This document shows, piece after piece, positions 1-64,000 of a stretch of 64,000 nt of DNA. Made by a program: the position numbers and the translations under genes. The stretch is from positions 679 to 64,678 of the forward strand of contig JBHPGR010000003.1 in assembly GCA_042570405.1 (NCBI GenBank). Direction: 5' to 3'. How positions within the stretch are numbered: position 1 is the stretch's first letter; the number at the start of each line of letters is the position of its first letter. The notes under the pieces are model-generated. The model ran no database searches. It was given only the letters and a program-made list of their open reading frames with translations, and had not been told where the DNA came from. This DNA comes from Candidatus Omnitrophota bacterium (GTDB taxonomy: Bacteria; Omnitrophota; Gorgyraeia; Gygaellales; Profunditerraquicolaceae).

Positions 1-165
1 GAGCTTAAGTGCATAGCCAGACGCAAGGATAAGTCAAAAAACGATTTGTATCACATAGGTGTTCAGTTTGAAGATATACCCGATGGTGTTCAAGAAAGAT
101 TATCAAATTGTATCAATTCCGAAGAGACATTGGATCACCCCAAAGTAAAGAAGCAGTTCAAGTAG
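1..165 (+). CDS. 3' end of a CDS truncated by the window edge (possibly PilZ-like C-terminus)
   Basis: Frame +1 is open from base 1 to TAG at 163-165 (..LYHIGVQFEDIPDGVQERL..). Too short for a firm family call. Confidence 0.3.
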   Translation, partial: ELKCIARRKDKSKNDLYHIGVQFEDIPDGVQERLSNCINSEETLDHPKVKKQFK

Positions 166-422
166 ATCTGGTGCCCAAAATGTGCCCACCCAACACAGAA
201 ACATCCCGTAACAAACCTAAACAAAGCTAAACATCCGGACAGCGTAAGATGATGCCTTAGTTACGTTAGTTACTTACTCACTAAAATTCCTAAAAGTCCT
301 TTACCTCTAGATTTTATGAGAGTAAACTATTATATTGTCTGAACAAGAGCGTAAGCAATCTGCTGCTTTGGTGCTGGAAGCAGCAAAGAAGAAACTATGG
401 CCCAGTTTAAGAAGGAGTAACT

Positions 423-845
423 ATGAAAACCCAAGCAGAATTCCAAGAGCCAGATAGAAAGAAGAAGATTAAACGGATAATTGAGAGAGAGGAATTGATA
501 TTTCTGGGTATTTTTGTTATTTCTTTCGTGTTATTTTATGGTGGACACACTTTCAATAAGAAGATATATATAAAATATTTTGATGAAAAAGTATCCCTTA
601 ACGAAAGATTTTTGGCTCTTGATGCTTTTAATAAAGAATTTGAAGTTAAACCGAAATTCTATAATAGGGAACTGTTACCACAGCCATTAACTTCCCAGGA
701 AGAAACTATGCTTGATAGAGGATATAATGTTTATCCTTCTCATTATATAAAAGTTGTAGGGGCATATTTGTTTGTTTTTGTTTATCCCCTATATCTACTC
801 ATCCGCTTTATCATTTGGGCGATTAAGGCGCTGAAGGAGAAGTAA
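423..845 (+). CDS. hypothetical membrane protein (140 aa)
   Basis: ORF with AAGGAG RBS at about 411-416 and two hydrophobic segments. No recognisable family. Confidence 0.5.
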   Translation: MKTQAEFQEPDRKKKIKRIIEREELIFLGIFVISFVLFYGGHTFNKKIYIKYFDEKVSLNERFLALDAFNKEFEVKPKFYNRELLPQPLTSQEETMLDRGYNVYPSHYIKVVGAYLFVFVYPLYLLIRFIIWAIKALKEK

Positions 846-846
846 A

Positions 847-1182
847 ATGTGGAAAATTATTTGGCTTATCCTTCTTGGTTTAGCCGCTATCTATTTCTTA
901 AAAGGACCAGATCGTGTTTGGATTGGCTTAATAGGAGGGATAATCGTATGGTTTGTCATCGCAGTTATTTTTGTTTTTACGACTATTAGTAATAGAACAA
1001 AATCAGGGCTTGGTACGCCTATAAAATTATTCCCGCTGATTATAGCTATGGTCTTTAGTGTAATATTTCTTATTTCTTCTATAACAGGTTCCGTCCTAGG
1101 AAAAGGGCATTACGTAAATTTGCTAATATTAGGAGTAATCGCCATTATAATATTTGTCCTTATGGTCCCCGGTAAAAAATAG
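847..1182 (+). CDS. hypothetical integral membrane protein (111 aa, 3-4 TM)
   Basis: Starts 1 nt after the previous stop. Almost entirely hydrophobic helices. Followed by a strong terminator. Confidence 0.5.
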   Translation: MWKIIWLILLGLAAIYFLKGPDRVWIGLIGGIIVWFVIAVIFVFTTISNRTKSGLGTPIKLFPLIIAMVFSVIFLISSITGSVLGKGHYVNLLILGVIAIIIFVLMVPGKK

Positions 1183-1220
1183 CGAGGGGAGAAATGAAAA
1201 AGATTACGGGTAGGGGCACA

Positions 1221-1263
1221 AAATAAAAACCCCCACACCAATTGGTGTGGGGGTAGTTTTTAC
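1221..1263. terminator. bidirectional intrinsic terminator between the convergent membrane ORF and csp
   Basis: Perfect 10-bp stem CCCCCACACC/GGTGTGGGGG (1230-1253) with AATT loop. A-run upstream and T-run downstream. Confidence 0.85.
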
Positions 1264-1274
1264 GACCGCAACAG

Positions 1275-1490
1275 TTACATGGGGTTGCTGGATGTCTTGG
1301 TTACGTTAGTTGCCTGCTCACCCTTAGGCCCTTGCGTAACTTCAAACTCTACTTCCACGCCCTCTTCCAGAGTCTTGTAACCATCCCCCTGGATCGCGCT
1401 GTAATGCACAAAGATATCTTTGCCATCATCAGAAGTAACGAAGCCGTAACCTTTCTGATTACTGAACCACTTTACCTTACCTTTTGCCAT
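1275..1490 (-). CDS. csp: cold-shock protein, CspA family
   Basis: [27 protein letters not shown]: RNP1/RNP2 cold-shock domain motifs. Confidence 0.95.
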
Positions 1491-1513
1491 TTGCTACTTT
1501 TCACCCCCTTTAG

Positions 1514-1557
1514 ATAAAAAAACCGCAAAGCAAATCATTTCTTTTGCCTTTGCGGTT
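1514..1557 (-). terminator. terminator-like hairpin plus U-run inside the csp 5' leader (candidate attenuator)
   Basis: Minus strand reads AACCGCAAAG..CTTTGCGGTT followed by TTTTTTTAT. It ends 24 nt before the csp ATG. Confidence 0.5.
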
Positions 1558-1605
1558 CCCAGTATTCTTGTTTTCGCGTTCATTGATTTACCTAAATTCT
1601 TAATC

Positions 1606-1633
1606 AATATAACATAGAATATTATTTTGTCAA
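1606..1633 (-). promoter_or_regulatory. sigma70-type promoter for csp
   Basis: Minus strand reads TTGACA, 16 nt spacer, TATATT. Predicts a leader of about 105 nt. Confidence 0.6.
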
Positions 1634-1679
1634 ATGAATTCTTATAAATTATCAGCTATCTTCTCCGTCTGCGAATGGA

Positions 1680-1707
1680 TTGACTATTGGCGAAAAGTTG
1701 ATATAAT
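1680..1707 (+). promoter_or_regulatory. sigma70-type promoter for tRNA-Thr
   Basis: TTGACT, 16 nt spacer, TATAAT, with an extended -10 TG (TGATATAAT). Confidence 0.7.
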
Positions 1708-1746
1708 TATTTGATCAGGATTTTTGAATCTCGGGATCCCTCGCAT

Positions 1747-1822
1747 GCCGATGTAGCTCAGTTGGTAGAGCAGCGCTTTCGTAAAGCGCGGGTCGGAGGT
1801 TCGATCCCTCTCATCGGCTCCA
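1747..1822 (+). tRNA. tRNA-Thr (anticodon CGU), CCA encoded
   Basis: Cloverleaf readable: acceptor GCCGATG/CATCGGC, anticodon stem GCGCT/AGCGC, loop TTCGTAA, T-loop TTCGATC, 3' TCCA. Confidence 0.9.
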
Positions 1823-1896
1823 AAATCTTGAGGGATCCCGAGCTTAAATCGTTTTAGTTATGGAGGAGAAGGATCGTAAGGCCTCTCCTATGACTT

Positions 1897-3153
1897 ATGG
1901 TCAAATTCAAAGAAGTACTTAAAAACAGGAATTTTTCACTGATCTGGTTCGGCCAGATCCTCTCGCAGTGGGGGGACCGCCTGGGTCAGATCGCCCTGAT
2001 CGCCTTTGTCTATGAACGCTCACCGGGTTCGGCGATGCAGATGGCCAAGATCCTCTCCTTTACGATCATCCCGGTATTTCTGATCGGTCCGCTGGCAGGC
2101 GTATATGTCGATAGATGGGACAGGCGCTGGACGATGGTCGTCTCTGACCTCCTGCGTGCAATTCTGGTGGTGGCGATCCCGTTGCTTTTGATAGGCAGGG
2201 GGTCAAATATACCTTTGTATGTTATCATATTCCTGGTCTTCTGCATCGGAAGGTTCTTTGTCACCGCGAAACTTGCGATCATCCCGGACCTGGTAGCCCG
2301 GAAGAAGGATCTTTTATTAGCTAATTCCCTGGTTAATGTTACCGGCATGATCGCTGCGGTGATCGGCTTCGGGCTGGGCGGGTTATTAGTAGAATGGTGG
2401 AAGGCCGAAGGCGGATTTTACCTGGATGCGCTCACCTTTTTGATCTCGGCGGTATTGATATTTTTGATCAGGCCAAAGAGGATAAGATTTATGCATCCCA
2501 GGAATCTTGCGATAGAGGGGACAAGGCTGGTAAGCGAGATCAGTAAGTCTGTGATCGAGGAGATAAAGGAGGGGGTGCTTTACCTTTTCAGGCTTAAAAA
2601 GATGCGCTTCACCACCGGCATCCTTTTTCTTCTCTGGTCGGCGCTGGGCTCGATCTATGTCGTCTTTATTATCTTTGTGCAGAACAGCCTTCAGTCAGCA
2701 ACAAAGGACCTGGGGCTCTTGATCATGTTTTTAGCTTTCGGGCTCTTCTTCGGCGCCCTGCTTTACGGAAGGTTCGGCCAGAAGATCCCTTATCAAAAGG
2801 CGATCTTTGCCTGCCTTTCCTTATCAGGTATTGTTTTGGTAGCTTTTACCATTCTCGTAGACAGGTTCCAGAGTTTTTCCCTGGCAGCAGTCTTGGCGAT
2901 GTTGCTTGGAATGGCGGTCTCGCCGATCATGAATATCGCAAATACCCTAGTCCATGAGGCAAGCATTGATCATATGCGCGGCAAAGTCTTTAGCTCGCTG
3001 GAGATAGTAATCCACTTGGCTTTCCTGATCTTTATGTTTATCAGCAGTTATATTGCGGAGCGAGTGGATGCGATGTGGGTGATGATCAGCGTGGGTACAT
3101 TTTTGGCGTTTTTCGGATTGCTTAATCTGTTTAAGAAGCGACAGCCGGCATGA
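1897..3153 (+). CDS. MFS transporter
   Basis: 418 aa, about 12 TM, with an N-terminal NFSLIWFGQ..S.WGDR motif typical of MFS_3/EntS-like transporters. Confidence 0.8.
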   Translation: MVKFKEVLKNRNFSLIWFGQILSQWGDRLGQIALIAFVYERSPGSAMQMAKILSFTIIPVFLIGPLAGVYVDRWDRRWTMVVSDLLRAILVVAIPLLLIGRGSNIPLYVIIFLVFCIGRFFVTAKLAIIPDLVARKKDLLLANSLVNVTGMIAAVIGFGLGGLLVEWWKAEGGFYLDALTFLISAVLIFLIRPKRIRFMHPRNLAIEGTRLVSEISKSVIEEIKEGVLYLFRLKKMRFTTGILFLLWSALGSIYVVFIIFVQNSLQSATKDLGLLIMFLAFGLFFGALLYGRFGQKIPYQKAIFACLSLSGIVLVAFTILVDRFQSFSLAAVLAMLLGMAVSPIMNIANTLVHEASIDHMRGKVFSSLEIVIHLAFLIFMFISSYIAERVDAMWVMISVGTFLAFFGLLNLFKKRQPA

Positions 3154-4520
3154 TCAAGTTAAAGGAGCATAAACATCTTACAGGAGGCCTGCCCATAGAG
3201 AGATTTGCGCCTCCAAAGATCGCTTACATCCCTTTAAGCCAGCACCTGGGAAAGGCCTGCATACCGCAAGTCAGGGTCGGCGACCAAGTATCCCCGGGGC
3301 AGAAGATCGCATCTTGCCAGGCCCATGTCTTTGCTCCGATCCATGCCTCGATATCCGGAAAGGTCACGGGCTTAAGGGATTATCCGCATCCTCTGCTGGG
3401 CCGTTGTAAGGCAATAGTCATCGATGGTGATGGAGAGGACAGGCAGGCCACAGACCATCCCTCGGCTTCGCTTCCCTCGTTTAGCTCGGGACTTCGCGGG
3501 ACAAGCAGAGCGCAGACCGAGATAGATAAGTTAAGCCCCGAAGATATCCGTGGTATCGTAGGTGATGCCGGGATCGTAGGGATGGGGGGAGCGGGATTTC
3601 CTACGCATATAAAACTCAAGCCGCCTAAGCCGGTAGATTCCCTGATCATTAACGGTGCGGAGTGCGAACCGTATCTGACTGCCGATTACTGCCTGATGCT
3701 TGAGAAAACCAGCGAAATCATCTCAGCTGTCGGTCTGATAGTAAGATGTTTAGGCGTAAAACAGGTGTATATCGCGATCGAGGATAACAAGCCCGAGGCG
3801 ATCAAGGCCTTCCAAAGCAAGATACAAGATATCCCTCTGCTTGGTTCGACTTCGCTCACCACAAGTCGCTCGGGAGAGGCGGGATACGAAATACGGATAT
3901 TAAAATCCATGTATCCCCAGGGTGGAGAGAGACAATTAATAAAGAATATCTTAGGCAGAGAGGTCCCTTCCGGAAAGCTCCCTTTTGACGTCGGCGTAGT
4001 GGTGCATAATGTAGCCACGATCTTCGCAGTTTATGAGGCGGTTTATCTTAATAAACCCCTGTACGAGCGGGTTGTGACTGTCACCGGCAGCTGCCTGTCA
4101 ACTCATAAGAATATCCTGGCGCGAATAGGTACTCCGATAAAAGAGTTGATCGGGCATTGCGGCCCCCTGAAGGATCAGCCGGCCAAAATTGTGGTCGGTG
4201 GGCCGATGATGGGCATAGCGCAATGCACGGATGCGGTGCCGGTGATAAAGACTACAAGCGGTATTATTCTGTTAAACAAAAGAGAGGCCGCGCTAAACGA
4301 AGAAGAGGCCTGTATCCGCTGCGGCGCCTGTATCAGAGAGTGTCCGGCGGGCCTGATGCCGTGTCTTTTGAATTTAGCTTGCGAGAAAGAGCTTTGGGCA
4401 CAGACAAAAGACGATTCAGTTTTAGATTGCATTGAATGCGGGGTATGTAATTATGTCTGCCCGGCAAACAGGAATCTAGTCCAGTCAATAAAGAGAGCGA
4501 AGCTGGAGGCGGTAAGATGA
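3150..4520 (+). CDS. rnfC: Rnf electron-transport complex subunit C
   Basis: GIVGMGGAGFPTHIKL, INGAECEPYLTAD, and two C-terminal CxxCxxCxxxCP ferredoxin motifs. Confidence 0.9.
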   Translation: MIKLKEHKHLTGGLPIERFAPPKIAYIPLSQHLGKACIPQVRVGDQVSPGQKIASCQAHVFAPIHASISGKVTGLRDYPHPLLGRCKAIVIDGDGEDRQATDHPSASLPSFSSGLRGTSRAQTEIDKLSPEDIRGIVGDAGIVGMGGAGFPTHIKLKPPKPVDSLIINGAECEPYLTADYCLMLEKTSEIISAVGLIVRCLGVKQVYIAIEDNKPEAIKAFQSKIQDIPLLGSTSLTTSRSGEAGYEIRILKSMYPQGGERQLIKNILGREVPSGKLPFDVGVVVHNVATIFAVYEAVYLNKPLYERVVTVTGSCLSTHKNILARIGTPIKELIGHCGPLKDQPAKIVVGGPMMGIAQCTDAVPVIKTTSGIILLNKREAALNEEEACIRCGACIRECPAGLMPCLLNLACEKELWAQTKDDSVLDCIECGVCNYVCPANRNLVQSIKRAKLEAVR

Positions 4521-5038
4521 GGGAGATACTTCGTTATGCTTTTATCTTGGGGATAATCTGCGTCGTTTCTGCCGGCCTTTTAAGCGGAATAGATCTTTTA
4601 ACTAAGCCCAGGATCATCGCCCAGGCGAGGGCTGAAGAAGAGGAGAGTCTGAAAGAGGTCGTGCCGCAGGCAGAGCGTTTTGAGGAAATTAAGGCAGAGG
4701 GTTTAGTCTATTATAAGGCATACGACGGGAAGGGTGATCTTGCCGGAGTAGCCTTCAAGGCGAAAGCTGTGGGGTACTCCAGCGCAATAGAAACGATGGT
4801 AGGAATGACTAAGGGTGGCAAGGTCATAGCTATAAAGGTATTGAGCCAGAATGAGACCCCTGGTTTAGGTTCCCGGGTCACCGAACCTGGATTTACGGAA
4901 CAGTTTAAGGAAAGAGATGCGGCACAGCTCTCAGGCGTAGAGGCGATCAGCGGCGCGACTATATCATCAGACGCGCTGATAGATTCGATAAGAGAGAGAT
5001 CCGCGCAAATAATAAAGCTGATCAGAGATGGCAGATAA
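4517..5038 (+). CDS. rnfG: Rnf subunit G (FMN-binding)
   Basis: N-terminal TM, ETPGLG, and a SGATISS FMN-attachment type motif. Confidence 0.85.
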   Translation: MREILRYAFILGIICVVSAGLLSGIDLLTKPRIIAQARAEEEESLKEVVPQAERFEEIKAEGLVYYKAYDGKGDLAGVAFKAKAVGYSSAIETMVGMTKGGKVIAIKVLSQNETPGLGSRVTEPGFTEQFKERDAAQLSGVEAISGATISSDALIDSIRERSAQIIKLIRDGR

Positions 5039-5969
5039 ACTTATTGTTACAGCTTCTCCGCACCTGCATAAACCGGAATCGGTAAGTAAGATCATGTGGC
5101 TGGTGACAGCCAGCCTGATCCCGGCAGGCATCGCGGGGGTGTGGATCTTTGGCGTGGGCGCACTGCGGGTGATCATTCTAGGCGTGTTTTCTGCGTTAGC
5201 TGCCGAAGCGGTAATGCAATTGCTTAGCAAAAGAAAGGTTACAGTCTTAGATGGCAGTGCATTTCTTACCGGGTTATTGCTTACCTATAATCTGCCGCCA
5301 AATGTTCCCTTTTGGCTGCCGATCGCCGGTTCCTTCTTTGCCATAGCAATCGGAAAGCAGATCTTTGGCGGGTTAGGACAGAATATCTTTAATCCGGCGT
5401 TAGTCGGCAGGGTATTCCTGATGGCATCCTGGCCGAAATATATGACCAATTTTACCGGGCCATTTAGTTATGATGCCGTAACTTCCGCCACCCCCCTTGC
5501 CCTGGCCAAGGAAGGCGCAGGCATTGAAGGTATTAGTTACCTGCAGCTATTTTTGGGTAACAGGGGCGGCTGTATCGGTGAGGTTTGTATTGTTGCGCTC
5601 CTGGCAGGGGCCTTATTTCTCCTGATCAAAGGATATATCAGTTGGCATGTGCCTTTGACATATATATTCAGCGTAGGGATATTTACTTTCCTCTTCGGAG
5701 GGGAGGGATTCTTTGGCGGGGACTGGTTATTCCATATCTTGGCCGGCGGACTTATCTTGGGCGCCTTTTTCATGGCTACGGATTATGTCACTTGTCCTTT
5801 GACAAGATATGGGCAGGTGATCTTTGGCATCGGATGCGGCCTGCTTACGGCGATCATCCGGCTTTGGGGAGGTTATCCTGAGGGCGTCTCATACGCGATC
5901 CTGATGATGAACGCGGCTACTCCGATAATTGACCGCTATACAAAGCCCAGAGTTTACGGAAAAAGATGA
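5028..5969 (+). CDS. rnfD: Rnf subunit D
   Basis: SPHLH N-terminus, polytopic, TSATPLA motif. NqrB/RnfD family. Confidence 0.9.
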   Translation: MADKLIVTASPHLHKPESVSKIMWLVTASLIPAGIAGVWIFGVGALRVIILGVFSALAAEAVMQLLSKRKVTVLDGSAFLTGLLLTYNLPPNVPFWLPIAGSFFAIAIGKQIFGGLGQNIFNPALVGRVFLMASWPKYMTNFTGPFSYDAVTSATPLALAKEGAGIEGISYLQLFLGNRGGCIGEVCIVALLAGALFLLIKGYISWHVPLTYIFSVGIFTFLFGGEGFFGGDWLFHILAGGLILGAFFMATDYVTCPLTRYGQVIFGIGCGLLTAIIRLWGGYPEGVSYAILMMNAATPIIDRYTKPRVYGKR

Positions 5970-6559
5970 AGAAATTATTTAATGAATTATTAAAAGGGAT
6001 CATTAGAGAGAATCCCACCTTTGTTTTATTGCTCGGGCTTTGTCCGACACTTGCGGTTTCAGTAAGCGTGGTAAACGGCATCGGCATGGGGCTTGCCGCG
6101 ACCTTTGTGATCATCGGTTCCAACCTGATCATCTCCTCGATCAGAAAAGTCATCCCTCACAAGATCAGGATACCCTGCTTTATCGTGGTGATCGCCACCT
6201 TTGTCACGATCGCAGAGTTTATGCTTAAGGCTTACAGCCCGGCGTTGAACCGTGCGCTTGGCATATATGTCCCGCTGATCGTGGTCAACTGCATAGTCCT
6301 GGCCCGCGCCGAGGCCTATGCCTCAAGGCATTCCTTGTTAGACTCTTTATTTGACGGTTTAGGTATGGGGATAGGTTTTTCGCTGGCACTGATCCTGATT
6401 TCAGCTATCAGGGAGTTTTTAGGTTCCGGTAAGATCCTCGGGGCAACGCTGATCAAAGGGTTTGAGCCGGTTTTTGTCTTTGCTATGCCTGCAGGAGCGC
6501 TGCTGGTGATCGGGCTGCTGTTAGGTCTCTTTAATATTCTAAGGAGCAGGAGAGCATGA
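5966..6559 (+). CDS. rnfE: Rnf subunit E
   Basis: NPTFVLLLGLCPTLAV and LIVVNCIVLARAEA: NqrD/RnfE motifs. Confidence 0.9.
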   Translation: MKKLFNELLKGIIRENPTFVLLLGLCPTLAVSVSVVNGIGMGLAATFVIIGSNLIISSIRKVIPHKIRIPCFIVVIATFVTIAEFMLKAYSPALNRALGIYVPLIVVNCIVLARAEAYASRHSLLDSLFDGLGMGIGFSLALILISAIREFLGSGKILGATLIKGFEPVFVFAMPAGALLVIGLLLGLFNILRSRRA

Positions 6560-7164
6560 GCATCGCGCAATTTCTTACCATATTTATTTCAGCTATCTTT
6601 ATCAATAATGTGATCCTCTCGCGTTTTTTAGGCCTGTGCCCTTTTATCGCTGTCTCTAAAGAAACCAGGCCGGCGCTGGCGATGAGCCTGGCGGTCACAT
6701 TTGTGATCACTGCCTCTTCTGTGATCACTTGGTTTATCTATCGATTTCTCTTGATTCCTTTTGGCATGGAGTACCTGCGCACCGTATCTTTCATCCTGGT
6801 GATCGCTACCTTTGTGCAGTTCGTGGAGATGGCGATCAGAAAACTGAGTCCTGCGATGCACAGGTTTTTCGGGATATACCTTGCCTTGATTACCACTAAC
6901 TGTGCGGTAATGGGTGTGGCGCTCTTGAATTCAGATATGTTTTTTAAGGGCAGTTTGCCCCTGACAGGAAGTTTTATCTATTCGCTCTTTCAGGGTGTTT
7001 GCGTGGGGATCGGTTTTACCCTGGCGATGTTTTTGATGTCCGGGATCAGGGAAAGACTGGACCTTTGTCAAGTTCCGGAGGCAGTAAAGGATGTGCCGAT
7101 CGCCTTTATTATTGCCGCGCTGATGGGATTGAGTTTCTTAGGGTTTAACGGGTTTAGATTCTAA
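6556..7164 (+). CDS. rnfA: Rnf subunit A
   Basis: NNVILSRFLGLCPF and LITTNCAV: NqrE/RnfA motifs. Confidence 0.9.
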   Translation: MSIAQFLTIFISAIFINNVILSRFLGLCPFIAVSKETRPALAMSLAVTFVITASSVITWFIYRFLLIPFGMEYLRTVSFILVIATFVQFVEMAIRKLSPAMHRFFGIYLALITTNCAVMGVALLNSDMFFKGSLPLTGSFIYSLFQGVCVGIGFTLAMFLMSGIRERLDLCQVPEAVKDVPIAFIIAALMGLSFLGFNGFRF

Positions 7165-8025
7165 ATGGATATATTAATTGCGATCTTGAGTTTAGGTTCA
7201 TTGGGAGTTTTATTCGCAGTCAGCCTGACGCTTGCCTCCCGGAAGTTAGCGGTCAAGACTGATCCGCGCCTTGACAAGCTGCAGGAGCTTTTACCCGGGT
7301 CAAACTGCGGGGCCTGCGGAAGCGCCGGCTGTATAGGTTTTGCCGAGTCACTACTTGCAGATAAGACAGTGATTGATGCCTGCCGGGTTTGCGAACAGGA
7401 TGCGAAGCAGAGGATCGCCGGATTATTAGGGAGGCAGCTGGAGAAACAGGTCCGGAAGGTTGCGGTCCTGCATTGCAATGGCGGCAGTAAGGTGAAGGAT
7501 CGGTTCTTTTATAGGGGAATAGAAGATTGCACCGCCGCGAACCTGCTTTTAGGAGGCCAGAAGGAATGCATCTTTGGCTGTCTGGGTTTTGGAACCTGCG
7601 AAAAGGTCTGCCCCTTCGGTGCGATCCGCATGTCTGATCATGGACTTCCGGTCGTAGATGAAGTTAAATGCAAGGCTTGTAATAAATGCATTGAGGCATG
7701 TCCTAAGAAGTTATTCAGCCTGGTTCCGGTAAGCGGTAAGGTCTATGTTGCCTGCGCTTCGCTTGATTCAGGCAGGGAGGTAAAAGCAGCCTGCCCGGTA
7801 GGCTGCATCGCCTGCAAATTATGCGAGAGGGCATGCAAGTTTGACGCTATACATGTTATTGGCCCTTCGGCTGAGTTTACGCTGAGCGAGGCCGAAGCGC
7901 TCAGGGTCAACCTCGAGGGGAATCGAGGGGTTGATAATCTGGCGGTAATAGATTATAATAAGTGTACTTCATGCGGTGAATGCGTGAAGGTCTGTCCTAC
8001 AAAGTGCATTCGGGAGAGGGATTAA
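7165..8025 (+). CDS. rnfB: Rnf subunit B (polyferredoxin)
   Basis: N-terminal TM, GSNCGACG..GC motif, and several CxxCxxCxxxCP clusters. Confidence 0.9.
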   Translation: MDILIAILSLGSLGVLFAVSLTLASRKLAVKTDPRLDKLQELLPGSNCGACGSAGCIGFAESLLADKTVIDACRVCEQDAKQRIAGLLGRQLEKQVRKVAVLHCNGGSKVKDRFFYRGIEDCTAANLLLGGQKECIFGCLGFGTCEKVCPFGAIRMSDHGLPVVDEVKCKACNKCIEACPKKLFSLVPVSGKVYVACASLDSGREVKAACPVGCIACKLCERACKFDAIHVIGPSAEFTLSEAEALRVNLEGNRGVDNLAVIDYNKCTSCGECVKVCPTKCIRERD

Positions 8026-8045
8026 ACCATATAAAGGAAGCTGGT

Positions 8046-8651
8046 ATGAACATAGCGATATTCGCATCTGGGCGAGGGACAAATTTCAGCGCGATCATCA
8101 GGGCGGCCAAGAAGGGGAAGGTCAAGGCTGATTTGGCCTTGTTGGTTTGCGATAACCCTAAGGCCCAAGTGATCGGCAGGGCAAAGAGAGCCGGGGTAAA
8201 GGTGGTTTTAGTCGAGAGGAATGACTTTTCCGGCAAAGATGAATTCGAAGAGAAGATCATCCAGCATTTGATGGAGAATCGGATCGACCTGATCGTTATG
8301 GCCGGTTTTATGCGCATACTCGGCCCTAAGTTAGTGAGTGCCTACAAAGATAAGATCTTGAACATCCACCCGGCTATACTTCCTTCGTTTAAGGGTGAGC
8401 ACGGGATAAAGGATGCCTTTGACTACGGGACAAAGGTTACCGGCGTGACTGTGCATTTTGTGGATGAAGAGATGGACCACGGGCCGATAATCCTGCAGGC
8501 TGCGTTAAAGATCGAAGAAGATGATACCCTAGAGACCCTTGAGGCAAGGATCCATAAGCTTGAACATAAGATTTACCCTGAGGCGATAAGTTTATTTTTA
8601 GAAGGCAGGCTGAAGATCGAAGCAAGAAGGGTAAAGATCCTTAAGGCATAG
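8046..8651 (+). CDS. purN: phosphoribosylglycinamide formyltransferase
   Basis: MNIAIFASGRGTNF.., NIHPA/SLLP-type and HFVDEEMDHGPII motifs. Start moved to ATG 8046, behind an AAGGAAG RBS. Confidence 0.9.
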   Translation: MNIAIFASGRGTNFSAIIRAAKKGKVKADLALLVCDNPKAQVIGRAKRAGVKVVLVERNDFSGKDEFEEKIIQHLMENRIDLIVMAGFMRILGPKLVSAYKDKILNIHPAILPSFKGEHGIKDAFDYGTKVTGVTVHFVDEEMDHGPIILQAALKIEEDDTLETLEARIHKLEHKIYPEAISLFLEGRLKIEARRVKILKA

Positions 8652-9504
8652 GCCTTTTCATGATCGCATCCTTACCCAGGATCAGCAGGTCGCCGCTCTG
8701 AAGATCGGTCAATTCCACCCGCGAGAAATCCTCAAATCCGTAAGTCCTTATACAATAAGTCGCTATATTTAATATTTCCTCTTTGATATCTATCTCTTGC
8801 TGCAGCGGGGCAAGAGGAGAAATAGAGTATTCTATTGAAAAAACGCCTTCAGAGAACCTGCCTTCGGTCTTCTCTACTAAAAAATAATTCTTCCAATTCT
8901 CATCCTGGAACTTAGCGCCTATCCTTTGGCCGATCTGCTCTGCCAGAAAATCCGCAAATTTTATATCAAATGCCTTAAGGTGCTCACCCGTAGTATCTGC
9001 GATCGCATCAGGAGCGACATCCAGCTTAATCACATACCTGCGGTTCGCCTCCATCCAGTGTATCGCCTGGGCGTATGATTTTTTCAGATCCAGGAGATAG
9101 CCGATCATCGTATAATCGATGCCTAAGTTTATATCAGAGGCGAGGATCGCATAAAATTCCGGGGCATTATCGGAACTGAGCAGTACCCTGCCGAAGGTCA
9201 TCAATATATTCCTTAGTTTTTCAGACATGCCCTCGTCGAAGAACTTATCTTCTTTTAAGCCGTATTCTTCATGCAGTATCTTAGCCATCGGCGCATATAC
9301 CCAGAGCGTATTATGCGTCCTTTTAGTGATCACCTCAAGATCAAACTCGTCTTGGCAGATATTCTTGATGATATGGGGGATATCTTTCTCTTTATAGGTA
9401 GGCTCTATCCGGTATTCACATCCGGCGAGACTTAAAAGAGCGAAAAGACTAAAGAAGAGGAGGGCGGACCTTGCCGAATTCCTTAAAGATTGCTTCGATC
9501 TCAT
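8641..9504 (-). CDS. hypothetical lipoprotein
   Basis: Signal peptide with lipobox LSLAGC. No family recognised. Its start overlaps the ftsH-like 3' end by 56 nt. Confidence 0.5.
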   Translation of the reverse strand: MRSKQSLRNSARSALLFFSLFALLSLAGCEYRIEPTYKEKDIPHIIKNICQDEFDLEVITKRTHNTLWVYAPMAKILHEEYGLKEDKFFDEGMSEKLRNILMTFGRVLLSSDNAPEFYAILASDINLGIDYTMIGYLLDLKKSYAQAIHWMEANRRYVIKLDVAPDAIADTTGEHLKAFDIKFADFLAEQIGQRIGAKFQDENWKNYFLVEKTEGRFSEGVFSIEYSISPLAPLQQEIDIKEEILNIATYCIRTYGFEDFSRVELTDLQSGDLLILGKDAIMKRPMP

Positions 9505-11146
9505 CGTAATTTAGTTCTTCCTTCAGGATAAGTTCCTTTGCAAAGCGCTCAAGCAGGGCGGATTCTTTCCTTAATAGGTCTTCGGCCTCCCTCATACAGG
9601 ATTGCATTATCTCCTGTACATCTAAGTTTAGCTGTTCCTTTATCTTCTCGGATACAAAAGAAGCGGATTCCCCCCTGAATATTCCGGCATCGGAAGGCAT
9701 CCTTTCTAACAGGCTGTAGTTTCCGATCAGCCCGGAGCTTCCCATCCCCCACTCCCAGACCATCTTGTGGGCGGTGCGCATGGCATAAGTGAAGTCCATG
9801 CTCACGCCGGAGGTAGTGGTATTAAACCTTATTCTCTCTGCCGCATAGGAGCCGAGGAATGATTTTATCTCTCCCAGATAATGTTCTTTAGTGCGCACAT
9901 GGGTATCTTCGCGCAGCTGCGGCTGTACGAATCCCAGGGCGCCGGCCCGCTCAAATATTGTGGCTTTAAATACATCCACCTGCGGGTAAAGAAGATACAT
10001 GGCGATGGCATGGCCCGCCTCATGATAAGCGACCTTTTCTTTTTGTTTCGGATCGAATATCACCTTGTGTTTTATGCCCATCTCCACCCGGTCGTAGGCT
10101 TCAGAGATCTCTGCCATCGAGATCAATTCCTTCTTATTGCGTACGGCGATCAGCGCTGCTTCCTTGATCAGGTTTGCGATATCCGCAGGAGTGCTTCCTA
10201 CGGTCAGCCTGGCCAGCCTCTTGTAGTCCAATGAGGGATCATATTTTACGTCTTTGAGGTAGTAGGCGAGCAGTTTTTCTCTCTCTTCCAGGTTGGGGCG
10301 CTGGACATAGATCTTACGGTCGAATCTTCCCGCCCTAAGCAGCGCCTGATCTAAGAAGCTCTCCGGAGCGTTGGTTGCTCCGATTACCACGATATTGTAA
10401 TCTTTTTCTTTTAAACCGTCCATCTCTATAAGCAGCTGGTTGAGCGTCGTATTGGATTCCCTCTGCCCGCCGAAACCGCGGTCAGCCGCACGCTGTGCTC
10501 CTACGGCATCCAGTTCATCGATAAAGATGATGCAGCCGCCGTCTGAGTAGGCTAATTGACGCGCCTGTTTGAAGAGTTTGCGGATGCGGCTTGCACCTAC
10601 TCCGACAAACATCTCGATGAACTCCGAACCGGACATGGAAATAAAGGGGAGGCCTGCCTCAGTAGAAATTGCTTTAGCCAGGTAGGTCTTGCCGCAGCCG
10701 GGGGGGCCGAGCATCAATATGCCCTTTAGGATCTTTCCTCCGATGCGCTGCAGGTGGGCCCGGTCAGTGACCAGGCGCACCACCTCAAGCGATTCCTGCT
10801 TTGCCTCTTCCATGCCGATGACGTCATTCCAATGGATACCGATCTCTTTACCTTCGACAGCTTTTTTGTGTAAACGGGTAAACTTCGTATGCCCCCCGCG
10901 CATGATCCAGATCCACATCGCCATATGCAAAGGCAAGGCGATCATCTGTGTGACCAGGATGATATAGAAAAATATCGAATATTGGGCAAGGGCTGCCTTT
11001 TTTACATAAGATTCAGAGGTGGTCCAGGCGATGATCGCGTTGCGCAGGAAGATGAATAAAGAAATACAAATAAGCAGGACGAATAGGGATACGCAGATTG
11101 CGATCCAGTGGTATTTTAGGAAAAGTTTGATTTTTCTTGAATTCAT
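9449..11146 (-). CDS. ftsH: FtsH-like AAA+ zinc metalloprotease
   Basis: Walker [21 protein letters not shown] region and HEAGHA zinc motif. Start set at MNSRKIK (GAGGAGG RBS) rather than ORF-track position 11194. Confidence 0.85.
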
Positions 11147-11227
11147 GGTTCCTCCTCTATGGTCAAGAATAACATACAAGGCAGTTGCAGTCAATTTCTA
11201 TTTGCCGGTATGAGGCTTTGGCGATTC

Positions 11228-12837
<1,610 letters not shown>

Positions 12838-12853
12838 AAATTCACGTTTTAGA

Positions 12854-12862
12854 TGGTATAAT
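12854..12862 (+). promoter_or_regulatory. extended -10 element (TGGTATAAT) upstream of tRNA-fMet
   Basis: TGnTATAAT lies 29 nt before the tRNA 5' end. No good -35. Confidence 0.5.
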
Positions 12863-12890
12863 AACTGCACTGTTCTTTTATTGTAGATTT

Positions 12891-12964
12891 CGCGGGGTAG
12901 AGCAGTCTGGTAGCTCGTTAGGCTCATAACCTAAAGGTCAGAGGTTCAAATCCTCTCCCCGCAA
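12891..12964 (+). tRNA. initiator tRNA-fMet (anticodon CAU), no encoded CCA
   Basis: Near-identical in pattern to the E. coli initiator: CGCGGGG..CCCCGCAA with a C1xA72 mismatch, loop CTCATAA, T-loop TTCAAAT. Confidence 0.9.
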
Positions 12965-13130
12965 TAAATATCCGCCAGTTCTCCCGCAAAGCTATTATTT
13001 AGCTGGCGGGATCCCGCCTGATAATTAACTGAGGTGCGGGAAAATCTGCCCCCCGCAACCACTTATAAAAGCCCCAAGGCAATTGAGGGCAGTCCCGAGG
13101 AGCGAAAGTGACGAGGGGCAACCACTTAAA

Positions 13131-13156
13131 CCGCCGCATCTTGCGGCGGTTTTTTT
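13131..13156 (+). terminator. intrinsic terminator
   Basis: CCGCCGCA/TGCGGCGG stem followed by 7 T. Confidence 0.85.
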
Positions 13157-13245
13157 ATACGTTCGCGGCCAGAACTTTATGGCAAAGATGAAAAATTGAG
13201 CCGCTCAGTATCAATTTCTTCAAGCTAAAATGCGGAGAAATTTAT

Positions 13246-13273
13246 TTGCCAAGACTTGAATTTCTGCTATAAT
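13246..13273 (+). promoter_or_regulatory. sigma70-type promoter for purB
   Basis: TTGCCA, 16 nt spacer, TATAAT. AAGGAG RBS lies before ATG 13306. Confidence 0.65.
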
Positions 13274-13305
13274 AGGGCTTCCGCGAAATATGGCAAGGAG
13301 CTCTC

Positions 13306-14598
13306 ATGATCGAACGCTATAGCCTACCTGAAATGTCCCGGATCTGGCAGGATGAGTTTAAGTTTAAGACCATGCTGCAGGTGGAGATACTAGCCTTAGA
13401 AGCCCTCGCCAAGCAAAAGAAGGTACCAAGGGAATCCCTGCGCCGCATCAAGAAAAAAGCCCGCTTCAATATCGATAAGATCAAAAAAATAGAAGCCAGG
13501 ACACAACATGATGTAGTGGCTTTTGTCAACTGTGTGGCACAAAATATAGGGTCGGACGCTAAATACCTGCATTTAGGGCTTACCTCTTCAGATATCCTCG
13601 ATACAACACTTGGTGTACAATTAAAGGAAGCCTCTCGTCTATTGCAGGGCTCTTTGCTTAAAGTTTCCAACTTACTAGCCAAGAAAGCCAAAAGATATAA
13701 AGATATGGTTTGTATCGGCCGCACCCACGGCATCCATGCTGAACCCATGACATTCGGCCTGAAGCTTGCGCTCTGGTATGATGAGACAAAGCGCAACCTG
13801 GTCCGTTTGGAGCAGGCAAGGGAGGCGGTTTCAGTCGGTAAGATCTCAGGCGCAGTAGGAACTTATTCAAATATCGATCCCCGGGTCGAACTCTATGTCT
13901 GCGATAAGCTCGGCCTAAAAGCGGCCAGGATCTCAACGCAGGTAATCCAAAGGGATGTCCATGCACAATATCTTACGGCACTGGCGATAATCGGGGCCTC
14001 GCTTGAGAAGTTCGCTACTGAGATCAGGCATCTGCAGAGGACGGAGGTCCTGGAGGTAGAGGAGCCTTTTAGTAAGGGGCAGAAGGGTTCATCGGCAATG
14101 CCCCATAAGCGCAACCCGGTGATCTGCGAGCGTATCTGCGGCCTGAGCCGTATCTTGAGAGCCAATGCTTTAGCGGCTATGGAGAACGTTTCCCTCTGGC
14201 ATGAGCGTGACATCAGTCATTCTTCGGTCGAGCGGGTGATCATCCCTGACTCAACCCTGGCCCTGTACTATATGCTTAATAAATTCATCGAGGTGATCAG
14301 CGGGCTGATGGTTTATCCGGATAATATGTTAAGCAATCTAGTGCGTACGCACGGGTTGATCTTCTCGCAGAGAGTACTTGTGGAGCTGATGAATAAAGGC
14401 CTGCCTCGCGCCAAGGCATATGACCTTGTCCAGGGCTGCGCGATGAAGAGCTGGAAGGAGGGCTCGGATTACAAGAATAACCTCCTGAAGGATAAAAAAG
14501 TCACCCGTTATCTTGAACCCAAAGAAATAGAGAAGATCTTTGACCTGGATTATTATTTGCGCAACACGAATAGGATCTTTAGGAGACTAGGTTTATAG
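13306..14598 (+). CDS. purB: adenylosuccinate lyase
   Basis: 430 aa with the SSAMPHKRNP signature of the fumarate-lyase family and a PurB-type N-terminus MIERYSLPEM. Confidence 0.95.
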   Translation: MIERYSLPEMSRIWQDEFKFKTMLQVEILALEALAKQKKVPRESLRRIKKKARFNIDKIKKIEARTQHDVVAFVNCVAQNIGSDAKYLHLGLTSSDILDTTLGVQLKEASRLLQGSLLKVSNLLAKKAKRYKDMVCIGRTHGIHAEPMTFGLKLALWYDETKRNLVRLEQAREAVSVGKISGAVGTYSNIDPRVELYVCDKLGLKAARISTQVIQRDVHAQYLTALAIIGASLEKFATEIRHLQRTEVLEVEEPFSKGQKGSSAMPHKRNPVICERICGLSRILRANALAAMENVSLWHERDISHSSVERVIIPDSTLALYYMLNKFIEVISGLMVYPDNMLSNLVRTHGLIFSQRVLVELMNKGLPRAKAYDLVQGCAMKSWKEGSDYKNNLLKDKKVTRYLEPKEIEKIFDLDYYLRNTNRIFRRLGL

Positions 14599-14766
14599 GA
14601 AGATACAACGCTGTATCCCGCCTAAATCCTTAACACCCATGCTTATTGGTGCAAAGGCGCACCGGTAGGAGATTATCAAATATCTGCAGTGAGGCAGGAT
14701 TTCGTTTGAAGTCTATTCTCGGAAAGATATCTATAACCAATAGTTTCTTGCTAAGGGGAGGATGGT

Positions 14767-16986
14767 ATGTCTAGTGATACGGTTGTGATCAACAAAGAGC
14801 TGATTGAAAAAGAAGGCCTGACGATGGAAGAGTATGAGATGATAAAAAAGCGCCTGGGCAGAGAACCAAACTATACAGAGTTAGGGTTGTTCTCGGCGAT
14901 GTGGAGTGAGCATTGTTCCTACAAAAACTCAAAACCGGTGCTTAAGCTTTTTCACACCAAGGGTAAGCAGGTGATCCAGGGCCCGGGTGAAAATTCCGGA
15001 GTAGTGGATATCGGCGGAGGATTGGGTGTTGCTTTTAAGATCGAGTCCCATAATCATCCTTCGGCAGTTGAGCCGTATGAGGCCTCAGCCACCGGAGGGG
15101 GCGGATGCATCCGCGATATCTTTACCATGGGTGCCCGGCCGATCGGGCTCCTGGATTCTTTACGCCTGGGCAGCCTTGACAAGGGGAAGGTGAGATTTTT
15201 GTTGAAGAATATCGCCAAGGGATTCACGGATTATGCTAATGTGGTGGGGATCCCTGTTTTAGCCGGCGAGATATACTTTGATGAATCTTTCGAAGGAAAT
15301 CCCCTGGTGAATGCGATGACGGTAGGGATAGTCAAGAAGAAAGAATTAGTCAGGGCCAGGGCAAGCGGTATAGGCAACCTGGTGTTGATCGTCGGTGGCC
15401 CGACGGGCAGGGATGGGGTAGCAGGAGCAGCTTTTGCTTCCTCAGGCCTGAGCGAGGAGGCCGCCAAAAATAGTTCTGCCGTGGCTATCGGAGACCCGCA
15501 GATGGGACGCATCTTAAGGGAGGCCTGTTTGGAATTGATGCGTAAGAAGCTGGTGATAGGCATGCAGGATATGGGCGCTGCCGGCCTGATCTGTTCTACC
15601 TGCGAGACCTCTTATAAGGCGGGAACAGGGATAGAGGTGGATATCTCCCGCGTTCCGCGCAAGGAAGAGGGGATGAATGCCTATGAAGTGATGCTCTCTG
15701 AATCGCAGGAGCGGATGCTGGTGATCGTCGACAAAAACAAATTAGAGCAGGTAAAGAAGGTTTTGAATAAATGGAAGGTCCCGGTTGACGTTATCGGCAA
15801 GGTCACTGATGACGCAATGGTGCGCGTTAAGGAGGGCTGGAGAGTGGTCGCCGAAGTCCCTGCGGCCGCCTTGGCTGAAGGGCCGGTATATAAGAGGAAG
15901 GCGGCAAGGCCAAAATATCTATCCAGGGTAAATAAGCTTGAGCTGGATAAGATAAAGGAGCCCAAGAACTACAACCGTGCGCTGATCCAACTTTTAAGTC
16001 ATCCTACCATTGCCAGTAAGGCCTGGGTCTCTAAGCACGGAGATCCAAAGGTCGGCAGGGGTATCGTCTTAAGCACCGGTTCCAACGCCGGAGTGGCGGC
16101 TGTACCGGGAACAAAGAAAGCGATCGCGGTGACTACGGATTGTAATTCCGCTTATTGCTATCTTGACCCTTCTAGAGGCGGACAGATCGCCGTAGCTGAG
16201 GCAGCGAGAAACTTAAGCTGTGTCGGCGCTAAGCCTTTAGCGATTACCGACGGGATCAACTTCGGAAACCCCAAGAATCCGGAGGTGTTCTGGCAGTTTA
16301 AGCAGGCAGCCCTGGGTATTACCAAGGCCTGTCGCGCGCTGAATACGCCGGTGGTCAGCGGCAACGTCAGCTTCAACAACGAGAACCCCAAGGGTTCAGT
16401 CGATCCCACGCCAATCGTGGGAATGGTAGGCGTGATCAAGGACAGGTCAAAGGCAGTCGGTCAGTACTTTAAGGCTGCCGGAGATGCGATCATTCTCCTG
16501 GGCAGAAACAAGCAGGAGCTGGGCGGTAGCCAGTATCTGATGACGATCCACGGGTTGAAGAAGGGCCATTGTCCTAGCATCGACCTGAGCCTGGAGAGGC
16601 GCCTGCAGAGGACAGTTTTAGAGGCGATAGAGAAAGGCCTGGTCCGCTCCGCGCACGATTGTTCAGAGGGCGGATTAGCGGTCGCTTTAGCGGAGAGTTC
16701 GATCAGCAACCCGAAGAAGAAATTCGGCGCTGTGGTCGATCTACACTCCAACGGCCTAAGGACTGACGCGCTCCTCTTTGGTGAGACGCAGTCGAGGGTG
16801 ATCTTAAGCGCTAAGCAGAAAAACGTAAAGAGGATATTGCAGCTCGCAAGAAAACACAAGGTTCCGTCCTCTGTGATCGGAAAGACCGGCGGCAGCAGAT
16901 TGACGATCAACCACGTGATAGATGTAGCTGTCAATAAGGCCTATAAGGCCTGGCGCTTCGCAATAGAGAGGAAGCTGGAAGGTTAA
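14767..16986 (+). CDS. purL: phosphoribosylformylglycinamidine synthase subunit PurL (FGAM synthase II)
   Basis: 739 aa. EPNYTELGLFSAMWSEHCSYK, ESHNHPS and duplicated AIR-synthase-like domains. Confidence 0.95.
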   Translation: MSSDTVVINKELIEKEGLTMEEYEMIKKRLGREPNYTELGLFSAMWSEHCSYKNSKPVLKLFHTKGKQVIQGPGENSGVVDIGGGLGVAFKIESHNHPSAVEPYEASATGGGGCIRDIFTMGARPIGLLDSLRLGSLDKGKVRFLLKNIAKGFTDYANVVGIPVLAGEIYFDESFEGNPLVNAMTVGIVKKKELVRARASGIGNLVLIVGGPTGRDGVAGAAFASSGLSEEAAKNSSAVAIGDPQMGRILREACLELMRKKLVIGMQDMGAAGLICSTCETSYKAGTGIEVDISRVPRKEEGMNAYEVMLSESQERMLVIVDKNKLEQVKKVLNKWKVPVDVIGKVTDDAMVRVKEGWRVVAEVPAAALAEGPVYKRKAARPKYLSRVNKLELDKIKEPKNYNRALIQLLSHPTIASKAWVSKHGDPKVGRGIVLSTGSNAGVAAVPGTKKAIAVTTDCNSAYCYLDPSRGGQIAVAEAARNLSCVGAKPLAITDGINFGNPKNPEVFWQFKQAALGITKACRALNTPVVSGNVSFNNENPKGSVDPTPIVGMVGVIKDRSKAVGQYFKAAGDAIILLGRNKQELGGSQYLMTIHGLKKGHCPSIDLSLERRLQRTVLEAIEKGLVRSAHDCSEGGLAVALAESSISNPKKKFGAVVDLHSNGLRTDALLFGETQSRVILSAKQKNVKRILQLARKHKVPSSVIGKTGGSRLTINHVIDVAVNKAYKAWRFAIERKLEG

Positions 16987-17013
16987 CTTTACTACCAGAA
17001 AGGAAAAAATTAA

Positions 17014-17670
17014 GTGAGGAAAAAGATCAATTCCAGGAAGGACTTTCTCTCCGCAGAGCCCTGGCGTATTTTCCGCATCATGTCGGAGTTTGTGGAAGGG
17101 TTTGAAGTGCTTTCGCAGGTAGGTAAAGCCGTATCGATATTCGGCTCAAGCCGTTTTAAGCCCGGAAACAAATACTACAAGCTGGCGGAGCAAACAGCCT
17201 ATCTTTTAGCTAAAGACGGTTTCGCGATCATTACCGGCAGCGGTCCTGCTATAATGGAGGCCGCCAACAAGGGCGCAAAGCGCGCAGGCGGCCACTCCAT
17301 CGGTTTAAATATCCAGATACCGATGGAGCAGGAGCCGAATAAATACGTGGGGACCCTGCTGGATTTCCGCTATTTTTTCGTACGCAAGGTGATGTTCGTA
17401 AAATACGCCAAGGCATTTGTGATCATGCCCGGAGGTTACGGTACCCTGGATGAGTTTATGGAAGCGATAAACCTGATCCAGACAGAGAGGATACCCAGGT
17501 TTCCGGTAGTATTATTAGGCAGTAAATACTGGAAGGGTATACTCGATTGGTTCCGGAACACGCTTTTAGAGAAGGGTGCGGTCAGTAGAGAAGACCTGAA
17601 GCTTTTTACGGTCGTAGATCAGCCGAGAGAAGTCCTTCTTGCGATCAAAAAATTCTATAAAAAAACCTGA
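17014..17670 (+). CDS. LOG family / TIGR00730 nucleotide phosphoribohydrolase-like protein
   Basis: GSGPAIMEAANKGA and PGGYGTLDEFMEA motifs. Confidence 0.85.
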   Translation: MRKKINSRKDFLSAEPWRIFRIMSEFVEGFEVLSQVGKAVSIFGSSRFKPGNKYYKLAEQTAYLLAKDGFAIITGSGPAIMEAANKGAKRAGGHSIGLNIQIPMEQEPNKYVGTLLDFRYFFVRKVMFVKYAKAFVIMPGGYGTLDEFMEAINLIQTERIPRFPVVLLGSKYWKGILDWFRNTLLEKGAVSREDLKLFTVVDQPREVLLAIKKFYKKT

Positions 17671-17682
17671 CAGGAGGTCAAG

Positions 17683-19080
17683 ATGAGCGGGATCTTTGGC
17701 GTAGTCTCCAAGGGGGATTGCAGCGAAGACCTGTTTTACGGCACGGATTACCACTCCCACCTGGGAACGCAGTTTGGCGGGCTTGGAGTCTGGACCGCAG
17801 AAGGTCTTATGCGCAAGATCCATGATATAAGGGGGAGTCAATTCAAGGCGAAGTTTTTTGAAGATTATAAGAAGATGAAGGGAAAGGCCGGCATCGGCGT
17901 TATCAGCGCAAACGAGGAGCAGCCGATGTGCGTGAATTCCAAGTTCGGGCCCTTTGCTATCGTCACCAACGGTTTTATTGAGAACGCCCAGACACTGACA
18001 AAAGAGCTTTACAGGCAGGGGCAGTCTTTCAGCGAAGTCACAGACGGAACAGTCAACCTGACCGAACTGGTGGCAAAGCTGATCACTATTGGCGCGACGA
18101 TCGCCGAGGGTATCGAGTATATGTTCTCTAAAATCGAAGGTTCATGCTCTCTTTTGCTTTTGGATAAACAGGGGATCTATGCGGCCAGGGACAGGTACGG
18201 TTATACCCCGCTGGCTGTTGGACAGAGAGGTAAGGATTGGGCGGTGACAGCTGAGACATCTGCCTTCTATAATCTGGGTTTTAAGATCAAGAAATATCTG
18301 CAGCCCGGAGAGATCCTCTTTTTGGATGGAAAGGGCCTAAAGTCCGTACGCCGCGGAGGAAAGACAAATCAGATCTGCTCATTTTTGTGGATCTACACAG
18401 GATTTCCTGCCTCATGCTATGAAGGGATGAATACGGAGTTGGCAAGGGAGAGATGCGGAAAGTGCTTGGCCAAAAATGATTTTATCAAAGCTGATATGGC
18501 AGCAGGCGTTCCGGATTCAGGGACTGCGCATGCGATCGGTTATGCCATGGGAGCGGGGATCCCATTCCGCAGGCCGCTGGTAAAATATACTCCCGGTTTT
18601 GACCGCAGCTACACTCCTCCCTCGCAGGAGACGCGCGACCGGATCGCGAAGATGAAACTGATACCGATCCGGGATATAATCAATGGAAAGAGTATCGTAA
18701 TCTGCGATGACTCCATCGTGCGAGGGACGCAGTTTAAGAGTTTCACCATTCAGAAGCTTAAAGAGTGCGGGGTCAAGGGGATGCATTTAAGGATCGCCTG
18801 TCCGCCGCTGATGTACCCTTGTAAATTTAATTACTCTACGCGCAGCATCCATGAGCTGGCAGCGCGCAAGGGCATAAAGGCGATCGAAGGGAAGGATGTT
18901 AAAGACGTCAGTCAATATATAGATGAAGATTCCGCCAAGCACAAGAAGATGGTGGATTGGATCAGGAAGGACCTGGGCGTTACAACCTTAAAATACCAGA
19001 AGCTTAAAGATATGATTAAGGCGATAGGGTTGGCAAAGGATAAATTATGCCTTTACTGCTGGACCGGGAGGGAGCCTTAA
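17683..19080 (+). CDS. purF: amidophosphoribosyltransferase homolog with a degenerate glutaminase domain (Ser in place of the Cys nucleophile)
   Basis: PRTase motifs GVPDSG and ICDDSIVRGTQ, and Fe-S Cys positions (ICSF.., PCKF, CLYCWTG). N-terminus is MSGIFGV, not MCGI. An in-frame TGA lies 15 nt upstream and AGGAGG is the RBS. Confidence 0.85.
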   Translation: MSGIFGVVSKGDCSEDLFYGTDYHSHLGTQFGGLGVWTAEGLMRKIHDIRGSQFKAKFFEDYKKMKGKAGIGVISANEEQPMCVNSKFGPFAIVTNGFIENAQTLTKELYRQGQSFSEVTDGTVNLTELVAKLITIGATIAEGIEYMFSKIEGSCSLLLLDKQGIYAARDRYGYTPLAVGQRGKDWAVTAETSAFYNLGFKIKKYLQPGEILFLDGKGLKSVRRGGKTNQICSFLWIYTGFPASCYEGMNTELARERCGKCLAKNDFIKADMAAGVPDSGTAHAIGYAMGAGIPFRRPLVKYTPGFDRSYTPPSQETRDRIAKMKLIPIRDIINGKSIVICDDSIVRGTQFKSFTIQKLKECGVKGMHLRIACPPLMYPCKFNYSTRSIHELAARKGIKAIEGKDVKDVSQYIDEDSAKHKKMVDWIRKDLGVTTLKYQKLKDMIKAIGLAKDKLCLYCWTGREP

Positions 19081-20093
19081 TGGGAAAACTTACCTATAAA
19101 GATTCAGGCGTAGACATTAAAAAGGCGACCGCCTTTAAAAAGGATATAAAAGGGGTGGTCAAAAAATCATTTAAGAAGGAGGTCTTAGGAGGGATAGGCG
19201 GCTTCGGCAGCTTTTACAGCTTTCCCAAGGATGAATACAAGGAGCCGATACTGGTCTCTTCCTCCGATGGGGTGGGAACAAAATTAAAGATCGCCTGCCT
19301 GGCCAATAAGCACGATACAGTAGGAATAGATGCTGTAGCGATGAACGTCAATGACATCCTCTGCGTGGGAGCTAAGACTCTCTTCTTTTTAGACTATATA
19401 GCCTACAGCGATCTGGATAACAATATCCTTGTCGATGTGGTCAAAGGGGTAAATGACGGATGCATCCAGGCCGATTGTTCTTTGATCGGAGGGGAGACCG
19501 CCCAGATGCCGGGATTTTACAAGGCAGGTGATTATGATGTGGCGGGTTTCTGCGTAGGCGCGGTAGACCGAAAGGATATTATCGACGGGTCTAAGATTTC
19601 TGCCAAAGATGTCGTCATAGGCCTGGAGTCAAATGGAATACACTCAAACGGCTATTCTTTAGTTAGGAGGGTATTTTCGCAGAGTGAATTAAAACGCATG
19701 AGCAGCGAATTACTTAGGCCTACCCGTATTTACGTTAAGCCGGTTCTGCAGCTTTTACGAAACAACGAGTCAACGAAACAACGAGTCAACGGAATTGCCC
19801 ACATCACAGGCGGCGCTTTTTATGACAAGATCGCCAGGATCCTGCCGGAGGATGTGAATGTCAAAATAGATAAAAGCTCATGGAAGGTGCCCGAGATCTT
19901 CCGGATCATCCAGAAAAAAGGCGATATAGAGGCTAAGGAGATGTATCACACCTTTAATATGGGGGTGGGTATGGTCTTGATCGTCAAGCCAAAATCCGCA
20001 AAGGCGATAATCTCAAGGCTTGCTGAAATGAAGCTTAAATCTTGGGTTATCGGTGAAGTTATAAAGGGCAAGGGTAAAGTAGAGGTCATATAG
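19080..20093 (+). CDS. purM: phosphoribosylformylglycinamidine cyclo-ligase (AIR synthetase)
   Basis: MGKLTYKDSGVDI.., GGFG, DGVGTK and AHITGG. Start set at ATG 19080, overlapping the purF TAA (TAATG), rather than 19047. Confidence 0.9.
   Translation: MGKLTYKDSGVDIKKATAFKKDIKGVVKKSFKKEVLGGIGGFGSFYSFPKDEYKEPILVSSSDGVGTKLKIACLANKHDTVGIDAVAMNVNDILCVGAKTLFFLDYIAYSDLDNNILVDVVKGVNDGCIQADCSLIGGETAQMPGFYKAGDYDVAGFCVGAVDRKDIIDGSKISAKDVVIGLESNGIHSNGYSLVRRVFSQSELKRMSSELLRPTRIYVKPVLQLLRNNESTKQRVNGIAHITGGAFYDKIARILPEDVNVKIDKSSWKVPEIFRIIQKKGDIEAKEMYHTFNMGVGMVLIVKPKSAKAIISRLAEMKLKSWVIGEVIKGKGKVEVI
19757..19788 (+). repeat. perfect 16-nt tandem duplication (ACGAAACAACGAGTCA x2) inside purM
   Basis: Read directly. 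Encodes ..RNNESTKQRVN.. in a loop longer than in remembered PurM sequences. Confidence 0.8.
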
Positions 20094-20097
20094 TAAA

Positions 20098-20317
20098 ATG
20101 AATCTGTCGGTTTTCTCGCTCGGGGTCGGTTTTTTAACGCCAATGATCTTTCGCATTTCGGTGGCTGCTGAACTCGCACTTCGCGCCTCTTGCGCTCCGT
20201 GCTCAAACAGCATCGCCATCCCAAGATTGCCCCGTCGTAGGCGGGGCCTTGGGATTCCCTCAATGCTCAAGCTCCATTGGCTAAAACCGACACTCGCTCG
20301 AAAACTGCCAGATCCAT
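20098..20317 (+). repeat. family A foldback element, copy A1
   Basis: Termini ATGAATCTGTCGGTTTTCTCGCTC .. CGCTCGAAAACTGCCAGATCCAT are inverted repeats. The ends are homologous to copies at 26578-26801 and 36091-36298. Confidence 0.85.
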
Positions 20318-20330
20318 TTTTATTTATGTT

Positions 20331-20502
20331 TTAGCGGGCGGCTTGGCTGTTTTTGAGCGGGGCGTCCGAGGATGCCGAGCGGGCATGGTTCACCCGCTAA
20401 TATGTGTCGGTGAGAGCGAGGCACCGCAGGCGAGTGCAGTTTTGCCTCGCAGGGGCAAAACAAACGTCCCCGCGAGAAAATAGCCAAGACAGGACCCGCT
20501 AA
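20331..20502. repeat. family B inverted-repeat element, copy B1
   Basis: Termini TTAGCGGGCGGCTTGGCTG .. TAGCCAAGACAGGACCCGCTAA. Same terminal design as 32963-33035. Confidence 0.75.
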
Positions 20503-20519
20503 AACGAGGCTTAAAACTT

Positions 20520-21809
20520 ATGAGAATATTAGTTATCGGATCTGGGGGTAGGGAGCACGCGTTAGTCTGGAAGATCGCGCAGTCGAAGTTGGCTGATAAG
20601 ATCTTTTGCGCGCCCGGCAACGCGGGGATTGCAGAGCTTGCAGAGTGTGTTGATATTAAAGCCGATGATATCCCCCGGCTTCTGGATTTTGCCAGAAGGG
20701 AAAAAATCGATTTGACTGTAGTCGGCCCGGAGATCCCTCTGACCATGGGCATAGTCGATGAATTTACCAAGCGGGGTTTGAAGATATTCGGCCCGAACAA
20801 GAAGGCAGCGCAATTAGAGGGTAGTAAGGTTTTCTCCAAAGAACTGATGGCAAAATATAAAGTGCCCACCGCCGCCTTTAAGATCTTTGATCTGCCTGTT
20901 GAGGCCAATGATTATATTGATAAAATCGGCGCCCCTTGCGTAGTTAAAGCAGATGGTTTAGCAGCCGGCAAAGGCGTAGTGGTAGCAAAGACTGTTGATC
21001 AGGCCAAACAGGCGGTAAATTCGATGATGAAGGATAAGATCTTCGGTGAGGCCGGCAATAGGGTGATCATCGAAGAGTGCCTTGAAGGGGAGGAGGCATC
21101 GATTATCGTATTGACCGATTCAAGGGAGGTCATACCTTTAGCCTCAAGCCAGGATCACAAACGCGTCTTTGATAACGATCAAGGGCCGAATACCGGCGGT
21201 ATGGGTGCTTATTCGCCTGCTCCGGTTGTGAATCCCGGATTATTCAAAGAGATAAATGAGAAAGTAGTAGATCGCACAATCGATGGCCTGGCAAAGGAGG
21301 GCATAGAGTTTAGAGGTGTTTTGTATGCCGGGATCATGATCACCAAAGACGGCCCTAAGGCCCTGGAATTTAATGTCCGCTTCGGGGATCCGGAGACTCA
21401 GGCGATCCTTCCGCGCCTGAAATCAGACCTTTTGGAAGCGATGCTGGCAACCAGTGAAGCTAAATTAGGTAAAGTTGTTAAAGCCGGCGGGCTTAGCTGG
21501 TATGAGCAGGCGTGTGTCTGCGTAGTCTGTGCCTCGGGGGGGTATCCAGGAAGGTATGAGAAGGGTAAGGGAATATCCGGCCTGGACGAGGTATCCAAGA
21601 GTAGAGAGATCGCCGTATTTCACTCCGGGACTAAAAGTGAGGATGATAAGATCGTGACTGCCGGCGGGCGGGTATTGGGTGTGACCGGCTTAGGCGCTTC
21701 TATAAAAGAGGCGATCGATAATACTTATCAGGCGGTAACAAAGATCAGTTTCGAAGGGATGCATTATCGTAAGGACATCGGATATAAAGTATTATCAAGA
21801 CGACAGTAA
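20520..21809 (+). CDS. purD: phosphoribosylamine-glycine ligase
   Basis: MRILVIGSGGREHAL.WK.., ATP-grasp, KADGLAAGKGV. Confidence 0.95.
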   Translation: MRILVIGSGGREHALVWKIAQSKLADKIFCAPGNAGIAELAECVDIKADDIPRLLDFARREKIDLTVVGPEIPLTMGIVDEFTKRGLKIFGPNKKAAQLEGSKVFSKELMAKYKVPTAAFKIFDLPVEANDYIDKIGAPCVVKADGLAAGKGVVVAKTVDQAKQAVNSMMKDKIFGEAGNRVIIEECLEGEEASIIVLTDSREVIPLASSQDHKRVFDNDQGPNTGGMGAYSPAPVVNPGLFKEINEKVVDRTIDGLAKEGIEFRGVLYAGIMITKDGPKALEFNVRFGDPETQAILPRLKSDLLEAMLATSEAKLGKVVKAGGLSWYEQACVCVVCASGGYPGRYEKGKGISGLDEVSKSREIAVFHSGTKSEDDKIVTAGGRVLGVTGLGASIKEAIDNTYQAVTKISFEGMHYRKDIGYKVLSRRQ

Positions 21810-21955
21810 AAATTCTAAATCCTAAATTCGAAATTCTAAACAAATCTGAAATCCCAAACTCTAAACTTAAAACTAAATGTTTAGAATTTATGATTTAGCG
21901 CTTAGAATTTGTTTAGTATTTAGATATTAGAATTTAGTATTTAAGCTTAAGAGGG
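21810..21955. repeat. AT-rich imperfect palindrome built from TTCTAAA/TTTAGAA units
   Basis: About 145 bp of low-GC spacer. The left half is rich in (A)TTCTAAA and the right half in TTTAGAA(T). Centre is near 21885. Confidence 0.5.
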
Positions 21956-21962
21956 AGGCAGT

Positions 21963-22445
21963 ATGAGCAAGATAAGTATAATCATGGGCAGCAAATCGGA
22001 TTTGGGGATAGTTACAGCTGCAATCGATGTATTGAAAGAGTTTAAGGTGGCTTTTGAGGTAAAAGTTTTATCTGCGCACAGGACTCCGAAGGAATTGGTA
22101 AAGTATGTCGAGGCGGCACCCAAAAGGGGCGTCGCGGCCTTTATCGCCGCTGCCGGAGGCGCTGCTGCCCTGGCCGGGGTAGTCGCCGCGCACACTATTC
22201 TTCCGGTGATCGGGATCCCCATTGAGACCAGGAGCCTGAAGGGATTAGATTCCCTGCTATCCACCGTGCAGATGCCCGGAGGAATACCTGTAGCGGGCAT
22301 GAGCATCGGTAAGGCAGGGGCTAAGAATTCCGCGCTATTCGCCTTAGAGATCTTAGGCATTACAGACAAGAAGATCAGGGCAAGGCTTATCTCTTATAAG
22401 AAGAGTATGGGTAAAAAAGTGAGAGCGGTCAAGTTAAAGATATAA
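21963..22445 (+). CDS. purE: 5-(carboxyamino)imidazole ribonucleotide mutase
   Basis: IIMGSKSD, SAHRTP and AGGAAALAGVVAA motifs. Confidence 0.9.
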   Translation: MSKISIIMGSKSDLGIVTAAIDVLKEFKVAFEVKVLSAHRTPKELVKYVEAAPKRGVAAFIAAAGGAAALAGVVAAHTILPVIGIPIETRSLKGLDSLLSTVQMPGGIPVAGMSIGKAGAKNSALFALEILGITDKKIRARLISYKKSMGKKVRAVKLKI

Positions 22446-23504
22446 ATGAAGAGCAGGGTAATAAAAATAGATCCTAGTTTTCCTAAGAAGGAAGAGATCA
22501 AAAAGGCAGCCGAAACTCTGCGCGAGGGGGGGCTGGTCGTCATCCCTACGGAGACGGTTTACGGGATCGCAGCCAATATGTCAAATCAAAAGGCCCTGCG
22601 CCGTCTTTATGAAGTCAAGGAGCGGCCCAAGGATAAACCTTTTTCGCTGCACCTGCCGCTCAAAGAGGACGTAGAGAAGTATGCTGTGGATATTTCTCCT
22701 GCCGCTTATCGTTTAATGGATAAATTCTGGCCCGGGCCGCTGACTTTGGTTTTGAAGTCTAAGGATGACGGGAAAGTAGGTGTGCGCATACCGAATCACA
22801 GGATCACCCTGTCGATAATCCTGGAGGCCGATGTCCCGGTGGTCTGTCCCTCCGCAAATCTCTCCGGAAAAGCCGCTCCTGTAAGCGCTGAAGAGGCTTT
22901 GAAGGAATTAGACGGTTTGGTCGACCTGGTGGTGGATGCCGGTAAGACCTCCCTGGGGAGAGAGTCTACGGTAGTGGATGCCTCCCAGTCTCCGGTTGTG
23001 ATCCTCCGGCAGGGAGTGATTGCCGCAGACCAGATTAAAATGGTTGTTGAAAAAAAGATGATCCTCTTTGTCTGTACGGGAAACTCATGCCGGTCGGTGA
23101 TGGCGAAGGCATTAATGGAGAAGAAATTAAAGGAAGCTTTTCGGCGCGATATCGAAGTTTCGTCTGCAGGTATAACCATGTTGGGCGGGATGGGGGCAAG
23201 CGAGGCGACAAAGGATGTATTAAGGCAGGAGGGTATAGATGTCTCAATGCATAGCTCTAAAAGGGTCAGCGAAGAGATGGTGAGGGGTGCGGATATCATC
23301 CTGGTGATGGAGAAACTGCATGAAAAGAGGCTTTTGGAATTGGCGCCGGAGGCAAAAAATAGACTGTTTTTGTTAAAAGAATTTGCTAAAATAGACGATA
23401 ATGACCTTGATATCGAAGATCCGATCGCAAAGCCCGCTGAGTTTTACGCCCGGACCCTTGAGACAATAAAGGGGGCGATAGAAAGGATAGTCAAGATAAT
23501 ATGA
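22446..23504 (+). CDS. fusion: L-threonylcarbamoyladenylate synthase (YrdC/TsaC/YwlC domain) + low-MW phosphatase (YwlE-like, CX5R)
   Basis: N-terminal VIPTETVYGIAAN, PSANLSG and STVVD. C-terminal ILFVCTGNSCRSVMA P-loop and DIEDP acid motif. Confidence 0.85.
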   Translation: MKSRVIKIDPSFPKKEEIKKAAETLREGGLVVIPTETVYGIAANMSNQKALRRLYEVKERPKDKPFSLHLPLKEDVEKYAVDISPAAYRLMDKFWPGPLTLVLKSKDDGKVGVRIPNHRITLSIILEADVPVVCPSANLSGKAAPVSAEEALKELDGLVDLVVDAGKTSLGRESTVVDASQSPVVILRQGVIAADQIKMVVEKKMILFVCTGNSCRSVMAKALMEKKLKEAFRRDIEVSSAGITMLGGMGASEATKDVLRQEGIDVSMHSSKRVSEEMVRGADIILVMEKLHEKRLLELAPEAKNRLFLLKEFAKIDDNDLDIEDPIAKPAEFYARTLETIKGAIERIVKII

Positions 23505-23959
23505 AGAAAATACTTGTAGCTTCTGACCACGCAGGTTTTGCCTTAAAAGGCAAACTTAAGGTTTACCTGAAGGCAAAAGGTTTGAGCGTGAGTGATTTGG
23601 GCACGGATTCTCCGGAATCCTGCGATTATCCGCTCTTTGCCCGAGACCTCGCCAGGAAGATCTCTAAGACAGCATCTCATCGGGGCATCTTGATCTGTAA
23701 GAGCGGTATAGGAAACTCCATCGTTGCCAACAGATTTTCAGGTGTGCGCGCAGCGCTCTGTTATAGTATAAAAGCAGCAAGGCTTGCCCGCGAACACAAT
23801 GACAGCAACGTCCTGGTATTAGGCTCTGCATTTACGAATGAAGATCTGGCTAAAAGGATCTTAAATGCCTGGCTTAAGACAAAGTTCTTGGGTGGCCGGC
23901 ACAAGAGGCGAATAAAAATCATCAGTAAGATCGAAAAGGAAATAAGGATAAGAAGATGA
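23501..23959 (+). CDS. rpiB: ribose-5-phosphate isomerase B
   Basis: [23 protein letters not shown] and EHNDSNVL: RpiB/LacAB motifs. Confidence 0.9.
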
Positions 23960-25206
23960 AAAGTATAAAGAAAGTCGATGCAGAGATTTACCAGGTTGTA
24001 GCCAATGAAGTCAGAAGGCAGCAGGATAACCTGGAGTTGATCGCTTCAGAGAATTTTACCTCTGCGGCAATACTGGAGGCCCAGGGGTCGGTGCTTACTA
24101 ATAAATATGCCGAAGGATATCCGGGGGAACGCTGGTACGGTGGCTGCGAGTATGTGGATCAGGCGGAAAGAATTGCAATTGAGCGCGCCAGGGATCTTTT
24201 TGGCGCAGAGCATGTGAATGTCCAGGCGCACTCCGGAACACAGGCGAACATGGCGGTGTATTTTACCGCGTTGAACCCGGGGGATAAGGTCTTGGCGATG
24301 GACTTAGCCTGCGGCGGTCACCTTACCCACGGACATCCGCATAATTTCTCCGGGATGTTCTATAAGGTCTTCACTTACGGCCTGGATAGAAAGACGGAAG
24401 TTTTAGATTATGTTAAGATCATGGAGCTTGCCAAAAGGCATAGGCCGAAGATGATCTTAGCCGGTGCCTCGGCATATCCGCGCAAGATCGATTTTAAGCA
24501 GTTCCGTAAGATCTGCGATAAGGTGGGGGCTTATCTGTTTGTGGATATGGCACACTTCGCCGGGCTTGTAGCGGCAAAAATATATCCTTCCCCTGTTCCC
24601 TATGCGGACTTTGTAACTTCCACGACGCATAAGACCCTGCGCGGCCCGCGCGGAGGGTTTGTGATCTGCAAGAAAAGATTTGCTAAAAGAATCGATACTA
24701 ATGTCTTCCCCGGCGTACAGGGGGGGCCATTGATGCACGTTATCGCGGCCAAAGCAATCGGCTTTAAGGAGGCCGGCAGCGCCGCTTTCAGGAACTATCA
24801 GAGGCAGGTCGTCAGGAATGCCCGTGAATTAGCTAAAGCTTTAGAGAAGAAGGGATTTCGTATCGTCTCGGGCGGCACGGAAACACACTTAATGCTGGTG
24901 GATCTCACAGATTTGGGTATAACCGGTAAAGACGCATCCAGGGTGTTGGGCCAGGCCGGTATCACCGTAAATAAGAACTTGATCCCCTTTGATAAGAAGA
25001 GCCCCGGCGTTACCAGCGGGATCCGTCTGGGGACTGCGGCGTTGACTACCCGCAGGATGAAGGAGCTCCATATGCGCCAGATCGCCGCTTTTATACATGA
25101 GGCGATAGAGGCAAGCGACGACCCAAAACAACTAAAGAAGATCAAGGGTAAGGTCGTCGCTTTGACGGCTCGCTTCCCTCTGTATCCGCAACTTCTAAAA
25201 AAATAA
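23956..25206 (+). CDS. glyA: serine hydroxymethyltransferase
   Basis: [24 protein letters not shown]. Confidence 0.95.
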
Positions 25207-25664
25207 TGAAGAAGAAAGCGCATAAACGGCCGAGTTGGGATAAATATTTTATGGAGGTCGCGCTCTTAGTCTCTAAGCGCGCGACGTGTCTGCGGCGCTC
25301 TGTCGGAGCGGTCCTGGTCAAGGATAAGAAGATCCTTGCTACGGGATATAATGGCGCGCCATCAGGACTTGCCCACTGCATAGATATCGGTTGCTTGCGC
25401 CAGAAGTTAAAAGTTCCTTCGGGACAGAGGCATGAACTCTGCCGCGGGCTGCACGCGGAGCAGAATGTCATCCTTCAGGCAGCCCTATACGGGACAAGCA
25501 CTAAAGGGAGCACGCTCTATATAACTCATCAACCCTGCGTGATCTGCGCTAAGATGCTGATCAACGCCGGGATCAGGGAGATCGTGATCAGCGACGGATA
25601 TCCCGATAAACTGGCCAGGGAATTCTTAAAAGAGGCTAAGATAAAAATCAGAACGCAAAGATGA
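25206..25664 (+). CDS. deoxycytidylate (dCMP) deaminase / ComEB family
   Basis: HAEQNV .. [14 protein letters not shown] zinc-deaminase motifs. Confidence 0.85.
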
Positions 25665-26137
25665 AATGCCCCTTTTGCGGCTATAAAGAGGATAAGGTGG
25701 TTGATTCAAGGGCGACGGTAGAGGAATCCGCTGTCCGGCGCAGGCGCGAGTGCCTTAAATGCGGGAAGCGCTTTACGACTTATGAGTATATCGAAGAAGT
25801 CTCGCTGATGGTGATCAAGAAGGACGGACGCCGGGAGCCCTTTGACCGTAAGAAACTCTTAGCCGGGATCACTAAGGCATGCGAAAAGAGGCCGGTGGGC
25901 ATCGAAAAGATGGAGGAGATCGTTGCTCAGGTGGAGCGCGCGATACAGCGCAGGTCTGACCGCGAAGTCCCTGCAGAAAGAATCGGAGGATTAGTGATCG
26001 ATAAGCTAAAGATCCTCGATGATGTCGCCTATGTCAGGTTTGCTTCGGTCTACCGCCAGTTTAAGGATGTGTCGCAATTTATGGAAGAGCTTAAAGGCAT
26101 GCTCAATAAAGGAAGACAGATAAAACGCAAGCGTTAA
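25661..26137 (+). CDS. nrdR: transcriptional repressor NrdR
   Basis: [29 protein letters not shown] zinc ribbon plus ATP-cone. Confidence 0.95.
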
Positions 26138-26158
26138 AACCACAAGGAGCCCTATTTT

Positions 26159-26569
26159 ATGGTCGAGATGGAATTAAATAAGATCGTGATCGACGAGAAG
26201 AGGCATGACCAACTGATCGTATTGAAGGAGAAGGACGGGAATCGGATCCTGCCCATCGTGATCGGATTAAATGAAGCCTCCGCGATAAAATTAAAGATCA
26301 GCGGTTTTAACCCTCCGCGCCCATTGACCCACGATCTTATACACTCTATGGTCCAGAATCTGGAGGCAGAGGTGCAGAAGGTGATTATTGATAAGCTGGA
26401 AGAGAATACCTTCCATGCCAAGTTAGTCCTAAAGACCGAATCGGGTAAGACTAAGATCGTCGATGCCCGCCCCTCCGACAGCATCGCCCTTTCCGTCAGG
26501 GCGCATGCGCCGATATTCGTGGAAGATAAGATCCTCAAGCAGTCAGAGGTATTTAATCAGGAAAAATGA
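26159..26569 (+). CDS. bifunctional nuclease domain protein (DUF151/BFN)
   Basis: PRPLTHDL and DARPSDSIALSVR..PIFV motifs. Confidence 0.75.
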   Translation: MVEMELNKIVIDEKRHDQLIVLKEKDGNRILPIVIGLNEASAIKLKISGFNPPRPLTHDLIHSMVQNLEAEVQKVIIDKLEENTFHAKLVLKTESGKTKIVDARPSDSIALSVRAHAPIFVEDKILKQSEVFNQEK

Positions 26570-26577
26570 GCAAATAA

Positions 26578-26801
26578 ATGAATCCGGCGTTCTTCGAGCG
26601 AATGTCGATTTTAGCCAAAGCATGCTTGAGCAATCGAGGGCATCCGAACGCGGAAGCATTCGGATGACGAGCATGTTTGAGCCCGTCCTGGCGAAGCCGA
26701 CGGGCGAGTTGCGCAGGAGCCGAGATTGCGAAAGACCTTTGGCGCCCGCCACGATTCATGGCGGGAAAATCGACCCTGAGCGAGAAGAATGACGGATTTA
26801 T
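26578..26801 (-). repeat. family A foldback element, copy A2 (inverted relative to A1/A3)
   Basis: The reverse complement aligns with 36091-36298 over most of its length. Termini ATGAATCCGGCG.. / ..GACGGATTTAT. Confidence 0.85.
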
Positions 26802-26819
26802 TTATTTAGCGGGACAGAA

Positions 26820-28268
26820 ATGAGTGGCATAGCGTTAAAAGAAAAAGATATATTAAGGAAAGTTTATCGCTTAGCCAGGCAGCGCAGGGTGAAGCTGTAT
26901 CTTGTCGGCGGTTACCTGCGTGATGCGCTGCTGAAAAGAGAGAAGGATGATCCTGATATCGATTTCTGTATAAAAAGGGGCGCGGTAAAGTTTGGCAGGT
27001 CCATCCGCAGACAGGTCAAGGCCGGTTTTGTGGTCCTGGACCAAGAGCATGGCTGTTGCCGGTTAGTCAAAAAGCTTAAGGGAAAGGTTTGCACCTTAGA
27101 CTTTACGGATTTCCGCGGCAAGACCCTTGACCAGGACCTCCTGCACCGTGATTTTACGATCAACGCCATGGCGGCGGAGTTAGGGGGGGTATTGAAGGAT
27201 GTTCCGGCGGGGGATATCTTTATCGATCCCTGCGCAGGCCAGAAGGACTTAAAGGCAAAACTGATCAGGGCAGCAAACAAGAAGAGCTTTGACGAGGATC
27301 CCTTAAGGATCCTGCGTGCTTTTAGTCTTGCGGCGATTTTTGGTTTTAAAATAGATAAAGAAACGCTTCGCCTGATCAAGCTAAAGAAGAAGAAATTGTC
27401 CCGTGTCTCCGGCGAACGTCTCCGTGATGAGCTCTTTAAGATATTAGACAGGCCGGATGCCTTCAAATATCTTTTGCAATTGGATCAGTTGCGTATTTTA
27501 AGTATCTTACTTCCTGAGATAGACCGGATGCGGGGAGTAAGCCAGGGCCCATACCACCACCTTGACGTCTGGAAACATACATTAGAGAGTGTCCGGCAGC
27601 TTGAGATCCTCTTCAGGGAGCGCGGAAGGAATAAGGATATCCGGGATTATCTTAATCAAAGTATTTCGGCAGGGAGATCGCGCCGCGCCCTGATCAAATT
27701 AGGGGCATTATTGCATGATATCGGAAAGCCCCGGGCAAAGCGAAGACGTAAGGGTAAGACTATATTTCACGGGCATGAGCGGATCGGTCTTAAGCTCTCT
27801 GAGGATATCGCCAGGAGGCTTAAGCTTTCAAATGACGAGCGGGAGGCCCTGAGAAAGATGGTCTTATGGCATTTAAGGCCGGGATATCTTGCCGATAACG
27901 AGACTTTAACTGCCAGGGCGAGATTCCGCTACTTCCGCGATACCGCAGGAGAAGGCGTGAGTACTCTTTTGTTATCGATTGCAGACCAGCGCGCCACCAG
28001 AGGAAGGTTGACTACCAGCTCGTCCAGGGTGCATCATGAAGAGACTGTCCTCTCCTTGATCAGGGAGTATTTCAGGAGGAGCAGAGAGAAGAAATTGCCG
28101 CGCCTGATCAACGGGGATCAGCTGATCAGAAGGTTTAGGCTATCGCCTTCTCCTATTATAGGGAAGATCTTATCCGGGATCGAAGAGCTGCAGGCTATAG
28201 GAAAGATCAAGACCAGGGCCCAGGCCTTAAAGGCTGCAGCTATACTGGTAAAGAAGTCTGTGGTATAA
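26820..28268 (+). CDS. cca: CCA-adding enzyme / poly(A) polymerase family nucleotidyltransferase with HD domain
   Basis: LVGGYLRD..L, DIDF, RDFTINAM, and LHDIGKP HD motif. Confidence 0.8.
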   Translation: MSGIALKEKDILRKVYRLARQRRVKLYLVGGYLRDALLKREKDDPDIDFCIKRGAVKFGRSIRRQVKAGFVVLDQEHGCCRLVKKLKGKVCTLDFTDFRGKTLDQDLLHRDFTINAMAAELGGVLKDVPAGDIFIDPCAGQKDLKAKLIRAANKKSFDEDPLRILRAFSLAAIFGFKIDKETLRLIKLKKKKLSRVSGERLRDELFKILDRPDAFKYLLQLDQLRILSILLPEIDRMRGVSQGPYHHLDVWKHTLESVRQLEILFRERGRNKDIRDYLNQSISAGRSRRALIKLGALLHDIGKPRAKRRRKGKTIFHGHERIGLKLSEDIARRLKLSNDEREALRKMVLWHLRPGYLADNETLTARARFRYFRDTAGEGVSTLLLSIADQRATRGRLTTSSSRVHHEETVLSLIREYFRRSREKKLPRLINGDQLIRRFRLSPSPIIGKILSGIEELQAIGKIKTRAQALKAAAILVKKSVV

Positions 28269-28297
28269 TAAATATTCTTAGAGAGTTAAATTAATCG

Positions 28298-29179
28298 ATG
28301 GAGGCAATCATGGAGAGAAGTTCGGTCAAGTCGGCAGGCTTAGGCTTATTTGCAGCCGTTTGTGTTTTTATCTTTGCCGCTTCCGGATTTTGCGAAGAGG
28401 CCCCTTACGGGCATGAGTTTGATACTTATATCAGGTATATGCCGGGAAGTGAGGCAGAAGCGATGCCAGGAGAAGTAGAGATCATAGAAGCCGGCATAGA
28501 GTACAGCTATGCATTTAAGGCCTGGGATAAGCTTCCGGTAAAATTCTCTTTGGAGAACCAGTATATCTCTATCGATGAGAACGTAGGGGTACAGTTGCCT
28601 TCACATCTGTTCGGCTTATCAATCGATATCGAGACTACTGTGCCATTTTTTAGCTTTGAAGATACCTATTGGCGTTTCGGCCTTAAGCCCTCCTTTTATG
28701 ACGATGACGCCGAGTTTGAATCTTCGGCCTTCCGCATCCCTTTTCGCACCTTCATCATTCATAGGCCAAATGATAAACTTACGCTGATAGCCGGAGTTGC
28801 GGTCTATCCGGACTTTGAGTCTCAGGTTGTGCCGATAGTGGGGCTGATCTACAAACCAAGCGAAGCCCTGACCTTTAACCTGGTGCCAAAGAAGCCCAAC
28901 ATCACGTATCAGCTTAATGAACGCATGAGTATCTTTGCCGAAGGCAGTATGTGGGGAAAAGAATTTGAGGTCGACAAGGGTAACTTAGAGAACGTGGTGC
29001 TGAAGGTCAAAGGGATGCGCTTAGCCGGCGGCATAAGATATAAGTTCAATGAATACATCCGAAGCTCTATTTCGGTGGGTGGGGCATTTAACCGCACGCT
29101 TAAATATAGGGACAGTCTGGGCAAGGTAAATCTTGAAGACGGATTATTTACGGAGCTGAGAGTCAAGATCAGGTTGTAA
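28298..29179 (+). CDS. putative outer-membrane beta-barrel protein
   Basis: Signal peptide, alternating amphipathic strands, aromatic-rich. No family recognised. Confidence 0.4.
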   Translation: MEAIMERSSVKSAGLGLFAAVCVFIFAASGFCEEAPYGHEFDTYIRYMPGSEAEAMPGEVEIIEAGIEYSYAFKAWDKLPVKFSLENQYISIDENVGVQLPSHLFGLSIDIETTVPFFSFEDTYWRFGLKPSFYDDDAEFESSAFRIPFRTFIIHRPNDKLTLIAGVAVYPDFESQVVPIVGLIYKPSEALTFNLVPKKPNITYQLNERMSIFAEGSMWGKEFEVDKGNLENVVLKVKGMRLAGGIRYKFNEYIRSSISVGGAFNRTLKYRDSLGKVNLEDGLFTELRVKIRL

Positions 29180-31530
29180 TGATCTATAAATTTATCGACC
29201 AAAAAGGGACCTTCCTCGTAAAAGATCCCCAAAGATATAATCTTTATTTTCCTCTTACCGATCAGAGGGGTTCATTGCTTAGCTCGATCAGCCCGAATCT
29301 CGCCGGCGATATAAAGCGCGATAACGGACATTTCCTCACCTCTCCCGCAAGCATCGAAGATATAAGGAGTAATCCTCTTTGCCGCCGGGATTTCTTTATC
29401 AAGACCCCGGCTGAAACGATCAGGCTCTCTGCGCCTTATGAGGATACTCTTGAGGCGGGATTGCTATATCATAAGCTCAGCAAAAGAATATTGGGCCTTG
29501 AAATCGAGATCCTTAATTTTATACCGCACAACATTGCGGTTGAGGTTATGCGGGTAAGGGTGAGGAATAATTCAAGAAAGGCTCTCAAGTTTACCCCGAC
29601 ATCCTTTATCCCTCTTTTTGGCAGAGGAGAGAGGAATTTGAGGGATCATCGCCATGTAAGCTCCCTATTTCACCGGATAGAGCTGCAAAGCCACGGGCTA
29701 CTACTTAAGCCGGCAATGGCCTTTGATGAAGAAGGCCACAGGATAAATAAGATGAATTATTTTGTTTTAGGGTTTGAGGGTTCAGGCAGGGCGCCTGTTG
29801 GCCAGTTCCCGACACTTGATTATTTTTATGGCGAAGGAGATATTTTATCTCCCAGGGCAATAGAGGGGAAGATCAAGCCGCTGCGCAGGGAAATCGCGGC
29901 GCTTGACGGTAAAGAGGCTTGCGCAGCTTTGAGGTTTGCGGATAAGCGGCTCAAAAAATCTGAGGAAGCAGAGTACATCCTGATCATGGGGATCGAAGAA
30001 AATAGGGAAAGGATCAAGAAGGACTTTCTTAAACTGAATAACCGGCGTAAGGTGGAGAGGGCGTTTATAGAGACAAAAGACTACTGGCAGAAGCATTCCG
30101 GACGGCGTTCATCCGGCTCTAGCCATAAGGATTTCAATAATTGGCTGATCTGGGTTAGTTTGCAGCCGACCCTGCGCAGGCTCTTCGGATGCTCATTCCT
30201 GCCTCACTTTGATTACGGTAAGGGTGGCAGGGGCTGGAGGGATCTTTGGCAGGACGCGCTTGCCCTGATCATATCCGAACCCGCTAAAGCGAAGAAATTA
30301 TTATTAGATAATTTTAATGGGGTAAGGATAGACGGTTCAAACGCTACGATCATTACCCGCAGAGGAGATTTTCTTGCTGACCGCAACCGGATATCGCGCG
30401 TCTGGATGGATCATGGCGTCTGGCCATTCTTGAGCTTAAATCAATATATAGAGAGGACCGGGGATCTGGGTATCATCTTGAAGCAGGCGGCATATTTTAA
30501 GGATCAGCAGCTGCGCCGGGCAAAAGAGATCGATGATCAATATTCTCAAACAGATCAACTCCTGCGCACGCAAAGGGGGAAGGTCTATAGGGGGAGCATC
30601 CTGGAGCATGTCCTGGTGCAGAACCTGGTACAGTTTTTTAATGTCGGTAAACATAATATCGTCCGCCTGGAGAATGCCGACTGGAATGACGGCCTGGATA
30701 TGGCAGCCAAGAGGGGTGAGAGCGCGGCTTTTAGTTTTATGTATGCGGATAACCTAAAAAGTCTGGCCTGCCTCTTGCAGAGATTACAGGGAAAAAGAAA
30801 GAGCGTCTTCATATTTAAGGAACTAGCCATTCTCCTTGACCGCCTTAAGAGTCCGGTTAATTACAATAGTTATAGAGAAAAGCAAAAGAGGCTGGAGAGC
30901 TATTTCAGTTCTACAAGAAATATCAGCGGTAAAAGGGTAAGGGTGGATCTTGGCGGCCTGATAAATGATCTACAGGAGAAGTCAGGGCATTTATCAGCCT
31001 GGCTGCGCGATAAGGAGTGGCTTGATTGCGGGTTCTTTAACGGCTATTACGATAATCGGGGAAGGCGCGTCGAGGGAAAGTCCGGTAAAGAGGTAAGGAT
31101 GATGCTTCCCACGCAGGTCTTTGCGATCATGAGTGGAGTGGCTACAGAGGCGCAGGTCAAAAGGATCTGGGCTTCCATAGGAAAGTATTTGAGGGATAAA
31201 AGGACAGGGGGGTTCCGCCTTAATACTGATTTTGGCTTTCTTTATACTGATCTGGGCCGGGCTTTCGGATTCTCTTACGGCGATAAAGAGAATGGAGCAT
31301 TTTTCAGCCATATGGTGGTGATGCTCTCCTTTGCCTTATATAAAAGAGGGTTTCATAAAGAGGGTGCCCAGGTCTTGGATTCTATTTATAAGATGAGCAA
31401 AGATCGGCGGGCGCAGATTTATCCGATGATCCCGGAGTATTTTGACAGTCTGGGTAAGGGAAGGTATCTTTATTTGACCGGATCCGCCAGCTGGTATATA
31501 TATACTTTAAATACATTTTGTGATGCTTAA
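29179..31530 (+). CDS. cellobiose-phosphorylase-like (GH94 / COG3459-like) glycoside phosphorylase/hydrolase
   Basis: 783 aa. ENADWNDGLDM and LTGSASWYIY resemble the remembered GH94 catalytic region. The N-terminal F.D..G.F....P pattern is also similar. Confidence 0.55.
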   Translation: MIYKFIDQKGTFLVKDPQRYNLYFPLTDQRGSLLSSISPNLAGDIKRDNGHFLTSPASIEDIRSNPLCRRDFFIKTPAETIRLSAPYEDTLEAGLLYHKLSKRILGLEIEILNFIPHNIAVEVMRVRVRNNSRKALKFTPTSFIPLFGRGERNLRDHRHVSSLFHRIELQSHGLLLKPAMAFDEEGHRINKMNYFVLGFEGSGRAPVGQFPTLDYFYGEGDILSPRAIEGKIKPLRREIAALDGKEACAALRFADKRLKKSEEAEYILIMGIEENRERIKKDFLKLNNRRKVERAFIETKDYWQKHSGRRSSGSSHKDFNNWLIWVSLQPTLRRLFGCSFLPHFDYGKGGRGWRDLWQDALALIISEPAKAKKLLLDNFNGVRIDGSNATIITRRGDFLADRNRISRVWMDHGVWPFLSLNQYIERTGDLGIILKQAAYFKDQQLRRAKEIDDQYSQTDQLLRTQRGKVYRGSILEHVLVQNLVQFFNVGKHNIVRLENADWNDGLDMAAKRGESAAFSFMYADNLKSLACLLQRLQGKRKSVFIFKELAILLDRLKSPVNYNSYREKQKRLESYFSSTRNISGKRVRVDLGGLINDLQEKSGHLSAWLRDKEWLDCGFFNGYYDNRGRRVEGKSGKEVRMMLPTQVFAIMSGVATEAQVKRIWASIGKYLRDKRTGGFRLNTDFGFLYTDLGRAFGFSYGDKENGAFFSHMVVMLSFALYKRGFHKEGAQVLDSIYKMSKDRRAQIYPMIPEYFDSLGKGRYLYLTGSASWYIYTLNTFCDA

Positions 31531-32137
31531 TCGTCGAGAGATAGAAGAATTGATCAGGGATAAGGAGCTCGTCAGCGGTTTTATAGACCTAGATAAACAG
31601 CTGACGCCTAACGGGTTTGATCTTACCGTTGAAAGCATCTTTGAATTTGACGCGCAGGGAGCGCTTGATTTTTCTAATAAAGAGAGAGTTGTCCCGAAAG
31701 GTAAGGCGCTTTCGGCGCGCAAGATTAAAGCGGAAGATAAATTCGGCACTTCGACAAGGCTCAGTGCCGATGGTGAGTCCTTCGACTCCGCTCAGGATGC
31801 TTCGAAGGATGCTGAGCAAGCCGAAGCACAAAGTCGAACCATCGGCTGGTGGGAGCTAAAAAAAGGCGGATATAAGGTCAGGACTAATGAGGTGGTAAAC
31901 CTCTCCAATGACCTGACCGCCCTGGCTTTTGCGCGTACATCTCTTTTAAGGATCGGGGGATTTACCCAGCACGGCGTCTGGGATGCCGGATTCCGCGGAA
32001 AGGGTGAGTTTATTTTGATAGTTGAAAATCCAAATGGCCTAAGGATCAAGCAGAACGCCAGGATCGCGCAGTTGATTTTTTTGCCGATAAAAGAGATCGA
32101 TAAAGGGTACGAGGGGATCTATAAAGAAAGGAAGTAG
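31520..32137 (+). CDS. dCTP deaminase / dUTPase-fold protein with an internal extra segment
   Basis: LTPNGFDLTV, HGVWDAGFRGKGEF and ARIAQLIF: trimeric dUTPase-superfamily motifs. About 33 extra aa sit mid-protein. Confidence 0.65.
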   Translation: MMLNRREIEELIRDKELVSGFIDLDKQLTPNGFDLTVESIFEFDAQGALDFSNKERVVPKGKALSARKIKAEDKFGTSTRLSADGESFDSAQDASKDAEQAEAQSRTIGWWELKKGGYKVRTNEVVNLSNDLTALAFARTSLLRIGGFTQHGVWDAGFRGKGEFILIVENPNGLRIKQNARIAQLIFLPIKEIDKGYEGIYKERK

Positions 32138-32141
32138 CGAT

Positions 32142-32417
32142 ATGGCTATGGAGATAAGAATAGCAAAATTAAGCCAGGATGAAATCAAGAAAAGAGGTAT
32201 CACTGACTGGCCGATCTGGGAGAAGGAGGTATCGCGCTTTGACTGGCAGTATGATTCAATCGAAGAGTGCTATCTCTTGGAGGGCGAGGTCAGCGTAGAG
32301 ACTAAAGACGGCAAGAAGGTTACTTTTGGTCAGGGTGATTTTGTCATCTTTCCTAAAGGCCTGTCTTGCGTCTGGGATATAAAGAAGCCAGTGAGGAAAC
32401 ACTATAACTTTAAGTGA
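32142..32417 (+). CDS. small cupin (cupin_3/DUF861-like)
   Basis: 91 aa. W..W......F.W.Y...E.CY.LEGEV.V....G pattern. Confidence 0.7.
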   Translation: MAMEIRIAKLSQDEIKKRGITDWPIWEKEVSRFDWQYDSIEECYLLEGEVSVETKDGKKVTFGQGDFVIFPKGLSCVWDIKKPVRKHYNFK

Positions 32418-32482
32418 GGCCACAACTTAGCGAACGCGAGAGAAGCTAAGTTGTTTGGCCGAACTACCCCGCCTTGGCGGGG

Positions 32483-32538
32483 TTAATTCGCACCTATAAC
32501 TTACTCACGTTCACGCGCTCGTAAGTTATGTGCTCATT
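32483..32538 (+). repeat. family C motif, copy C1 (AATTCGCA box + ATAACTTAC/GTAAGTTAT hairpin + GTGCTCATT)
   Basis: Read directly. Ends 3 nt before ATG 32542. Confidence 0.8.
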
Positions 32539-32541
32539 AAA

Positions 32542-32958
32542 ATGAAAACCTACACTGAACACCTCTGGTTTAATACCAAGAAACGCTATGAGTTTATAAA
32601 TATCACCCCGCAGGTCGTAGATCTGATTAAAAAGAGCGGAGTAAGCGAGGGTTTGTGCCTCGTCAATACCATGCACATCACTGCCAGCGTCTTTATCAAT
32701 GATGATGAGGATGGCCTGCACCAGGATTTTTCTGCCTGGTTGGAGAAGCTGGCGCCTTTTGGGATCGACAAGTATAAACACAACCTCACCGGCGAAGATA
32801 ACGCTGACGCGCATCTTAAGCGGACGATCATGGGCAGGGAAGTGGTGGTAGCGATTACCAGGGGGAAGCTTGACTTCGGGCCCTGGGAGCAGATCTTTTA
32901 CGGTGAATTCGACGGTAAGCGCAGAAAGCGGGTTTTGGTTAAGATTATCGGAGAGTAG
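32542..32958 (+). CDS. YjbQ/UPF0047 family protein (secondary thiamine-phosphate synthase family)
   Basis: INITP.V......SGV.EGLC.V...HITASVFIN and DNADAHLK motifs. ATG 32542 is preferred over GTG 32530. Confidence 0.85.
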
Positions 32959-32962
32959 AGAA

Positions 32963-33035
32963 TTAGGGGGTGGCTTGGACTGGATTTCGAGCTGCGTAAT
33001 GCAGCGAGAAAACAGTCCAAGACAGGACCCCCTAA
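32963..33035. repeat. family B inverted-repeat element, short copy B2
   Basis: TTAGGGGGTGGCTTGGACTG .. CAGTCCAAGACAGGACCCCCTAA with inner hairpin GCTGC-GTAAT-GCAGC. Confidence 0.75.
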
Positions 33036-33062
33036 TTATTAGTATTATAAGGGAGAGTTTTA

Positions 33063-34010
33063 GTGAAAATAAATGATACCGAGATAAAGATTATTCAGGG
33101 GGATATCACTACGCTTAAGGTGGATGCGATCGTCAACGCCGCTAATAATAAATTGCTTATGGGCGCAGGGGTCGCCGCAGCGATCAAAAAGAAGGGCGGC
33201 AAGACAATTGAAGACGAAGCAGTGAAGAAGGGCCCGATAAAGATAGGCGCAGCCGTCTTCAGTTCAGCCGGAAGTCTTCCCGCCAAATACGTGATCCATG
33301 CCGCGACTATGGGGATGGATTTTAAGACTGACGATATTAAAGTCCGTGACTCCTGCAGGAGCTCTTTAAGGGTCGCCGAAGAATTAAAGATAAGATCAAT
33401 CGCCTTCCCTGCTTTAGGCTGCGGCGTAGGCGGTTTTCCTCTGCTTGCGGCTGCAAAGATCATGGCCCAGGAGGTACTCAGATATGTCAGAGAGAAGAAG
33501 ACCGGTCTTAAGGAGGTAGTCTTCTGCCTCTTCAATAAGAAGGCCTTTGATGTCTTTGATCACGGCGTGATTGATTACCTTGATTATATAACCCATAAAC
33601 TCCAGGGTGGGCCTTTTATTACCGTCGATGTGATAATCGAGATAGATGACTCCATAGTCTTGATCGAAAGAAGCAACCCTCCCTTTGGCTGGGCGCTTCC
33701 CGGAGGCTTTGTCGATTATGGCGAGAGCTTAGAGGATGCAGTGAGGCGCGAGGCGAAGGAGGAGACGGGGCTTGAATTGCAGGGCCTAAAGCAGTTTCAT
33801 ACTTATTCAGAGCCTGACCGTGATCCGCGCTTCCACACTGTCGGGACCGTCTTTGTCGCTAAGGCCGAGGGTAAGCCAAAGGCGGGGGATGATGCTGCGG
33901 GATTAAAGGTAGTGACATCAAGCGAACTTGCGAAGCTTAAGTTTCCCTTTGACCACAAAAAAGTTATCCAGGATTATTTGCGATATAAAGAAGGCAAGAA
34001 CCCCTTTTAG
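33063..34010 (+). CDS. fusion: macro domain (ADP-ribose binding/hydrolase) + Nudix hydrolase
   Basis: GDITTLKVDAIVNAANN.L..G.GVA.AI macro motif, and C-terminal Nudix box GGFVDYGESLEDAVRREAKEETGL. GTG start. Confidence 0.85.
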   Translation: MKINDTEIKIIQGDITTLKVDAIVNAANNKLLMGAGVAAAIKKKGGKTIEDEAVKKGPIKIGAAVFSSAGSLPAKYVIHAATMGMDFKTDDIKVRDSCRSSLRVAEELKIRSIAFPALGCGVGGFPLLAAAKIMAQEVLRYVREKKTGLKEVVFCLFNKKAFDVFDHGVIDYLDYITHKLQGGPFITVDVIIEIDDSIVLIERSNPPFGWALPGGFVDYGESLEDAVRREAKEETGLELQGLKQFHTYSEPDRDPRFHTVGTVFVAKAEGKPKAGDDAAGLKVVTSSELAKLKFPFDHKKVIQDYLRYKEGKNPF

Positions 34011-35884
34011 GGTTCGCGTAACTGATTCTCCGCATCGACAATATCACGCTTTATTCCACGGATAGTCTCTCTGATCCGCTCCCTTAGGGCAGATGAAGCT
34101 ACCCTGCTCTTATTGATCTCCCGTAAGATCTGCATCCCCATCCGAAAATATCGTACCACTCCTCCTTCGTCTGTATCGGTGAGTTTCAGGATCTTATCAA
34201 AGTCTGTTCCGCGCAGCCACGCTTCTGTGCAGGAGCTTAGATGAAAGTATGGTTTCTTGCTGATTGGGTAGATCCGGTATCTGATCTCCTTTTGTTTTAT
34301 CTGTTTATAAACTTCTTCAGTGACATCTTTTATCTTACGCGCTGCTTCAGAGAGGCGCAATAGGTGCTGGTTCTTACGCGGTTCGAAGACTACCGCGCTG
34401 GCTAAGATCCCCAGCCCGGATTCATCCAGCTCTTCCAGGATATTTCTCGCGTATAGTTCAGAGAGGATCAGTTCATAGCCGTAGACGCTCTTTGCGAATT
34501 GTCCCTTTTTCGTCAGCTCTGAGCCTTTTATATAGCCCCAATCCTTAAGCAGCTTCAGCTTCGCTTCGATCAGCCTGCGTGCCTCCTTCTGCTGGTATTT
34601 CTTATACTGGAAGTAGTGCAGGGAGAGCGGGTAGATCTTAAAGAGGTCTTCTTTGTGTTTTTCATAGAGGTTGAGTATAGTAGCATATGAGGTGTTAAAC
34701 TGGCTCCTTACTTCTTCCGGCCTGCCGTAGATGATACGCTTTACTTCATGGAGCCTTGTTTTGTACAGATTCACCCGGCAGTAGACAAAACCCTCTTTAT
34801 CGATCCCGCGCCTTCCTGCGCGGCCTGCCATCTGGTAGAAGTCGCGCGTTTTAAGGTTACTTACGTAGCGGCCGTAAAATTTCCTTAAGCTATCAAAGAT
34901 CACCGAGCGGCTGGGCATATTGATCCCCAGGGCAAAGGTTTCCGTGGTAAAGATCACCTTCAGGAGGCGGCTGGTGAAGAGCCTCTCGATCACCTCTTTC
35001 AGGGTGGGGAGCATCCCAGCATGGTGATAGGCGATGCCTCTTTTGATCAGGGGATAAATATTGGACGCAGTTTTATCGCCCTTTAGGTCAAAGCGCTCAC
35101 AGAGAGAGTCGTAGAGGGAAGTTATCTTCTGGCGCTCAAGATCATTTAAGAAGTCATGCCCGTAAAGCTCAAAGGCCATGTCTTCGGCGCGCTTACGGCT
35201 AAAGACAAAATATATACAGGGGAGGCCGTCTTTCTTGCGGATGTAGTTTATCAGTGGCTGCAGCTTGTTGGGGCGTCCGTGTCTTAATTTTTTCAGATTA
35301 TCGATTTTGTCCAGTACCTCGTTCTGCCACTGAAAGAAGAAGTGCAGCGGCACCGGCCTTTCATTCTCGATCACCGTCTTCATCGGTTTATCATGGATAG
35401 ACTCCATCCATCGCGCGAACTCCTTTATATTAGGGATCGTAGCCGAAAGCGAGAGCATCTTCATGTGTTTGGGAAGGAAGATCAACGATTCCTCCCAGAC
35501 CGTGCCGCGCTCTTCATTGTCTATATAGTGGATCTCGTCAAAGATCACCCATTGGTATTGCTTAAGGCTATCCGGTTCATCAAGGATCTTGTTGCGGAAG
35601 ATCTCAGTGGTCATGATCAGCACCGGCGCCTGGGCATTCAGGGAGACATCGCCGGTTAGGATTCCGATCTTATCCTGGAATTGCAGTTGGAAATCGCGGA
35701 ACTTCTGGTTGGAGAGCGCCTTGACGGGGGCGGTGTATACTACACCTACGTTATCCCGCAGGCATTCTTTTATCACATGCTCGGCGATAACGGTCTTTCC
35801 GGCCCCGGTGGGAGCCGAGACGATCACCGAACTGCCCTGGTTGATGTGGTCGATCGCTTCTTGTTGAAAACGGTCGTAGATCAT
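34007..35884 (-). CDS. Ski2-like superfamily-2 RNA helicase (DEAD/DEAH box)
   Basis: APTGAGKT, FDEIHY, SAT, HHAGMLP and QMAGRAGRRG. The C-terminal domain resembles Ski2/Mtr4/HelY-type. Confidence 0.85.
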   Translation of the reverse strand: MIYDRFQQEAIDHINQGSSVIVSAPTGAGKTVIAEHVIKECLRDNVGVVYTAPVKALSNQKFRDFQLQFQDKIGILTGDVSLNAQAPVLIMTTEIFRNKILDEPDSLKQYQWVIFDEIHYIDNEERGTVWEESLIFLPKHMKMLSLSATIPNIKEFARWMESIHDKPMKTVIENERPVPLHFFFQWQNEVLDKIDNLKKLRHGRPNKLQPLINYIRKKDGLPCIYFVFSRKRAEDMAFELYGHDFLNDLERQKITSLYDSLCERFDLKGDKTASNIYPLIKRGIAYHHAGMLPTLKEVIERLFTSRLLKVIFTTETFALGINMPSRSVIFDSLRKFYGRYVSNLKTRDFYQMAGRAGRRGIDKEGFVYCRVNLYKTRLHEVKRIIYGRPEEVRSQFNTSYATILNLYEKHKEDLFKIYPLSLHYFQYKKYQQKEARRLIEAKLKLLKDWGYIKGSELTKKGQFAKSVYGYELILSELYARNILEELDESGLGILASAVVFEPRKNQHLLRLSEAARKIKDVTEEVYKQIKQKEIRYRIYPISKKPYFHLSSCTEAWLRGTDFDKILKLTDTDEGGVVRYFRMGMQILREINKSRVASSALRERIRETIRGIKRDIVDAENQLREP

Positions 35885-35885
35885 T

Positions 35886-35964
35886 TAATGAGCAGATAAC
35901 TTACGGAGCGAAGCGAAGTAAGTTATAGCCTGCGCCTCTTAGTTATTTATGCGTCTGCGAATTA
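35886..35964 (-). repeat. family C motif, copy C2 (minus orientation, ends 2 nt before the helicase ATG)
   Basis: Minus strand reads ..GATTAATTCGCA..TATAACTTAC-13nt-GTAAGTTATCTGCTCATTAA-ATG. Confidence 0.8.
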
Positions 35965-36090
35965 ATCCCGGCGAATGTGGCAAAATTATCAAAGAGAATT
36001 TTGCCACTGCTTATGAGCCGGGAAAGTTCGGGTTTATTACTCATTATAATCTAAATTATTGATTTATCCAACAAAAAGAGTAGAATAGAG

Positions 36091-36298
36091 ATGAATCTAG
36101 CGGTTTTCTCGCTCAAGTCGGTTTTTTAACGCCAAAGTTCTTGCGCTCGCTCGGCTCCTGCGCAACTCGCCCGTCGGGCTTCGCCCAGGACGGGCTCAAA
36201 CATGCTCGTCGTCCGAATACTTCCGTATTCGGATTCCCTCGCTTGCTCAAGCATGCTTTGGCTAAAACCTCCATTCGCTCGAAAACCGCCAGATTCAT
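36091..36298 (+). repeat. family A foldback element, copy A3
   Basis: ATGAATCTAGCGGTTTTCTCGCTC .. CGCTCGAAAACCGCCAGATTCAT. Confidence 0.85.
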
Positions 36299-36321
36299 CT
36301 TTGAAATGGGGCATAAGGCAT

Positions 36322-36873
36322 ATGGGTTACAAGGTGGCATTGGATAAGGCGTGGGAGCAGTTGAATGGCCTGGGCCTGAAGGGGCAAGAGCAGGTAAGGT
36401 TCCTGGCTGACGAATACAGCGTTGATCCGCAGGCGCGCCAGGTCCTTTCATTATCCTGTAATGCCTTGGCAAAGGAGTACAGCGCGATCCTGATCCTGCA
36501 TTACCTTGCGCAAAAGCTTAAGGGGCTGCCTGCGCTGACTAATCAATGGGCCTCTTTTAAGGAACTTTTCCGGATAGAGGGGTATGCTGCGGCCTTCAGG
36601 AAGCGCTCGATCGAGCCGATCATCAGAAAGTACGGCAGTAATCCGCAGGGGCTCCTGGATGTCTTGGATAGATTACCCGCAAAAAGGGTTGACCAGGCAG
36701 ACATAGGTATTATTATAGATGTATTTACAGGGGTTCCGACCCTGGTTGAGCTTTGGCGCGGCGACGAAGAGTTCGCTGCGGAAGCGAATATCCTTTTTGA
36801 TAAGAGCGTAAATAAGATATTCAATGCAGAGGATCTCGCTGTCCTGGCCAGCTTTATCGCCAGCCAGCTGTAA
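36322..36873 (+). CDS. DUF3786-like protein
   Basis: MGYKVALDKAWEQL.. N-terminus and overall pattern recalled from the DUF3786 family. Start moved from 36202 because the first 40 codons read through repeat A3. Confidence 0.55.
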   Translation: MGYKVALDKAWEQLNGLGLKGQEQVRFLADEYSVDPQARQVLSLSCNALAKEYSAILILHYLAQKLKGLPALTNQWASFKELFRIEGYAAAFRKRSIEPIIRKYGSNPQGLLDVLDRLPAKRVDQADIGIIIDVFTGVPTLVELWRGDEEFAAEANILFDKSVNKIFNAEDLAVLASFIASQL

Positions 36874-36892
36874 GTCAAAAAGGAATGATTAA

Positions 36893-37450
36893 TTGAAGAA
36901 GATCGTCATCGCCTTGTTCGCCCTGCTGATCCTGCCGCTTAATTGCTGTCTCTTTGCAGAGGAAGAGGTTGATGTCCAATATTCAGACGGAATAATCAGT
37001 ATCCCCTTTGGCAAGACTGAGAAGTATGCGAATGTCTTTGTCAAGAGGGTGATTGACGGAGATACTATACTCTTGCAGAGCGGCGAGAGGGTGCGCCTCC
37101 TGGGAATAGATACACCCGAGATGCACGAATCAAGCAAGCTGCACAGGGATAGCCGCAGGAGCGGACAGGATCTGGCTACGATCAAGAAGCTGGGCAGGCG
37201 CTCCTATGAGTTTGTCAGAAAGCTCATCGAAGGTAAACGCGTCAGCCTGGAGTTTGACGTGGAGAAGCGCGATCAGTACGGCAGGCTCCTGGCCTACGTT
37301 TTTTTAAAGGACGGCACCTTTGTCAACGCTAAGATCGTAGAAGAAGGCTATGCCTCCTTGATGACTTATCCCCCAAACGTGAAATATGCGAATTCATTAT
37401 TAAAGTTATACCGGCAGGCGCGTAAAGAGAGGCGTGGCCTGTGGAAGTAA
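36893..37450 (+). CDS. secreted thermonuclease (SNase / micrococcal nuclease-like)
   Basis: Signal peptide. V.RV.DGDT, RLLGIDTPE and YGR.LAYV motifs. TTG start. Confidence 0.85.
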   Translation: MKKIVIALFALLILPLNCCLFAEEEVDVQYSDGIISIPFGKTEKYANVFVKRVIDGDTILLQSGERVRLLGIDTPEMHESSKLHRDSRRSGQDLATIKKLGRRSYEFVRKLIEGKRVSLEFDVEKRDQYGRLLAYVFLKDGTFVNAKIVEEGYASLMTYPPNVKYANSLLKLYRQARKERRGLWK

Positions 37451-37467
37451 ATAAAAGGAGGTAAAAG

Positions 37468-38508
37468 ATGTTGAGGTGTTTGACCGCAGGGGAATCGCAC
37501 GGAAGGGGACTGGTCGCGATCTTAGACGGCATGCCCGCAGGGCTTAAGATAAAGCTTGATAAGATCAACCAGGAGTTGAAACGCCGCCAGCAGGGTTTTG
37601 GCCGCGGCAAGCGCATGAAGATCGAAAAGGACAAGGCGCAGATCTTATCCGGGCTAAAAGGTGGTATTGCCCTGGGCAGCCCGATCGCGCTATTGATAGA
37701 GAATAAGGATTTCAGTATTGAGAAGCTAAAAAAAGTTGTCTCCCCCCGCCCCGGACATGCGGATCTGGCAGGTTACCTGAAGTACGGGGTATCTGATATA
37801 AGGGAGGTGTTGGAGCGCGCCTCAGCCAGGAGTACGGCCACTACCGTAGGGATCGGTGCTCTCTGCAAGATACTCCTGGCTGAATTTAAGGTCAGGATAT
37901 CTAGCCGCGTGATCTCCGTCGGCGGTAAGACCAGGGCGGCGGGGATGAAGGCGAGGATCAGGGAGGCGATAGCTAAGAAGGATACTGTAGGAGGTATCTT
38001 TGAAGTGATCGCCAAGGGTGTGCCTGCAGGCCTGGGAAGTTATGCGCAATCAGATAGGCGCCTGGATGGTAAGCTTGCCCAGAGCGTAATTTCTCTGCCG
38101 GGGATCAAGGCAGTAGAGATCGGCTTAGGGTTCGGTTATGCCGATAAGTTCGGCTCAGAGGTCCATGATGCGATATACTATAGTAAGCTTAAGGGATTTC
38201 ACCATAAGATCAATAATGCCGGTGGCATCGAGGGCGGGATATCAAACGGAGAAGATATCATCGTGCGCGCTTGTATGAAACCTATATCTACCCTTAGGGA
38301 GCCTTTGGCTTCCGTGAATATAGCCACTAAGAAGCCTGCCAAGGCAGCGGTTGAGCGCTCCGATACCTGTGTTGTGCAGGCAGCGGGTGTCGTCGCTGAA
38401 TCGGCGGCTGCTTTTGTCATTGCCGATTGCCTGCTTGAGAAATTCGGCGCCGACTCTTTATCGGATATAAAGAAGGCCTTTGCTGCGTATCTTGCGAGAA
38501 TAAAATAA
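37468..38508 (+). CDS. aroC: chorismate synthase
   Basis: LTAGESHG, RPGHAD, SARSTA and ERSD.C motifs. Confidence 0.95.
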   Translation: MLRCLTAGESHGRGLVAILDGMPAGLKIKLDKINQELKRRQQGFGRGKRMKIEKDKAQILSGLKGGIALGSPIALLIENKDFSIEKLKKVVSPRPGHADLAGYLKYGVSDIREVLERASARSTATTVGIGALCKILLAEFKVRISSRVISVGGKTRAAGMKARIREAIAKKDTVGGIFEVIAKGVPAGLGSYAQSDRRLDGKLAQSVISLPGIKAVEIGLGFGYADKFGSEVHDAIYYSKLKGFHHKINNAGGIEGGISNGEDIIVRACMKPISTLREPLASVNIATKKPAKAAVERSDTCVVQAAGVVAESAAAFVIADCLLEKFGADSLSDIKKAFAAYLARIK

Positions 38509-38564
38509 TCCGGTTAGAAGATCATTTTCCTTTCGTCTATTGATAGCGGAAGGAGGTGATCGAG

Positions 38565-38819
38565 ATGGCGCAAGAGAGTTTAAAGGTAGTACGGCTGCAC
38601 CGCTTTGAGGGCGATTCAAAGGTCAAGGCCTTTGTAGATGTGTCAGTCGGAGATTTTATCGTCAAGGGCCTGCGCATCCTGGATGGCAAAAAGGGCTTAT
38701 TTTTAGCCATGCCTCAGGAGAAGGCCAAGGACGGCAAGTGGTATAGCAGCTTTTACCCGGCCACCGACGAGGCAAGAAGCGAGCTCAGCGATCTGGTATT
38801 GGCTGCATATCAGCAGTAA
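38565..38819 (+). CDS. spoVG: SpoVG family protein
   Basis: KAFVDVS.GDF.VKGLR...G..GLF.AMP motif. ATG 38565 lies 8 nt after AGGAGG. Confidence 0.85.
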   Translation: MAQESLKVVRLHRFEGDSKVKAFVDVSVGDFIVKGLRILDGKKGLFLAMPQEKAKDGKWYSSFYPATDEARSELSDLVLAAYQQ

Positions 38820-38890
38820 TTTGTGAAAAGAAGAAGCCCCATTCCCGGTTATCCGTAGGAGATTCTCCCGCTATCCGGGCGTGGGGCAAT

Positions 38891-38919
38891 TTGACATATG
38901 GCTAACTATATGTTAAACT
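38891..38919 (+). promoter_or_regulatory. sigma70-type promoter positioned for a leaderless aroK mRNA
   Basis: TTGACA, 17 nt spacer, TAAACT, then 7 nt to ATG 38927. No SD. Confidence 0.55.
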
Positions 38920-38926
38920 TGCGGAT

Positions 38927-39496
38927 ATGAAAAAGAGGTCTAAAAACGTTTACTTAGTCGGCTTTATGGGCACTGGTAAGTCCTGCGTGGGCAGGGAGCT
39001 TGCTAAGCAGAAGAAGATGCGCTTCCTTGATTTAGATCAGTTGATCGAGCGCGGGGAGGGGAAGTCTATCTCTGAGATCTTCGCTCAAAGGGGTGAGCCG
39101 TATTTCCGCTCGCAAGAAAAGCTCCTCTTAAGGGGTGTGGCCAGAAAGACCGGGTATGTGGTTGCCTGCGGCGGCGGGATCGTGATCAATGAAGAAAATA
39201 TCAAAACCATGAAGAATACCGGCACGATCATCTGTCTGAGTGCGACCCCGGCGGTTATCCTGCATCGCACAAGCGCCTATAAGCACAGGCCTTTATTAAA
39301 TGTCGCCGATTCCAAGAAGAGGATCGCGCAATTGTTGAGATTACGTGCTCCCTTTTATGCCCTTGCCAATAAGACGGTAGATACCTCCAGGCTTTGCATA
39401 GGTGCGGTGGTAAAGAAGATCCTTAGGTTGACGGTAGCAAAAAGAAAGAGAAGAGCAGCTAAGAAGGAAAGAGGCTCAGGTAAGAGAAAATCATGA
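38927..39496 (+). CDS. aroK: shikimate kinase with a basic C-terminal tail
   Basis: LVGFMGTGKS.VG, FLDLD and GGG motifs. Tail is KRKRRAAKKERGSGKRKS. Confidence 0.9.
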   Translation: MKKRSKNVYLVGFMGTGKSCVGRELAKQKKMRFLDLDQLIERGEGKSISEIFAQRGEPYFRSQEKLLLRGVARKTGYVVACGGGIVINEENIKTMKNTGTIICLSATPAVILHRTSAYKHRPLLNVADSKKRIAQLLRLRAPFYALANKTVDTSRLCIGAVVKKILRLTVAKRKRRAAKKERGSGKRKS

Positions 39497-40602
39497 CGCG
39501 CCTTGAGGCTTTAGTCGGTTTAAATCTGGTTGGCGAGATCGGAGGTATCCGGCTTAATAAACTACTGAGGTATTGCGGCGGTCATGAGGATATCCTTAAA
39601 AGCCCTTGCGCTAAGTTAGCGGGGATCTTTGGGATCGGAGAGCGCATCGCGCAAAAGATAAGATCGATTAAACTTCAGGACATAGACAGGGAGTTCTCCT
39701 TAGCGGGCGAACTGGGGCTGAAGATCGTGACTTTAGAGGATGCGGTTTATCCGCAGAATCTAAAAGAGATACCTGATCCGCCGATAGTCCTGTATGTTTT
39801 GGGGCAGCTGCAAAAAGATGATTCAGATTCTCTGGCTATCGTCGGCAGCCGCCGCGCTTCTTTTTATGGATTAAGTTGCGCAGAAAAATTTGCCGGTGAT
39901 TTATCCGCTTACGGGATCACCGTAGTCTCCGGGATGGCGCGCGGAATCGATACTTCTGCCCATAAGGGAGCTTTAAAGGCCGGCGGCCGCACGATTGCAG
40001 TGATCGGCAGCGGATTTAAGCATATTTATCCTCCGGAGAATAAAGGTTTAGCGGGTCAGATCGCCGGCAGCGGCGCTGTGATCTCTGAATTTCCGATGGA
40101 CGCAAGGCCTCTGCCGCAGAACTTTCCGCGCAGGAACCGTATTATCAGTGGTTTAAGCAAGGGTGTCTTAGTAGTCGAGGCCGCCCGCAATAGCGGCGCC
40201 CTGATCACTGCGGATTTTGCACTGGAGCAGGGGCGTGATGTCTTCGCTCTTCCGGGCAAGGTAGATTCCGGCACATCTTTAGGCACTAACGGCCTGATCC
40301 AGCAAGGAGCAAAGCTTGTATCCTGCGTCGAGGATATTGTCGAAGAGTTCGCACCTTATCTTAGGTTTCTAAGAGTCAAGAATGAGGAAGCACTTCCCAA
40401 AGAGGCCCTCAGGAACAGATTAAAAGATCTCTCGCTTGAAGAATCCGCGCTCTATGAGCTGATCGCAAAAGACCCGACCCCTCTGGATGAGATCAGCGAG
40501 AAGTCGCAGCTTGATATCCCGGTGATTTCAGAACTCGTATTGCGGCTACAGATTACAGGCTTGATCCGGCAGCTTCCGGGTCAACAATTTATAAGGAATT
40601 AA
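39493..40602 (+). CDS. dprA: DNA processing protein DprA
   Basis: AIVGSRR.S.YG, SGMARGID and NR.ISGLS motifs. Confidence 0.9.
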   Translation: MTRLEALVGLNLVGEIGGIRLNKLLRYCGGHEDILKSPCAKLAGIFGIGERIAQKIRSIKLQDIDREFSLAGELGLKIVTLEDAVYPQNLKEIPDPPIVLYVLGQLQKDDSDSLAIVGSRRASFYGLSCAEKFAGDLSAYGITVVSGMARGIDTSAHKGALKAGGRTIAVIGSGFKHIYPPENKGLAGQIAGSGAVISEFPMDARPLPQNFPRRNRIISGLSKGVLVVEAARNSGALITADFALEQGRDVFALPGKVDSGTSLGTNGLIQQGAKLVSCVEDIVEEFAPYLRFLRVKNEEALPKEALRNRLKDLSLEESALYELIAKDPTPLDEISEKSQLDIPVISELVLRLQITGLIRQLPGQQFIRN

Positions 40603-40603
40603 T

Positions 40604-42583
40604 ATGAAAAAGATTAAACACCTGGTGATAGTGGAATCTCCGACCAAGGCAAAGACTTTAGGTAAGATATTAGGTAAGGAGTTTTCGGTTACCTCCTCCA
40701 TGGGGCATCTGATCGACCTGCCTAAGAAGGACCTGGGGGTGGATGTTGATAATGATTTTGCGCCGCATTATGTGGTGATCTTTGGGAGGAAGAAGATGGT
40801 CACCGCGCTGAAGAAAGAAGCTAAGGGCAAGGACATTATCTATGTCGCTACCGACCCGGACCGCGAGGGGGAGGCGATCGGCTGGCACCTTAAGGATAAA
40901 GTATTTAAGGATAAGGCATTTAAGGATAAAAAGGTATTGCGCGTCTACTTTCATGAGTTTACTCCCGCTGCGGTCAAGGAAGCCTTCAGCAAGCCGCGCG
41001 ATTTCGACCTTAATATGATCGAAGCCCAGGTGAGCCGCCGGATCATGGACAGGATCGTGGGCTATTTCTTAAGTCCTCTGCTCTGGAGGAAGATCGCCCG
41101 GGGCTTAAGCGCCGGCAGAGTGCAGTCCGTGGTCTTACGGTTGATCATCGAGCGAGAGAAGGAGATCAAGAAGTTTATTCCTAAAGAATACTGGCAGATA
41201 GAGGCGCAGCTGAAGAAGAATATTCCGCATGCTCATGCCTTTACGGCAAGACTGGATAAGGTCAAGGGAGAGAAGCATGAGGTAAAGACTCAGGCAGAAG
41301 CACGGAGGATAGTCGAAGATATAGACAAGAAAGAAATCCGGGTATTAGACGTTAAGGCAGCTGAGAAGAAGCGCAATCCTCTCCCGCCCTTTATCACCAG
41401 CACTCTACAGCAGGATGCCTTTAATAAGCTAAGGTTTAATGCCAACCGGACGATGCAGATAGCCCAGCAGCTCTATGAAGGTATTGATATCGATAAGAGC
41501 GGTCCTGTGGGCCTGATCACCTATATGCGTACTGATTCTACGCGGGTCTCAGCCGAGGCGATCAAGGAGGTAAGGGGTCTGATCACTCAGCGGTTCGGCA
41601 ACGATTATCTGCCGGAGAAACCTAATCTTTACAAGGTAAAGAAGCACGCGCAGGAGGCGCACGAGGCTATACGCCCTACATTCCTCTTGCGTCCACCTGA
41701 GACCTTGACTACTCTCCTTACCCCCGAACAATACAAATTATACGAACTGATCTATAATAGATTTATCGCCAGTCAGATGAATCCGGCGCGTTATTCTGTG
41801 GTTTCCGCCCAGATCTCAGCCGGTGAGTATCTCTTTGTGGCTTCAGGCAGCACTCTTGTCTTCGAAGGCTTTACCGCAGTTTACGGTAAAGATAAGGATG
41901 ATCAGGAGGGTAAGAAGGTGCCGCCCCTGGAGAAGGATGAGATCCTTCATTTAGTTAAGCTTATTCCTTCACAGCACTTTACCAAGGCTCCTCCCAGGTA
42001 TTCAGACAGTTCTCTGGTCAAGGCGCTGGAAGAGGATGGCGTGGGAAGGCCTTCGACTTACGCGCCGATCATCTATACCCTGATCAGGCGCGATTATGCC
42101 CGCAGGATAAAGGGGTACTTTCATCCTACGGAATTGGGTTTTAAGGTCTGTGAGATGCTTATCGAGTATTTCCCCAAGGTCATGGATATTAAGTTTACGG
42201 CATTCATGGAAGAGGAGCTCGATGAGATCGAAGAAGGGAATCTTAAGAGGGCAAAGGTGCTGCAGGATTTCTACCTACCCTTTAAGGCAAACCTTGATTT
42301 TGCCCAGGAGAATATAAAGAAGGAAGTCATAGAGTCGGATGAGACCTGTGAGACCTGTGGTAAGCCGATGATCGTAAAATGGGGCAGGAAAGGAAAGTTT
42401 TTAAGCTGTTCCGATTATCCTACCTGTAAGTTCTCCAAATCTATCACCAGCGGCGTTAAATGTCCTGAGGCCGAATGCGGGGGAGAACTGATCGAGCGCC
42501 GCTCAAGAAGGGGTTTCTTCTTCGGATGCTCCAACTTCCCCAAGTGCCGGTTTACCTCCAGGGATCTGCCGCAGGATCAATAA
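40604..42583 (+). CDS. topA: DNA topoisomerase I
   Basis: Toprim LVIVESP.KAKT, ATDPDREGEAI, active-site YMRTDS, and C-terminal C4 zinc ribbons. Confidence 0.95.
   Translation: MKKIKHLVIVESPTKAKTLGKILGKEFSVTSSMGHLIDLPKKDLGVDVDNDFAPHYVVIFGRKKMVTALKKEAKGKDIIYVATDPDREGEAIGWHLKDKVFKDKAFKDKKVLRVYFHEFTPAAVKEAFSKPRDFDLNMIEAQVSRRIMDRIVGYFLSPLLWRKIARGLSAGRVQSVVLRLIIEREKEIKKFIPKEYWQIEAQLKKNIPHAHAFTARLDKVKGEKHEVKTQAEARRIVEDIDKKEIRVLDVKAAEKKRNPLPPFITSTLQQDAFNKLRFNANRTMQIAQQLYEGIDIDKSGPVGLITYMRTDSTRVSAEAIKEVRGLITQRFGNDYLPEKPNLYKVKKHAQEAHEAIRPTFLLRPPETLTTLLTPEQYKLYELIYNRFIASQMNPARYSVVSAQISAGEYLFVASGSTLVFEGFTAVYGKDKDDQEGKKVPPLEKDEILHLVKLIPSQHFTKAPPRYSDSSLVKALEEDGVGRPSTYAPIIYTLIRRDYARRIKGYFHPTELGFKVCEMLIEYFPKVMDIKFTAFMEEELDEIEEGNLKRAKVLQDFYLPFKANLDFAQENIKKEVIESDETCETCGKPMIVKWGRKGKFLSCSDYPTCKFSKSITSGVKCPEAECGGELIERRSRRGFFFGCSNFPKCRFTSRDLPQDQ
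40892..40936 (+). repeat. three 15-nt tandem units (AAGGATAArGyATTT) in topA
   Basis: Encodes KDKVFKDKAFKDKKV. Read directly. Confidence 0.8.
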
Positions 42584-43443
42584 TGGAAAGATATATAGAT
42601 AAGTTTACCAGGTATCTGGAGATAGAGAAGAATTATTCCAGGCATACGATCCTTAATTACCGTCTGGACCTTGAGGATTTTAAAGATTTTCTTCAAGGCA
42701 AACAGGTCGAATCCGTCGATTATCTCTTCCTGCGCAAATATCTGGCCGCACTCAAGGAGAGGGGCTTAAGTAACCGTACAGTATCCCGGCGGATATCATC
42801 GTTACGCTCCTTCTTTAAATTTCTTACCCGGGAGAACTATCTTAAAAGTAATCCCATCGTCAGCCTTTCCAGCCCCAAACTGGATAAGCACCTGCCCTCT
42901 TTTCTGACGGAGGATGAGGTCTCTAAATTGATCGGGGCAGTTATCCCTAAAGATGAAGCGGGGTTACGCGACCGGACAGTGCTTGAGACATTTTACAGCA
43001 CGGGGATCAGGATCTCGGAGCTTGTCGGTTTAAATGTAGATGATCTGGATTTGATCGGCTGCATAGTCAAGGTCAGGGGTAAGGGTAAGAAGGAGCGGGT
43101 GGTGCCGATCGGGGATAAGGCTGTTTCGGCGATCAGGGAGTATCTGGATAAACGCAAGAAAAAGACCGAGGTGCTTTTTTTGAATAAGAGCGGCAGCCGG
43201 ATAAGCGACAGGGGCGTTAGGAATATCATCAAAAAATATATCCGCCTTACCAGCATAAAGCAGGACGTCTCTGCGCACACCTTAAGGCATTCCTTTGCCA
43301 CGCACCTTTTAAACCGCGGAGCGGATTTGCGAAGCGTCCAAGAGCTCTTAGGACATGCGAATCTCTCTACGACGCAGATATATACACATCTTACTACGGA
43401 GAAATTAAAGAACGTTTACGATAAGGCGCATCCGCGCGCCTAG
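42583..43443 (+). CDS. xerC: tyrosine recombinase XerC/XerD
   Basis: SAHTLRHSFATHLL..GADLR..QELLGH....TQIYTH. Start at ATG 42583, overlapping the topA TAA. dprA-topA-xerC context. Confidence 0.9.
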   Translation: MERYIDKFTRYLEIEKNYSRHTILNYRLDLEDFKDFLQGKQVESVDYLFLRKYLAALKERGLSNRTVSRRISSLRSFFKFLTRENYLKSNPIVSLSSPKLDKHLPSFLTEDEVSKLIGAVIPKDEAGLRDRTVLETFYSTGIRISELVGLNVDDLDLIGCIVKVRGKGKKERVVPIGDKAVSAIREYLDKRKKKTEVLFLNKSGSRISDRGVRNIIKKYIRLTSIKQDVSAHTLRHSFATHLLNRGADLRSVQELLGHANLSTTQIYTHLTTEKLKNVYDKAHPRA

Positions 43444-43559
43444 TACCTCGTTAAATAAATTTTGACGAGTTTTACTCGGTACAGTGCCGAGTCAACCTTG
43501 TAAAGAAAACTAATAAGAATTTCATTGACGAGGCACTAGGCCGCATAAAGCAAAACGAT

Positions 43560-44840
43560 ATGTTCATATTCTACGATCTTATATACCTTATATTTATAAT
43601 CTTCTACCTGTCGGTTTCCCTGTTAAAGGGGAAGAGGTATCCCGGCATTAAGTTACGCCTAGGGATCTTGCCTAAGGGCGTATTGCTGGATGGGCCGGTC
43701 TGGATACACGCGGTAAGCGTGGGTGAGGCCATGGCGGTCAGGCAGCTCCTGGAGGCGTTAAGGAAAGTCTACCCTAAGAAAAATTTTGTCATCTCAACGG
43801 TAACACCCACCGGTAATAAGATCGCGAAAACCCTTGCCGGGCCCCAGGATTTCGTCACTTACCTGCCCATGGATCTTGGTTTTATCGTACATAAAGTCAT
43901 CTCCAGGGTAAGGCCCTCTTTATTTATTATCGTCGAGACCGAAGTCTGGCCGAATCTGATCTCCTGTCTGCACAGAAAAAAGATACCTATCGCGGTAGTG
44001 AACGGCCGGATATCTGATAGTTCCTTCAAGGGGTATTCACGGATAAAACTTCTGATCAGGATGGTATTAAGGAAGGTGGATCTGTTTTGCGTACAGACAG
44101 AGAGAGATAAAGACAGGTTGATCAGCCTCGGCGTGGATAGAGGCAATATCCAGGCGACCGGAAATATGAAGTTTGATAATCTGATTTTCGACGAGGAGAA
44201 GGTCACTGGATCAGTAGATAAGTACAGGCACCTTTTGGGGATCACTAAAGATGAGAAATTGTTGCTGGCAGGCAGTACCCATCCGGGGGAAGAAGAGATC
44301 ATCTTAAATACATATAAGAACTTATTGGGAGATTTTCCTGATTTGAGGCTTTTGATCGCTCCGCGTCATCCTGAGCGGTCAGCCCAGATAGCCGGGTTAA
44401 TAGAGAAGTACGGGTTTGAGCCAGAGAGGATCAGCCTGCTTGAGGATGAATCAGAGACGCGCCTGGGCAAAAAGATGGTCTTTGTATTGGATACTATCGG
44501 GCAGTTGATCTATTTCTACGCCCTGGCCGATATCGTCTTTGTCGGGGGTAGCCTGACTAAGAAGGGCGGCCAGAATATCCTTGAGCCGACATCATTGGGA
44601 AAGCCGGTGATCTGCGGCCCGCATATGTTTAACTTCCGCGATATCGCGGATCTGTTTATAAGTAAGGATGCTATTCTTCTGGCGCGTGATCAGGAGGAGT
44701 TGTCCTTAAGGATAAGCTCTCTCTTAAAGGATCCCTCCCTGGTAAGCGCCTTAGCCGGGAAAGCCAAAGCGATCATCTCCAAGAACCGGGGCGCAACAGC
44801 TAAAAACCTGGATTTTATCACCAAGAGTATCACTATATGA
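43560..44840 (+). CDS. waaA: 3-deoxy-D-manno-octulosonic acid transferase
   Basis: WIHAVSVGE, PRHPER and the remembered GGSL...GG.N.LEP motifs. Confidence 0.9.
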   Translation: MFIFYDLIYLIFIIFYLSVSLLKGKRYPGIKLRLGILPKGVLLDGPVWIHAVSVGEAMAVRQLLEALRKVYPKKNFVISTVTPTGNKIAKTLAGPQDFVTYLPMDLGFIVHKVISRVRPSLFIIVETEVWPNLISCLHRKKIPIAVVNGRISDSSFKGYSRIKLLIRMVLRKVDLFCVQTERDKDRLISLGVDRGNIQATGNMKFDNLIFDEEKVTGSVDKYRHLLGITKDEKLLLAGSTHPGEEEIILNTYKNLLGDFPDLRLLIAPRHPERSAQIAGLIEKYGFEPERISLLEDESETRLGKKMVFVLDTIGQLIYFYALADIVFVGGSLTKKGGQNILEPTSLGKPVICGPHMFNFRDIADLFISKDAILLARDQEELSLRISSLLKDPSLVSALAGKAKAIISKNRGATAKNLDFITKSITI

Positions 44841-46003
44841 AAAATATACATAAGATATTTTTAGTTTTTTTGTTTATCTGCATCTTTTCGCAAGGCACGA
44901 ATCTTTATGCCCAGGCCCGCAGATTGATAATCTTTGAATCACCGAGCTGTTCCAGTTGCGCGCAGGTAAAAAGTGAGTTGATTCCGCAGATAGAAAAGGA
45001 GTTCGGTTCCAGGATTACCATCGAGCACCGCGATATAGGTATTCCTGAAAACTATAAGCTGCTGCTGGGACTCTTAAGTAAGTATGATGCAGAGATAAAA
45101 GATACCCTGCCGACGGTTTACTTCCAGGGGAGATTTTTGGTCGGGAAAGAGGATGTAAACGGTGGATTGGCATCCTTGATCAGGGCTGCTTTAGGGGTTG
45201 CGCCGCTTTCAGACGAGGGGTTACCCCCTGTGGATATAGTTTCAAGGTTTCTTGCCTTCAGTCCCCTGGCAGTGACGAGCGCCGGGCTGATCGACGGGAT
45301 CAACCCCTGTGCCTTTACAGTGATCGTTTTCTTTATCTCCTTCCTTGCCCTACAGGGTTACAGGAAGAGGCAGTTGATCGTTATCGGAAGCTCCTTTATC
45401 TGCGTTGTCTTCCTGACTTATCTTTTGATCGGTTTAGGGCTTTTTACATTTCTTTACCGTTTGAGCAGCTTCTGGGTCCTGGCAAGGTTGATCAATTACC
45501 TGATTGGCGGGTTCAGTATCGCCCTGGGAGGATTTGCCCTTTATGATTTCTTTAATTTCCGCAGGAGAGGCGAGACTGAAGGGTTACTCTTGCAGCTTCC
45601 CCGGCCGGTCAAACGAAAGGTACAGGCATTGATCGGCTCACACTATAGAAAAGGCGGCCAGGGCGGTGAGCCGGCAATGATCACTACGCCGAAACTGATA
45701 TTGACCTCTATTATCACTGCATTCCTGGTTTCGATACTGGAGGCAGTCTGCACCGGACAGGTATATTTACCGACGATCACGCTGGTCTTAAAGACCACCT
45801 CGCATAAGTTAAGCGCCTTGGGATATCTTTTAACATATAACTTTATGTTTATCCTTCCCTTGATAGTGATATTTGTTTTTGCTTTATTTGGCACAACCTC
45901 TGCGCAGTTCGCTAGCTACCTTAAGAAACACCTCTTGGGCATAAAACTGGCTATGGCGTTGCTATTCTTTGCCTTGGGCGGATTTTTGATTTGGGGGATT
46001 TGA
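44837..46003 (+). CDS. thioredoxin-like (CSSC) domain fused to a DsbD/CcdA-type transmembrane thiol-disulfide transporter
   Basis: Signal peptide, CxxC, then GINPCAF..-type TM core with a second conserved Cys (EAVCTGQ). Confidence 0.6.
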   Translation: MKNIHKIFLVFLFICIFSQGTNLYAQARRLIIFESPSCSSCAQVKSELIPQIEKEFGSRITIEHRDIGIPENYKLLLGLLSKYDAEIKDTLPTVYFQGRFLVGKEDVNGGLASLIRAALGVAPLSDEGLPPVDIVSRFLAFSPLAVTSAGLIDGINPCAFTVIVFFISFLALQGYRKRQLIVIGSSFICVVFLTYLLIGLGLFTFLYRLSSFWVLARLINYLIGGFSIALGGFALYDFFNFRRRGETEGLLLQLPRPVKRKVQALIGSHYRKGGQGGEPAMITTPKLILTSIITAFLVSILEAVCTGQVYLPTITLVLKTTSHKLSALGYLLTYNFMFILPLIVIFVFALFGTTSAQFASYLKKHLLGIKLAMALLFFALGGFLIWGI

Positions 46004-46401
46004 TGATGGGAAAAAAGTTATTCTTCTCGAGCTTGTTGTTATCCCTGGCTCTTTCGGTTACTGCCTGTCATTCGCAGGAGAAGCCTCCAGAGCCGCAGGA
46101 GGTCAAAGCATCTAATTCGTGGGATTTTGGGTCGGTAGGCGAGGGAGATATCCTGAGCCATGATTTCGCTTTGAAGAATAATTCTTCTAATAAATTGAGG
46201 ATCATAGATTTAAGGAACTCCTGTGAGTGTGTGAGTTCAAGTCTGAAGAAAGACGTGCTCGGGCCGCAAGAGAGTACGGTATTAGAAGTAAAAATTGATA
46301 CTACCGGTTATCCGGGAAGATTCAGCCAGTTTGTCCTGCTTTTTACGGATGACCCGGATAACGAGATCATCAAGTTTACGGTTACCGCTGGAATAAGGTA
46401 A
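46003..46401 (+). CDS. DUF1573 lipoprotein
   Basis: Lipobox ..SVTAC. WDFG.V..G....H.F...N.....L.I......C.C pattern. Confidence 0.7.
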   Translation: MMGKKLFFSSLLLSLALSVTACHSQEKPPEPQEVKASNSWDFGSVGEGDILSHDFALKNNSSNKLRIIDLRNSCECVSSSLKKDVLGPQESTVLEVKIDTTGYPGRFSQFVLLFTDDPDNEIIKFTVTAGIR

Positions 46402-46421
46402 TAGCCTGTGAGGATAAATAG

Positions 46422-47378
46422 ATGTTTTTATTTAAGTTAAGGATGTGGCTGCTCTTGACAGCGCTCTTTGGCATCATCTATATGGTCATCGTGATCATCG
46501 GTTCTGCCATGGGGGTGGTGAATTTTTATTTTTATATCCTGATGGCATTCGGGTTCATGTTTATCCAGTATATGCTTGGGCCAAAGCTGGTCGAGTGGTC
46601 CATGCGCGTAAAGTATGTCAAGAGAAATGAGTATCCGCGTCTTTACGAGATGGTTGAGGAGATGGCAGGGCGTGCAAATATGCCCGTACCCAGGATCGGG
46701 ATCGCCCAGATCGAGATTCCCAATGCCTTTGCCTTTGGAAGGAGCGTCAGCGACGGCCGGGTCTGCGTTACGCAGGGGTTACTAAAACTTTTGAACGAAG
46801 AGGAGTTAAGGGCCGTACTGGGGCATGAATTAAGTCATCTGAAGAACCGGGATGTCCTGACGATCACTATGCTTTCGGTTATTCCGATGGTGATGTACTG
46901 GATCGCCTGGAACTTTTTATTTTACGGCCGCAGGCGCAGCAGCGGCCAGAATACCGCCTTGATCGGATTAGCTGCGCTGCTTTTCTATTTTATTACTAAC
47001 TTGCTTGTGCTTTATGCCTCACGGATCAGGGAGTATTTTGCTGATCGCGGTTCTCTGCTTTTGGGGAATAAACCATCAGCCATGGCTTCAAGTTTATACA
47101 AATTAGTCTATGGTTCTGCGCGGATGAACAAGGAATCTTTAAAGCGGGTAGAGGGATTCAAGGCCTTCTTTGCAAATGATCCTTCGCGGGCCCAAAAGGA
47201 ACTCACGGCGCTGCGAGCCATTGATTTAGATAATAGCGGTACACTTGACTGCCACGAATTAGAGCAATTAAGTAATAAGAGAGTGCATCTGACTTTTGGT
47301 GATAAATTGTTGGAAGCCTTAAGTACCCACCCGAATATGCTTGCGCGCATCAAACAACTCTCTGAATACCGATCCTAA
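46422..47378 (+). CDS. htpX: M48 family zinc metalloprotease HtpX-like, with a C-terminal EF-hand-like loop
   Basis: HELSHLKNRD zinc motif, 4 TM, and DLDNSGTLDCHE loop at 47223-47258. Confidence 0.85.
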   Translation: MFLFKLRMWLLLTALFGIIYMVIVIIGSAMGVVNFYFYILMAFGFMFIQYMLGPKLVEWSMRVKYVKRNEYPRLYEMVEEMAGRANMPVPRIGIAQIEIPNAFAFGRSVSDGRVCVTQGLLKLLNEEELRAVLGHELSHLKNRDVLTITMLSVIPMVMYWIAWNFLFYGRRRSSGQNTALIGLAALLFYFITNLLVLYASRIREYFADRGSLLLGNKPSAMASSLYKLVYGSARMNKESLKRVEGFKAFFANDPSRAQKELTALRAIDLDNSGTLDCHELEQLSNKRVHLTFGDKLLEALSTHPNMLARIKQLSEYRS

Positions 47379-47472
47379 CAAAAAGAGCGTCCCTTTTTAA
47401 GGAAATTGGAAGCGGTTTCTTATTTTATGTAACTTGTTGGAACATAATGGGTTTTGGCTTAAAAATATAGCC

Positions 47473-47501
47473 TTGACAGTGGGCTAAATATATTGCATAC
47501 T
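47473..47501 (+). promoter_or_regulatory. candidate promoter for the riboswitch-led transcript
   Basis: TTGACA, 17 nt spacer, CATACT. Confidence 0.45.
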
Positions 47502-47509
47502 TCTAATAG

Positions 47510-47612
47510 AGAGTAAGGGTTTACCGAGAAGGGCAAACCCTGGGAAATCAGGGGACGCAAAGCTACGGGTCTAAAGGTGGGTTTTCCTTTGTGATTGCCG
47601 GGCTGCCGAAGA
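47510..47612 (+). promoter_or_regulatory. c-di-GMP-I (GEMM-I) riboswitch aptamer
   Basis: GGGCAAACCCUGGGAAAUCAGGGGACGCAAAGCUACGGGUCUAA..CCGGGCUGCCGA matches the remembered GEMM-I core (GGCAAACC, GAAA tetraloop hairpin, GACGCAAAGC, GG.CUAA, closing CCGG..CCGA). Confidence 0.8.
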
Positions 47613-47626
47613 ACCTATCTAAGATC

Positions 47627-47674
47627 GCCGAGTTGCCGAAGAATCTAAAATGGCTTGCTCGGCTTTTATATTTT
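47627..47674 (+). terminator. riboswitch expression-platform terminator
   Basis: GCCGAG..CTCGGC stem with an inner GCC/GGC extension, followed by TTTTATATTTT. TGCCGAAGAA is duplicated between the aptamer 3' side and the terminator 5' side. Confidence 0.65.
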
Positions 47675-47696
47675 ACAGAGTTTTAAGGAGCGGGAT

Positions 47697-49331
47697 GTGA
47701 AAAAGCTCAAACTAAAGGATCTTAATCTGGATTCAAAGGATATCATCAAGAATATCGGCGCAGGCCTCTGTCTTTTAGACAGAAACTACCAGATCATCTG
47801 GATCAACCAGCACCTGACTGACTGGATGGGCCCGCTTGAAAAGCTGCGCGGCATGCATTGCTATAAGGCATTTGAACGCCGTCCAAAGATCTGCCCGGGG
47901 TGCCCCACGCGCAAGGTATTTAAGGGCGGACAGATCCAGAACGGAAAGTTGAGGATCGCCTATACCAAAGAAGGCCAGAAGCGGTATTTTCAGCTGGTCG
48001 TAAGCCCGGTCAAGGATGGTTCCGGCAGGGTAAAGTATGCCTTAGAGCTTGTTCAGGATATCACCGAGCGCGTGCTGCGTGAGAGGCGCAAGCGCCTGCT
48101 TGGCCGCAGAATAAAGAAGGCGCAGGGGAATTTTTCCGCAGTGAACAGAAGGCTGCGCCGGAACCTGCGCCGGGTAAGGAGCATCGTCAACAGGATCCTG
48201 CAGTCACAGCTCGCCCTTAAAAAAAGATACCGTAAGAGTAAGTCTGAAGCCGTGAATATGAAGAGGGAGCTGCAGGATATCTTGAAGATAAACCGCGCCT
48301 TAAGTTCATCCTTAAGCTCAAAGAAGATAACTTGTATGATCACTAAGTTTACCTGCGAGCTGATGCATACCGATGCCTGTAACCTGAGACTGCTCAATGA
48401 GGATAAGGATATGCTGTTACTGGAGTCAAGTCACGGCCTAAGCGAATCCTACGCCAGGAGGGCGAGAGTGGTCAAGTTATCCGATTCGATAGTAGGAGAA
48501 GCAGTAAAGAACAGGCGGCCGGTGATCTTCGATGATATATATAAGAAGAAGGCGAGGCTGAAGTTTAAGAAGCTGATGAAGGACCAGGGTTTCAGGTCCG
48601 GCCTTTGCGTGCCGGTGGTATTCCAGCGCAGAGTCCTGGGTACGATCTCGGCATATTCCCGCAAGACCCATGTCTTCAGCGATGACGAGGTCGAGATATT
48701 AAGCATCTTTGCTTCGCAGGTCGCGGTAGCGATCCAGGAGTCGCGCCACTACGACGCTATTCATATGAATTATTTTAATACCATCCATACCCTGGCACTT
48801 GCCCTAGAATCCCGGGATCTCTACACTCGCGGCCACACAGAAAGGGTCACCCGTTACGCCCTGCGGATCGGCCGGACCTTACAGATCCCGGAGCTGGACA
48901 TGGAGATTCTGCGTTATGCCGCCCAGGTACACGATATCGGAAAGATCAGTGTGCCTGACTCCATCCTGAACAAGCCGGGGAAGCTCACTCCCGCAGAGAG
49001 GGCGATAATCGAATTGCACCCGGTAAAGGGCGCTGAGGTGATTGAACCACTAACCTTTTTAAAGCCGGCGATACCGATCGTACGCCACCACCATGAAAGA
49101 TACGACGGTACCGGCTACCCCGACGGTTTAAGCAGGGAGAATATCCCGCTATTGTCCAGAATACTTGCCTGTGCCGATGCATTTGATGCGATGACCTCTG
49201 AGCGTCCGTACCGTAAGAAGATGACCATCGAAGAGGCCTTAGATGAGATGAAGCACAATATCGGCTCTCAATTTGACCCAAAGATATCCCGCTTGTTCGT
49301 AAAGAGCATTGAAGCGCAACTCCCCGCATAA
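47697..49331 (+). CDS. PAS-GAF-HD-GYP domain protein (c-di-GMP phosphodiesterase type)
   Basis: HDIGK and HHERYDGTGYPDGL. GTG 47697 lies 6 nt after AAGGAG. ORF-track start 47655 lies inside the terminator. Confidence 0.85.
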   Translation: MKKLKLKDLNLDSKDIIKNIGAGLCLLDRNYQIIWINQHLTDWMGPLEKLRGMHCYKAFERRPKICPGCPTRKVFKGGQIQNGKLRIAYTKEGQKRYFQLVVSPVKDGSGRVKYALELVQDITERVLRERRKRLLGRRIKKAQGNFSAVNRRLRRNLRRVRSIVNRILQSQLALKKRYRKSKSEAVNMKRELQDILKINRALSSSLSSKKITCMITKFTCELMHTDACNLRLLNEDKDMLLLESSHGLSESYARRARVVKLSDSIVGEAVKNRRPVIFDDIYKKKARLKFKKLMKDQGFRSGLCVPVVFQRRVLGTISAYSRKTHVFSDDEVEILSIFASQVAVAIQESRHYDAIHMNYFNTIHTLALALESRDLYTRGHTERVTRYALRIGRTLQIPELDMEILRYAAQVHDIGKISVPDSILNKPGKLTPAERAIIELHPVKGAEVIEPLTFLKPAIPIVRHHHERYDGTGYPDGLSRENIPLLSRILACADAFDAMTSERPYRKKMTIEEALDEMKHNIGSQFDPKISRLFVKSIEAQLPA

Positions 49332-49394
49332 TCCTCTTCTTTTAATCACCTGATTTCTCTCTTCTAACTTGCTTGTCCGGGGCGTGTTTCTCAA

Positions 49395-49423
49395 TTGACA
49401 GTGGCAAGAATCTACTATATAAT
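49395..49423 (+). promoter_or_regulatory. perfect-consensus sigma70 promoter positioned for (near-)leaderless lysS
   Basis: TTGACA, 17 nt spacer, TATAAT, then 9 nt to ATG 49433. No SD. Confidence 0.65.
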
Positions 49424-49432
49424 TAGAGTTCT

Positions 49433-50881
49433 ATGGAATTAAAGGAGATTATAGAGCAGAGGATCGGGAAGCTTAAGTCCCTTAAAGCCAAAGGGTTGTC
49501 AATTTATGGCAACTGCAAGGCCCGGCCTATGGCTATCAGTGAGGCCCTGGGAGATTTCCAGGATGGCAGGCAAGCCAGCTTCTGCGGCCGGATCATCGCC
49601 AAGCGTTCACACGGCAAGGTCACATTCCTTGATCTTAAGGATTCTACCGCCAAGATTCAGTTATATATAAAAGAAGATTCTCTTGGCCAGGAGGGCTTCG
49701 GGATCTTCCAGGATTCCGATATCGCCGATATCGTTGCAGTCAGGGGAGAGCTTTTCAAGACAAGAACAGGAGAACCCTCCCTCAAGACGCAAGATTTTCA
49801 GATCCTCAGTAAGGCGCTGCGTCCGCTCCCTGAAAAATGGCACGGCCTGAAGGATACCGATATACGTTACCGGCAGCGGTATCTGGACATCTTAAGTAAT
49901 GACGAGGTCAAAAAAGTATTCCTACAGCGTTCCCGGATCATCGCCTCGATCAGGGCTTTCCTCGACGAGAAAGGCTTTCTTGAGGTAGAGACGCCGATGA
50001 TGCACTACAATCCGGGCGGCGCAGCCGGCCGGCCGTTTAAGACCAGTCACAATGAATACGGTCTGGACCTGTATTTAAGGATCGCTCCGGAGTTGTATCT
50101 GAAGCGGCTATTAGTCGGCGGGCTAGAGAAGGTCTACGAGATCAACAGAAGCTTTCGTAATGAAGGGGTATCTACGAAGCACAACCCTGAGTTTACGATG
50201 CTAGAGGTATATTCTGCCTATGCGGATTACCGCACGATGATGCAGCTGTGCCAGGAGTTGTTCGCATTCGTCGCCGGAGAAGTTTTGGGCAAGACAAGTT
50301 TTGATTATCAGGGCAGGCATGTAGATCTTGCAGCCCCCTGGAAGGAGCTCTCTTTTGCCGAGACGGTCAAGAAGAAGTTCGGCGTCCTGCCGCAGGATTC
50401 GCCGGAAGAGATGCTCAATAAATTAAAGGAAAAGGGCTTTGCAAAGGATGCCAAGAAGTTGACCCGCTCACAGATCGCCAAGATCATCGAGGATATCCTT
50501 GAGGAGGACTTGACCGTGAATCCTACTTTTGTCACAGATTATTTTACGAATCTCTGCCCGCTTGCAAAGTCCAAGCAAAGTGATCCTGCGGTCTCTGAGA
50601 GGTTTGAGCTTTACGTTGCCGGCTTAGAGATCGCCAATGCCTATTCGGAGTTAAATGACCCCCAGGAGCAGGAGATCAGGTTCCGGGAGGAGATCAAAGA
50701 GGCAGCCTCGCAAGAGAAGAAAGAAGTCGACGATGATTATGTTTTGGCCCTTGAACACGGAATGCCTCCTGCAGGAGGCTTAGGCATCGGGATCGATAGA
50801 TTAGTCATGCTTCTTACGGATCAGCCTTCGATCAGGGATGTGATTTTGTTTCCTCTTCTTAGGCCGAAAGACTCAGAGTAA
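49433..50881 (+). CDS. lysS: lysyl-tRNA synthetase, class II
   Basis: OB-fold N-domain, FLEVETPMM, RIAPELYLKRL, FRNEG and GLGIGIDRL motifs. Confidence 0.95.
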   Translation: MELKEIIEQRIGKLKSLKAKGLSIYGNCKARPMAISEALGDFQDGRQASFCGRIIAKRSHGKVTFLDLKDSTAKIQLYIKEDSLGQEGFGIFQDSDIADIVAVRGELFKTRTGEPSLKTQDFQILSKALRPLPEKWHGLKDTDIRYRQRYLDILSNDEVKKVFLQRSRIIASIRAFLDEKGFLEVETPMMHYNPGGAAGRPFKTSHNEYGLDLYLRIAPELYLKRLLVGGLEKVYEINRSFRNEGVSTKHNPEFTMLEVYSAYADYRTMMQLCQELFAFVAGEVLGKTSFDYQGRHVDLAAPWKELSFAETVKKKFGVLPQDSPEEMLNKLKEKGFAKDAKKLTRSQIAKIIEDILEEDLTVNPTFVTDYFTNLCPLAKSKQSDPAVSERFELYVAGLEIANAYSELNDPQEQEIRFREEIKEAASQEKKEVDDDYVLALEHGMPPAGGLGIGIDRLVMLLTDQPSIRDVILFPLLRPKDSE

Positions 50882-50892
50882 TAGAGGATTTC

Positions 50893-52104
50893 ATGTTCTG
50901 CGAGCTTTGGCTTAGTCAGCGTTATCTTCGCACCGGCAAGAGAGAAAAGATCATCTCTCTGACCGCGTTGATCTCGATGATCGGGATCGCGATCGGGGTA
51001 AGCGTTTTGATCGTGGTGATCTCGGTGATGAGCGGCTTTGATGATTTCCTGCAGGAGAAGATGACCGGAACGAATTCTCATATAGTCCTGGATTTTTATA
51101 ACGCGCAACGGCATCCTTACAGGCTGATCGATGAATTACAGAATCTTTCAGGGGTCGAGGCCGCCTCTCCTTTTATCGACGGGCAGGCATTTATAAAGTC
51201 AGGCCGGCAGGTGATCGGAGCCCAATTACGCGGCATCGATCCTAAGCTACAGCCCCGGATCAGTAAGATCGAAGAGTATCTCGTGGAGGGGGATATAGAT
51301 CTGCGGGGGAATGAAGTTTTGCTTGGCGAGGAGTTAGCCTTCAGGTTAGGGGTAGGATTGAATGAGAGGATCTGGCTTATCTCTCCCGTCACTTTAAAGG
51401 AGACGGGCTTTCTGATCAAGGGCCTTTTTAACAGCGGGATGTATCTTTATGATGCCGGATTGATTATGACTAGCATCCCGGCAGCGCAGGAATTTTACGG
51501 TTTCGGGGATTCAGTCAGCGCCATAGGCATAAAGGTGCAGGATATCTACCGGGCGGAGTCGATGAAGGAAGAGATCTATGCAAGCCTATCCGGCGTCGGG
51601 CCATACCAGATACGCACCTGGATTGATACTAACCGTAATTTTCTGCATGCGCTAAAGCTAGAGAAGACCGTGATGTTCATCGTGGTGACGATGACCACGG
51701 TGGTAGCGGCGTTCGGGATCGTCAGTACCCTGATCATGTCGGTGATGACCAGGATCAAGGATGTGGGGATATTGCGCTCGATCGGGGCAAATACTCGGAG
51801 CATCCTGCAGGTCTTCATCTTTCAAGGGTTGACTATCGGGATCGCCGGGATCATCCTCGGGGTGATCGCAGGTATCTCGCTTGCGCTCTCACTGAACAGG
51901 ATCGTAGATTTTGTCTCCGGGTTGATCGGCAGGAGCCTGATCCCGGCCGATATATATTATTTTGACAGGATCCCAACCAGCATCAATGCGCATGATGTAT
52001 CTTTGATTCTGATTTCGGCGCTGGCGATCAGTTTCCTGGCGAGTATTTACCCGGCATATTATGCCACGCGGATTTTACCAAGTGAGGCGGTAAGGCATGA
52101 GTGA
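50893..52104 (+). CDS. lolC: lipoprotein-releasing system permease LolC/LolE family
   Basis: WLSQRYLR..K.......I...GIAIGV and a C-terminal FtsX domain. Confidence 0.9.
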   Translation: MFCELWLSQRYLRTGKREKIISLTALISMIGIAIGVSVLIVVISVMSGFDDFLQEKMTGTNSHIVLDFYNAQRHPYRLIDELQNLSGVEAASPFIDGQAFIKSGRQVIGAQLRGIDPKLQPRISKIEEYLVEGDIDLRGNEVLLGEELAFRLGVGLNERIWLISPVTLKETGFLIKGLFNSGMYLYDAGLIMTSIPAAQEFYGFGDSVSAIGIKVQDIYRAESMKEEIYASLSGVGPYQIRTWIDTNRNFLHALKLEKTVMFIVVTMTTVVAAFGIVSTLIMSVMTRIKDVGILRSIGANTRSILQVFIFQGLTIGIAGIILGVIAGISLALSLNRIVDFVSGLIGRSLIPADIYYFDRIPTSINAHDVSLILISALAISFLASIYPAYYATRILPSEAVRHE

Positions 52105-52789
52105 AGATAAATTCCGCGTCCGCTCTTTAAAGAAGAGTTACGCAGGCCATGCAGAGAAGCTTGAGGTACTCAAAGGCATCGATTTAAGCGTCAGCACGGG
52201 CGAATTTCTCGCTATTCAGGGTCCCTCGGGCGCCGGGAAATCTACGCTTCTGCATATCCTGGGCGGGCTAGACCGCCCTGACAGCGGCGAGGTCTTATTG
52301 GAAGGGCAGGATATTTTCGCCTTAAGTGAGGGCGCGCGTACGCAATTTAGAAGCAGTAAGATCGGTTTTATATTTCAGTTTTATCATCTTCTTCCCGAGT
52401 TGAATGTTTTGGAGAACGTAGCTTTGCCGGGAGTTTTGCGCTCCTGGCGCGACAGGAAAAAGGTAAGAAGCGCAGCAGGCGCGATTTTGGATACCCTGGG
52501 TTTATCCGGACGCATAGATCATCTGCCAAATCAATTATCCGGAGGCGAGCAGCAGCGCGCAGCCATTGCAAGGGCCTTGATAAATAAACCGCAGCTCTTG
52601 CTCTGCGATGAGCCCACGGGAAATCTAGATTCGCAAAACGGCAGGAAGATCATTGATCTCCTGCAGCGGGTAAATAAGAAAGAGAAGATGACCATGGTGA
52701 TGGTGACCCACGACCGGGATATCGCCCAAGCTGCTGACAGGGTGATACACCTGAAGGACGGCAGCATATTTAATCAATTCGCACAATAG
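52097..52789 (+). CDS. lolD: lipoprotein-releasing ABC ATPase LolD
   Basis: GPSGAGKST, LSGGEQQR and LLLCDEPTGNLD. Confidence 0.9.
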   Translation: MSEDKFRVRSLKKSYAGHAEKLEVLKGIDLSVSTGEFLAIQGPSGAGKSTLLHILGGLDRPDSGEVLLEGQDIFALSEGARTQFRSSKIGFIFQFYHLLPELNVLENVALPGVLRSWRDRKKVRSAAGAILDTLGLSGRIDHLPNQLSGGEQQRAAIARALINKPQLLLCDEPTGNLDSQNGRKIIDLLQRVNKKEKMTMVMVTHDRDIAQAADRVIHLKDGSIFNQFAQ

Positions 52790-52828
52790 CTTACTCACAC
52801 TTACGTGTTCGTAAGTTATGTGCTCATT
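52771..52828 (+). repeat. family C motif, copy C3 (overlaps the lolD 3' end, upstream of ilvE)
   Basis: TAATCAATTCGCA..TAGCTTACTCAC..TCGTAAGTTATGTGCTCATT. The last 20 nt are identical to C1. Confidence 0.8.
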
Positions 52829-52845
52829 GAAGGAGGGGTAAGAAG

Positions 52846-53715
52846 ATGAAGGTCTATATCAATGGAAAGTTTTACCAGAAGAAGGATGCAAAGATCTCGG
52901 TCTTTGACCATGGCCTTTTATACGGAGACGGAGCTTTCGAAGGGATCCGCTCCTACAACCGGCTGGTCTTTAAATTAAAGGAGCATATCGACAGGCTCTT
53001 TGAGACCGCACACACCCTGATCCTCGATATTCCTCTAAGTAAGAACGAACTGATCAAAGCGGTGATCAAGACCCTTAAAGTAAATAAGCTAAAAGATGCC
53101 TACATCCGCCTGGTGGTGACAAGGGGAGAAGGTGATCTTGGTCTTGATCCGCGCAAATGCAAGGGGCATGCGAGCGTTATCATCATTGCCGATAAGATCG
53201 CTCTTTATCCGGCGCAGCTTTACAGGAAGGGCCTTGAGATTATCACCGTGCCTACGGTGAGGAATCTGCCTGAGGCGCTGAACCCGCAGCTGAAGTCCTT
53301 AAATTATCTTAACAATATCCTGGCAAAGATCGAAGCGATAAACGCCGGCTTTGATGAAGCGATCATGCTCGATACTTTAGGCTATGTAGCGGAGTGCACG
53401 GGAGACAATATCTTTATCGTCAGAAAGGACCACATCTACACTCCTCCTCAGTGCATGGGCACCTTACGTGGCATCACCCGCGATGCGGTCCTTGATATCG
53501 CAAGAAAGATGAAGAATCCCGTGCATGAGCACGTGATCACCCGTCATGAGGTCTACATCTCGGATGAGTGTTTTCTCACCGGTACGGCAGCAGAGATCAT
53601 CCCGGTGGTCAAGGTCGACGGACGCCTGATCGGCTCCGGCAAGCCGGGGAAGCTTACCCTAAGCCTGATGAAGAAGTTTAAGGAATTGACTAAGAAAGAC
53701 GGGATAAAGTATTAA
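52846..53715 (+). CDS. ilvE: branched-chain amino acid aminotransferase (class IV)
   Basis: HGLLYGDG.FEGIR.Y, YIRLVVTRG and LNYLNN..AK motifs. Confidence 0.85.
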   Translation: MKVYINGKFYQKKDAKISVFDHGLLYGDGAFEGIRSYNRLVFKLKEHIDRLFETAHTLILDIPLSKNELIKAVIKTLKVNKLKDAYIRLVVTRGEGDLGLDPRKCKGHASVIIIADKIALYPAQLYRKGLEIITVPTVRNLPEALNPQLKSLNYLNNILAKIEAINAGFDEAIMLDTLGYVAECTGDNIFIVRKDHIYTPPQCMGTLRGITRDAVLDIARKMKNPVHEHVITRHEVYISDECFLTGTAAEIIPVVKVDGRLIGSGKPGKLTLSLMKKFKELTKKDGIKY

Positions 53716-53729
53716 GGGGGCGAAATATA

Positions 53730-54245
53730 ATGGTTTGTGATATCTGCACCAAGAATCCGGCGACTGTTCACCTTACCGAGATCGTCGACGATCAGATGAC
53801 GGAGTTGCATCTTTGTGAGGAGTGCGCCCGCCAAAAGAGCACGCAGATGGAGCAGCAGTTCGGCCTGAGCGATCTCCTGGCCGGACTTGCCGAGTTTGAA
53901 CAGGCGCCGCTGCAGAAGAAGGCGGTCGCTGCGCTTAAATGTCCGGGGTGCGGACTCACTTACGCGGATTTTAAGAAGCTGGGCCGGCTTGGTTGCGGCC
54001 AGTGTTACGGTACCTTTAAGCAGTATCTGGCTCCCTTATTAAAGAAGATCCATGGCTCAAGCCTTCATCTCGGAAAATCCCCCGTCAGGCTCGCTAAACC
54101 ATCAAAGAAGAAGCCGGGCCTTACTGAGTTGCGTTCGCAACTGCAGAAGGCGGTTGATACGGAGGCCTTTGAAGAGGCAGCGAGGATCCGCGATAAGATC
54201 AAAGGCTTAGATAAGAAAAGATCAAATCCAAAGGATTCAAAATGA
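53730..54245 (+). CDS. mcsA: McsA-like protein arginine kinase activator (zinc fingers + UVR domain)
   Basis: C.IC...PATVH.T......LHLCE.CA, a second C..C...C..CY finger, and the UVR helix FEEAA.IRD.I. Confidence 0.85.
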   Translation: MVCDICTKNPATVHLTEIVDDQMTELHLCEECARQKSTQMEQQFGLSDLLAGLAEFEQAPLQKKAVAALKCPGCGLTYADFKKLGRLGCGQCYGTFKQYLAPLLKKIHGSSLHLGKSPVRLAKPSKKKPGLTELRSQLQKAVDTEAFEEAARIRDKIKGLDKKRSNPKDSK

Positions 54246-55294
54246 AGATAGACGACCTGATCAACCACGGCAGTGAATGGCTTAAAGGCACGGGCCCTAA
54301 TTCGGATATCGTGATCTCCAGCCGAATCCGTCTAGCCAGGAATCTTGATAATACTTCTTTCCCGCACTGGGCGGATAATAAGCATGGTGAGGAGACATTG
54401 AATATCATCATCGATGCGATCGGCAAGGTCGATTACCTTAAGGGGGCAGCGGTATTTAAATTAGGAGAGCTAGATGCCGTAGATAAGCAGTTTTTGATCG
54501 AGCGGCATCTGATGTCTTACGAACACGCCCAGAGAAAGAACAGTAAGGCGGTCCTGATCGATGAAGAAGAGATCGTGGCGGTGATGATCAATGAAGAGGA
54601 CCATATCAGGATGCAGGTGATGCAGTCCGGATTTAACCTCTTTGAGGCCTGGAACATTATCAATCGGATCGATGATACGCTCTCCCGCCAACTCAACTAT
54701 GCCTTCTCTGGCGAATGGGGGTATCTAACTGCCTGTCCGACTAATACCGGCACCGGTATGCGCGGATCGGTGATGCTGCACCTGCCGGCATTGGTGATGA
54801 CGCGGCAGATTAACCGGGTGCTGGCTGCGATCGCAAAGCTCAGTTTTACCACCCGCGGCCTTTACGGAGAAGGAACCCAGGCCAGCGGCAACTTCTTTCA
54901 GATCTCAAACCAGGTCTCGCTGGGAAGAAGCGAAGGCGAGATCATCGATAACATAAACGGCCTGATCCGCCAGATCATCGAGCAGGAGGGCCAGGCCCGG
55001 GAGGCTATGCTCTCCCGCAACAGGGCTCTATTAGAGGATCGCATCAACCGCAGCTTCGGGATCCTTAAGAACGCCCGCATCATCACTAGCCAGGAGACGA
55101 TAGAGCTTTTATCTATGGTCCGTCTGGGCAGTGACTTGGGGCTGATCAAGAATATCGACCGGCGCACGGTCAATGAATTGTTTATTACCACGCAGCCTGC
55201 GCACCTGCAGAAGACAGAGAAGAAGAAGCTTTCCTCATCTGAAAGGGATGTCAACCGGGCGGAGTTGATCAGGAGAAAACTTAATCTAGCATAA
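54242..55294 (+). CDS. mcsB: protein arginine kinase McsB (ATP:guanido phosphotransferase)
   Basis: SSRIRLARNL, NEEDHIRMQ, CPTN.GTGMR.S.MLHLP. Confidence 0.9.
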   Translation: MKIDDLINHGSEWLKGTGPNSDIVISSRIRLARNLDNTSFPHWADNKHGEETLNIIIDAIGKVDYLKGAAVFKLGELDAVDKQFLIERHLMSYEHAQRKNSKAVLIDEEEIVAVMINEEDHIRMQVMQSGFNLFEAWNIINRIDDTLSRQLNYAFSGEWGYLTACPTNTGTGMRGSVMLHLPALVMTRQINRVLAAIAKLSFTTRGLYGEGTQASGNFFQISNQVSLGRSEGEIIDNINGLIRQIIEQEGQAREAMLSRNRALLEDRINRSFGILKNARIITSQETIELLSMVRLGSDLGLIKNIDRRTVNELFITTQPAHLQKTEKKKLSSSERDVNRAELIRRKLNLA

Positions 55295-55310
55295 ATTACA
55301 GGAGGAAAAG

Positions 55311-57755
55311 ATGTTCAACCGTTTTACCGAAAGGGCGAGGAAGGTGATCATTCTGGCCAAGGAAGAGGCCAGGCGCTTTAATCACGATTATATCGGAACA
55401 GAGCATATACTTCTCGGGCTTATCCGCGAAGGAGAAGGAGTAGCTGCGGCGGTATTGGAGAAACTGGGGGTATCTTTGGAGAATATACGCCTTGAGATAG
55501 AAAAATTAGTCCAGCCGGGACCCAGCACGCAGATCATCGGCGATATACCCTTTACGCCGCGCGCTAAGAAGGCGCTGGAGCTTGCCGCTGAAGAAGCGCG
55601 CAGCTTAGGGCATAATTATATCGGTACCGAGCATCTTTTACTGGGATTGATCCGTGAGGGCGAAGGTGTTGCTTCTCAGGTATTGATGAACTTGGGGATG
55701 GACCTGGCTAAGGTCAGGAAGGAGATCATGGAGGTCTTAGGATCTGCGCTGCCGAGTTTCGGGCAGCAGAACCCTCAGCAGCAGCAGCAACAGCAGCAGC
55801 CGCAGTCTAAATCAAAGACCCCTGCCCTGGATGCCTTTGGCAGGAACCTGACGGCATTGGCTAAGGAGGATAAATTGGATCCGGTGATCGATAGGGTCGG
55901 CGAGATCGAGAGGGTGATCCAGGTATTAAGCCGGCGCACAAAAAACAATCCTGTACTTTTGGGTGAAGCCGGAGTGGGAAAAACCGCGATCGTCGAAGGA
56001 TTAGCCCAGGCGATCATCGCCGGCAATGTCCCGGAGATCCTCAGGGGTAAGAAGATCATCGTACTTGACCTGGCCCTGATGGTAGCCGGCACAAAATACC
56101 GCGGTCAGTTTGAGGAGAGGATCAAGGCGGTGATGGAGGAGATCAAACGTTCGAAAGACATCGTGATCTTTATCGATGAGCTGCATACCCTTGTCGGAGC
56201 AGGGGCTGCCGAGGGAGCAATCGATGCCTCGAATATCTTAAAGCCTGCGCTTTCAAGGGGGGAGATGCAGTGTATCGGAGCGACCACCCTGGATGAATAT
56301 AGAAAACACATCGAGAAAGATGCCGCGCTTGAGAGGAGATTCCAAACGATCATGGTGGAGCCGCCATCAGTCGAGCAGACGGTAAAGATACTAAAAGGCC
56401 TAAAGGATAGATATGAAGCGCATCACCGTGTTACTTTTAATCAGGAAGCGCTTGAGGCAGCGGCGAAATTATCCGACCGTTACATCTCAGGCAGGTTTCT
56501 TCCTGATAAGGCGATCGACCTGATCGATGAGGCGGGTTCCCGGTCGCGCCTGAACGTATTGATCGTGCCCCCTGATATCAAAAAGAGCGAAGAGAAGGTC
56601 GAAGGCTTAAGAAAACAGAAGGAAGAGCATATCAAGAGCCAGGATTTTGAGAATGCAGCTTCTCTGCGCGACCAGGAGAGGCAGGCGCGCCAGGAATTAG
56701 AGCAGTTGAACCGCGGCTGGCAGGAGACCAAGGATAAGACCCGGCCCGAGGTCGGCGAAGAGGATATCGCTAAGATCGTAGCCCAGTGGACAGGTATACC
56801 GATCTTCCGTTTAGAGGAGAAGGAGAGCGAGAAGCTTTTAAAGGTGGAAGATCAGTTACGTAAACGGGTAGTCGGGCAGCAGGAGGCGATCTCTACGATC
56901 GCACACGCAGTCAGGCGTTCGCGGGCCGGGATCAAAGACCCGAAGAGGCCGATCGGCTCATTTATTTTTCTCGGACCCACAGGAGTAGGTAAGAGCCTTT
57001 TGGCGCGCGCGCTGGCTGAGTTCATGTTCGGGGATGAAAATGCGCTCTTGCAGCTGGATATGTCCGAGTATATGGAGAAGTTTAATGTCTCGCGTCTGAT
57101 CGGGGCGCCGCCCGGATACGTCGGCTATGAAGAGGGAGGGCAGCTTACAGAGCGGGTCCGGCGCAGGCCCTATTCGGTCATTCTTCTGGATGAGATAGAG
57201 AAGGCGCACCCTGACGCATTTAATCTTCTGCTGCAGGTCTTTGAAGAGGGGAGGCTTACTGATAGCTTCGGCAGGAAGGTGGATTTCAGGAATACGATCA
57301 TCATCATGACATCTAATGTCGGAGCGGATCTGATCCGCAAGAGCAGCTCGCTCGGTTTTAAGGCCCAGGACGAGAATTTCAGCTACCAGGATATGAAGGT
57401 TAAGCTGCTTGAACAGGTGAAGCGTACTTTTAAGCCGGAGTTCCTAAACCGTATAGACGATATCATCGTCTTTCGTCCTTTATCGAAAGAGGACCTGGGT
57501 AAGATCGTCGATATCGAGGTGGGTTTTTTGACAGAAAGACTAAAAGAACAGGGTATTACCCTGGAGGTGAGCGCCAAGGCCAAGGAGTTTCTTATCGAGA
57601 AGGGTTTTGATCCGGTCTTCGGGGCAAGGCCGCTAAAGCGGACGATCCAGAGGTATCTTGAGGATCCCCTCGCCTCCGATATAATCGCTAAGAAGTTTAA
57701 GGGTGGGGCTAAGGTGCAGGCAGACCGCAAGAACGAGGAGCTTGTTTTTAAATAA
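55311..57755 (+). CDS. clpC: ATP-dependent Clp protease ATP-binding subunit ClpC
   Basis: Duplicated Clp_N repeats, two AAA+ modules ([16 protein letters not shown]), and a UVR-like middle domain. Confidence 0.95.
55764..55805 (+). repeat. CAG/CAA tract ([14 protein letters not shown]) in the ClpC N-domain/D1 linker
   Basis: Read directly. Confidence 0.9.
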
Positions 57756-58537
57756 TGAAGAAACTTTACATAATCTTCGGTAGGCAGATAATCGCATTAT
57801 TTTACTTTACAGGTGGTTTAGCGACTTTGGCTGCCCGGACATTCGCCGTAGCATTTGTCCCGCCTTTTCAAAGGGACCGTGTCTTTGAGCAGGCCAAGAA
57901 AGCCGGCTATGACAGCCTGCCGATAGTCGCGCTGATCGCATTATTCATCGGTTTCATCTTTGCCCTGCAGACTGCGGTTTTTATGCAGCGCATCGGCTCC
58001 GAACTTTATATCGCAAGCCTTGTAGCGCTTGCCTTAGTCAGGGAATTAGGGCCGGTGATTACAGCGCTGGTGGTAGCCGGACGCGTGGGAGCATCGATCA
58101 CCGCTGAGCTTGGCTCGATGCAGGTCACCGAACAGATCGACGCCTTAGAGGCCCTGGCGACAAATCCGATAAAATATTTGGTCGTCCCGCGCTTTCTGGC
58201 ATTGAGCATCATGTTGCCCCTGTTGACACTTTTTGCCAACGCTATCGGTATCCTGGGCAGCTACCTGATCTGCGTCTTTAGGCTGGGAATATCTTCCAGC
58301 ATGTACCTGCAGATCACCTTTGATGCGTTGCTTTATAAGGACCTCTTCACCGGATTGCTTAAGACTATATTCTTCGGGATGATTATCGCCCTCGTAGCAT
58401 GTTACCAGGCATTTAATGTAGAAGGAGGGGCTGAGGGGGTGGGAACCGCGACGATGCGTTCGGTGGTTACTACCTTTATCCTGATAATTGTCGCCGACTG
58501 TTTTTTCACCGCCCTGTTTTATTTCATCTTTCCATGA
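57755..58537 (+). CDS. mlaE: MlaE-type ABC permease
   Basis: RELGPV.TAL.VAGR.G...AELG.M.V.EQIDAL motif. Confidence 0.9.
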   Translation: MKKLYIIFGRQIIALFYFTGGLATLAARTFAVAFVPPFQRDRVFEQAKKAGYDSLPIVALIALFIGFIFALQTAVFMQRIGSELYIASLVALALVRELGPVITALVVAGRVGASITAELGSMQVTEQIDALEALATNPIKYLVVPRFLALSIMLPLLTLFANAIGILGSYLICVFRLGISSSMYLQITFDALLYKDLFTGLLKTIFFGMIIALVACYQAFNVEGGAEGVGTATMRSVVTTFILIIVADCFFTALFYFIFP

Positions 58538-59295
58538 TCGAGGCAAAGGGATTAAAAAAATCTTTCGGTAGTCACAAGGTGCTTAACGGCCTGGACCTTA
58601 AGATCGAGAAGGGCTCGACCTGCGTGATTATCGGCCGTTCGGGTTGCGGAAAATCAGTCTTTTTAAAGCACGTTGTGGGTATCCTGCGGCCGGATGCAGG
58701 CAGGGTCTTTGTAGAGGGCAAGGATGTATCACGCTTGAGTCACGCGGAATTAAACGTCATACGCATGAAGATCAGTCTTGTATTTCAGGGGGGAGCTTTA
58801 TTTGATTCTTTGACAGTCGGCGAGAACGTAGGCTTCGGCCTGATAGAGCATCAGCAGATCTGCCGGAAGGAATTATTAGAGAGGGTAGAAGAATCGCTGT
58901 GTATGGTAGACCTTTGCGGGGTCGCCAACCTTATGCCTTCGGAATTAAGCGGCGGGATGAAGAAGCGAGTGGCGCTGGCCCGGGCGATCTGCATTAAACC
59001 GGAACTGATCCTTTATGATGAACCGACTACAGGAGTAGACCCGATCACCGCAGACAGTATTAATGAGCTGATCCGCAGCCTGCACGATAAATTAAAGGTG
59101 ACTTCAGTGGTAGTCACGCACGATATGACCAGCGCTTATAAGGTAGCAGACAGGATCGCGATGATGTACGAGGGCAAAATTATCGCTGAAGGAACTCCTT
59201 CTGAGATAAAAAACACAAAGCATGCGGTAGTGCACCAGTTTATTAACGGCTTAGCCAAGGGGCCGATAACCGAGACGCTGGAGCGTTTCAGGTAA
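58534..59295 (+). CDS. mlaF: MlaF-type ABC ATPase
   Basis: GRSGCGKS, LSGGMKKRVALARA, ILYDEPT.G.DP. Confidence 0.9.
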   Translation: MIEAKGLKKSFGSHKVLNGLDLKIEKGSTCVIIGRSGCGKSVFLKHVVGILRPDAGRVFVEGKDVSRLSHAELNVIRMKISLVFQGGALFDSLTVGENVGFGLIEHQQICRKELLERVEESLCMVDLCGVANLMPSELSGGMKKRVALARAICIKPELILYDEPTTGVDPITADSINELIRSLHDKLKVTSVVVTHDMTSAYKVADRIAMMYEGKIIAEGTPSEIKNTKHAVVHQFINGLAKGPITETLERFR

Positions 59296-59312
59296 AATGC
59301 GGAGGTCGTAAG

Positions 59313-59924
59313 ATGATATTCGGTAAGACAAAATTAGAGCTAAAGGTGGGGGTCTTTGTATGCGCAGGCCTTGTAATTTTAGTCATTTTCGTATTATCTT
59401 TGGGCAACTTTAAGACCTGGGCCTCGGGGTACCGGGTTAATTTTATCTTTGATTTCGTCAACGGCGTCAAGAGAGGCGCTCCGGTGAGGTTTGCCGGAGT
59501 CGAGGTGGGTGAGGTAAAGGAGATCAATTTTATCTCCGAGGCGAAAAATAGGCTCAAGGTCCAGGTAGTCACCTGGATCGAGCACGAGGTGAATATCCCG
59601 GTTGATTCTACTGTCTGGGTGAATACCTTAGGGTTGCTGGGGGAGAAGTACATCGAGATCATGCCGGGAGACAATTTTGATGATTGTCTCTCTGCCGGGC
59701 AGTCCCTGGTGGGAGTCGATCCCCTGCCGATGCATGAGATGGTCAGGTTTGCCAAGGGGATCGGCGAGAATCTGAACGCCACTCTCTTAAAGGTCAAGGA
59801 GGGCAAAGGCACGGTAGGGAGGCTGCTTAATGACGAGAGTATCTACAATGAGCTGGAAGGCCTGATGACGGACCTGAGAAAGAATCCCTGGAAATTACTC
59901 TATAAGTCCAGAGAGAGGCGATGA
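59313..59924 (+). CDS. mlaD: MlaD-type MCE domain protein
   Basis: N-terminal TM, G...GAPVR.AGV.VG.V, L.G..YIE. Confidence 0.85.
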   Translation: MIFGKTKLELKVGVFVCAGLVILVIFVLSLGNFKTWASGYRVNFIFDFVNGVKRGAPVRFAGVEVGEVKEINFISEAKNRLKVQVVTWIEHEVNIPVDSTVWVNTLGLLGEKYIEIMPGDNFDDCLSAGQSLVGVDPLPMHEMVRFAKGIGENLNATLLKVKEGKGTVGRLLNDESIYNELEGLMTDLRKNPWKLLYKSRERR

Positions 59925-61297
59925 GGGCAAAGACCGTATTCAGCTGTCAGAACTGCGGGTATCAATCTCCTAAATGGCTGGGTAGGTGTCCGGATTGCAG
60001 CAACTGGAATTCCTTTGTCGAAGAGGATTATGCGGTTCCGGCTAAGAAGCAGAAGGAGCGCGTCAGTCTCTTTAAGGAGGAGCCGGTTTTGCTGCGGGAT
60101 GTCAATATAAGAGAGGCCTCGCGCCTTAATACCGGGATCTCGGAGCTGGACAGGGTCTTAGGAAATGGCCTGGTGGTGGGTTCAGTGACACTGCTGGGAG
60201 GTGATCCCGGCATCGGAAAATCCACGATCTCCCTGCAGCTTTCAAATCAACTCGCCGCAGGCGGCAGGACGATACTCTATGTAAGCGGCGAGGAGTCGGT
60301 GACGCAGACCAAGCTGCGGGCAAAGCGTTTAGGCGACGGGAAAGCTGAGAAGGGCAAGCTTTATATAGTCAATCAGACGGATCTGGCCCTGATCATTGAG
60401 TATGTAAAAAAGATCAGGCCGGACGTGATGATCATTGATTCCATCCAGGTGGTCTTTGAGCCTACGATCAGCTCATCCCCGGGTAGCGTCAGCCAGGTTA
60501 GGGAGTGTGCAGGGATCCTGGCCCAGTTAGCAAAGACTTCCGGCACAAGCGTTGTGATCATCGGCCACGTGACTAAAGCAGGCAATATTGCCGGCCCCAG
60601 GGTCCTGGAGCATATCGTTGATACCGTGCTTTACTTCGAGGGTGACAGGTTTTCAGTCTACCGGATCTTGAGGGCGGTAAAGAACAGGTTTGGATCGACT
60701 AATGAGATCGGCGTCTTTGAGATGTCGGCTGCGGGCCTTGCGCAGGTAAGTAATCCTTCGGAGATCTTCCTATCGGAGAGGCCAAAGGATGTCTCAGGTT
60801 CGGCAGTGGCATCGGTCCTGGAGGGCTCCCGGCCGCTCTTGGTTGAGATCCAGGCGTTGGTGAGCAAGTCCGCTTTCGGCTATGCGCGCAGGAGGACCCA
60901 GGGGTTTGATTATAATCGCACCAGCCTGTTGATCGCAGTCTTAGAGAAGAGGATCGGCTTGCATCTTGAGGCAGAGGATGTCTTTATAAATGTAGCCGGC
61001 GGGATCAAGGTAGAGGATCCGGCGGCAGATCTTGCGGTAGCATTGTCTATAGCTTCAGGGTTCCGTGACAAACCGATCCTTGCCGATTGCGTGATCTTGG
61101 GTGAGGTCGGCCTTACCGGCGAGATCAGAAGTATCTCCCAGATAGACCTGCGCATAAATGAGGCAGAAAAGCTGGGTTTTAAGAGCTGTATTCTACCAAA
61201 GCATAATCATAAGTCTTTATCCCATTCGAGGCAATCCATAGAGCTGATCCCTGTTTCGACCTTAAGGGAAGCAATGGATATTGCTTTAAGGAGGTAG
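59921..61297 (+). CDS. radA: DNA repair protein RadA/Sms
   Basis: C.NCGY...KW.GRCP.C zinc finger, [14 protein letters not shown], and a Lon-like C-terminal domain. Confidence 0.95.
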
Positions 61298-61301
61298 TTT
61301 T

Positions 61302-62282
61302 ATGAATTTATTATTTGTACGTATTCTTTTGATCATTGCAGGTATGCTGGTGGGTTATCAAACGGCAGTGCCAAGGGGCGCCGGGGTCATGGGGCTTGCG
61401 ATCGGCCTGATTGCTGCGGTTGCGATCATTGCCATGGAGATCGGAATGGGGAGGATCTCTGTAAGAGGCTTATCAAGTACGGTCTTCGGTATGATCCTGG
61501 GCTTGATCATGGCAAAGCTTGTCACCGATGCCTTCAGTTTAGCGCCGATAGACCCGGAGAGCCTATCGATCATCAGGGTCACGCTCACGCTTATCTTCTG
61601 TTATCTGGGCATGATCATCGGGCTGCGCGGCAAGGATGAGTTCAGCCTGATCATCCCTTATGTAAAGCTGCGCCGCCAGGACGGCGCTGAGGAAGCGATA
61701 TTATTGGATACCAGCGTGATCATCGACGGAAGGATCATAGATATCTTCAAGACGCACTTTTTGTACGGAAAGATCATCATCCCGCGTTTTGTACTTAAGG
61801 AGCTGCAGCAGATCGCAGATTCCTCTGACCCGGTAAAACGCCAAAGGGGCAGAAGAGGCCTTGAGATCCTGCATACGGTCCAGAAGCAGTCAGGCCTGGA
61901 TATCAATATACATGATGAAGATTTTCCGGGGATCCGCGATGTTGATTCAAAGCTGGTGAAGCTCGCCCAACTTTTGGATGCGAAGATCCTCACCGTTGAT
62001 TTTAATCTTAACCGCGTTGCCGGGATCCAGGGTATAAAGGTGCTTAATATCAATGAGCTGGCAAATACTTTAAAGCCGGTCGTCTTTCCGGGTGAGAAGA
62101 TGAAGTTGAAGTTGATCAAGGAGGGCAAGGAGCACAACCAGGGTATAGGCTACCTTGAGGACGGGACGATGGTAGTGGTGGAAGATGCCCGGAAGCTCAT
62201 CGGCCGCGAAGTAAGGGTAGCGGTCACCTCAGTCCTGCAGACACAGGCGGGAAGGATGATCTTTACAAAGCTTGAGAAATGA
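61302..62282 (+). CDS. membrane-anchored PIN + TRAM domain protein (YacL-like)
   Basis: N-terminal TMs, [15 protein letters not shown] motif, and a C-terminal TRAM-like ..VVVEDA...G..V.V.VT.VLQT.AGRMIF. Confidence 0.8.
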
Positions 62283-62989
62283 AGCATGTCAGTGCGATCC
62301 TCCTTGCCGCGGGAAAGGGCAAACGATTAAAGGCCGCCAACAGCGATAAGCCGCTGATTGCGATCAGCTCTCTGCCGCTTTTAGTCTATTCTCTTAAAGC
62401 ATTAAGCAGGCATCCCTTGATCAGGGATATCATCGTAGCCGTAAATTCGGCAAATTCTGCGCGTATCAAAAGCGCTATTAAAAAATACCGGATCAGAAAG
62501 GTCCGGAGAGTAGTCTTAGGCGGTAAAGAACGCCGGGATTCGGTGGCGAATGCCTTAAAGGCGCTGCGGGTCGAAACTGAGTTTGTATTAGTGCATGACG
62601 GAGCAAGGCCCTTTATTGATAAGAAGATGATCACTTTAGTGGTCAGGGCAGCTCAGAAATTTGGAGCGGCCATCGTAGGGGTGCCGGTTAAGGCGACGAT
62701 CAAAAAGGTACGGCGTACGGCGTACGGCGTGCGGCGTAAGACCTTTGTCAGAAATACCATAGACAGGAATAACCTTTGGCAGATACAGACACCGCAGGTT
62801 TTTAGGAAAGATTTGATCCTGAAGGCCTATAAGAAATACAGAGGCGCGCGCGTGACAGACGATGCCTCACTGGTGGAGAAGCTAGGGGTGGCAGTCGGGG
62901 TGGTCAGGGGTTCTTACAGCAATATCAAGATTACTACTCCCGAAGATCTTTTGTTTGCCAGGGAGATAGCCAGAGGAGGGAAATTTTAG
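62279..62989 (+). CDS. ispD: 2-C-methyl-D-erythritol 4-phosphate cytidylyltransferase
   Basis: [21 protein letters not shown] and QTPQVF motifs. Confidence 0.9.
62708..62742 (+). repeat. heptanucleotide tandem repeat GTACGGC x3 plus two degenerate units inside ispD
   Basis: GTACGGC GTACGGC GTACGGC GTGCGGC GTAAGAC. Encodes ..[11 protein letters not shown].. Confidence 0.9.
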
Positions 62990-62991
62990 GG

Positions 62992-63480
62992 ATGCTTAAG
63001 TATAAGAGCGGTATCGGTTATGATATCCATCGTCTTGTAGAGGGGCGCAAACTATTTCTCGGTGGTGTTGAGATCCCCTATATCAAGGGGCTCTTGGGCC
63101 ATTCTGACGGAGACGTATTACTGCATGCTGTCTGCGATGCTCTTTTAGGAGCTGCCGCTTGCGGTGATATCGGAGAGCGCTTCCCGGATAACGATCCCAA
63201 ATACCATAATATCGAAAGTATAGAATTGCTAAAGGAAGTCGATAGGCTTCTTAAGAGCGAGGGCTTTGCGATCGTCAATATTGATACAGTGGTAGTCGCC
63301 CAGGAACCGGTACTTTCGCCTTTTAAAAAAAGTATGCGCGTTAAGATCAGTGAGACGCTAAAGATCCAGGAATCTTCTGTAAATATAAAAGCCAAGACCA
63401 GCGAAGGCTTGGGTGATATCGGCAAGGTCGAAGCGATCGCCTGCTATGCCACAGCCAGCATCTCAAAAAAGGAGTCCTAA
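62992..63480 (+). CDS. ispF: 2-C-methyl-D-erythritol 2,4-cyclodiphosphate synthase
   Basis: GIGYDIHRL, GHSDGDVLLHA and the remembered AQ.P....++ motifs. Confidence 0.95.
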   Translation: MLKYKSGIGYDIHRLVEGRKLFLGGVEIPYIKGLLGHSDGDVLLHAVCDALLGAAACGDIGERFPDNDPKYHNIESIELLKEVDRLLKSEGFAIVNIDTVVVAQEPVLSPFKKSMRVKISETLKIQESSVNIKAKTSEGLGDIGKVEAIACYATASISKKES

Positions 63481-64000
63481 ATGGAGGTTTGCCTTTTGTT
63501 CGTAAGAGTTTTATCTATCATTTTAGTTTTATTCATCGTCAAAGCCACGTTTATATCTTTGTTTTTCTATAAAGAGATCAGGGCAGCGCAGAAAAGGGAT
63601 CCTGCGGCTAAGGGATTCCTTGAGGTGCTCTTTCTCTATCAGGGGTTACACGCCCTGATCGCGCACCGTTTCGCTCATTTTTTCTATAGATTACGCTTTG
63701 TCTTTTTCGCGCGCTTTATCAGTCAGATCTCAAGGTCGCTTACCGGGATCGAGATCCATCCCGGGGCCGAGATCGGTAAGAGGTTTTTTATCGACCACGG
63801 TATGGGAGTGGTGATCGGAGAGACCTCTATTATCGGCGATGATGTGCTCTTGTATCAGGGCGTCACATTAGGCGGCACGGGCCTGGAAACGGGCAAGCGG
63901 CATCCCACTATCGGCAACAACGTCGTGATCGGCGGGGGTGCTAAGATCCTCGGCAATATCACTATCGGCGATAGCTCATACGTAGGCGCAAACGCGGTAG
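63481..64000 (+). CDS. cysE: serine O-acetyltransferase, 3'-truncated by the window edge
   Basis: Open frame from ATG 63481 to the window end. RDPAA...LEVL..Y.GLHAL..HR.AH, and IHPGA.IG..FFIDHG.GVVIGET hexapeptide repeats. Not in the ORF track because no stop is reached. Confidence 0.85.

Follow-up and report, generated by a model that had tools for sequence, protein, structure and literature searches.

The rnfB gene of a Candidatus Omnitrophota genome carries, between two ferredoxin motifs of its product, a self-complementary stretch of 24 codons, and the question is what this stretch is, how it came to lie in a gene of the rnf operon and what has kept it there. From our analysis of the surrounding 64,000 nucleotides (the whole stretch of DNA that was analysed, here called the window), of related genomes and of metagenomic contigs, we conclude that in this segment rnfB has very probably received, and since tolerated, an in-frame copy of a short non-coding repeat able to form hairpins.

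The rnfB gene and its product

According to Pfam the protein carries an N-terminal FeS domain (PF04060) and several 4Fe-4S ferredoxin motifs and so fulfils the criterion for RnfB; an NCBI entry from a Candidatus Omnitrophota MAG matches it with 100% identity, and the gene order rnfC-G-D-E-A-B is common to the window and its relatives. The top PDB matches are 9eri_B (E = 6.6e-57) and 7zc6_B (3.8e-54), the solved RnfB proteins of A. woodii and C. tetanomorphum, in which domain order and cysteine motifs are as in the window protein. Where these have a turn of one to two residues, however, the window RnfB has 26, and its residues 232-256 find no counterpart in either structure. The original prediction had placed an extra in-frame segment here, and its account of the place holds: the segment measures 72 nt, the frame is intact, and the protein has CKFDAIHV before and NLAVIDYNKCTSCGEC after the peptide IGPSAEFTLSEAEALRVNLEGNRGVD. 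All cysteine motifs are intact despite the insert, which is situated between two beta-strands of the C-terminal 2x[4Fe-4S] ferredoxin domain (the strand ending in AIHV and the strand LAVID). The insert is likely a loop excursion, although this is not demonstrated. Structure modelling, which had been advised beforehand, does predict strands on either side (residues 229-232 and 259-263) and pLDDT values below 50 for the insert (residues 234-257), but the AlphaFold model as a whole is poor (mean pLDDT 61), so that the inference of a surface-exposed position leans mostly on aligning the protein with solved RnfB.

Sequence and folding of the insert

The insert (its parts are given in Table 1) was compared with the 48-nt copies in the rnfB genes of relatives (loci L081, L083, L085-L089, and L214); in insert-free orthologues the empty site reads ...GTT ATT GAT AAT.... 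In the window gene a 24-nt extra separates the two halves of a conserved 15-mer (motif B), and the loop of the second hairpin, GAGGGGAATCGA, is a degenerate form of the reverse-complement motif B'. Because motif B is split and the second loop is degenerate, membership of the repeat family rests on the 48-nt orthologous copies. The repeat family became visible only once the DNA of these copies was compared. A second copy of the full 72-nt segment was found nowhere in the 64-kb window by a 3-mismatch pattern, blastn-short, or nhmmer, which returned the segment itself only; within the window a nucleotide search with the whole segment was thus fruitless, and the family shows only by the conserved 15-mer.

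Table 1. Positions of the rnfB insert, its parts, and related inserts in the window
Feature	Position	Strand	Details
rnfB coding sequence	7165..8025	+	286 aa; final gene of the rnfC-G-D-E-A-B operon; from the ORF list
In-frame insert, 72 nt (24 codons)	7861..7932	+	very probably a diverged hairpin-repeat copy; protein alignment and DNA comparison with 48-nt copies
Hairpin 1, 5' arm TTGGCCC	7859..7865	+	pairs with 7904-7910, one G.T wobble
Motif B loop, 5' half TTCGGCT	7866..7872	+	variant of TTCGACT; comparison with 48-nt copies
Lineage-specific extra, 24 nt	7873..7896	+	peptide EFTLSEAE; gap versus all 11 other insert-bearing RnfB
Reverse-complement motif B copy CTGAGCGAGGCCGAA	7882-7896		within the 24-nt extra; PWM 19.7, minus strand at 7882
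Motif B, 3' half GCGCTCAG	7897..7904	+	sequence; 48-nt copies
Hairpin 1, 3' arm GGGTCAA	7904..7910	+	TCAA core common to the 5' arm of hairpin 2
Hairpin 2	7906..7935	+	GTCAACCTC (7906-7914) pairs with GGGGTTGAT (7927-7935); RNA minimum-free-energy structure
Direct repeat TCGAGGGG	7913-7920 and 7923-7930	+	inside the hairpin 2 region
rnfC insert, in-frame, 18 codons	3813..3866	+	alignment versus three relatives; host rnfC 3150-4520
Motif B in the rnfC insert, TTCGACTTCGCTCAC	3845-3859	+	fuzzy search; PWM 18.7
Insert in dUTPase/dCTP-deaminase-fold gene, in-frame, ~40 codons	31715..31843	+	host ORF 31520-32137
B-type motifs in the dUTPase-fold insert	31750, 31781; reverse-complement motif from ~31812	+	motif searches

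Two 7-bp pairings had been predicted, CTTCGGC (7865-7871) with GCCGAAG (7891-7897) and CTGAGCG (7882-7888) with CGCTCAG (7898-7904), together with the direct repeat starting at 7913 and 7923, and all of these are present. The pairings are interleaved (A..B'..A'..B), and therefore both cannot form as nested hairpins; the interleaving arises because a 24-nt reverse-complement copy of the loop sits inside the loop. The insert folds better than its shuffles without being extreme (z = -2.5 as RNA and -2.8 as DNA; 2 of 200 shuffles equal it). It had been called GC-rich, and its GC content of 0.60 is indeed above that of the whole window (0.49), but the excess is modest, and other parts of rnfB reach 0.64.

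Architecture and nucleotide-level conservation

The layout of the element is (T)TGA-x-[TTCGACTNCGCTCAG]-x'-TCA(A)-z-[CTGAGCNNAGTCGAA]-z'-(T)TGA, and its 48-nt form in rnfB reads TTGAT-GC-TTCGACTNCGCTCAG-GC-ATCAA-CCC-TGAGCAGAGTCGAA-GGG-TTGAT. Two short, variable stems each close a conserved 15-nt loop, the loops being mutual reverse complements; the central TCAA is common to both stems and complementary to the TTGAT on either side. Sub-families of the element are out of register by one base.

In seven orthologous copies stem 1 (columns 14-20 with 35-41) is 95.9% paired and contains three double-change pairs, which none of 500 shuffles reaches; stem 2 is 96.4% paired and contains two double-change pairs (2 of 500 shuffles reach this). 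RNAalifold, run unguided, predicts the same two hairpins, and no covariation in these seven copies supports the alternative of a single long B/B' hairpin. The compensatory stem changes alter residues non-conservatively (A..S, G..T, L..K, P..R) and go with base pairing, not with peptide chemistry. Across eight rnfB genes the identity at third codon positions is 0.80 in the insert versus 0.455 in the rest of the gene, a level that 0 of 242 stretches of 18 codons match, whereas the amino-acid identity is 0.60 in the insert versus 0.72 elsewhere. The rnfB insert is thus shown to be conserved as DNA or RNA, at all codon positions alike, and not as a peptide.

An ordinary lineage-specific protein linker, held by selection on the peptide and self-complementary only by accident, would keep the frame and the cysteine motifs intact, as is the case here, and would have homologues such as the 16-aa segment of some relatives. 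It would not, however, combine an amino-acid identity below that of the remaining protein with a third-position identity far above it; this combination, in the eight rnfB genes compared, already contradicts and therefore excludes such a linker. Neither would its residues change in non-conservative pairs that track base pairing, nor would the same 15-mer appear in unrelated genes and in intergenic DNA (see below). We attach practically no credence to the linker.

A decaying selfish insert would not be expected to show such high nucleotide conservation within a gene. The conservation suggests either a host-level function or repeated renewal. The hairpins might be kept, after exaptation, for a role as RNA or single-stranded DNA in the host, such as the stabilisation or processing of rnf mRNA or a pausing of translation ahead of the last Fe-S motif. 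Nucleotide conservation and compensatory stems are seen although the host proteins are only ~65-70% identical; non-Watson-Crick pairs are mostly G.T/G.U on the sense strand (e.g. TTGGCCC/GGGTCAA in the window), with one-sided stem changes; the change from TCAA to TTAA in L214 retains both stems through wobble; and the rnf operon bears elements at several places (rnfC, the rnfG/D junction, and close to the 3' end of rnfB). All this would suit a host role, which on the other hand sits badly with a family that is mostly intergenic, in unrelated contexts and at many GC contents, and with an insert that is missing from the large majority of close RnfB homologues and half missing from L001 (see the next section); moreover there is no Rfam match, nor are there expression or end-mapping data. 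We therefore rate a host role as unlikely. It is compatible with an origin of the segment as an element, and differs on why the insert persists.

Distribution among RnfB orthologues

The 120 best RnfB homologues are almost all from Omnitrophota, and in 108 of them the insert is absent, two residues (I/V-D) standing where the window protein has 26. Together with the solved RnfB structures, which lack a counterpart, this bears out the estimate of about 20 extra residues. A segment carried by orthologues in general would have refuted the original prediction, and that is not what is seen: even the closest relative (P0002), 86% identical to the window RnfB outside the insert, is insert-free, and a scan of genome contigs with the RnfB alignment gave mostly insert-free and distant loci among the matches listed. 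Eleven other Omnitrophota RnfB have a homologous segment of 16 aa (48 nt) at the same codon, with the consensus IDASTALSINPEQSRRVD, while in the rnfB of L001 no more of the insert is left than its 3'-terminal 21 nt. The 12 proteins with the insert are dispersed over a neighbour-joining tree, insert-free sisters standing beside each of them, and two of the 12 (P0004 and P0095) have identical insert peptides while belonging to different regions of the tree. This tree was computed from 260 residues, has short internal branches and is weakly resolved.

Such a scatter could mean that the same-site copies are independent and recent site-specific (homing-like) insertions from a conserved source population, in which case recency and not selection would explain their conservation. 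The shared peptide of P0004 and P0095 at different tree positions agrees with this, as do stems that vary between rnfB copies as they vary between family members elsewhere, and a target, TTGAT, that is repeated at the end of the element. GIY-YIG enzymes, genes for which adjoin some elements (see below), are a class known to include homing endonucleases. The supporting tree is weak, however, the element has no nuclease gene within it or nearby in these genomes, and the derived TTCGGCT of the window and L214 would rather point to descent within a clade. Since the insert-free P0002 stands between the two on the tree, the variant that they share is as expected if the insert was inherited vertically and precisely lost in P0002. 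We keep independent homing as a possibility to be reckoned with, while doubting it. As for the repeat that we believe to have landed in rnfB, its mobility was not observed, and a single ancient insertion followed by losses can equally give presence and absence at the same site.

The 24-nt addition in the window lineage

The 24 nt at 7873-7896, about a third of the 72-nt segment, are absent from all other copies, including that of L214, the nearest insert-bearing relative, with which the window shares the derived variant TTCGGCT. The window insert is the 48-nt form enlarged by an internal inverted duplication of 24 nt, in the order B-left, B', B-right. Our inference is that the flanking B halves were duplicated locally in inverted orientation through a template switch at the palindrome; a half-unit nested into the element is not excluded as the source of the extra.

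Other copies of the element

The similar segments that had been predicted in RnfC and in the dUTPase-fold gene of the window were recovered by the RnfC alignment, by comparison with the solved structure 9w59_A, and by motif searches (Table 1). The window RnfC is 456 aa long versus 422-430 aa in relatives, and the stretch GGTTCGACTTCGCTCACCA of its insert is identical at 18 of 19 positions to the rnfB insert of L083. Residues 65-107 of the dUTPase-fold protein have no counterpart in its solved homologue 9w59_A, and the flanks of its insert (GATGGTGAGTCC ... AGTCGAACCAT) recur at an unrelated locus, L012. A same-site insertion at L012 was considered and rejected, as the dUTPase-type element there does not lie in a dUTPase orthologue. 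A scan of the window with a position weight matrix (PWM) gave its best score at 31781 (23.4), followed by 7882 on the minus strand (19.7) and 3845 (18.7). These three hits, all in the three inserts, are the only ones in the window to exceed 15.2, the average best score of shuffled sequence, and no intergenic match in the window scored above shuffled sequence. The small intergenic repeats mentioned in the original prediction do exist, but they belong to other families.

Among related genomes, L001 and L087 have motif B where rnfG and rnfD meet, L087 has it also at an intergenic site, and a metagenome scan for B...CTGAGC matched at least 120 contigs with GC contents from 0.31 to 0.72. The half of these matches that the search left unconstrained independently reproduces TTCGACTNC in reverse complement. 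With these copies, added to those in rnfC and the dUTPase-fold gene, the other outcome that would have told against a repeat, namely a motif confined to rnfB, does not apply. Long open frames contain 20% of 121 motif copies versus 59% of random positions; therefore the family is mainly intergenic. Clear in-frame genic copies in the metagenome loci occur in queA, tilS, and the genes of an Lhr-like helicase, a GH57 enzyme, and a thioredoxin-domain protein. The element can persist in a gene because motif B is free of stop codons in all frames and the 48-nt form is open in four of six.

Could the palindrome have arisen locally in rnfB by replication template-switching, without any mobile family? 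Local duplication in inverted orientation is the reading that best suits the 24-nt extra, and for this part alone a local origin is preferred. For the 48-nt core it is contradicted by the 15-mer and the two-hairpin architecture that the core shares with unrelated loci of unrelated organisms, and as an account of the whole insert it is very improbable.

Searches of reference collections gave little. No blastn match to the consensus element was obtained in plasmids and phages; a scan of viral contigs yielded 17 matches, none with a GIY-YIG gene. In Rfam 15 no family overlaps the copies in the window or in 20 loci, whether at the gathering threshold or at a permissive E <= 1-10. Further candidates were considered and dismissed: a hammerhead or other small ribozyme at CTGAGCGA..., by reason of a core misfit and the lack of an Rfam match; a tRNA or tmRNA T-arm, which TTCGACTCC resembles, as the flanking stems vary; and an intein or intron, 24 aa being far too short for an intein and no such Pfam or Rfam match being found.

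Association with GIY-YIG nucleases

All-against-all clustering of the ORFs around the metagenome copies brought out small GIY-YIG genes (PF01541) within ~150 nt of elements at four loci (L106, L203, L155, and L135); in L106 an array of seven motifs surrounds the gene. With the GIY-YIG HMM, six genes were found in 0.67 Mb of motif-selected DNA versus none in 1.41 Mb of rnfB-selected DNA and the window (binomial p = 0.001). Three GIY-YIG homologues chosen regardless of the motif (from Pedobacter, an Ignavibacteriales MAG, and a metagenome scaffold) are all flanked on both sides by B-type hairpins. More than 95% of the elements do not adjoin a GIY-YIG gene. Among 125 flanking ORFs there was no recurrent transposase family, and no Y1 transposase among the top families; a parent insertion sequence with matching ends and a transposase was likewise not found in the 0.67 Mb around 121 copies. 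The window and ~1.4 Mb of related loci contain neither GIY-YIG nor transposase genes. As the available Omnitrophota DNA has no such gene, a mobilising enzyme is not shown for this organism.

The recurrence of nuclease genes and hairpins suggests, by analogy, a partnership of the REP/RAYT kind; what has been found is an association only, and mobilisation is inferred. Tentatively, and with less than even confidence, we propose that the hairpins and the GIY-YIG nucleases that they flank form a REPIN/RAYT-like system extending over several bacterial phyla, whose repeats settle in-frame in core genes (rnfB, rnfC, dUTPase) and are held there at the nucleotide level over long divergence with compensatory stem changes. 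If this were true, either the nuclease would have to keep renewing the repeats or the RNA or DNA structure would have to serve the host.

Proposed course of events

For the rnfB copy, the course of events that we propose begins with an element of a length divisible by three, which would have landed in a loop of RnfB, leaving a readable protein. In rnfB it lies 3' of a TTGAT that is repeated at its far end. In the lineage of the window, a reverse-complement copy of the element's own loop, 24 nt long, would then have been added into that loop, by an inferred template switching. The patchy gain and loss among relatives may be due to precise or partial deletion between the TTGAT repeats, possibly with re-insertion; this too is an inference. 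The family as a whole may have been spread in trans by the small GIY-YIG nucleases, in parallel to REP/REPIN repeats and RAYT, which again is inferred and not shown.

Comparison with known repeats

Rickettsia palindromic elements (RPEs) are reportedly the subject of Ogata et al. 2000 and 2002. They are known from Rickettsia as ten families of ~100-150 bp (PMC10969869). As summarised in that review, they are palindromic repeats situated in-frame in unrelated housekeeping genes, where they are translated and fit the host fold, and also in non-coding DNA (PMC10969869). The likeness to RPEs drawn in the original prediction is supported as an analogy, as the criterion of in-frame palindromes in unrelated genes is fulfilled (by rnfB, rnfC, and the dUTPase-fold gene in the window, and by queA, tilS, and others at metagenome loci); homology is not claimed. 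The element differs from RPEs in its size (48 nt, or 72 nt in the window), its two hairpins with conserved loops, and its occurrence in Omnitrophota and many environmental lineages. Neither the length nor the Rickettsia host of RPEs applies to it; the resemblance is functional and family membership is not shown. In further contrast to RPEs, nucleotide conservation and stem covariation are demonstrated among orthologous copies of the Omnitrophota element.

REP and REPIN repeats with RAYT transposases are said to be treated in Nunvar 2010 and in Bertels and Rainey 2011. The element meets the criterion of short hairpin repeats that form inverted pairs (here of motif B) and are mostly extragenic, by the proportions in long open frames given above; it also resembles them in being non-autonomous and long-persisting, and in the single small nuclease gene flanked by repeats. 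The criterion of an IS200/IS605-type Y1 (HUH) transposase is not met, however, the nuclease gene that the elements recurrently flank being GIY-YIG (PF01541). In the new family, moreover, the loops are conserved and the stems variable, whereas in classical REPs the stem is conserved; no GTAG or CGTC end tag is evident; and, unlike REPs, the element has in-frame genic copies.

Bacterial MITEs include Correia, ERIC, and Nezha (reviewed in PMC10969869). The element is like them small and non-autonomous, has inverted-repeat arms (the 15-mers) and a short direct repeat at both ends ((T)TGA(T); TTGAT), and has occasional in-frame intragenic copies. It differs in that no parent IS with matching ends was found in the DNA around its copies (0.67 Mb, 121 copies), that two to three variable bases separate the direct repeat from the conserved arm, and that its centre is complementary to both flanks. 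The (T)TGA(T) repeats at its ends could reflect identity of target and end rather than a target-site duplication.

In the literature searched we found no mention of the motif sequence, of a link between GIY-YIG and REP-like repeats, or of such elements in Omnitrophota; coverage was incomplete, and 'undescribed' is provisional. Within this scope the GIY-YIG class, a candidate partner here, had not been tied to REP-like repeats before. In-frame palindromes in essential genes, so far seen as largely a Rickettsia trait, are now also met with in a candidate phylum of free-living bacteria and, scattered over various genes, in many environmental bacteria. Direct evidence that an inserted segment is constrained as nucleic acid rather than as protein is added here. 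Such inserts inflate and distort the alignments and structure predictions of MAG proteins, and may mark assembly break points. The recurrent peptides that they yield (STxLS, PE(R/Q)SRR, FDSAQ, and LSEVE) may be taken for domains by annotators.

In-frame inserts and the hairpin family

The rnfC gene of the window (3150-4520) encodes a product of 456 aa, against 422 to 430 aa in three relatives, because it carries two lineage-specific in-frame inserts (3444-3500 and 3813-3866). The second insert contains motif B, the conserved 15-mer loop of the hairpin family; in the first, QATDHPSASLPSFSSGLRGTS, the B-like string CTCGGCTTCGCTTCC is weak and remains under the threshold of the position weight matrix. 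A shorter extra segment is present in the RnfC of another genome (L085), at the position matching the first insert. The composite insert in the dUTPase-fold gene has the outer arms CCGATGGT and ACCATCGG, and its sub-family flanks, GATGGTGAGTCC...AGTCGAACCAT, recur in another genome (L012, ~12040-12115) at an unrelated and apparently non-coding locus. Copies of the family also lie in-frame inside genes of five metagenome loci (L095, L153, L168, L191, and L209), where the hosts are queA, tilS, an Lhr-like helicase, a thioredoxin-domain protein, and a GH57 glycosidase, and the resulting peptide motifs are FDSAQ, ERSRS, STPLR, and STSLR.

In L106, a Cloacibacterium-like contig, seven tandem B-type hairpin units (4300-5150) occupy both sides of a gene for GIY-YIG (104 aa), a small nuclease that is a candidate partner of the family by association only. 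The units follow the pattern GTGCC-TTCGACAGGCTCAG-GCAC ... GGTGATT-GAG..GTCGAA-ATCACC. Many GIY-YIG homologues are found on very short contigs, as expected if such repeats break assemblies.

Elements at other rnf sites

RnfB has a second site of in-frame insertion, following LVPxxxx, in another Omnitrophota MAG (L088, 8640-8700) and in the proteins P0049, P0063, and P0097; this insertion is absent from the window. The insert differs from that at the first site, and consists of a near-perfect palindrome, TACCCCGCCCTTTC...GAAAGGGCGGGGTT (peptide VYP...GGV), with GTTTA repeats on its flanks; in other genomes the palindrome is translated as VYPVR...SNG. Two Omnitrophota genomes carry a complete two-hairpin element at the rnfG/rnfD junction (L001, ~3955-4030; L087, ~3805-3880), and the same junction of the window is without a copy.

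Other repeats and structured RNAs

Inserts, repeats, and structured RNAs in the window
Feature	Coordinates	Strand	Remarks
Composite palindromic insert	31715-31843		in-frame, ~40 codons; within dUTPase/dCTP-deaminase-fold gene 31520-32137
~200-nt repeat	20098-20321, 36091-36302, 26578-26744 (inverted)		three copies, 78-90% identity
Short repeat with internal hairpin	32496-32541, 52786-52831, 35884-35905 (inverted)		three copies
33-nt inverted repeat	21810-21910		AAATTCTAAAT-like units; between ORF ending 21809 and ORF starting 21963
Palindrome	12979-13044		shortly after tRNA 12891-12964
tRNAs (two)	1747-1819, 12891-12964
c-di-GMP-I-GGC riboswitch aptamer	47523-47611	+	RF03167, 69 bits

The ~200-nt repeat, which apparently is placed in intergenic DNA or at gene ends, has no relation to the rnfB-type hairpin family. 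The short repeat, formed by the hairpin ATAACTTAC...GTAAGTTAT followed by GTGCTCATTAAA, likewise belongs to a different family. The c-di-GMP-I-GGC aptamer is situated upstream of an ORF with its start at 47655.

Follow-up and report, generated by a model that had tools for sequence, protein, structure and literature searches.

Purine synthesis is committed, and regulated, at its first step, which PurF catalyses; textbooks describe the enzyme as a glutamine amidotransferase. What, then, does a PurF homologue do when its glutaminase site is dismantled, its PRTase site is intact and its [4Fe-4S] ligands are present, as translation and alignment reveal for the protein described here as PurF'? The gene lies in a window of 64,000 nucleotides, the whole stretch of DNA analysed, from a Candidatus Omnitrophota bacterium (assembly GCA_042570405.1, contig JBHPGR010000003.1).

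Matches to Pfam and NCBIfam profiles give the gene order purB - purL - LOG - purF-like - purM ... purD in the window, in agreement with the purL-LOG-purF-purM string of the first-pass annotation. The features of this string are as follows.

13306-14598, + strand: purB, the first gene of the string (TIGR00928, 540 bits)
14767-16986, + strand: gene for a small PurL, here PurL' (NF002290, 908 bits)
17014-17670, + strand: LOG-family gene between purL' and purF' (profile match, TIGR00730)
17668-17670, + strand: in-frame TGA that ends the LOG gene, upstream of purF'
17672-17677, + strand: Shine-Dalgarno sequence AGGAGG, read from the sequence, with a 5-nt spacer to ATG 17683
17683-19080, + strand: purF', encoding by translation a Cys-less PurF homologue of 465 aa
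19047-20093, + strand: purM (TIGR00878, 418.5 bits), whose first 34 nt overlap purF'
20520-21809, + strand: purD, whose product consumes phosphoribosylamine (PRA) (TIGR00877, 570.7 bits)

The start proposed earlier, ATG 17683 with an AGGAGG ribosome-binding site and a TGA 15 nt upstream, is seen at these positions, and the N-terminus is fixed because the TGA at 17668-17670 is in frame. The reading frame of purF' is intact and its ribosome-binding site is strong. The LOG gene keeps its position between purL' and purF' in related operons (L028-L031, L044 and L045), and genome G097 carries the same purB-purL-LOG-purF'-purM..purD operon.

All motifs listed in the first-pass annotation are present in the 465-aa translation, and the glutaminase site is altered in the following segments.

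17683-17700, + strand: N-terminus MSGIFG (residues 1-6), with Ser2 replacing the Cys1 nucleophile
17746-17760, + strand: clade-specific D22-Y23-H24-S25-H26, replacing the canonical L-Q-H-R-G stretch, with Arg26 becoming Leu27
17896-17925, + strand: shortened loop GVISANEEQP, replacing canonical GHVRY(S/A)T...QP, with the equivalents of Arg73/Tyr74 (E. coli numbering) lost

Residues 22-30 of the translation read DYHSHLGTQ, residues 94-101 VTNGFIEN and residues 119-128 VTDGTVNLTE. HMMER alignment to B. subtilis PurF (PDB 1gph/1ao0) places Ser2 opposite Cys1 and Leu27 opposite Arg26, and the Arg72-Tyr73 pair of the B. subtilis protein is deleted in the window protein; the absence of the Cys nucleophile and the altered glutaminase motifs claimed at the outset are therefore borne out. 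Among 51 aligned members of the clade (clade rows), position 2 is Ser in 25, Gly in 14, Ala in 3, Thr in 3 and Cys in none; 39 diverse clade members have Ser (17), Gly (13), Thr (3), Ala (2) or Asp (1) there. The glutamine-site residues, which from PurF structures we take to be Arg26, Arg73, Tyr74, Asn101/Gly102 and Asp127 (E. coli numbering), have fared no better. Leu occupies the Arg26 position in 40 of the 51 rows and Ser the Arg73 position in 44, the Tyr74 position holds Asp, Ser or Ala, and residues at Asn101 and Asp127 vary across the clade, so that only Gly102 is kept clade-wide. Conserved residues presumed to lie in the remodelled pocket are D22, Y23, H24, H26, S75, N125 and E128, the first four being found in 33, 38, 31 and 36 of the 39 diverse members, respectively.

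Candidates for a substitute nucleophile were examined and rejected. Ser2 is ruled out as a replacement Ntn nucleophile, Gly being almost as common at that position in the clade, and a conserved hydroxyl nucleophile of the kind used by Ser/Thr Ntn hydrolases was not found among the 39 diverse members. Cys13, considered as a relocated nucleophile, is kept in just 30 of the 39, with V, L, I or A in the rest, and looks like a buried position.

The PRPP/PRTase motifs and four [4Fe-4S] cysteines reported in the first-pass annotation are present, the latter aligned to the B. subtilis ligands.

18505-18522, + strand: PPi loop GVPDSG (residues 275-280) of the PRTase domain, with its Asp, Ser and Gly kept in 47, 50 and 49 of the 51 clade rows
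18583-18636, + strand: flexible-loop region (K301, R308), with the equivalents of Lys326/Arg332 (E. coli numbering) kept
18703-18732, + strand: PRPP-binding loop CDDSIVRGTQ (residues 341-350), from the alignment of the clade
18373-19068, + strand: span holding the cluster-ligand cysteines C232, C380, C456 and C459, from the alignment to B. subtilis PurF

Each PRTase residue is kept in 47-51 of the 51 rows; the flexible-loop Lys and Arg are each found in 50, and in the PRPP loop D343, S344, R347, G348 and T349 are nearly invariant. Gln350 is clade-specific, the canonical enzyme having Thr at that place, and the channel residues Phe334/Ile335 are replaced by Tyr/Thr. The cluster cysteines lie in the motifs ICSF (231-234), PCKF (379-382) and CLYCWTG (456-462); C232, C380, C456 and C459 align with Cys236, Cys382, Cys437 and Cys440 of B. 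subtilis PurF (HMMER, PDB 1gph/1ao0), each being kept in 46-50 of the 51 rows. An AF2 model (pLDDT 93.9, pTM 0.91) has the fold of an Ntn-type N-domain joined to a type I PRTase domain, and Foldseek matched it to PDB 1ao0, 1gph and 6lbp at TM 0.84-0.87 (0.84-0.86 for B. subtilis PurF). Identity within the clade is 37% in the N-domain and 42% in the PRTase domain. The N-domain is conserved about as much as the PRTase domain, which, at the level of sequence comparison, shows that the remodelled N-domain still has a role.

Against TIGR01134, the PurF equivalog profile (EC 2.4.2.14) with a curated cut-off of 350 bits, the window protein scores 200.2 bits. It had been envisaged that it might cluster with a known non-PurF family. 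Instead, it falls in a Cys-less clade of its own that is set apart within the PurF superfamily at 99 SH-aLRT, all members of which lack Cys1 and whose signature is S/G/T/A at position 2 together with the motif GTDYHSHLG. At least 599 species, belonging to many bacterial and archaeal phyla, carry a member of the clade. The search found 8000 scored homologues, about 120 of them at 73-80% identity, and the Omnitrophota copies whose start was read all begin MSG. A TGC-to-AGC sequencing error, raised as a possibility in the first-pass annotation, can be dismissed in view of these close homologues, the MSG starts and the other active-site changes. More generally, an artefact or a decaying pseudogene left by an inactivated duplicate has nothing in its favour past the single-codon difference at the nucleophile, and the intact frame with its strong ribosome-binding site, the number of homologues and species, the several coordinated active-site changes common to the clade and the constraint on both domains reduce its probability to almost nil; judged on sequence, conservation already refutes it.

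The literature searched yielded no experimentally characterised member of the clade. In a wider scan, none of the purine genes tested lay within the fetched flanks in 69 of 80 loci. Recurrent neighbours outside the window family are carB (7 loci), the DUF1846/PyrJ gene (7 loci) and canonical purF/purM. Other neighbours in the wider clade vary and include genes for NAD synthase, hexokinase, RecG, a radical SAM protein and a peptidase M48.

The first-pass annotation had presumed PurF' to be the pathway enzyme of its genome and had suggested looking for a second, canonical purF. Such a gene is found on another contig, C2 (G000:C2:39173-40540); its product begins MCGIFG, scores 541.8 bits against TIGR01134, above the 350-bit cut-off, and is encoded in a pyrG-carA-carB-purQ-purL-purF cluster. 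With a canonical PurF beside purQ and a second purL, the presumption was wrong as stated. PurF' is present in 50 of 121 Omnitrophota genomes, of which 42 also have canonical PurF and 8 do not, these counts not being phylogenetically independent. In other phyla, PurF' coexists with canonical PurF in all 4 genomes where the canonical form was found. The two genes stand in tandem in G119, G095 and G061, and also at loci L047, L053, L057, L058 and L081, which come from MAGs labelled as other phyla. Because the two forms coexist in 42 of 50 genomes, often in tandem, they are not simply redundant.

This coexistence and the tandem loci would be expected if PurF' were a non-catalytic or regulatory partner in mixed tetramers with canonical PurF, giving no product alone, and the conservation of an N-domain whose catalytic residues are gone would agree with that. 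Tuning of feedback inhibition or of oxygen sensitivity are examples of roles for such a partner. We nevertheless hold this reading to be quite improbable: the catalytic residues of the PRTase hardly vary, a constraint that would be needless in a pure scaffold, the canonical gene of the source genome is on a different contig, and there is no canonical PurF to pair with in the 8 near-complete Omnitrophota genomes (89-98% complete, 6 families) in which PurF' is the sole PurF homologue. Five of these eight were checked for purD and purH, and both were above cut-off in all five. Indirect support for a PRA-forming activity of PurF' comes from its standing alone as PurF homologue in these 8 genomes and from the purD and purH seen in the five checked. 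Since purQ, purL and purF are clustered, a single unassembled region in a MAG could remove all of them together, but joint loss of this kind across 8 genomes of different families, one of which is in 8 contigs, is unlikely. Oligosphaera ethanolica DSM 24202, considered as a cultured organism with PurF' only, gives no match to TIGR01134 above cut-off but carries a second PurF-like ORF of 626 aa, which keeps it from being a decisive case.

The distribution of other genes for nitrogen transfer bears on the donor used. The window PurL' shares 48.5% identity with the PurL linked to purQ on contig C2. The PurL tree is split at 99 SH-aLRT, with PurL' on the same side as every one of the 13 PurLs sampled from genomes in which purQ was not found. 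Among Omnitrophota, purQ was not found in 7 of the 8 genomes with PurF' only, 6 of the 42 with both forms and 0 of the 64 with the canonical form only, and carA was not found in 12 of the 50 PurF'-bearing genomes compared with 0 of the 64; purS was found in none of five PurF'-only genomes. Save for a few reduced or fragmentary genomes, all those in which purQ, purS or carA was not found have PurF'. PyrJ/DUF1846 occurs in 44 of the 50 Omnitrophota genomes with PurF' versus 10 of the 71 others, its gene directly adjoins purF' in the 7 loci mentioned above, and the source genome has a carB2-pyrJ pair at C2:45672-50404. As would be expected of a glutaminase-free gene set, PyrJ co-occurs and the glutaminase partners are dispensable where the set is present.

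An active PRTase could also use another nitrogen source, either a small donor held in the N-domain pocket or a glutaminase acting in trans, or could serve a different phosphoribosyl acceptor. The glutamine pocket looks rebuilt and not decayed, the seven residues named above being conserved, carB adjoins purF' in its 7 loci from several phyla, and stand-alone class-I GATase (GATase1) ORFs of 186-221 aa, which might serve as sources of ammonia in trans, occur in genomes lacking PurQ/CarA. Opposed to this are the Gly at position 2 in many members, which leaves no Ntn nucleophile for any amide donor, the need of the PurF'-only genomes for PRA as the substrate of PurD, the use of free ammonia by the co-occurring PyrJ, and the presence of carA elsewhere in 6 of the 7 purF'-carB genomes; on balance such a donor or acceptor is unlikely. 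The last count also rules out purF'-carB adjacency as a sign of absent CarA, and this linkage is ordinary nucleotide-gene clustering.

The function that we favour, and regard as probable, is that of a [4Fe-4S]-type PurF homologue unable to hydrolyse glutamine, which makes PRA from PRPP and free ammonia. The 'ammonia-dependent or re-wired PRA synthase' of the first-pass annotation is thus the best-supported reading, the support being comparative in kind. PRA would be formed from PRPP and ammonia at the intact PRTase site, with NH3/NH4+ presumably entering through the remodelled former glutamine pocket, where two arginines are gone and conserved Asp and His are gained, and then through the old interdomain channel. 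In the source genome, PurF' may work with the adjacent PurQ-independent PurL' and with the carB2-pyrJ pair elsewhere, as an alternative, fed by ammonia, to the glutamine-dependent pyrG-carA-carB-purQ-purL-purF cluster on C2.

A wider proposal, which we advance tentatively and consider to have somewhat less than an even chance, is that PurF', PurL' without PurQ/PurS, CarB without CarA, and PyrJ form a parallel glutamine-independent set fully able to replace the glutamine-dependent one, the window operon being half of it. In that case the PurF' pocket would have been rebuilt for the capture and deprotonation of ammonium, feeding the ancestral ammonia channel; removal of both arginines and gain of conserved Asp22/His24/His26 and Asp76/Asp78 would create the ammonium-capture site. 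The ammonia hypothesis is directly testable because PurF' co-varies with the loss of PurQ, PurS and CarA and with the presence of PyrJ. If it is true, nucleotide synthesis in many anaerobes could be uncoupled from the glutamine pool, the name 'amidophosphoribosyltransferase' would assign the wrong mechanism to thousands of database entries, and other nitrogen wiring would be needed in metabolic models of uncultured phyla, Omnitrophota among them. Should the parallel set also be real, free ammonia could go directly into both purines and pyrimidines in Omnitrophota and many other anaerobes.

Among known systems, the [4Fe-4S] PurF of B. subtilis (PDB 1ao0, 1gph; TIGR01134) shares the two-domain fold (TM 0.84-0.86, about 30% identity), the PRPP loop, the PPi loop, the flexible-loop Lys/Arg, the four cluster cysteines and the purine operon setting. 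The window protein differs from canonical PurF in lacking Cys1, in the replacement or lack of conservation of Arg26, Arg73/Tyr74, Asn101 and Asp127, in a loop around Arg73 that is about 8 residues shorter, in a 5-residue insert before the T-E motif and in a PRPP loop that ends in Gln, not Thr. Small PurL without PurQ/PurS resembles PurF' in its absent glutaminase function; work on B. subtilis and T. maritima reportedly found that PurL alone makes FGAM in an ammonia-dependent manner in vitro, and the window PurL' belongs to a clade from genomes in which PurQ/PurS were not found. However, PurL has its glutaminase on a separate subunit, which is missing altogether, whereas the glutaminase domain of PurF' is retained but rebuilt.

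A functional precedent for an ammonia-only PurF comes from E. coli, where Cys1-to-Ser/Ala mutants lost glutamine activity and still used ammonia (Mei and Zalkin 1989, as related in PMC3261824). As related there, these are laboratory point mutants in which the glutamine pocket is otherwise intact, whereas the PurF' pocket is naturally remodelled and its new residues are conserved. Natural PurF paralogues without the N-terminal Cys, namely crenarchaeal PurF' and Methanocorpusculum Mlab_0150, were described by Brown et al. (2011, PMC3261824), encoded beside purF and other pur genes; an ammonia-dependent PRPP aminotransferase was hypothesised for the archaeal PurF', so that the idea of an ammonia-dependent Cys-less PurF is already theirs. 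The window protein likewise has no N-terminal Cys and has purine genes close by. Compared by description, the paralogues of Brown et al. (2011, PMC3261824) have Ala or Val at the Cys position, are confined to archaea and always accompany PurF in the genome, whereas the present clade, with S/G/T/A there, is very widespread, is found mainly in bacteria and in some genomes supplies the only PurF. A search for crenarchaeal PurF' seeded with another Cys-less lineage (P0195) returned two uncultured bacterial loci and nothing more.

PyrJ offers a parallel from pyrimidine synthesis. The purified DUF1846 protein of S. pneumoniae (Spd_0310) is a CTP synthase that uses ammonia and not glutamine (bioRxiv 10.1101/2024.09.24.614635). 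Like the proposed PurF', it offers a route without glutamine at a step of nucleotide synthesis that otherwise takes a glutamine amidotransferase, and it co-occurs with PurF' and often adjoins it. It differs in being of an unrelated fold, a P-loop ATPase with a deaminase-like domain, and no degenerate amidotransferase, and in that its activity has been shown by experiment whereas that of PurF' is predicted.

The Cys-less PurF homologue of the window (PurF', hereafter also the paralogue) is encoded by a gene with the following features:

17683-19080, + strand: purF' ORF with an ATG start and a 465-aa product
17672-17677, + strand: Shine-Dalgarno sequence AGGAGG, with the ATG of purF' 5 nt downstream
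17668-17670, + strand: in-frame TGA that terminates the upstream LOG gene

Because of this in-frame TGA, the N-terminus of PurF', translated as MSGIFG, cannot be extended. Pfam assigned only class-II GATase domains, and the NCBIfam purF equivalog TIGR01134 matched end to end but with only 200.2 bits, below its threshold of 350 bits. The best match among PDB sequences was B. subtilis PurF (1gph/1ao0; HMMER, E 1e-60). In this alignment Ser2 lies opposite Cys1, Leu27 opposite Arg26, and the B. subtilis Arg72-Tyr73 pair falls within a deletion of PurF', whereas the PPi loop D-S-G, the flexible-loop Lys and Arg, the PRPP loop DDSIVRGT and the four cluster cysteines are all aligned. Upstream of purF' are purB, a small purL (purL') and a gene for a TIGR00730/LOG protein, followed after purF' by purM and purD (Pfam, NCBIfam). 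The first-pass annotation of 17683-19080 was thus accurate in its start site (fixed ATG, AGGAGG), in every motif quoted from the translation, in opposing an altered glutaminase site to preserved PRTase and Fe-S motifs, and in the gene string purL-LOG-purF-purM. The LOG gene (17014-17670) is located between purL and purQ or purF' in all purine operons examined in its Omnitrophota family (L028-L031, L044, L045), a position constant in both glutamine-type and glutaminase-free operons.

A word-indexed search with PurF' returned 8000 scored homologues, the best 120 of which share 73-80% identity with it; the named entries among these 120 are annotated as 'amidophosphoribosyltransferase' of Candidatus Omnitrophota. 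In a full HMMER search of 1.84 billion cluster representatives the matches formed a continuum, many with N-termini of the form M-[S/G/T/A]-G-[F/I/L]-[F/C]-G followed by a GTDYHSHLG-like motif, and Muribaculaceae and Bacteroidales were among the named family members. Phylogenetic placement, proposed earlier as a check, was performed on 93 full-length matches and put the window protein in a 51-row clade of its own, split from every Cys-bearing PurF (SH-aLRT 99), with no N-terminal Cys among its members. Other, independent Cys-less lineages are scattered among the canonical PurFs, at least five of them (P0179, P0181, P0189, P0193, P0195, P0202, P0220 and others), some of whose starts may be mis-called; by this tree the nucleophile appears to have been lost repeatedly within the superfamily. 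Two PurF homologues, L040:9642-11024 of G002 and G011:C62:2066-3406, come from small genomes without a detected purQ. Both keep the Cys nucleophile and carry a propeptide, but score only 314-317 bits on TIGR01134, lack the Arg73 equivalent in the alignment and share 40% identity with the window protein; they may represent intermediates.

One genome per GTDB species was scanned with a clade-specific PRPP-loop pattern, which matched at least 599 species. By record titles, the listed matches include the bacterial Omnitrophota, Planctomycetota, Elusimicrobiota, Desulfobacterota/Syntrophia, Bacteroidales, Spirochaetes, Acidobacteriota, Gemmatimonadota, Verrucomicrobiota, Lentisphaerota and Clostridia, and the archaeal Methanobacteriota, Thermoplasmatota, Altiarchaeota and Asgard archaea. 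The Lentisphaerota include a cultured isolate, Oligosphaera ethanolica DSM 24202 (G121, C1:1045946-1047052), which encodes PurF' and PyrJ; no TIGR01134 match above the cut-off was found in its genome, and its other PurF-like ORF (626 aa) covers only model positions 64-397, with 134.6 bits.

Residue audit of the 51-row clade containing the window protein (groups set by the tree, not by trait; E. coli numbering)
Cys1 position: S25 / G14 / A3 / T3 in 51 rows
Arg26 position: Leu in 40 of 51 rows
Arg73 position: Ser in 44 of 51 rows
Tyr74 position: Asp / Ser / Ala
Asn101 position: variable
Asp127 position: variable
PPi loop D-S-G: kept in 47-50/51
Lys326 and Arg332 equivalents: 50/51 each
PRPP loop second Asp, Ser, Arg, Gly and Thr: 47-51/51
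Four Fe-S cysteines: 46-50/51

Judged by these residues, PurF' no longer has a working glutaminase, very probably has an active PRTase and still belongs to the Fe-S type. The second residue is always small, and methionine aminopeptidase favours small residues at this position, which suggests that a free, buried N-terminus may still be structurally required. Among 39 diverse clade members mean pairwise identity is 37% over residues 1-225 versus 42% in the PRTase core, and new conserved residues occupy positions at or near the old pocket (D22, Y23, H24, H26, S75, D76, D78, N125, E128); as read from the alignment, the N-domain is under constraint and not decaying. The AlphaFold2 model, built from a 55-row clade alignment, reached pLDDT 93.9 and pTM 0.91, and Foldseek matched it to the PurFs of B. 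subtilis, Arabidopsis and E. coli at TM 0.79-0.87. An artefact or a pseudogene was considered and excluded, given the intact frame, the conservation of the clade across at least 599 species and the constraint on both domains.

The first-pass annotation took PurF' to be presumably the pathway enzyme and proposed a genome-wide search for a second, canonical purF. This search found one, so that PurF' is not the sole PurF of the genome (1.27 Mb, 66 contigs, 65% complete): C2:39173-40540 encodes a protein starting with MCGIFG and scoring 541.8 bits on TIGR01134. It is the last gene of a cluster (C2:31537-40540, locus L005) with the order pyrG, carA, carB, purQ, purL and canonical purF, which gathers the glutamine-dependent nucleotide amidotransferases of this genome: CTP synthase, CPSase, FGAM synthase and PurF. 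The carB of this cluster is a 553-aa N-terminal half, the C-terminal half of which was not located in the 65% complete assembly; a second, full-length carB (1065 aa, 53% identity to the half-gene) is directly followed by pyrJ (DUF1846, 508 aa) at C2:45672-50404, partly spanned by L164. The two PurLs share 48.5% identity and the two PurFs about 30%, and GC content is 48.9% on both contigs.

The two PurLs were placed on a tree of 44 small PurLs. One clade (SH-aLRT 99) unites the window PurL with the second PurL of G016 and with every one of the 13 PurLs sampled from genomes without a detected purQ; the other clade comprises all 29 PurLs of purQ-bearing genomes, including the C2 copy adjoining purQ. 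The string purL'-LOG-purF'-purM would therefore pair two amidotransferases without a working glutaminase. Many class-level relatives (G119, G095 and G061, loci L029-L031, and about 45 more) have, in place of the small PurL, a PurL of ~960-1000 aa with 33-37% identity to that of the window, accompanied by a PurQ that is divergent and longer (~260-280 aa).

PurF forms and missing glutaminase partners in 121 Omnitrophota genomes
Paralogue present: 50/121
Paralogue and canonical PurF above cut-off: 42/50
Paralogue only: 8/50 (G075, G097, G031, G037, G067, G069, G085, G056; 89-98% complete, six families)
Canonical PurF only: 64/121
Fragmentary or odd: 7/121
purQ not found: paralogue only 7/8, both forms 6/42, canonical only 0/64
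carA not found: paralogue only 4/8, both forms 8/42, canonical only 0/64

The frequent coexistence of the two forms, and their tandem arrangement, would fit PurF' being a regulatory partner of canonical PurF; the paralogue-only genomes and the invariant catalytic residues of PurF' weaken this explanation, which is considered quite improbable. Five paralogue-only genomes were examined: none had a second match over the PRTase domain or a detectable purS, and all five had purD and purH above the cut-off. PurD acts on phosphoribosylamine, and PurF' is thus its only candidate source in those genomes. One of them, G097 (8 contigs, 95% complete), shares the window operon purB-purL-LOG-purF'-purM..purD; purQ, purS, canonical purF and any PF00120 match (glutamine synthetase catalytic domain) were not detected in it. 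A PF00120 match is present in the other four, weak in G075. In another paralogue-only genome, G067, a stand-alone 246-aa NAD synthase without a glutaminase domain (L033:10453-11193) lies directly upstream of purF' and may be another ammonia-type enzyme.

Apart from a few reduced or fragmentary genomes, all genomes without a detected glutaminase partner of the other nucleotide enzymes (purQ, purS or carA) carry the paralogue. The purQ-less paralogue carriers belong to eight families, all with purQ-bearing members except f9, represented by a single sampled genome. The chance that eight independent purQ losses would all hit paralogue carriers is roughly 0.001, a figure that is not a formal test and that takes as given a single event in each family and a paralogue frequency of 44% among regular genomes. 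Since purQ, purL and purF are clustered, one assembly gap in a MAG could remove all three, but the same gap is unlikely to recur in eight genomes of different families.

In seven loci purF' directly adjoins a DUF1846 gene. A member of this family, S. pneumoniae Spd_0310, was renamed PyrJ; it shows synthetic lethality with pyrG, and in purified form it makes CTP from UTP using ammonia and not glutamine (bioRxiv 10.1101/2024.09.24.614635). Among the 121 Omnitrophota genomes PyrJ is encoded in 44/50 paralogue carriers versus 10/71 others, a contrast that persists within families f1, f3, f4, f8, f21 and f26; in other phyla it occurs in 3/5 paralogue-bearing genomes versus 1/14 controls. In G037, where carA, purQ, purS and canonical purF were not found, carB, pyrJ and purF' stand in a row, with the same carB-pyrJ order as on C2.

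The earlier suggestion of an ammonia-dependent or re-wired PRA synthase remains the best reading, even though the genome also encodes a normal PurF. We infer that PRPP and Mg2+ would bind at the intact PRTase site and that ammonia, rather than glutamine-derived nitrogen, would attack C1 to yield phosphoribosylamine and PPi. The Fe-S cluster would be structural, as in B. subtilis; the N-domain would be retained for oligomerisation and active-site closure, and perhaps also as an entry point for ammonia. With two arginines lost and conserved Asp and His gained, the anion-binding pocket could have become one that attracts NH4+. That the nitrogen comes from another donor, or from a glutaminase acting in trans, is considered unlikely. 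An ammonia-using PurF' has a functional precedent in E. coli PurF, whose Cys1-to-Ser/Ala mutants lost glutamine activity and kept ammonia use (Mei and Zalkin 1989, as cited in PMC3261824). The ammonia reading is directly testable.

With its nucleophile, glutamine site and score all failing, PurF' is outside the TIGR01134 definition as far as its sequence goes, and has the fold and PRTase site in common with that family. The Cys-less type is already known: Brown et al. 2011 (PMC3261824) reported that Ala or Val replaces the Cys in crenarchaeal PurF' proteins, and Ser in Mlab_0150, and proposed an ammonia-dependent aminotransferase 'that will require experimental testing'; no later characterisation was found in the literature. 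The window protein is likened to these by description, all being without the N-terminal Cys. New relative to them are genomes with PurF' as the sole PurF, its exclusive association with loss of purQ, purS and carA, the adjoining member of a PurQ-less PurL clade, and the tight co-occurrence of PurF' and PyrJ.

Follow-up and report, generated by a model that had tools for sequence, protein, structure and literature searches.

Several families of short bacterial repeats and recombination sites share features with the element described here, termed family A. The REP, BIME and REPIN sequences of the Proteobacteria, which occur together with RAYT transposases, are multi-copy repeats that lie outside genes, form hairpins and are placed at 3′ gene ends within operons. 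Similar to family A, they occur in inverted pairs, cause no target duplication, contain no enzyme within the element and are homogeneous within a genome. A REP, however, is a simple palindrome of 20–40 nt, whereas family A spans 205–250 nt and contains a three-way junction, putative tandem G.A loops and GNRA caps. The Omnitrophota elements also belong to another host phylum and lack the GTAG motif, their pairs can enclose a gene, and no RAYT has been identified for them.

The attC site of integrons is likewise defined by a single-strand fold with covarying arms and not by its sequence. The recombinogenic strand of attC is antisense to the upstream ORF and the site abuts or overlaps the stop codon, an arrangement comparable to that of family A. 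Integron cassettes typically hold one promoterless, highly variable gene, often of defence or unknown function, and the enzyme is encoded elsewhere, which again has its parallel here. In contrast, attC sites measure 57–141 bp, contain an invariant AAC/GTT, lie in direct orientation and form arrays beside intI/attI. The Omnitrophota ends are 180–250 bp long, inverted and scattered in housekeeping operons, and AAC/GTT is not conserved. Approximately half of the copies terminate in GAAC/GTTC, while the others carry GAATC/GATTC, GCCTC/GAGGC or GCCCC/GGGGC.

The pdif (Xer) modules of Acinetobacter plasmids and the MITE-bounded units TIME-COMP and IMU carry one or a few accessory genes between inverted, short non-coding sites, in varied contexts and with the enzymes provided in trans. 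The pdif sites are 28-bp duplex XerC/XerD sites and the MITE composites have conserved terminal inverted repeats (TIRs) and target-site duplications (TSDs), and neither has the large strand-specific fold of family A. The Correia (NEMIS), ERIC, RUP and BOX repeats are dispersed sequences of 100–200 bp with inverted ends, are co-transcribed and can fold as RNA. Unlike family A, they have conserved TIRs, with a TA duplication in the case of Correia, and little evidence of multi-helix covariation. Neither fixed pairing with a second family nor bracketing of cassettes is a feature of these repeats.

The window, i.e. the whole stretch of DNA that was analysed, comprises 64,000 nt of a contig from a Candidatus Omnitrophota bacterium. 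The original prediction placed three copies of a family A element within it (A1 to A3, Table 1), and both their positions and their orientations are confirmed by full-length alignment and by covariance model (CM) scores of 175–212 bits. Model R1 was built from 52 family members and finds no match better than E = 0.4 in the rest of the 64 kb, so the window holds exactly three copies. The end sequences quoted in that prediction are correct, the ends being complementary across ~17–20 nt. A2 and A3 had been described as close and A1 as different, in agreement with ~89% identity between A2 and A3 across alignable blocks and with the departure of A1 mainly in two internal hairpins.

Table 1. Elements of families A and B in the window and the genes that surround the copies of family A (positions in the window, in nt; the strand of an A copy is its folding strand)
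Feature	Positions	Strand	Evidence	Context
A1 (family A)	20098–20317	−	CM R1 211.8 bits, R2 204.9 bits on minus	4 nt past the purM stop, between purM and purD; left half of an A-B module
A2 (family A)	26578–26801	+	CM R1 175.2 bits, R2 179.8 bits on plus	Gene order NrdR, BFN/DUF151 nuclease, A2, CCA-adding/poly(A) polymerase-type gene
A3 (family A)	36091–36298	−	CM R1 193.3 bits, R2 190.9 bits on minus	Gene order Ski2-like helicase, A3, DUF3786, SNase-like gene
B1 (family B)	20328–20512	+	nhmmer, alignment	Partner of A1; ~185 nt
Miniature B-type element	32961–33037	+	Sequence and fold of 32959–33062	
purM	19047–20093		Pfam	Upstream of A1
purD	20520–21809		Pfam	Downstream of A1
BFN/DUF151 nuclease	26159–26569		Pfam	Upstream of A2
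CCA-adding/poly(A) polymerase-type gene	26820–28268		Pfam	Downstream of A2
Ski2-like DEAD/DSHCT helicase	34007–35884	−	Pfam	Beside A3
DUF3786	36322–36873		Pfam	Beside A3

Pfam assignments also uphold the gene context first proposed, with A1 following purM, A2 following the DUF151 nuclease gene and A3 between the divergent helicase and DUF3786 genes. A2, a copy with an optional extra hairpin, lies 8 nt from the stop codon of the nuclease gene and 18 nt ahead of the start of the CCA-adding enzyme gene. The start codons on the two sides of A3 are at 35884 (helicase) and 36322 (DUF3786), and neither A2 nor A3 has a recognised partner element. No transposase, integrase or reverse transcriptase was detected among the 57 of 63 window ORFs that were scanned, consistent with the absence of a transposase noted previously. 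All of the 57 are ordinary housekeeping genes (Rnf, purine synthesis, FtsH, enolase, SHMT, DprA, TopA, ClpB, Mla and others). A coding element was considered and rejected: A1 contains an ORF of 78 aa, but A3 stops after 12 codons and the indels between copies are not multiples of three.

Conservation of the family has sharp boundaries at (A)ATGAAY...RTTCAT(T). In the orientation in which the element was first described (the original orientation), its two ends form a closing helix, P1, of 17 pairs, and the base of P1 is the previously reported ‘TIR’. P1 is followed by a symmetric internal loop, TCGCTC/TCGCTC, and by helix P2, GTCGATTTT/AAAATCGAC, after which some copies contain the extra hairpin. 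Next are helix P3, GCCAAWG/CWTTGGC, and helix P4, which is broken by a TC/TC loop; beyond it, two variable hairpins emerge from a three-way junction. Conservation peaks in the junction strands and internal loops and is lower at the termini. The earlier view of the outer ends as the well-conserved part is corrected accordingly by the family-wide comparison, in which conservation is highest in the interior junction strands.

All 17 pairs of P1 show double-sided changes somewhere in the family. The covarying end variants include ATGCCTCTG/CAGAGGCAT, ACGAAACTA/TAGTTTCGT, ACGAAACTAATGG/CCATTAGTTTCGT and CTAACCCTG/CAGGGTTAG, and the pairing of P1 frequently runs on into otherwise unrelated flanks. 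RNAalifold predicts 49 pairs from 52 copies, 31 of them with compensatory changes; one five-pair helix in this prediction is mostly G.U and is not trusted. In an alignment of 103 copies fitted to the folding-strand model, 95.6% of cells form standard pairs and in 34 of the 52 modelled pairs both partners change (664 cells). Covariation reaches a score of 0.374 compared with 0.140 for column-shuffled alignments (0 of 500 reach the observed value) and at most 0.064 with the partners slid, numbers which overstate significance because the copies are related by descent and the counts are not independent events. A conserved secondary structure in family A is strongly supported.

The strand under selection for this structure is the opposite of the one first described, as indicated by folding energy, an excess of G.U pairs, GNRA loops and tandem G.A loops. 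The reverse of the original orientation is the more stable strand in 79 of 79 copies, with a mean minimum free energy (MFE) of −104.1 kcal/mol compared with −90.9 kcal/mol under RNA parameters. DNA parameters give the same preference in all 79 copies (−59.3 vs −52.6), and for A1 alone the values are −102.0 on the reverse strand and −95.5 on the strand first described. The folding strand has 122 G.U against 43 A.C combinations, and its mismatches are purine-purine in 138 cases and pyrimidine-pyrimidine in 25. Many of the variable hairpins end in loops that read GUAA, GGAA, GAAA or GCAA on this strand, sequences of the GNRA type, and UUAC, UUCC, UUUC or UUGC on the other. The conserved internal loops become GAGCGA/GAGCGA and CUU-GA-GCAUU/AAUGC-GA-AAG, both of which, judging by their sequence, could form tandem G.A pairs around G-C pairs. 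The strands assigned to A1, A2 and A3 in Table 1 follow from this reversal.

The copies are closely fitted to gene ends. By a crude ORF caller (greedy longest-ORF rule), the 5′ end in the original orientation is within 30 nt of an upstream stop codon in 36 of 50 copies, and within 3 nt in 16 of 50. The TAA or TGA of the element itself often doubles as the stop codon of the upstream gene. The neighbours are unrelated housekeeping genes. Among copies between co-directional genes, 39 have a folding strand that runs antisense to the genes on either side and ~11 a sense one (~78% antisense), and anchored flank profiles contain no conserved promoter-like block or hexamers on either side. An ordinary RNA gene is doubtful for these two reasons.

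A 24-base pattern from the conserved 3′ part was searched in a database of one genome per species (185,579 species, 596 Gb). It matched 93 stretches, every one in a Candidatus Omnitrophota metagenome-assembled or single-amplified genome (MAG or SAG), and the similarity is therefore far beyond chance. Some of these Omnitrophota records are labelled “uncultured Planctomycetales”. The matches come from 48 assemblies, with up to 13 copies per MAG, and the covariance model adds copies that lack the exact pattern. In total, 99 full copies of A were recovered from all fetched DNA, i.e. the 48 Omnitrophota assemblies and related metagenome contigs; sampling was seeded by the exact pattern and by one purM-centred scan, with tiles of up to 8 kb. 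The search for further copies that had been suggested at the outset thus yielded a family of approximately 100 full copies, in Omnitrophota only as far as sampled. A phage origin was rejected, as neither the A pattern nor the corresponding B pattern has a match in 2.9 million viral contigs. Look-ups of proteins identical to the window BFN and purM products, made for strain-level polymorphism, returned no records.

No family of Rfam 15 matches any copy at its gathering threshold, and E-value scans of each copy gave the same outcome; across the window, the only hits at gathering thresholds are a c-di-GMP-I-GGC riboswitch and two tRNAs. The nearest approach is a weak full-length alignment of the A1 folding strand to Clostridiales-1 RNA (RF01699), with a common UGAGC-hairpin-GCGA core. 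The score of 24.9 bits is below the gathering threshold of 48, A2 and A3 have no match at E ≤ 10 and the host taxa differ, so membership was rejected. A guide-RNA scaffold of the IS200/IS605 TnpB/IscB type was rejected as well, there being no Rfam match of the IS605-orfB/HEARO type and no tnpB, iscB or tnpA neighbours. To our knowledge, the 5′ and 3′ ends of IS605-orfB/HEARO-type RNAs are not paired with each other, unlike those of family A. No description linking such elements to Omnitrophota was found in the full-text literature searched. Family A is a previously undescribed, discrete, non-coding element of 205–250 bp, restricted to Omnitrophota as far as sampled.

Where a genome has several copies, each of them is usually closest to a paralogue from that genome, at 92–99.5% identity. 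For 15 pairs of close copies, mostly from the same genome (94–99.5%), the flanks are unrelated right up to ATGAA...TTCAT; examples are L018 and L039 (99.5%), L050 and L093 (99%) and L023 and L038 (94%). No consistent direct repeat that could represent a target-site duplication is found in the flanks of these pairs. The only recurring flank positions are an A at −1 and a T at +1, both of which extend the stem. A possible partial repeat of the purM 3′ end was seen at one locus (L141) and not at the others.

A metagenome scan with the window purM retrieved 80 related loci at 68–78% protein identity. Empty sites, proposed earlier as a test of mobility, are found at orthologous junctions, and at least 13 related contigs have no insert between purM and purD, which overlap there in ATGA. 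Filled junctions contain A right at the stop codon, A and B, A and B with a gene between them, B in either orientation, or other repeat families. Empty and filled states are interleaved among purM sequences that are 84–96% identical, so turnover at this junction is fast. In one locus (L128), a B element is nested in an A element and separates its 5′ and 3′ arms, and another (L041) holds an internally deleted miniature of A. Some junctions are occupied in up to nine species. The orthologous copies at these junctions are no more than 69–86% alike and are closer to their same-genome paralogues, which suggests re-insertion or gene conversion. At gene junctions, element A is gained by duplication and lost again as a precisely bounded unit, without target duplication.

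A1 is one half of a two-element module, and its partner, the family B copy B1, which takes up the 200 nt from A1 to purD, was missed in the original prediction. B1 stands head-to-head with the folding strand of A1 and ends 8 nt ahead of the purD start codon, and its MFE is −90.0 on the plus strand and −85.3 on the reverse. In the first set of loci, nhmmer detects 26 relatives of B. The plus strand of the family is the more stable in 22 of 24 copies, and in 18 of 25 cases this folding strand has the same sense as the gene that follows. The closing arms of B, YUGGCNGUUUUYGAGCG ... GCGAGAAAAYNGCCAR, are homologous to the arms of A as read on the A folding strand, and consequently the 3′ arm of A is complementary to the 5′ arm of B. 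The miniature B-type element in the window is reduced to the closing helix and the GAGC...GCGAG loop, with a short hairpin as cap. It is located 3 nt past the UPF0047 stop and 25 nt ahead of a Macro/NUDIX gene, and its fold (32959–33062) has an energy of −46.5 kcal/mol (z = −7.8; 0 of 200 shuffles as stable).

A third family, B′, is represented at ~25 loci. A partner of type B or B′ lies within 1.3 kb of 45 of the 99 full A copies, while 54, including A2 and A3, have no recognised partner. The pairs are diverging, with folding strands pointing apart, for 42 of the 45 partnered copies, and none is converging. Of these diverging pairs, 34 are adjacent (≤150 nt) and 8 have a gene between them. 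The enclosed gene begins 20–35 nt after A, stops within ~35 nt of B and is invariably read in the direction from A to B. Mostly there is one gene, with up to four, and the cargo differs between genomes. Membership of the integron attC class was rejected on the absence of invariant triplets, the inverted arrangement of the flanking elements (42 of 45) and the lack of an integrase among the scanned window ORFs. The resemblance to a parvovirus-like terminal-hairpin replicon is a geometric analogy only, no replication protein being present in the cargo.

The junction between an amidohydrolase gene and the gene for MTA phosphorylase (MTAP) illustrates these states. It may be empty, with 83 nt between the genes, contain A beside a cargo-less B-like element, or contain A and B around a gene. 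In the last state, three unrelated genes are found at this one syntenic junction, encoding an Mrr-like nuclease (PDC-M58A), an AbiJ-NTD4 protein (PDC-S32, 387 bits) and an unknown protein. By sequence match, the first two are candidate members of phage-defence families. Homologues of the AbiJ-like protein (71–77% identity) also occur at the amidohydrolase-MTAP junction between two diverging B′ elements, and at the RuvB-QueH junction in a four-gene insert bracketed by B and B or B′, again diverging.

The explanation that best accommodates these results, at a probability of about 0.5, is that the elements are strand-specifically folded, non-autonomous ends that are moved by a factor acting in trans. 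The ends would be recognised in a folded and single-stranded form, as ssDNA or RNA, by a factor encoded elsewhere, most likely a structure-specific transposase or recombinase. This factor would transfer lone elements, A-B pairs and A-gene-B cassettes to the junctions between genes. Insertion into operons could be tolerated because the closing helix joins the ends of the insert and these ends carry stop codons (TAA, TGA). The geometry of the A-B module would make the folding strands the two strands that end 3′ at its outer boundaries, which fits recognition on resected or displaced single strands, or outward transcription from the insert. Neither a mobilising enzyme nor an excised or circular intermediate has been seen, and the mobilisation step is purely inferred. 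The number of A copies that lack a recognised partner is a further difficulty, as are the copies syntenic in up to nine species, which also fit a retained host function. Loops of the GNRA type and G.U wobbles are hallmarks of RNA, yet the folding strand of A is mostly antisense and lacks a conserved promoter.

It is possible, although doubtful, that A, B and B′ form the ends of a system for cassette mobilisation in Omnitrophota that has not been described before. Accessory genes, such as the AbiJ-like and Mrr-like candidate defence genes, would be held singly between inverted elements of ~200 nt that act as folded single strands. A structure-specific enzyme encoded elsewhere would deliver them precisely into the stop/start junctions of housekeeping operons. 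Such a system would be a functional counterpart to integron cassettes or pdif modules, with recognition sites of another type.

The main rival to mobilisation in trans is a host-functional structured RNA in operon transcripts, which is considered somewhat unlikely. The elements would here be cis-acting parts of polycistronic mRNA, or small RNA genes, spread by duplication or gene conversion and not by transposition. They could serve, for example, as processing or stability sites, as insulators or terminators around acquired genes, or as devices for stop-to-start translational coupling. The extensive covariation and the junction strands conserved across 48 assemblies are in keeping with such a role, as are the restriction of GNRA loops and G.U excess to one strand and the occupation of the same junction in up to nine species. 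Homogenisation within genomes is compatible with gene conversion, and the fit to stop and start codons is tight, both for A2 (8 and 18 nt) and for B1 (8 nt before the purD start). The folding strand of B is sense to the downstream gene in the majority of cases (18 of 25), but that of A is antisense in 39 and sense in ~11, with no conserved promoter-like block. Also against such a role, the neighbours are unrelated housekeeping genes that suggest no regulon, and many related genomes do well with an empty junction and overlapping genes. No Rfam family reaches its threshold, and both the nesting and the sharp unit boundaries of 99%-identical paralogues look like insertion. Of the two alternatives offered by the original prediction, MITE-like or structured RNA, the mobility of the one and the structure of the other are borne out, while family A is not a classical MITE and not simply an RNA gene either.

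A more specific version of mobilisation in trans, improbable in itself, likens the elements to REP/REPIN sequences, i.e. ssDNA hairpins moved by a single-copy domesticated HUH transposase (Y1, RAYT-type) encoded elsewhere. The extragenic, hairpin-forming, multi-copy nature of the elements agrees with this, as do the missing TSD and cis-encoded enzyme (no protein is linked in cis to the copies in the fetched loci) and the homogeneity within genomes. The inverted two-unit modules recall REPIN/BIME organisation and the strand preference holds under DNA energy parameters (79 of 79 copies). However, units of ~200 nt with a multi-helix junction contrast with a REP of 20–40 nt, the alignments contain no conserved GTAG-type 5′ tetranucleotide, and no RAYT gene is found in the window (57 of 63 ORFs scanned) or beside copies in the fetched tiles. 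We know of no hairpin-binding transposase that requires such variety of GNRA type together with conserved junction strands. It is quite improbable that A and B act as portable homology arms of 200 bp, with the enclosed gene swapped by homologous recombination after natural transformation. The variety of cargo enclosed by the same A and B at a single syntenic junction, the DprA gene in the window and the 70–90% conservation of the elements between species would suit this, although identity of 70–90% makes a poor substrate for RecA-dependent exchange. The dispersal of solo copies with exact boundaries, the strand-specific structural selection and the fixed inverted geometry are left unexplained by it. 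A classical MITE, an internally deleted derivative of a TIR-bearing insertion sequence that is cut and pasted by a DDE transposase binding the ATGAAYC repeats, is very improbable. Family A does resemble one in being small, non-coding, multi-copy and dispersed, with terminal inverted repeats and empty sites. It is disfavoured by the lack of a consistent direct repeat around fresh paralogues, by termini that vary and covary where TIR sequence would be conserved, and by an interior more conserved than the ends. The asymmetry of the fold between strands has no role in the recognition of dsDNA TIRs. The autonomous element with the same ends that was to be sought did not emerge: 173 loci and the window (57 of 63 ORFs scanned) contain no split matches of the 5′ and 3′ arms and no recurrent transposase, the fetched loci (~1 Mb) contain no longer element with the same ends, and no transposase neighbours were found.

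Omnitrophota is an abundant, mostly uncultured phylum of very small bacteria, and we know of no non-coding element recorded for it in Rfam. With ~100 aligned copies and strong covariation, family A is a ready-made candidate for a new structured nucleic-acid class. If the pairing with B and B′ and the bracketing of genes hold up, they would show how accessory and defence genes enter operon junctions in compact genomes, and would hint at a hitherto undescribed enzyme whose target is a large folded site. Annotation of the elements would also clean up the annotation of Omnitrophota MAGs. The elements generate spurious ORFs, and assemblies are broken at them.

The purM-purD junction of the window holds, beside A1 (the copy of the folded non-coding family A that follows the purM stop codon), a second structured repeat of a family termed B. 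The purD start lies 8 nt past the end of this B copy, and a Shine-Dalgarno-like GAGG is located just 3′ of its closing helix. At least 26 relatives of the element were found in Omnitrophota loci, and a match for family B is absent from Rfam. At the same junction of several related contigs there is a short repeat based on the near-palindrome GGGACTGTCCCC; this exact motif was not found in the window.

B′, the third of these related families, was found in approximately 25 loci altogether. It is absent from the window. B′ and A form inverted pairs of the same geometry as the A-B pairs. At locus L128 (3518-3765), a reverse-oriented B element separates the 5′ arm of one A element from its 3′ arm, a nested insertion of B within A at the apex of the outer helix of A.

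Reduced copies are known for both A and B. The B miniature of the window has lost everything except the closing helix plus the GAGC...GCGAG loop, and a short hairpin forms the cap. Its minimum free energy (MFE) is -46.5 kcal/mol (z = -7.8). The internally deleted A copy is reduced to the closing helix, the second helix (P2) and the internal loop, which suggests that what persistence requires is the outer helix.

Coordinates of the repeats and other features in the window and in related loci (L numbers)
Feature	Location	Strand	Details
B, ~185 nt	window 20328-20512	+	directly 3′ of A1
B miniature, 77 nt	window 32961-33037	+	between UPF0047 and Macro/NUDIX genes
B′, ~180 nt	L006 6402-6579; L177 2161-2500 and 3665-3934		TTTTAG...GGAGCG...CTAAAA
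A with internal deletion, 110 nt	L041 3593-3702		
GGGACTGTCCCC repeat	L108, L109, L112, L114, L121, L149, L157, L173		directly after purM stop
c-di-GMP-I-GGC riboswitch aptamer	window 47523-47611	+	69.1 bits, above Rfam threshold
46-nt repeat, two copies	window 32496-32541 and 52786-52831		85% identical
AT-rich inverted repeat	window 21810-21910		just 3′ of purD
31-nt direct repeat	window 251-281 and 1291-1321		84% identical

At locus L175 (2384-2500 and 3359-3612), an AbiJ-like gene has a complete tRNA gene next to it on one side and a duplicate of the tRNA 3′ half on the other. This locus is a tRNA-targeted island and contains no A or B elements.

The c-di-GMP-I-GGC aptamer is positioned 44 nt 5′ of a PAS-GAF-HD(HD_5) gene (window 47655-49331). 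Both copies of the 46-nt repeat are intergenic and include the hairpin ATAACTTAC...GTAAGTTAT; this family has no relation to A or B. The AT-rich inverted repeat has 33-nt arms, 82% complementary and separated by 35 nt, and is composed of TTCTAAAT-like units. The 31-nt direct repeat, which includes GTTACGTTAGTT, is found near a cold-shock protein gene and 5′ of tRNA-Thr.

Follow-up and report, generated by a model that had tools for sequence, protein, structure and literature searches.

Three copies of a motif end at start codons

A 64,000-nucleotide stretch of Candidatus Omnitrophota DNA (referred to as the window) contains three copies of one motif, C1, C2, and C3, each of which ends next to a start codon. 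This arrangement raises the question of whether the motif regulates the genes that follow it or belongs to a repeat of another kind. The sequence-only reading of the window had favored a cis-regulatory role over a random REP sequence. Inspection of the sequences showed that it had placed the copies correctly, 3 nt before the ATG of yjbQ (C1), 2 nt before that of a helicase gene (C2), and 17 nt before that of ilvE (C3). It was also right in describing the last 20 nt of C1 and C3 as identical, the yjbQ and helicase genes as devoid of a preceding Shine-Dalgarno (SD) sequence, and C3 as overlapping the last codons of lolD. The gene names are supported by Pfam (UPF0047/YjbQ, DEAD plus DSHCT helicase, ABC ATPase, and class IV aminotransferase), including those of the clpC operon (UVR for the McsA-like protein, ATP:guanido phosphotransferase for the McsB-like protein, and ClpC).

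The window has exactly three instances of the 18-nt block GTAAGTTATNTGCTCATT, all exact, at 32521-32538 and 52811-52828 on the plus strand and at 35887-35904 on the minus strand. Chance would give 0.13 matches even at a tolerance of up to three mismatches, and the observed number was reached in 0 of 100 shuffles. The paired arms ATAACTTAC...GTAAGTTAT are present in C1 and C2 only (0 expected), and the 9-mer of the arms has no occurrence outside C1, C2, and C3 in the 64 kb. A covariance model built for the family (R1) retrieved all three copies and found a fourth, diverged copy in inverted orientation (Table 1).

TABLE 1 Coordinates of motif copies and associated features (window positions unless a locus number, L, is given)
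Feature	Position	Strand	Evidence	Remark
C1, A arm (start-codon side)	32483-32540	+	R1, 77.4 bits, E=4e-18	yjbQ ATG at 32542
C2, A arm, GCAG/CUGC subfamily	35885-35965	-	R1, 33.3 bits	helicase ATG (35884-35882) directly after
C3, solitary A arm, UCAAU/AUUGA outer helix	52774-52830	+	R1, 76.3 bits	
Fourth, diverged inverted copy, B arm (stop-codon side)	32408-32470	-	R1, 37.4 bits, E=3.5e-7	
H0 of C1 cassette, between B and A arms	32467-32482	+	seen in sequence	CCCCGCC-UU-GGCGGGG
H0-type hairpin of C2	35967-36022	-	RNA fold	CCCGGC...GUGGCAAAAUU-loop-AAUUUUGCCAC...GCCGGG
B-arm remnant preceding the H0-type hairpin of C2	36030-36023	-		CGAACUUU
Sigma-70-like promoter upstream of H0 and A arm of C2	36043-36070	-	promoter scan, 10/12 matches	TGGATA-16-TATAAT
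Second repeat family, three copies	20098-20321, 26576-26744, 36089-36300			
Other spacer hairpins	L129 3871-4022; L130 3871-4014; L131 3871-3976; L071 5597-5671; L112 4186-4267			
tRNA-start duplications	L083 5328-5596; L098 5374-5640; L101 1140-1320; L060 ~1486-1600			

The motif forms one long interrupted hairpin

Each copy folds into an imperfect hairpin of approximately 58 to 80 nt that is bulged on its 5' side and interrupted by two tandem U-C/U-C mismatches, both invariant. From the base, the hairpin consists of an outer helix (UUAAU/AUUAA), the first tandem U-C/U-C mismatch, a GCAC/GUGC helix, and the 2- to 3-nt 5' bulge, above which follow the helix AUAACUUAC/GUAAGUUAU, the second tandem U-C/U-C mismatch, and a variable tip. 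C1 thus reads UUAAU-UC-GCAC-(bulge CU)-AUAACUUAC-...-GUAAGUUAU-GUGC-UC-AUUAA. The motif had been described as separate boxes and arms; pairing in fact extends to its outer boxes, TTAATTCGCAC and GTGCTCATTAA, giving a single long hairpin. The tighter hairpin that had been assigned to C3 is an alternative fold only, the family structure at this site being ATAGCTTAC/GTAAGTTAT plus ACAC/GTGT. The 5' half of C3 encodes the last four codons and the TAG stop of lolD, and an SD sequence and the ilvE ATG at 52846 come after the element. In C2, about 25 nt are inserted at the bulge, which can hold a whole extra hairpin. Across the family, loop and bulge, and with them the spacing between arms and boxes, vary from 10 to >80 nt, which rules out a fixed promoter or dimer-operator spacing.

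The same fold was recovered independently by RNAalifold from 42 related sequences. The seed alignment has 94.9% of its cells paired, and the observed values were reached in 0 of 500 shuffles. In an alignment of 150 hits, fitted to model R1 and including some reverse-strand reads, 93.7% of the cells are paired, and double changes occur in 19 of the 22 pairs (424 cells). As RNA, C1 has a minimum free energy (MFE) of -15.5 kcal/mol (z=-4.4) and C3 one of -22.1 kcal/mol (z=-5.9).

The stems are almost purely Watson-Crick, and nearly all changes convert one Watson-Crick pair into another. G-U and A-C pairs are about equally frequent (18 versus 14 in A arms and 8 versus 9 in B arms), showing no G-U bias. 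This speaks against selection on one RNA strand, which would be expected to favor G-U, and a structured cis-regulatory RNA with strand-specific G-U tolerance was rejected on these counts, which are similar in both arm types. At the same time, full pairing is never restored at either of the tandem mismatches or at the one-sided bulge, which implies that a folded single strand is read strand-specifically by something.

The family is specific to Omnitrophota

A scan of species-representative genomes with the 18-mer gave at least 118 loci. The complete hairpin is present in about 90 of the listed matches, which come from at least 57 assemblies labeled Candidatus Omnitrophota or Omnitrophica (a few of the approximately 57 carriers bear the automatic label "Planctomycetia" or "bacterium"). 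Outside this phylum, the matches have no left arm and are attributed to chance. Model R1 gave 197 hits in 87 Omnitrophota loci. The carriers are far apart, with EF-G proteins 67 to 77% identical and L3 proteins 49 to 63% identical, and the core of about 40 nt is almost invariant among them.

Rfam 15 contains no match at the gathering score, with only chance-level matches at E values up to 10. The repeat was not found in the literature searched, and the main paper on Omnitrophota genomics makes no mention of repeats. Carriage by phages was considered and rejected, as none of the seven 18-mer matches in IMG/VR fits model R1. The family is therefore undescribed so far and specific to Omnitrophota.

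The hairpins are arms of a cassette that spans stop codon to start codon

The full unit reads, along the mRNA, stop codon, arm B (the reversed motif), a hairpin with a GC clamp (H0), arm A, and ATG with or without an SD sequence. It is 130 to 270 nt long, contains no ORF, and spans exactly the distance from the stop codon of one gene to the start codon of the next. The stop codon, which is usually the UAA that begins UAAGUGAG..., has a fixed position within B arms. The inverted ends of the cassette are ATGAGC/GTGAG...GCTCAT. Approximately 30 R1 hits or inverted pairs in the 87 Omnitrophota loci flank an H0 hairpin, and H0 itself occurs in a handful of sequence families that are common to several genomes. 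Solitary A arms, hybrid B/A hairpins, and tandem arrays, such as the array of B units in L014, are deletion or duplication derivatives of the cassette.

In the window, the cassette of C1 (32411-32540) is formed by three hairpins that abut without a linker (-53 kcal/mol, z=-5.5). Its B arm, which reads UAAGUGAGGCC-ACAACUUAG...CUAAGUUGU-UU-GGCCGAACUA on the mRNA strand, folds with an MFE of -24.2 kcal/mol (z=-5.3), shows compensatory changes in P1b and P2 in the R1 alignment, and contains the TGA stop (32415-32417) of the upstream cupin gene (ORF 32142-32417). The H0 module of C1 is found in the same position in L015, L055, L057, and L066, and that of C2 also precedes A arms in L002, L019, and L099.

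The mismatches of arm B read G-A/G-A on the mRNA. As RNA, this form exceeds the U-C form of arm A in stability by 3.8 kcal/mol (-22.0 versus -18.2 kcal/mol), so that the stop-side hairpin is the strong one on the mRNA. The start-side arm presents its weak A-U/U-C base next to the AUG.

The orientation toward start codons that three copies had suggested is strong in the family as a whole. Among 137 distinct elements, the 3' end of the motif abuts a start codon on the same strand in 73, the opposite (G-A) form does so in only 4, and in approximately 30 to 51 the 3' end adjoins, in antisense, the stop codon of the gene upstream. Orientation and position are thus not random in this family-wide count, and much of the start-ward rule follows from the two ends of the unit both facing outward. 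Start offsets are bimodal. By a stricter count of start-associated elements (n=69), 36 lie at -1 to +4 nt without an SD sequence and 33 at +7 to +19 nt, 31 of these with an SD core. With very few exceptions, start sides carry the A type and stop sides the B type, which is not expected of a symmetrical transposon that inserts at random unless selection follows. Some copies lie upstream of sigma-70-like promoters or after convergent genes, and tRNA genes are also among the genes flanked.

At several tRNA genes, mostly of tRNA-Arg, the first 16 to 18 nt of the gene are duplicated on the far side of an upstream A arm plus H0 (Table 1). The junction of the duplication falls where the D-arm of the tRNA (GAGCAC) matches the GAGCAC of the element, and L083 has two tandem copies of the 104-nt unit.

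All three window copies are insertions

Comparison with syntenic orthologues showed that C1, C2, and C3 are all insertions. In L126, L127, and L128, which encode YjbQ proteins 82 to 87% identical and share the yjbQ-macro/NUDIX neighborhood, the spacer upstream of yjbQ is 0 to 15 nt and lacks the element. The lolD/ilvE spacer of L129 to L131 consists of 9 to 12 nt, that is, the stop codon and an SD sequence, within a fully syntenic region (a tRNA synthetase gene, lolE, lolD, ilvE, mcsA, mcsB, and clpC). LolD has 224 to 226 amino acids in these loci versus 230 in the window, where the element encodes its last residues. Loci L126 to L131 (51.9 kb) gave no R1 match at E values up to 1.

The helicase gene has the promoter TTAGAT/TTGGAT-17-TATAAT in three genomes (the window, L128, and L014). 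In L128 (helicase 67% identical), this same promoter (13236-13293) has its TATAAT 6 nt before the ATG, which suggests that the mRNA is of a leaderless type. In L014 (helicase 72% identical), a full cassette follows immediately after the TATAAT of the promoter, which lies at approximately 3130-3160, and at the same site the window has H0, arm A, and a B-arm remnant downstream of the promoter-like site at 36070-36043. In both genomes the cassette is thus inserted between the -10 box and the ATG, and C2, lying downstream of a sigma-70-like promoter, is in the 5' untranslated region. The copy in L014 is orthologous to C2 and belongs to the same subfamily; this helicase copy, retained ever since the lineages of the window and L014 diverged, shows a compensatory change in its outer helix.

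Turnover is also seen at other orthologous sites. The junctions of the str/S10 cluster (rpsL-rpsG-fusA-tuf-rpsJ-rplC) are occupied differently in L071, L112, L092, L089, and L108. L071 has cassettes at rpsG/fusA, fusA/tuf, and rpsJ/rplC, two of its cassettes being nearly identical over about 190 nt with their variable parts included, while L112 has only a solitary A arm at tuf/rpsJ. At fusA/tuf, the empty site of L112, ...AAATAAGGAGGTG..., differs from the filled site of L071, ...CTTTAA[GTGAGGAC...CTGCTCATT]TAAGGAGGTG..., by the cassette plus a repeated TAA. L089 holds deletion derivatives, one a mini element and the other a hybrid hairpin that joins the 5' half of B to the 3' half of A.

A further empty site is found in the window itself (61286-61301 or, more narrowly, 61295-61301), within a region (61250-61340) whose flanks are 95 to 96% identical to the single amplified genome (SAG) AM-311-A19 (L068). 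At this point L068 (919-1182) has about 260 extra nt with the ends ATGAGC...GCTCAT, composed of two tandem H0 plus A units; the stop/SD region is present on either side of it as an 11-nt direct repeat (TGAGGAAGTAG / TAAGGAGGTAG). SAG assemblies can be chimeric, and an inversion of L068 with respect to the window may be such a case, but the insert itself is made up of genuine elements. Orthologous sites thus show presence/absence polymorphism for C1 to C3 against L126 to L131, for the str/S10 junctions, and for the window against L068. Target-site duplications vary, with TAA or TA fitting fusA/tuf and tuf/rpsJ, 11 nt at L068, and none clear at C3.

None of the inverted pairs surrounds an ORF, and the 574 neighboring ORFs (about 0.6 Mb sampled) include no recurrent transposase-like family. 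Neither a transposase, nor a RAYT gene, nor an autonomous parent element was found in 690 kb, which is a small sample, and tblastn with IS200 and IS608 TnpA sequences (approximate queries) returned only chance matches in these 690 kb.

The genes downstream form no regulon

The 64 downstream proteins match 115 Pfam families, none of them more than twice, and include L3, S10, S7, EF-G, EF-Tu, GroEL, DnaJ, GlmS, triosephosphate isomerase (TIM), and CODH subunits. There is no functional coherence among these genes and no regulon.

The proposal that the motif is a DNA operator or promoter module of a regulon including the clpC stress operon, serving as a CtsR/HrcA-like substitute, had drawn on the palindromic sequence and on ilvE-mcsA-mcsB-clpC as one of the downstream units; some other copies precede groEL and dnaJ. 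It is largely refuted and now has next to no probability. The spacing of arms and boxes (10 to >80 nt) and the incoherence of the downstream proteins speak against a repressor operator, and the compensatory changes indicate pairing rather than recognition of half-sites. The genes that follow are unrelated (ribosomal proteins, tRNAs, glmS, tpiA, CODH, and others). A promoter module fails on the same variable spacing and on promoter scans that report no site at C1 or C3. The idea of a switch for yjbQ, the helicase gene, or clpC fails on the syntenic orthologues of yjbQ, the helicase gene, and ilvE-mcsA-mcsB-clpC that do without the element. C1, C2, and C3 are thus not specific regulators of these genes. 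What stands of the cis-regulatory proposal is that the motif is nonrandom, hairpin forming, and oriented toward starts; the contrast that it drew with REP sequences does not hold, as a REP/MITE-like repeat with nonrandom placement is favored.

Several narrower readings were also rejected. Promoter readings as TTCGCA/TATAAC, CTTACT/TAAGTT, sigma-54, or ECF GAACTT have wrong or variable spacings, with the scanner blank at C1 and C3. An intrinsic terminator does not agree with arm A ending in AUUAAA, and the scanner reported none at C1, C2, or C3; H0 with the UUAAUU after it makes a weak terminator candidate at best. A mini-ORF, ATGTGCTCATTAA, is absent in the CTGC subfamily. A K-turn or ribozyme is disfavored by the distance of 4 bp between the bulge and the tandem G-A steps and by the lack of a hammerhead core. 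An uptake-signal sequence is not compatible with a 9-mer that never occurs outside hairpins, nor long-range pairing of A with B with the different, internally compensated helices of the two arms of one cassette. The resemblance to a dif/Xer arm extends to only 8 of 11 positions, by eye, and the loose pattern TTCG...CTCA was uninformative (58 matches versus 73 expected). Arm A as a substitute for the SD sequence was dismissed as well, because an SD core precedes only about 36 to 63% of the genes in these genomes anyway: within 18 nt of the start, it is found in 30 to 37 of the 59 long ORFs of the window and in 129 to 168 of 354 in 52 Omnitrophota loci. Many neighboring genes in the window and these 52 loci overlap by 4 nt.

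Other palindromic and structured features

Unrelated to these elements is a second repeat family, about 210 nt long and bounded by 37-nt inverted termini, of which the window holds three copies, one of them inverted and one located just upstream of the promoter of C2 (Table 1). Stop-to-start spacers are also filled by other long hairpins, whose arms are degenerate 6- to 8-nt repeats (GTGTAAT, CAAATGA, GTATCA, CTGTTA, and similar). The ilvE/mcsA junction holds three unrelated sequences in L129 to L131 and only 14 nt in the window. Local palindromes lie at 21810-21942 and 12979-13044 of the window, one with 64-nt arms, 70% complementarity, and AAATTCTAAAT-like repeats and the other a 36-nt palindrome just after the tRNA gene at 12891-12964. 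A c-di-GMP-I-GGC riboswitch (47523-47611; 69 bits versus a gathering score of 59) follows just after a TTGACA-17-TACTT-type promoter (47473-47502).

Relation to known repeats and intercistronic hairpins

REP sequences, BIMEs, and REPINs, which are associated with RAYT transposases, occur in enterobacteria and Pseudomonas as units of 20 to 40 nt, a BIME being a mosaic of the form Y-linker-Z. The Omnitrophota repeat resembles them as a short extragenic imperfect palindrome in many copies, with two slightly different types inverted around a linker. It also shares the location between codirectional genes, the cotranscription, the tandem clusters, and the long-term vertical persistence. It differs in having about 60 nt per arm, in a consensus (GgnTnAATTCGCAC..ATAACTTAC) without the GT(A/G)G (GTAG) head, and in that no RAYT gene was found in the 690 kb covered. 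Furthermore, its core is conserved across class-level divergence whereas REP sequences are species specific, and its ends, unlike those of REP, are anchored exactly at stop and start codons.

ERIC (IRU) and the Correia elements of Neisseria (NEMIS) are MITE-like and transcribed, ERIC being conserved across a broad host range. Common features are palindromic units of about 100 to 150 nt with inverted ends, placement next to or into gene ends, hairpins on the mRNA, and copy numbers that differ widely between related genomes. The Omnitrophota repeat is set apart by its three-hairpin architecture with a separate central module in several sequence families, its invariant tandem mismatches, and the lack of a consistent TA duplication. 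The cassettes are small (<300 bp) and noncoding and have terminal inverted repeats, as MITEs do, whereas an autonomous parent insertion sequence with the same ends was not found in the approximately 0.6 Mb sampled.

Phage T7 has intercistronic RNase III hairpins, and T4 gene 38 has a ribosome-binding site bridged by a hairpin. These are comparable as long interrupted hairpins between cistrons or just before an initiation codon, in what would be a functional analogy only.

Mobile repeat or mRNA punctuation

Taken with the turnover described above, the motif is probably the start-proximal arm of a noncoding palindromic repeat family, similar to MITEs or to REP-BIME (REPIN) elements, that has spread through Candidatus Omnitrophota. 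The elements would be carried passively on mRNAs as hairpins. The weaker A-U base of arm A, with its U-C mismatches beside the start codon, may explain why this orientation is tolerated before genes, while arm B would form stable tandem G-A pairs on the mRNA. Propagation or maintenance could depend on a putative conserved factor that reads the folded single strand through its invariant mismatches and bulge.

Conservation of the core and of the helicase copy nevertheless exceeds what is expected of a decaying selfish repeat. A role as RNA that serves the host is the main rival because of this deep conservation and because the copy before the helicase gene was retained with a compensatory change in its outer helix. 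According to this alternative, which is unlikely as matters stand, the hairpins are selected on the mRNA for a general role in punctuation or translation, in addition to mobility or instead of it, with mobility secondary. Possible tasks are the marking of processing sites, the protection of transcript ends, and the organization of translation starts directly at the 3' base of arm A. The mechanisms proposed are coupling, hopping from the stop codon, which lies at the 5' base of the set of hairpins, and a cleavage that regenerates an mRNA of the leaderless type.

Several observations fit such a role. The core is deeply conserved across distant carriers, the copy before the helicase gene is kept as an orthologue in the window and L014, and the cassette extends exactly from stop to start with three hairpins abutting without a linker. 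In other genomes, unrelated hairpins take up this stop-to-start position at the very same junctions, namely, tuf/rpsJ in L071, rpsG/fusA in L112, and ilvE/mcsA in L129 to L131. The leaderless-type arrangement of the helicase gene (L128) has become a structured leader of about 150 nt without an SD sequence, kept in two lineages, and the start-side arm is the less stable one. Against these stand the absence of strand-specific G-U tolerance, the patchy presence even within the S10 operon, and the close relatives and syntenic orthologues that manage without the element. Starts without an SD sequence are common anyway, and some of the copies are found ahead of a promoter or behind convergent genes.

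A specific form of this alternative, speculative and given little probability, is that the cassette has been domesticated as a phylum-wide gene-boundary device. A conserved Omnitrophota factor would recognize the twin tandem mismatches, and the three adjoining hairpins would either place the upstream stop codon beside the downstream start codon or guide cleavage to the 3' base of arm A. If so, genes without an SD sequence, such as those of ribosomal proteins and the formerly leaderless helicase gene, would be translated from the hairpin-adjacent AUG.

It is very unlikely that the hairpin is a folded single-strand recombination site, attC-like or a target of Xer or HUH enzymes, that marks the boundaries of gene cassettes. 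As in attC sites of integrons, an imperfect hairpin lies between codirectional, promoterless ORFs, and the Watson-Crick-only stems, conserved mismatches, one-sided bulge, and variable tip are reminiscent of attC with its unpaired spacer, its extrahelical bases, and its variable terminal structure. The Omnitrophota hairpin has no R/L core-site consensus, however: its base is UUAAU/AUUAA, without the RYYYAAC/GTTRRRY core sites. The genes flanked are core genes in conserved operon order (tuf, rpsJ, rplC, and fusA), the copies form inverted pairs rather than a one-way array, and no integrase recurs among the neighbors.

The reading as a mobile palindromic repeat removes a tempting but wrong regulatory annotation from the clpC, yjbQ, and helicase genes. 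The family marks DNA of Omnitrophota and accounts for many of the long "intergenic" spacers in otherwise compact genomes. With its conserved core, invariant mismatches, and anchoring at stop and start codons, it offers a good system in which to study how selfish hairpins are tolerated in essential operons and to ask whether mRNA processing or SD-independent translation has come to make use of them in an uncultured phylum.
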